11,510 nt of DNA, taken from the NCBI GenBank assembly GCA_963934255.1, contig CAWVXU010000084.1, positions 1 to 11,510 on the forward strand. Direction: 5' to 3'. The notes beneath the pieces were generated by a model. It was given only the letters and a program-made list of their open reading frames with translations. It was not told the DNA's origin and searched no databases. Position 1 is the stretch's first letter; each line of letters starts with the position of its first letter. A program made the translations under genes and the position numbers. This DNA is from an uncultured Fibrobacterales bacterium (GTDB taxonomy: Bacteria; Fibrobacterota; Fibrobacteria; Fibrobacterales; CAWVXU01). This document shows, one piece after another, positions 1 through 11,510 of this stretch.

Positions 1-2
1 AT

Positions 3-698
3 GCTCGTAGTCAAGGGATAGACAAATTAAAACGTCTTGGATTTCAACCTCGACCAGAAGAGATGTATTCTGCACTTGATTCAACTATGGATTATCTAGA
101 GCAACATCAGATTAAAAACATTGCGCTTCTTGCTCTGCCGGCTCTAGAAGAAGAAGCTAGAGCTGCTGGTATTAAATTATGGCAAGACACAAACTCATGG
201 GATGCCGAAGAATCAAATGACACACCTGATGCAGTCGTTCTGGCTTTTGATAAAAGCTTCACATGGTCTAAGCTTCGATGGGGGATGCGTCACATCAAAA
301 ATGGCGCTCAGTTTATTGCAACTCATCCCGATACTTATTGCCCGACCTCTGGGCTGTATGACCCAGACATTGGATGTTTGATTGCTGCGTTTCAAGCTGC
401 AGAATGCCCAGACCCCATAGTCATCGGTAAGCCATCTGATTTATTTCTCAAAAGCTTTTTAATTAAAAACAATCAAGTCGCCTCAAAGTGTGCATTGATA
501 GGTGATCGGATCTATACTGATATGGTCCTCGCCAATAAATTAAATATGCGCAGTATCTTGACATTGTCGGGTGAGGCCAAACAAATTGATGTGGATAATT
601 TGAAACAAACTGATGATAAAATAAAGATTCAAAACCAATCTATAGGACAGCCTCAGCTTGTGGTAAATTCAGTAGCTGATCTAAGTAATAATTTATAA
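3..698 (+). CDS. HAD-superfamily subfamily IIA hydrolase (NagD/PGP-like sugar or glycerol-phosphate phosphatase), 5'-truncated by the window edge
   Basis: The frame is open from position 3 (ARSQGIDKLKRLGFQPRPEEMYSA, matching the NagD-type KLxxLGxxxxxEExxTS segment), so the ATG at 63 is internal. Cap-domain motifs DAVVLAFD and FIATHPD, motif III IGKP and motif IV LIGDRIYTD...TLSGE are present. Motif I (DxD) lies upstream of the window. Confidence 0.9.
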   Translation, partial: ARSQGIDKLKRLGFQPRPEEMYSALDSTMDYLEQHQIKNIALLALPALEEEARAAGIKLWQDTNSWDAEESNDTPDAVVLAFDKSFTWSKLRWGMRHIKNGAQFIATHPDTYCPTSGLYDPDIGCLIAAFQAAECPDPIVIGKPSDLFLKSFLIKNNQVASKCALIGDRIYTDMVLANKLNMRSILTLSGEAKQIDVDNLKQTDDKIKIQNQSIGQPQLVVNSVADLSNNL

Positions 699-699
699 T

Positions 700-2721
700 C
701 TAATATTCTTTAAGCTCTTGTCTAAATAATATTTCCAAACTCTCCTTAAACTGATCAAAAGTCACGTCTTTGGATTTGAGCTCAGCTATATCTATCTGGG
801 GTAGGATGGTGATGGTTGAATCATAATAACCAGTATGATCACGATTTTCCCAAGCAGCCCGAGTCCCCTGGATAATAGTAGGTTGGATGATGGCACTAAG
901 AGACCAAGCAATTTTCATCCCACCGGGTTTGAAATTTCCTAGTTTACCTGTTTTGGATCGAGTACCTTCTGGAAATAAAACAATGCGAGTAAATTCATTG
1001 TTGGCTTCAAGTTTTTGAAGTGCTCTCATGGCCGAACGATGTTTTTTGCGGTTGACAAAAATACAACCTAGTTTGCGCATCCAATAGTGCAAGATCGGAA
1101 TCCTAGACAGTTCTACCTTGGCGATGAAGCCAAGCTTTTGATTAAAAGCAAGCAGGATCGCTGGGATATCCCCCCAAGATTGGTGATTGGCAATCACAAA
1201 TAGATGACGATCCTTGGGAGCATTAAAATTATGGGAAGATTTGACTTCAGCCTTAAAGCCCATATATTTTAAAACCCATCGACCCCAGGGAATAATGGCG
1301 TGGTCAATCCAAGCGTCTTGAGTTGCACGTTTAGCAAAAGTGTAAGGGGTGTATTTGATCATAATCCACGCCATATAAAGCATAATCATACAAAGGGCAC
1401 GTACACGATGCAGTATTAACATAAAAGCTCTCAAGTTGGTTCTAGGTACTCGAACCTTAAAAAACGGACTCGCGGGGAAAAATTGACTTTTACCACGCCA
1501 TAATCGAACTTTGCAATGTAGTAAATAGAGTCTTGTTTCTGCACGGGTGATAGCGACATAAAAGAGCCGCTCTTCTTCAGCCATCCGTTGAGATTTTTTA
1601 AAAATTTTTGGTTTGACAAAAGACTCCATATGAGGGAATAACCCATACTCCAGCCCGGCGATAAAAACCACTGGATATTGAAGACCTTTGGATGCGTGAA
1701 TACTCAGGACCTGAACGCCTTGATGAATATCATGAGCAATAGGGATGTCAAAATAAGACAACGCGGCTTGAAAATAACCCACCAGCCGATTTAACCTGAC
1801 CAAAATAGCGATACTGTTTAGATTTAAAAAAGGGTGTTGATGTAGGAGGGATTTAATTTCGTCTACTATCCATTCCACTTCATCAAACGAGGTTTTTGAT
1901 TGAATAAATCTTGGCTGGACAATTATTTTAGCAAAGATATCCTGAGGTGTTCTTCCATGTCGTAGTGTTTTCTTGAGGGACTTTTTTTTATCCACAAAAA
2001 GAGCATTGGCTAGATTTAAAATGGGCTGATTTGAACGGTAATTTTTTTCAAGCAAAATAGTGTGTAGAGGACTAAAGTATTGATCCAAACTCATAATCAC
2101 CTTGACATTAGAACCTCGAAAACCATAGATGGCTTGGTCATCATCACCCACAGCAAAGATATGCTGAGGATTGATAGCTTGACAAAACTGAAGCTGCTCA
2201 TCATTGATGTCCTGGAATTCATCAATGAGAAGTGCGTCAGGTTTTTGGAATTGTATTTTCATCTCCCAATCTGTTTTTGCATCCAAATCTATTTCTAGGT
2301 CTTTGCTTTGATTGAGAAGTAATTGAGTTGCTTGTGGAATCCAATCATCGATCACTGTTGGAATATTCATGTGAAAATGAGTCAAAATATTCCGTGCGAT
2401 GATATGAAATGTCTCAAGAGTTTCCGATGAGTTTATATAGTCTTCGCCCTGGCCCTTGAGTATGACTTGAGATCCAACACGATCGAGCTCATGATTTCGT
2501 TTTAAATATCGCTCACGCATTTCTGTAGCAGCTGCCCGAGTAAAGGTCATGCACCAAACATTGAAATCATAAGTCCTTTGTAAATAAATAATACGCTCTA
2601 TGAGTACGGCTGTCTTACCACTGCCGGCTCCTGCAATCACTAGACAATGAGATTTCAGAGGATTGTGTTCTATGGCTTCAACTTGTTGCGGATTAAATGC
2701 TATCATCAACATAAGACGCAT
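700..2721 (-). CDS. Fusion of a compact UvrD/Rep/PcrA-family SF1A helicase (N-terminal ~425 aa) and a PlsC-type 1-acyl-sn-glycerol-3-phosphate/lysophospholipid acyltransferase (C-terminal ~240 aa)
   Basis: Helicase motifs in order: Q motif NPQQVEAI, Walker A AGAGSGKT, Ia TFTRAAATEMRER, TFH, Walker B LIDEFQD, III VGDDDQAIYGFRG, IV LEKNYRS, IVa AILVRLN, V SIHASKGLQY, VI EEERLFYVAITRA. A hydrophobic helix follows, then acyltransferase blocks NHQSWGD (HX4D), FIAKVEL, FVNR and FPEGTRS. The start could be the ATG at 2721, 2712 or 2706. Confidence 0.88.
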   Translation of the reverse strand: MRLMLMIAFNPQQVEAIEHNPLKSHCLVIAGAGSGKTAVLIERIIYLQRTYDFNVWCMTFTRAAATEMRERYLKRNHELDRVGSQVILKGQGEDYINSSETLETFHIIARNILTHFHMNIPTVIDDWIPQATQLLLNQSKDLEIDLDAKTDWEMKIQFQKPDALLIDEFQDINDEQLQFCQAINPQHIFAVGDDDQAIYGFRGSNVKVIMSLDQYFSPLHTILLEKNYRSNQPILNLANALFVDKKKSLKKTLRHGRTPQDIFAKIIVQPRFIQSKTSFDEVEWIVDEIKSLLHQHPFLNLNSIAILVRLNRLVGYFQAALSYFDIPIAHDIHQGVQVLSIHASKGLQYPVVFIAGLEYGLFPHMESFVKPKIFKKSQRMAEEERLFYVAITRAETRLYLLHCKVRLWRGKSQFFPASPFFKVRVPRTNLRAFMLILHRVRALCMIMLYMAWIMIKYTPYTFAKRATQDAWIDHAIIPWGRWVLKYMGFKAEVKSSHNFNAPKDRHLFVIANHQSWGDIPAILLAFNQKLGFIAKVELSRIPILHYWMRKLGCIFVNRKKHRSAMRALQKLEANNEFTRIVLFPEGTRSKTGKLGNFKPGGMKIAWSLSAIIQPTIIQGTRAAWENRDHTGYYDSTITILPQIDIAELKSKDVTFDQFKESLEILFRQELKEY

Positions 2722-2731
2722 CAGGAAGGAT

Positions 2732-2737
2732 ATTATA
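2732..2737 (-). promoter_or_regulatory. Possible sigma70 -10 element (TATAAT) for the helicase-acyltransferase gene
   Basis: A perfect TATAAT on the - strand lies 10 nt before ATG 2721, just downstream of the peptidase terminator. There is no good -35 and no Shine-Dalgarno. Confidence 0.35.
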
Positions 2738-2747
2738 CAAGTTATTT

Positions 2748-2778
2748 AAAAAAAGGTGAGAGGCAAAAACCTCTCACC
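2748..2778 (-). terminator. Intrinsic terminator after the C1 peptidase gene
   Basis: Perfect 9-bp stem GGTGAGAGG (2755-2763) / CCTCTCACC (2770-2778) with a 6-nt loop, followed on the - strand by T7 (A7 at 2748-2754), about 50 nt after the stop at 2830. Confidence 0.85.
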
Positions 2779-2829
2779 AAAATTCAATAGAAATCCTTGC
2801 GTTAAAAACGATTGGAGCATTCATATTTT

Positions 2830-3774
2830 TTATTGCAAAACGACAAAAGCTTCTTTTAATATATCCATCATCACACTATAGTTAACCCATGCACGACCAT
2901 CGGTACCCCAATCTTCACCCCATGAATTAGTGAGTTGAAAGGCATTAATTGAATCGCTATAGCCAGAGACAACAATCGCATGACCAGAGCTAGAACCTTG
3001 ATAATCGTTTTCATCATAATAGTCATTATTAGAATTGAGATAAGTAAAATTATCATCGACATTGATACCGACAAGTAGAGGAACCTTTTCATCCAACCAA
3101 CTTTTCATTTGTTCGATATCTAATGCAATTCTTTTCCACTCCTTTAGTTTGTACTTGGCAGCTTTGGCTTTAAGTAAAGCCCCTTGAGCAGAACACTGAG
3201 AGTCATCATAAGGGAAATCACTCTCCATCACATCGCCATTTTCAACTAGGAATTGAGCCGCAAGGTGAGTGTAGGCTCCGCCGTCACAACCAGAGTCTTT
3301 GATTTGGTTATAGATATAAGCCGGAGAAAATCGACCTTGATTAAACCCTGTTTGATAATCATTGGTCTTGTTGTAATAATAACTGCGAATTGCACTTGAA
3401 GCCCAACCGGTGCAAGAACCTTGATAGCCTTGACTTAATATAGAAGGGAAGTATACCGAAAGGTCCGCTTGGCGAAAGAGGCTCACAGGGATGTCATCTT
3501 CTGGATTGGGGTCAATGGGTTCAGGGTTGTCAGGGATGACAATGACTGTGTCTGGGAGCCTCTCGTACTCAACGGAATCCATTAGGATACCACCAAGCTC
3601 ACCTAGGCCTAGCTCCTCGAGTCCTTGTATTAAGAGAGTATCTAATAATTGATTGAGCTCATCTTCACTAATGTTAAAATCACCGTCTTTGTCTGGATTA
3701 TCTAATAATTCACATGCACTAAAAAAAAGTAAGGATGAGATTGTTAGGAAAGTAAAAAGTTTTTTCTTGATCAT
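2830..3774 (-). CDS. Papain-family (C1A) cysteine peptidase lipoprotein
   Basis: Signal peptide MIKKKLFTFLTISSLLFFSA-C with a lipobox and an acidic Pro-rich linker PDNPEPIDPNPEDDIP. Catalytic residues lie in QGYQGSCTGW (oxyanion Gln and Cys), GHAIVVSGY (His) and NSWGEDWGTDG (Asn). FSPAYIYNQ and GCDGG are typical of bacterial C1A enzymes. Confidence 0.92.
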   Translation of the reverse strand: MIKKKLFTFLTISSLLFFSACELLDNPDKDGDFNISEDELNQLLDTLLIQGLEELGLGELGGILMDSVEYERLPDTVIVIPDNPEPIDPNPEDDIPVSLFRQADLSVYFPSILSQGYQGSCTGWASSAIRSYYYNKTNDYQTGFNQGRFSPAYIYNQIKDSGCDGGAYTHLAAQFLVENGDVMESDFPYDDSQCSAQGALLKAKAAKYKLKEWKRIALDIEQMKSWLDEKVPLLVGINVDDNFTYLNSNNDYYDENDYQGSSSGHAIVVSGYSDSINAFQLTNSWGEDWGTDGRAWVNYSVMMDILKEAFVVLQ

Positions 3775-3793
3775 AGGGGACCGTATTTTAACC

Positions 3794-4198
3794 TTATTTA
3801 AAGTAATAATCTAAAGTGGAGCCAATTTTCTTGAGTTGTACTGTTTTGCTTATAAAGCCTTTCATTACCGCTTGAAGATAAATCGACTTATCTGTATTCA
3901 TTGCATTGGCTGTTATGGCGATAATGGGAGCTTTGAGATCTAGGTGATTTTTTAAAATTGTTTCAGTCAATTCAACTCCATCCATTAGCGGCATTAGCAT
4001 ATCTATAAAGATAACATCATATTCATTTTCTGAAACTAATTTAATTACCTCAATACCATTCTCCGCTAGAGATGTTTTACTGAGAAACTTTTTTTGACGA
4101 GGGTAGCAAAGCCAGATCAAGTCCCACTTTACAACAGCTTTTACTACAACACTAATGTAAGCTATGTTGTGGCCAATAGTGATATATTGAGAAGGCAC
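3794..4198 (-). pseudogene. Truncated, decaying response-regulator receiver (REC) domain of the hybrid-kinase C-terminal type
   Basis: Similarity to REC starts only at ~4066 (AENGIEVIKL...YDVIFIDMLMPLMDG...PIIAITANAM...KGFISKTV). Beta1 with the acidic Mg-binding pair and alpha1 are absent, and the 44 codons from GTG 4198 do not resemble REC. Consensus AGM reads AVM and KP reads KT. Confidence 0.7.
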
Positions 4199-4266
4199 CT
4201 GCTCTACTAACTGCTCTTCCTTTTTTAGGTATGAATCCAGGTTGAGTATTAAAATGAGAATGTAAT

Positions 4267-4275
4267 ATTATAGCA
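4267..4275 (-). promoter_or_regulatory. Extended -10 promoter (TGnTATAAT)
   Basis: The - strand reads TG-C-TATAAT, a perfect extended -10, about 55 nt downstream of the operon terminator and pointing toward the REC remnant and peptidase. Confidence 0.5.
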
Positions 4276-4328
4276 CTTACAGCTTCTTTTACTCTAAGCT
4301 AATTATTCTATAAATACAATTCAAAATT

Positions 4329-4366
4329 AAGAAAAGCGCCAGCTAGATGTAGTTGGCGCTTTTCTT
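4329..4366. terminator. Bidirectional-type intrinsic terminator downstream of the three-gene envelope operon
   Basis: 17-bp arms AAGAAAAGCGCCAGCTA / TAGTTGGCGCTTTTCTT with one non-Watson-Crick position and a GATG loop. U-rich tails on both strands. It lies 35 nt after the stop at 4402. Confidence 0.85.
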
Positions 4367-4401
4367 GAATTATATAGCCTTACTTAAGGTGTTTGTAGTC
4401 T

Positions 4402-5643
4402 TTATTTGATGCTTAATTGAACTGAGTGCCCTTGATAAGAATCAACCGATAGAGTCCCGACACCATCAATCACACCACCATCAAGTGACTCACAAAGTGA
4501 TTCAACCGAGCCCGCATATTTGATATCAAGATCAAGATTGGGTTTATAAAACTTCCTTTGAGTTACATCTTCAGAGTGATTCTGGAAGAAAAATTTCACT
4601 TGCTTGATGTGGCTAAATTTCTTAATTCCTGCTACCGTGATAGTAATGGTTTGACCATCATTAGCTGATTTTCTCCAAGCTTCAACTAGTTTACCAAAGA
4701 ATTGATCTTGTGACTTTTTAGAACTCATCAGGTTTTTGACCGCTTTTTTAAAAGCACGATCGCCTGCAGTCATCTTATTGGGATGAACTTGAGCGGCTTG
4801 TTTGGAACCTGCGGCTAAGATGCGTTGACTCGAGACATTAATCGCTCTTAAGTTAAGCTGAGCTGAAGCTGATTTCATCGAAGTATTTTTGAAGGCTGAG
4901 TGATGAGACATATCTGACTCAGTCGCAATAGCAGTCCCAACGATAATCACATCAGCATTGACTTCTGCACCAAGTAAAGCCGCTGCGGCCGCATCACCAC
5001 CAAAGACGTACTTGAGGTCACGACTTTGAGTTAAGCGAAGTACTTGATTGGCATCCACAACTTCAAATTGGCGTTCTTTAAAAAAGTCAGTCAGAGCAGT
5101 TTCAACCGTACGGTGTTTGTCTTTATTAATAGAGCCCATGTTAGACTCTTCAATAATAAAAGCAATACGAGGATTACCCAAATCTTTCATCAAAAGAAGT
5201 AAGGCTGCGAGGTCTTTTTTTAGACCATCCTCAGAGACTAATGCTTCAATTTTTGTCTGGTAATAACCTTCAGGAGATTTTGTTTCTGAGATGATTTTTA
5301 CCGCTTTAATGTGGCCCATAGTTTGAGAAATAATTTGGTCTTTTTGGACCATAAAATTTTCAACTTCAGTTTTACTGACTAAGTTTTGACCAATGCCTTT
5401 AGCAAGAGCATCACGTTTGGCTTCAAGTAAAGCCTTGGCCTTTGTTGCGCCTATGCCTTGACCTTTGACGGTGATTGACTTGGCGTGACTCTCAGTAGAG
5501 AGTAATATAAGACAGAGACCCACCATTATCATCAAATTATTTTTAAACGAGGAAAAAACAGAAACAGGCGTGGCACCGAAAGATAAAACCTCCGCAAAAT
5601 TTAATCTACGAAGGTTTGAAATATTTGAATTCAGCGAATTCAT
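4402..5643 (-). CDS. Exported protein with an N-terminal FlgT-N/LPP20-like domain, a CsgG/TolB-N-like alpha/beta middle domain and a small C-terminal domain; function unknown
   Basis: Hydrophobic signal LMIMVGLCLILLSTESHA-K. N-domain pattern ITVKGQG..AKAKALLEAKRDAL...G..L.S.T.VENF...D.I....G.I. Middle pattern PRIAFII...VETALTDFFKERQFEVVD...AALLGAEVNADVIIVG...LRAINVSSQRILAA. The ATG at 5643 overlaps the upstream stop (ATGA); an alternative start lies near 5532. Family assignment is by pattern recognition only. Confidence 0.7.
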   Translation of the reverse strand: MNSLNSNISNLRRLNFAEVLSFGATPVSVFSSFKNNLMIMVGLCLILLSTESHAKSITVKGQGIGATKAKALLEAKRDALAKGIGQNLVSKTEVENFMVQKDQIISQTMGHIKAVKIISETKSPEGYYQTKIEALVSEDGLKKDLAALLLLMKDLGNPRIAFIIEESNMGSINKDKHRTVETALTDFFKERQFEVVDANQVLRLTQSRDLKYVFGGDAAAAALLGAEVNADVIIVGTAIATESDMSHHSAFKNTSMKSASAQLNLRAINVSSQRILAAGSKQAAQVHPNKMTAGDRAFKKAVKNLMSSKKSQDQFFGKLVEAWRKSANDGQTITITVAGIKKFSHIKQVKFFFQNHSEDVTQRKFYKPNLDLDIKYAGSVESLCESLDGGVIDGVGTLSVDSYQGHSVQLSIK

Positions 5644-6830
5644 TTACGCAGTTCCTTGATGCGACGGATAATCAAAAGAGCATCAGCACCAGAAACTTTT
5701 GCCATAGGTTGAATCTCACCTTGAAGGTTTGATTTCATGATACCCATGTCGGCCATGTTACAAATTGCGTTATAGTAAGGAGTACCCAGTGGTACGTCTT
5801 TAAAGCGTGAAGCTTCGTTACCTAGATGTTTGGTCGCAAGCTCAGGCTCGTTATTGACTGAAACAAGAATCGCTTCAATAAACATTGAGTAAGCCGAACG
5901 AGTGATTTTTTCAGCAGGATAGAATTTGTGGTCAGGTCCAGCTGTCAGTCCACGCACACCTAGGTTATGAAGATCTAGGATGAAGTTTTTGGCCCAATGT
6001 TTATCAATGTCAAGGATGTCAGCAATCTTCGTTGTCGTTTCAGTTTGCATTTCACGCTCGTCCTTAGGTGCTTCAAAAGTGTTATCATATACCTTGTCAA
6101 CACGCTTCTCAAGAATACGATCAAGCTCGAGTTCGCTAATGAAAAGAGCGGCAACATCAGCCTTAGTGATTTCATCAACTAGAGCAATACGACGACCTAC
6201 TTTAGTACCAGGCGCGGCGCGATTGATTTTCTGTACAAGTTCCCACTGGTCGTTTGCTTCTACTGTGTAGAGCTCATTCATATCAAGAACTTTGCGAAAT
6301 GCTTTCTCTGCTTTACCGAATTTAAGAGCAGACTTATAAAGTACACCGAGGCGGTATTGAGGTTCTGCCATTTTAGGGGCAACTTCGATCGCATCTTCAA
6401 AATACTCTTCAGGTTTTTCATACCAATCTTCATCTTTAGAATCAGTTAATTCATACTGGTAGCGAATACCCATAGCGATGTGCCCGTAAGGGCTTTTATT
6501 ATCAAGGTCAAGTGCCTCATCGGCAAAGTCTTCTGATTTTTCAAAAAGATCTTCCCGTTTGTCTTCGTCTTTTTCAAGAGTTGCTTTGGTTGCAGTGACT
6601 AGCGCCATACCAGCGTGTCCTGGAGCAAATTTTTTATCAAGAGAAAGAGCGAGTTTGAACTCCTCTTGAGCGCGGTCATTTTCACCTTTGTCCCAGTATT
6701 TTTTACCCTGATCAAAATGTGCTTGAGGTGTGTCCATCAGACCTTCGGCAGTACGATTTTTACTACATCCGACAAGAGAGGTAATAAGCGCAGTAGTTAG
6801 GACCGCTGTTGATAATTTAAAAAGTTTCAT
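5640..6830 (-). CDS. Lipoprotein with TPR repeats and C-terminal S-layer homology (SLH) domains
   Basis: Lipobox SLVG-C and RBS AAGGA. TPR-like units AHFDQGKKYW..AQEEFKLALSLD, GHAGMALV and QYRLGVLY..AEKAFRKVLDMN. SLH-like units DIDKHWAKNFI...G..D.KFYPAEKITRSAY and FKDVPLGTPYYNAICNMADMGIM..G.IQP..VSGADAL, plus a partial ITKADVAALF. Confidence 0.82.
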   Translation of the reverse strand: MKLFKLSTAVLTTALITSLVGCSKNRTAEGLMDTPQAHFDQGKKYWDKGENDRAQEEFKLALSLDKKFAPGHAGMALVTATKATLEKDEDKREDLFEKSEDFADEALDLDNKSPYGHIAMGIRYQYELTDSKDEDWYEKPEEYFEDAIEVAPKMAEPQYRLGVLYKSALKFGKAEKAFRKVLDMNELYTVEANDQWELVQKINRAAPGTKVGRRIALVDEITKADVAALFISELELDRILEKRVDKVYDNTFEAPKDEREMQTETTTKIADILDIDKHWAKNFILDLHNLGVRGLTAGPDHKFYPAEKITRSAYSMFIEAILVSVNNEPELATKHLGNEASRFKDVPLGTPYYNAICNMADMGIMKSNLQGEIQPMAKVSGADALLIIRRIKELRK

Positions 6831-6839
6831 TTTATTTCC

Positions 6840-7652
6840 TTAATCCACTAAGATGATAACGCGACAATCGCTTAAAAATTTCATAGAAGCACTAGCGGCT
6901 TTAATATCGTTGGCATCGACGTTACTGACAACTAGGTCAGTTTTAGAGGCACCTTTCACTTGAATTGCTTTGATAATACCCGGGCTTTTGCCAACACGAT
7001 CAGTCATTTTTTTGGCTTGCTCAGGAGATTTCGCATATCCTGCCATGCCCCATTTTTGTGCAAATTTACGAGTCACATAAGCTGAACCATAAATTTCTTT
7101 GCCATCTTCATCAAGGATACGAGGTGCGATCGCTGGCATGACTTTCATACCACGAGCATCGATAATCAGACCAGTAAAAGCTGAACCTGATTTACCTTTT
7201 GCAATTTTGTGTGCTTTAGCCCTAGAGCCAACTTCACTAGGAAGTAGAGCTTCCATCATGTCTTTACCAATTGGAATAGTCACGGTGATTTCAATTGTTT
7301 TATCTGACATGTACTTGGGTTCTGATTCGTCAAAAGTGCGAATAAAGCCTTGAACCTTTTTAGTAATCACATCGCTAGTCACCATAAAATTTTCAACAGT
7401 GGTTGTTGAATTAATATTAATGCCTTTCATGATTTCTAGAGCATTCCGAAGTGCCACAGATCGCGCAGCTTGGATCGCCATCGGACGAGCCGTTACGGCT
7501 GGAAATTTGGGATTGGGTGCACCAATACCTGTGGCAGTAATTGTTTTTGCGTTCCAGTCAATTTGACCTTTTCCACCAAATTTCTGAATTTGTGAATGAA
7601 CACTTAAAGGCAACGCAAGTAATAAGGCAGCCATTCTTAATTTTTTAATCAT
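6840..7652 (-). CDS. Exported LPP20-like protein (first gene of the envelope operon); function unknown
   Basis: The ATG at 7652 with an upstream AGGA gives the signal peptide MIKKLRMAALLLALPLSVHS-Q and is preferred over TTG 7709. N-domain IDW...ITATGIGAP...AIQAARSVALRNALE..KGINI.S.TTVENF is LPP20-like. C-domain FTGLIIDARG...PAIAPRILDEDGKEIYG...CRVIILVD. Confidence 0.75.
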   Translation of the reverse strand: MIKKLRMAALLLALPLSVHSQIQKFGGKGQIDWNAKTITATGIGAPNPKFPAVTARPMAIQAARSVALRNALEIMKGININSTTTVENFMVTSDVITKKVQGFIRTFDESEPKYMSDKTIEITVTIPIGKDMMEALLPSEVGSRAKAHKIAKGKSGSAFTGLIIDARGMKVMPAIAPRILDEDGKEIYGSAYVTRKFAQKWGMAGYAKSPEQAKKMTDRVGKSPGIIKAIQVKGASKTDLVVSNVDANDIKAASASMKFLSDCRVIILVD

Positions 7653-7790
7653 AATAAAATTTCCTACAAAGTAGACTTTTGACATGAGATAAAGATAACA
7701 CTTTGACAAGGATTTTTTTGTTATTGAAACCCCTATCAGTGAGCTAAATCACCAAATTTGTTAAGTTTAGCTCAAAGAGGCAGTTAAAGT

Positions 7791-8903
7791 ATGATTTACA
7801 TCGCATTTTTGGTAGGAATAATCGTATTAGTCTATGTAGCAATGATGCTGTATTTCACTTATGGCGTCCTCAAAATGCGCCCTTTACAGCAACTCTCTTT
7901 AGCCACCCCCCCCGTGTCGGTAGTGGTTCCATTGCACAATGAAGAAAACTACGCACTCAAAACCCTAGAATGCTTGGCTGCACAAGACTATACTGGTCAG
8001 TTCCAAATCATCTGTGTTGATGATCGATCGACTGATGCAACTCCCCAGATACTTGCTGACTTTTGCCAGGACAAGCCCAACTTCCAATTCCTCAGTATCC
8101 CGCTAGATGCTGACACTGTTCCATCGCCTAAGAAGCGAGCCCTTGAGACTGGTTTCAAGCTGGCTGATGGTGAAATATTTATGACCATGGATGCTGATTG
8201 TGAGCCGCCGATGGTGTGGATTAGCTCAATGGTGTCCAAATTTGTCGATGGAATTGATATTGTACAAGGTCCTAAGCGAATCTTATTAAAAGAGAATAAT
8301 ATTTTACAGAACTATCAGACTATTGATACTCTGGGATTTACGCTAATAGAAGGTGCATTTTTTACTCTCAACAACCCTATGTTAGCCAGTGCGCCCTCGC
8401 TGGGATATCGCCGTGAACTCTACGAAAAAGTGGGTGGATTTGATGGTCTACGAGAGTTGGTCTCTGGTGATGACGATATGTTGGTTCAAAAAATGTCTGA
8501 GCACGCTCAAGGAATCGGCTATAACCTTGATCCTGAAGCTCAAGTTGGCACGGCTCCCATGCTCACCTGGAAGGGTTTGTTTTCTCAAAGGGCGAGATGG
8601 GCGAGTAATGGTGCTGAATATGATTCCAAACTTTATATCATTCTTTTACTTTGCGTCTATTTTTTCTTTGTTTGGTGTCTGATCGCCCCTCTGCTTGGGA
8701 TTCTCGGGTGGATGAGCTGGAGTTTGATTATCGGGTTTTATGTAATCAAAATACTTGTAGATTTTTTGTTCCTCTGGTGTGGTGCCCGTAAGCTTCAATG
8801 TACTCAGATTGTTTTTCGAAACTTTTTTGTGGGATGGCTAATCCAAATCCCACTCAGTGCTTGGGCGGCTCCTGCAGGGCATTTCAAATGGTACAAATGG
8901 TAA
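7791..8903 (+). CDS. Membrane-bound family 2 glycosyltransferase (D,D,D,QxxRW type)
   Basis: RBS GAGG and an N-terminal TM helix. Motifs VSVVVPLHNEE, VDDRSTD, KKRAL, DAD, SGDD and QRARW. Several C-terminal hydrophobic helices. Confidence 0.92.
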   Translation: MIYIAFLVGIIVLVYVAMMLYFTYGVLKMRPLQQLSLATPPVSVVVPLHNEENYALKTLECLAAQDYTGQFQIICVDDRSTDATPQILADFCQDKPNFQFLSIPLDADTVPSPKKRALETGFKLADGEIFMTMDADCEPPMVWISSMVSKFVDGIDIVQGPKRILLKENNILQNYQTIDTLGFTLIEGAFFTLNNPMLASAPSLGYRRELYEKVGGFDGLRELVSGDDDMLVQKMSEHAQGIGYNLDPEAQVGTAPMLTWKGLFSQRARWASNGAEYDSKLYIILLLCVYFFFVWCLIAPLLGILGWMSWSLIIGFYVIKILVDFLFLWCGARKLQCTQIVFRNFFVGWLIQIPLSAWAAPAGHFKWYKW

Positions 8904-9154
8904 AGGACACAAAAAAATCAAAATTACAGGTAAATCATTCTAATTCTAACATCTCAACATTATTAGCATTAACTGCATGTGGTACTATGGGTGATTTAGC
9001 TAAAGGTTTACCTGGTGGTGATTTAATTGCTGCTGGAGTAAAAGCAAAAGAGCTTGCTGACAAAGCTGAAAAATTCAATGAAAATATTGCTAAGAGAACT
9101 ACTCAATTAGCCGGGTCTAAAGCAGCTGAAACCAAAGCAACTGAAGCTCAGTAA
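8897..9154 (+). CDS. Small Ala/Lys-rich lipoprotein-like ORF (85 aa), possibly with a damaged 5' end
   Basis: The ATG at 8897 overlaps the GT2 stop. Lipobox LLALTA-C is followed by an amphipathic helical segment, AAGVKAKELADKAEKFNENIAKR. From 8951 the codons are strongly biased (GCT, GGT, TTA, AAA). A terminator follows. The first 33 codons of ORF 8798..9154 are a GT2 overlap. Confidence 0.6.
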   Translation: MVKDTKKSKLQVNHSNSNISTLLALTACGTMGDLAKGLPGGDLIAAGVKAKELADKAEKFNENIAKRTTQLAGSKAAETKATEAQ

Positions 9155-9184
9155 TTTTCTTTTTTGAATAAATCTAAGTAATAA

Positions 9185-9220
9185 AAATAACGCTATCTTT
9201 TAATTAAGGTAGCGTTATTT
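9185..9220. terminator. Bidirectional intrinsic terminator between the convergent lipoprotein ORF and cca
   Basis: 15-bp arms AAATAACGCTATCTT / AAGGTAGCGTTATTT (one G-U pair on the + strand) with a TTAATT loop and A/T-rich flanks. It abuts the cca stop codon. Confidence 0.8.
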
Positions 9221-10673
9221 ATTTGCTCATAGCATTTTTAAGCCAGAGAAGTGCAGTGTCTTTATCTTCAAAAGCTTCATCCATTTGCATTTCAAAACAA
9301 GCCTTAAGAGCAGGTCCAAACTGAGGTCCCGGAGTATATCCAAGGGAGATTAAATCCCGTCCTTGATACCATGCAGTAGGAGCTTCATCAAACACTCCCC
9401 AGTTTTTAGCAGAGTGGACTAGACCAATGATGTCAGAAGTAAATTGAATCTGATCCAAATCAGTGGGCTGAGGATTACTCAGTAAAGTAGTCTTCCATAT
9501 TGACCGGGATTGACCGAGCCCATCAAATTCCTTGCGACCTTTTAAATCAAGCTTGAGACTTTTGATCCATAAGATAAGTGCAAACTCTTGAATAGGACAA
9601 TCCAGTGCAATCCGTCTAATCACGCCAGGTAAAATTTGCGACATTTGCGATATTTCAGACAAGTCATGACTCATGTCATCCGAGTCTCTCAATTGAACGA
9701 CGTCATTTCGATATCTAAACCAAGCCCGACGTCGCGCCTGAACACGTTTGATGAGTTTAATATCATTCGTGAACCTGGCCAAAAAAGAATCCATCACAGC
9801 ATCATCTAAATCAAGCCCCAGTAGAGTATACATAAACACCAATTGATCGCGTTCATCGTCAAAATAATCAAGATAAAGAGTGGCAGTATTTAGCTGAAGC
9901 CCTAATTCAAATTCAGGATTTTGACTCTTAGCGCTAGACTTACTTAATTCATCACGAGTAGGTATCAAGCTCTCAAGCTCCGGGAAAAAGCGCAAAAGCT
10001 TCATCTCACGAATGAGCCATAAGCCTTTAGAAATATGAGTCGATTTTAAAAGAAGCTTTTTGAACTCTTCCTCAAATCGCTCCGTCGAAAGTTCACTCAA
10101 ATCTTGTTCGGCACAAATATCAACCGTAGCCTGAGGGACTGTCAAATCAAATCTGCTAGCAAATTGGATTGCCCTGAGAGCTCGGAGCGGGTCTTCACCA
10201 AAAGCAGGACCCACATGCTTGAGTAATCGGTTATCTAAATCTTGCTGGCCCTTTTGTGGGTCAACAATTTGACCTGTGACGAGATTAAATCCCATCGCAT
10301 TGATGGTGAAATCTCGACGCTGACTTGCTGTTACAAAATCCAAAAATGGATCAGATTGTATCTCAAATCCGCGATGACCATCACCAATTTTGACTTCAGT
10401 ACGTGGGAAAGAAAAATCATATTGCACATCCAAATGTCGCATGAGATAGACACCAAAAGATTTACCTACAGATGATGCTTTACCATAACGATTGAGGATT
10501 GCGAGTAAAACTTCTTCCTCGAGTCCGGATACTTCCACATCATAATCTTTAGAATCAACGCCTAAGATATGGTCGCGAACCCAGCCGCCCACCAAATGTG
10601 ACTCACCACCGAGCTCATGGATGTCATGAGCGATGTTTAAAAGGAATTTTGGAAGTATTTCAAGACTTTGCAT
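9219..10673 (-). CDS. cca: Class II tRNA nucleotidyltransferase (CCA-adding enzyme / poly(A) polymerase family) with a degenerate HD domain
   Basis: Motif A VGGWVRD...DYD, flexible loop PRTEVKIGDGHRGFEI, motif B RRDFTINAM, motif D EDPLR, motif E ERFEEEFKKLL and C-terminal GRDLISLGYTPGPQFG. The ATG at 10673 (upstream GGGG) is preferred because the 10742 start would overlap trpF. Confidence 0.88.
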   Translation of the reverse strand: MQSLEILPKFLLNIAHDIHELGGESHLVGGWVRDHILGVDSKDYDVEVSGLEEEVLLAILNRYGKASSVGKSFGVYLMRHLDVQYDFSFPRTEVKIGDGHRGFEIQSDPFLDFVTASQRRDFTINAMGFNLVTGQIVDPQKGQQDLDNRLLKHVGPAFGEDPLRALRAIQFASRFDLTVPQATVDICAEQDLSELSTERFEEEFKKLLLKSTHISKGLWLIREMKLLRFFPELESLIPTRDELSKSSAKSQNPEFELGLQLNTATLYLDYFDDERDQLVFMYTLLGLDLDDAVMDSFLARFTNDIKLIKRVQARRRAWFRYRNDVVQLRDSDDMSHDLSEISQMSQILPGVIRRIALDCPIQEFALILWIKSLKLDLKGRKEFDGLGQSRSIWKTTLLSNPQPTDLDQIQFTSDIIGLVHSAKNWGVFDEAPTAWYQGRDLISLGYTPGPQFGPALKACFEMQMDEAFEDKDTALLWLKNAMSK

Positions 10674-10732
10674 GACCCCAAAGTAGCAACTTAAATGTAT
10701 TTTTAGAGCACACAGACCAAAAGGAGAATACC

Positions 10733-11356
10733 ATGGTAGCACAAATCAAAGTTTGCGGCATTACTCAGCTCGACGATGCACTGATGTGTGAAGCACTCGG
10801 TGTAGACCTTTTGGGATTTAATTTTGTGGAGTCATCACCAAGATACATCGAGCCTTTGATGGCCGATGAGATTATTGCTGAGATTTCACCTGACACGGTT
10901 TGCGTGGGTGTTTTTCAAAACCCATCTCAAGAAGAAGTCAGTGAAGCCATCGATATGAGCGGTATTGATATGCTTCAATTTCATGGCAGTGAATCCCCTG
11001 ATTTCCTAGCTGAATTTGACATCCCTTGTATCAAAGTTTTCTCAGTGACTGATGATTTTAATCCGGCTAGCTTGGAGCCTTATATGAATGTTGCTGACTA
11101 TTTCTTATTTGATTCTCAAGTAGGTGATCAAGAAGGTGGCACCGGTGTGACTTTTGATTGGTCCAAAATTTCAGGTGTTGTTGGTGACAAGCCTTGGTTC
11201 ATCGCTGGCGGAATCGGACCCGGTAATATTGTTGAAGCAGTCACGACTCTCAATCCCCAATACGTAGACATCAACTCTCAAGTTGAAAAAAGTCCTGGCA
11301 CCAAAGACATCTCACTTGTACGTGAGTGTGTGGAGTTGATTGAAGGACTTTCTTAA
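10733..11356 (+). CDS. trpF: N-(5'-phosphoribosyl)anthranilate isomerase
   Basis: RBS AAGGAG. Motifs IKVCGIT (catalytic Cys), GFNF..SPRYI, VGVF, LQFHGSE, LFDS (catalytic Asp), GGTGVTFDW, IAGGIGPGN and VDINSQVE..PG.KD. Confidence 0.96.
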   Translation: MVAQIKVCGITQLDDALMCEALGVDLLGFNFVESSPRYIEPLMADEIIAEISPDTVCVGVFQNPSQEEVSEAIDMSGIDMLQFHGSESPDFLAEFDIPCIKVFSVTDDFNPASLEPYMNVADYFLFDSQVGDQEGGTGVTFDWSKISGVVGDKPWFIAGGIGPGNIVEAVTTLNPQYVDINSQVEKSPGTKDISLVRECVELIEGLS

Positions 11357-11485
11357 GTCGCAAATTTACTTATACTGCATTTATTTTCTATGGTAGTAAA
11401 ATGGTCCCCTGGGCTTTTGTAGGCCGCGAATTTACTTACACTACATTTGTTTTCTATCACACTAAAACAGTCCACTGGACTGTTT
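11354..11485. repeat. Two tandem, diverged 66-bp units (11354-11419 and 11420-11485)
   Basis: An ungapped alignment by eye gives 50/66 identity, with the core CGCRAATTTACTTAYACTRCATTTRTTTTCTAT. TTCTTAAG occurs at both 11350-11357 and 11495-11502. Confidence 0.85.
11465..11485. repeat. REP-like palindrome AAACAGTCCA-C-TGGACTGTTT
   Basis: Perfect 10-bp inverted repeat with a 1-nt centre in unit 2. The matching segment of unit 1 is degenerate (AAATGGTCCCCTGGGCTTTTG). Confidence 0.7.
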
Positions 11486-11510
11486 CTTGACGTGTTCTTA
11501 AGCTAGATGC

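Follow-up and report, generated by a model that had tools for sequence, protein, structure and literature searches.

A UvrD-type helicase without subdomain 2B fused in frame to a second PlsC-family acyltransferase in Fibrobacterota, with a conserved start-type codon at the junction

The locus and its fused reading frame

The DNA analysed here (hereafter, the window) is a stretch of 11,510 nucleotides, contig CAWVXU010000084.1 in the assembly GCA_963934255.1 of an uncultured Fibrobacterales bacterium. Positions 700–2721 of its minus strand form a single open frame of 673 codons, which contains, or is preceded by, the following features:

2755..2778 (-): hairpin and T run resembling an intrinsic terminator, found by a hairpin scan, closing the upstream peptidase gene
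2737-2732 (-): TATAAT after the hairpin, seen in the sequence and uncalled by the scan
700..2721 (-): whole fused open reading frame of 673 codons, with M6 (2706) as its likely true start
1456..2703 (-): SF1A UvrD-type motor, residues 7-422, with 1A and 2A complete, 1B short and 2B absent
2611..2634 (-): Walker A, AGAGSGKT (K36); K36 present in 82/82 fused genes covering the site
2209..2223 (-): Walker B, DEFQD; D167/E168 present in 83/83
1714..1764 (-): residues 320-336, where subdomain 2B would lie, in place of some 200 residues of UvrD1/PcrA
1423..1455 (-): variable linker, 10-18 codons past an S-x-F-L/F motif (81 genes), always in frame and stop-free
1428..1432 (-): Shine-Dalgarno-like GAGAG at -10 to -6 of the internal ATG, modest (-2.7 kcal/mol)
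1420..1422 (-): in-frame ATG inside the gene (M434), from which a free acyltransferase of 240 residues is predicted to start
700..1422 (-): residues 434-673, a lysophospholipid acyltransferase of the PlsC family with a predicted N-terminal two-helix membrane motif
1168..1185 (-): acyltransferase motif I, H513-X4-D518; H and D present in 83/83
955..975 (-): acyltransferase motif III, FPEGTRS; FPEG and R588 present in 82/82 covering the site

The true first codon is probably M6 (2706), since the three closest relatives begin there. All three Pfam domains found in the frame scored over their cut-offs (UvrD-helicase, 1.8e-36; UvrD_C, 2.5e-33; Acyltransferase, 9.6e-24). Because the hairpin is followed by a TATAAT sequence, the fusion gene is probably transcribed alone in the window, the hairpin count itself being a weak indicator (3 found versus 2.0 in shuffled sequences).

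The sequence-only reading had proposed that a helicase and an acyltransferase, both with intact catalytic residues, are joined here in frame. The fusion is genuine, conserved and in frame. Families and genera are numbered below with the prefixes f and g, respectively, f1 being the lineage of the window and f3 the neighbouring Fibrobacteraceae-type family. Junctions could be read in 85 f3 genomes belonging to 12 genera, and all 85 were fused in frame; genome G234, whose contig breaks ahead of the junction, is not part of this count. The source is a 138-contig assembly, which leaves some room for an assembly or annotation artefact; this explanation is hardly credible, however, given the f3 junctions, 77 fused entries in the protein set, and a contig from a different study (run X5) that spans positions 1347-1737, junction included, with zero differences. 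In the marine run X1, one contig holds the entire stretch with five substitutions. An indel at the junction had been named as grounds for refutation; none is listed in 4/4 marine runs compared, of which X1 and X5 cover the junction and X6 and X7 lie outside it. Both halves are under purifying selection, with dN/dS of 0.083 (helicase) and 0.076 (acyltransferase) in 14 independent close pairs. Database names given to the fusion protein refer to one half only.

The helicase and acyltransferase halves

The helicase half carries AGAGSGKT (residues 30-37), TFT (59-61), TFH (104-106), DEFQD (167-171), GDDDQAIYGFR (192-202), NYRS (227-230), R309/N311, HASKGLQ (342-348) and EERLFYVAITRA (382-394). Across an alignment of 83 fused genes, the SF1A motifs Q, I, Ia, Ib, II, III, IV, IVa, V and VI show little or no variation, and the catalytic motifs of the acyltransferase are invariant. 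In an AlphaFold model of the frame (39-row alignment, pLDDT 83.8, pTM 0.57), this half adopts a tandem RecA-like 1A/2A fold, with UvrD, PcrA and Rep (PDB 2is4, 1pjr and 1uaa) as the best Foldseek matches; the same three proteins are the top matches by sequence, and all their ATPase and ssDNA-binding motifs are present. An aromatic residue at position 408 lies within a modelled hairpin, which is presumably the separation pin.

The half departs from UvrD, PcrA and Rep in its architecture. In the fused genes, 29-98 residues (median 42) separate motif IVa from motif V, whereas the five canonical UvrD/PcrA proteins compared have 203-214 there. Subdomain 2B is therefore missing; in the window protein, residues 320-336 replace UvrD1 residues 392-593, and the C-terminal domain is lacking as well. 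Subdomain 1B is about halved in the lineage of the window, where 63 residues separate motifs Ib and II; the median for fused genes is 116, and canonical proteins have 128-139. Motif V reads GLQ in 83/83 fused genes and GLE in canonical proteins. The four-subdomain layout with 2B is thus not found, and scores stay below the NCBIfam equivalog cut-offs for the UvrD/PcrA/Rep models (210.5 against 911.2, 191.8 against 1144 and 183.2 against 951). Among more distant UvrD relatives, E. coli helicase IV and HelD also differ from UvrD outside 1A/2A (PMC8655204), and the helicase IV model aligns gap-free across the 2B site of the window helicase. Unlike these two, the window protein has neither an N-terminal domain nor a clamp arm, its Walker A starting at residue 30, and it scores 132.7 against a cut-off of 543 and 42.9 against 419, respectively.

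The spacing between IVa and V is also short (30-39 residues) in unfused orthologs, and 2B is likewise absent from proteins of about 495 residues named Chitinispirillia. It follows that the loss of 2B is older than the fusion and phylum-wide. Since the same genome also encodes a 782-residue PcrA-like protein, a 683-residue UvrD-like protein and a RecB/AddA-like protein, the window helicase is an extra paralog. From these comparisons we identify the helicase, at the level of sequence, as a phylum-wide UvrD paralog without subdomain 2B. The absence of 2B, the short 1B and the conserved start-type codon at M434 had gone unremarked in the sequence-only reading.

The deletion is the same as in the engineered Rep-delta2B and mycobacterial UvrD1-delta2B. 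According to the respective reports, Rep without 2B is an active monomer (PMC6412110), removal of 2B weakens protein displacement (PMC6158625), and UvrD1 without 2B acts as a helicase without restraint and slows growth (PMC13646824). Judging from these engineered forms, the window helicase is fairly likely to be an ATP-driven 3'-5' translocase that works as a monomer. In contrast to the engineered forms, it is natural, phylum-wide and under purifying selection.

The acyltransferase half contains H513-X4-D518, FVNR (555-558) and FPEGTRS (583-589), and scores above the PF01553 cut-off. Its modelled structure matches T. maritima PlsC (5kym) with a TM-score of 0.75 over the target, the catalytic motifs being aligned; HX4D, FxxR, FPEGTR, a conserved Lys and two N-terminal helices are shared. 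The helices are predicted at residues 430-462 and 465-487, and a hydrophobic stretch occupies residues 442-455. A true transmembrane span was considered and set aside, the best 19-residue hydropathy of 1.65 being borderline; a monotopic helix of the TmPlsC kind is a better fit. In PMC6688108, the first helix of TmPlsC enters and leaves the membrane on one side, and by this analogy both domains of the fusion would stay on the cytoplasmic face.

As with the helicase, the genome turns out to have separate genes of the canonical kind, a check proposed beforehand: plsX, plsY and another plsC are present, plus a 1192-codon frame with an Acyltransferase domain. The other plsC (contig C75) passes TIGR00530 (108.7; cut-off 102.95), and the fused copy falls just below it (98.3). 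In phylogenetic trees, fused-type acyltransferases and housekeeping PlsC form separate clades (100/100). The fused acyltransferase is thus, judging by sequence, a second PlsC paralog and not the principal PlsC of the genome. Accessory LPAAT paralogs beside a principal PlsC (PlsC4/PlsC5, YihG) are described in PMC9541089; what sets the window enzyme apart from known PlsCs is its fusion to a helicase and its position in a clade distinct from the housekeeping PlsC of its own genomes. Most likely, its role alongside the housekeeping enzyme would be to place a particular acyl chain at sn-2.

Distribution, linker and the start-type codon at the junction

The named relatives of the fusion all belong to Fibrobacteria. 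A search of 296 genomes of the phylum with the helicase half gave 217 matches, 150 of them listed; among the matches listed, 124 are in f3, 121 in frames of at least 692 residues, and three shorter ones that stop at contig ends. The acyltransferase half has one match in 147/151 f3 genomes, and the best 52 long proteins retrieved with an acyltransferase profile all contain the helicase too. A scan of GTDB contigs returned the fusion at 3/80 loci, the remainder being mostly ordinary UvrD genes. Three fused relatives are found in f1 (46-49% identity); the one other f1 genome (78% complete) has a free acyltransferase gene and no full helicase match. The architecture thus recurs across genomes, as a search suggested by the sequence-only reading was meant to establish. 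The further possibility it had raised, that relatives consistently encode two separate genes, fails for the nearest large family, f3, and holds for f6 and f7.

In f7, at 17/17 helicase loci, the orthologous acyltransferase gene comes next, overlapping or a few bases off, with its own start; the single helicase locus of f6 is likewise followed by a separate acyltransferase gene with its own start. In genome G262, helicase and acyltransferase share a frame and are parted by a TAG only. The helicase stands alone in f2, f4, f5, f8, f19, f20 and f21. In five of six f5 genomes the acyltransferase is located elsewhere, unlinked; with the query used, no ortholog was found in f2 (0/2), f4 (0/2) or f8 (0/12). 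The f7 tally from the same search takes in the unpublished genome G253, on which no conclusion depends by itself. Conversely, genus g29 has the acyltransferase without an adjacent upstream helicase at 11/11 loci (the analysis covered 11 of its 12 genomes), and in three g29 genomes searched whole the short helicase had no match over its full length, the matches being canonical two-piece ones.

Since the same genes are separate neighbours in f6 and f7 (18/18 loci), the fusion in all probability arose by loss of the stop codon between two operon genes, stop loss in an old two-gene operon being the simplest origin. The fused helicases are not one clade (each of the 200 bootstrap trees needs three changes; AU p 0.046), and in the acyltransferase tree the copy from the window clusters with two free ones (96/95; AU p 0.066). 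Either the fusion happened once and was later split, or it happened several times.

Such ease of joining and splitting is what one expects if an operon collapsed tolerably, the stop being lost by chance and the acyltransferase carried as harmless cargo, with selection acting only on the two activities; the tail-less helicases of another class, described below, also agree with this. The linker argues otherwise, and we regard the explanation as improbable. If neutral, it should regain stops and frameshifts, of which about 12-25 would be expected and none was seen. Specifically, in 81 genes the five codons that follow the helicase have 135 amino-acid changes and no stops versus 11.9 expected (at 0.088 stops per missense change), and all 11 linker length changes are by whole codons, whereas 75/162 out-of-frame windows contain a stop. 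The genomes used in this test were found via the helicase half and not picked for being fused. By this comparative evidence, read-through into the acyltransferase is also selected, which implies a requirement for something at the C-terminus of the helicase, while the means for making a free acyltransferase appear to be kept too. Programmed frameshifting was considered as a route across the junction and rejected: an in-register slippery heptamer occurs ahead of it in 29/81 genes only, as a raw count, and is not conserved.

At the junction itself, a start-type codon is present in 83/83 genomes: ATG in 75, GTG in four and TTG in four, with five junctions taken one alignment column over since the following Pro is missing. 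Where the residue is Val the codon is always GTG, and where it is Leu always TTG (codon-use product 1.4e-4, uncorrected for kinship). Other Met-rich columns vary among many codons, save M548, which is invariant and lacks a Shine-Dalgarno sequence, and M450. The predicted pairing with the anti-Shine-Dalgarno sequence averages -4.37 kcal/mol at the junction, versus -1.60 at 984 other internal ATGs and -2.72+-0.18 in synonymous shuffles, 0/200 of which reach the junction value; at 553 clear gene starts of the genome of the window it averages -3.31 kcal/mol. The anti-Shine-Dalgarno sequence used for all these values is the usual bacterial one, the 3' end of the 16S rRNA not being found in the genome. 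Both the junctions and the 553 clear starts have a G peak at -10 to -8. The junction signal exceeds that of the other start-type codons of the gene in 12/12 genera, and the junction region is weakly folded (-3.7 compared to about -5 to -9 farther off; 27 genes). Synonymous divergence in the linker is 0.135 as opposed to 0.27-0.32 elsewhere (107 sites, binomial p 3e-5); this p-value, like the others of this analysis, is overstated since the genomes are kin. In addition, free orthologs from five genomes start 77-80 codons ahead of motif I, and the junction codon of the window lies 78 codons ahead of it.

The signal is not uniform. That of the window, -2.7 kcal/mol, is equalled by 26% of the other start-type codons of the gene; in genus g6 it is weak (mean -2.83 over 42 genomes), and in L129, a named Fibrobacter record, the ATG is retained and the Shine-Dalgarno score is 0. 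The pairing and synonymous-constraint signals are those of the family as a whole. A 241-residue gene call, P0322, that starts at the junction Met gives no independent support, other calls beginning at the next Met.

A conserved start codon with a Shine-Dalgarno sequence at a domain boundary is the signature applied to arcB in bioRxiv 10.1101/520783, and is shared by the internal-start genes arcB (ArcB-C), infB, clpB and mrcB. The fusion differs from these in that its predicted internal start would be the original start of a once-separate gene for an unrelated enzyme. The weak signal in the window and in g6 leaves room for the explanation that only the full-length fusion is made, the junction Met and the purine stretch being kept for protein reasons or as a relic; M450, 16 codons past the junction Met, is likewise ATG in 96% of genomes. 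However, M450 is replaced by CTG in two genomes and by TTG in one (ATG in 80) and has no Shine-Dalgarno sequence (-1.71), whereas junction substitutions are GTG and TTG only; the purine motif occurs in all three codon phases and encodes more than 30 different residue pairs; and synonymous change at the linker is suppressed even among close pairs. We therefore give the single-product explanation little chance. The acyltransferase's own start signal is, by these comparative criteria, retained inside the fusion, and it is very likely that this putative internal start is used. A retained start codon with a Shine-Dalgarno-like signal makes two in-frame products likely, the full-length protein and the free acyltransferase.

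Published proteomics was consulted for the two forms. The supplement of PMC6851124 lists a 28 kDa PlsC and two DNA helicases that are not linkable to the fusion gene, and its main text has no mention of UvrD. Four short peptide motifs had no match in three of its supplement files, which possibly contain no peptide sequences.

Membrane anchoring and candidate functions

Unfused helicases from 14 genera end in C-terminal tails of 15-32 residues, all net basic. In 11/14 genera the tail has a helical hydrophobic moment of at least 0.45 together with a charge of at least +2, versus 16% of 1379 C-termini in the genome of the window (rank tests, p 7e-4 and 1e-6). The signal is moderate: three of the 14 genera fail, p<0.05 is reached singly in 3/14 only, and the f7 tails overlap the ribosome-binding site of the next gene. 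We take these tails to resemble membrane-targeting helices such as that of MinD. A 2B-less helicase with neither a tail nor an acyltransferase neighbour is present at 6/6 loci of f11, f13, f15, f16 and f17, and 83/95 short stand-alone proteins of the protein set lack a tail of at least 12 residues. A helicase that has lost 2B can thus do without a membrane anchor.

The basic amphipathic tails, taken together with the harm caused by the loss of 2B, suggest that the acyltransferase may be a substitute anchor. That PlsC replaces the tail, and that the fusion is an anchor confining an unbraked helicase and not an allosteric switch, has in our view about an even chance of being correct. Of the possibilities put forward in the sequence-only reading, a motor tethered to the membrane, as predicted from the N-terminal helices of the acyltransferase, is the best. 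The overall reading that we slightly favour is a fusion of a 2B-less UvrD-type helicase to a second PlsC with a kept start, which would give two proteins and a membrane-held helicase. The full-length helicase would be held at the inner face of the cytoplasmic membrane via the acyltransferase helices, the internal start would yield the free 240-residue acyltransferase, and anchoring would confine a motor that has no 2B brake of its own. The long neighbourhood of the two genes before the fusion is left unexplained by the anchor model.

Two of the proposals made from the sequence are not supported. The first is functional coupling, in which DNA or ATP binding by the motor would control acyl transfer, or the lipid state would control the motor, and chromosome status would thereby be tied to phospholipid synthesis. 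Fusion or adjacency of the two genes spans two orders, read-through is under selection, both active sites are invariant, and in several relatives the gene lies amid envelope genes (an LPG-synthase-TM protein, a glycosyltransferase and a racemase), all of which agrees with coupling. Yet with the internal start retained, an enzyme free of the helicase would be made; some lineages have only one of the two halves, and both occur unlinked in f5; the linker is free to vary in length and sequence; the enzyme is a second paralog; and the confidence of the model, good locally and low globally, is as expected of independent domains. Coupling is, accordingly, a rather unlikely explanation.

The second proposal is a sensor-effector pair, for instance an anti-phage system in which a GajB-like helicase activates a membrane-modifying effector. 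The window helicase resembles Gabija GajB as a short UvrD-like ATPase, and its best PADLOC matches are the GajB and RTasHel models (2e-48 and 1e-41). Housekeeping PcrA/UvrD models score higher (4e-62), however, and no nuclease partner such as an adjacent gajA was found in the window or among the annotated neighbours of relatives. Near-universal vertical presence in f3 and housekeeping neighbours are also unlike patchy defence genes, and a defence role is very improbable.

A broader possibility combines these elements: the membrane would control the unbraked motor, the two starts would set the ratio of helicase-bearing to free acyltransferase, and engagement of DNA at the membrane would be linked to synthesis of a particular phospholipid. 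We consider this a long shot; if true, such direct coupling of chromosome to lipid would be undescribed in bacteria.

No description of the fusion protein was found in the literature searched, which mostly excluded subscription papers. The component families and internal starts as such are already known; the retained putative acyltransferase start inside a helicase fusion is new. It points to a low-cost route to fusion, in which a stop is lost and the downstream start is kept, so that the cell would retain the free enzyme and gain an anchored one. Subdomain 2B is the accepted brake of UvrD-family helicases, and its removal harms cells; in a phylum that as a whole keeps a natural 2B-less paralog under selection, one can therefore test directly what restrains such a motor. 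Membrane tethering, if true, would be a new answer to the restraint of an unbraked helicase, and a cultured rumen genus would allow both points to be tested.

Genes sharing the window with the fusion gene

The fusion gene is accompanied in the window by the following features:

1-698 (+), HAD-IIA phosphatase
2830-3774 (-), papain-family (C1) peptidase
3794-4198 (-), stand-alone response-regulator receiver domain, found by profile match
4402-7709 (-), three-gene cluster
7791-8903 (+), GT2 glycosyltransferase
9219-10742 (-), CCA-adding-enzyme-like gene
10733-11356 (+), TrpF

The phosphatase and fusion genes converge, with a single base between their stop codons, and a phosphatase gene of the same family is also convergent with the unfused helicase gene in both f2 genomes (2/2; f2 and f4 are families that carry the helicase alone). 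The N-terminus of the peptidase resembles that of a lipoprotein. Its gene, which is followed at its 3' side by a terminator-like hairpin, was not found at the corresponding place in the relatives compared. The receiver domain matched profile positions 24-107 of 111 and no others; it looks N-terminally truncated.

The cluster encodes a 289-residue protein, for which Pfam gave no match, a TPR and SLH protein of 396 residues and a 413-residue FlgT_N/CsgG-like protein (ESM Atlas). All three genes also lie upstream of the helicase gene in f4, and that for the 413-residue protein does so in two genera of the Fibrobacteraceae-type family f3, where the helicase is fused.

The fusion gene in other genomes

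In genome G029 (L029:6603-10583), dnaA lies directly downstream of the fusion gene. In many other f3 genomes, the fusion gene is preceded by an LPG-synthase-TM gene and overlapped by a racemase gene. The full fusion is also present in a record (L128:3431-5572) titled Sodaliphilus sp., a genus of Bacteroidota; a mis-titled bin seems likelier here than transfer.

Variants of the helicase sequence

In genus g4 (L005-L016, L063), Walker A reads AAAGSGKT rather than AGAGSGKT in all 13 of 13 genomes. In the unfused helicase L223 (G247), a short basic-hydrophobic unit occurs about four times within the C-terminal tail, naturally amplifying the putative membrane helix.
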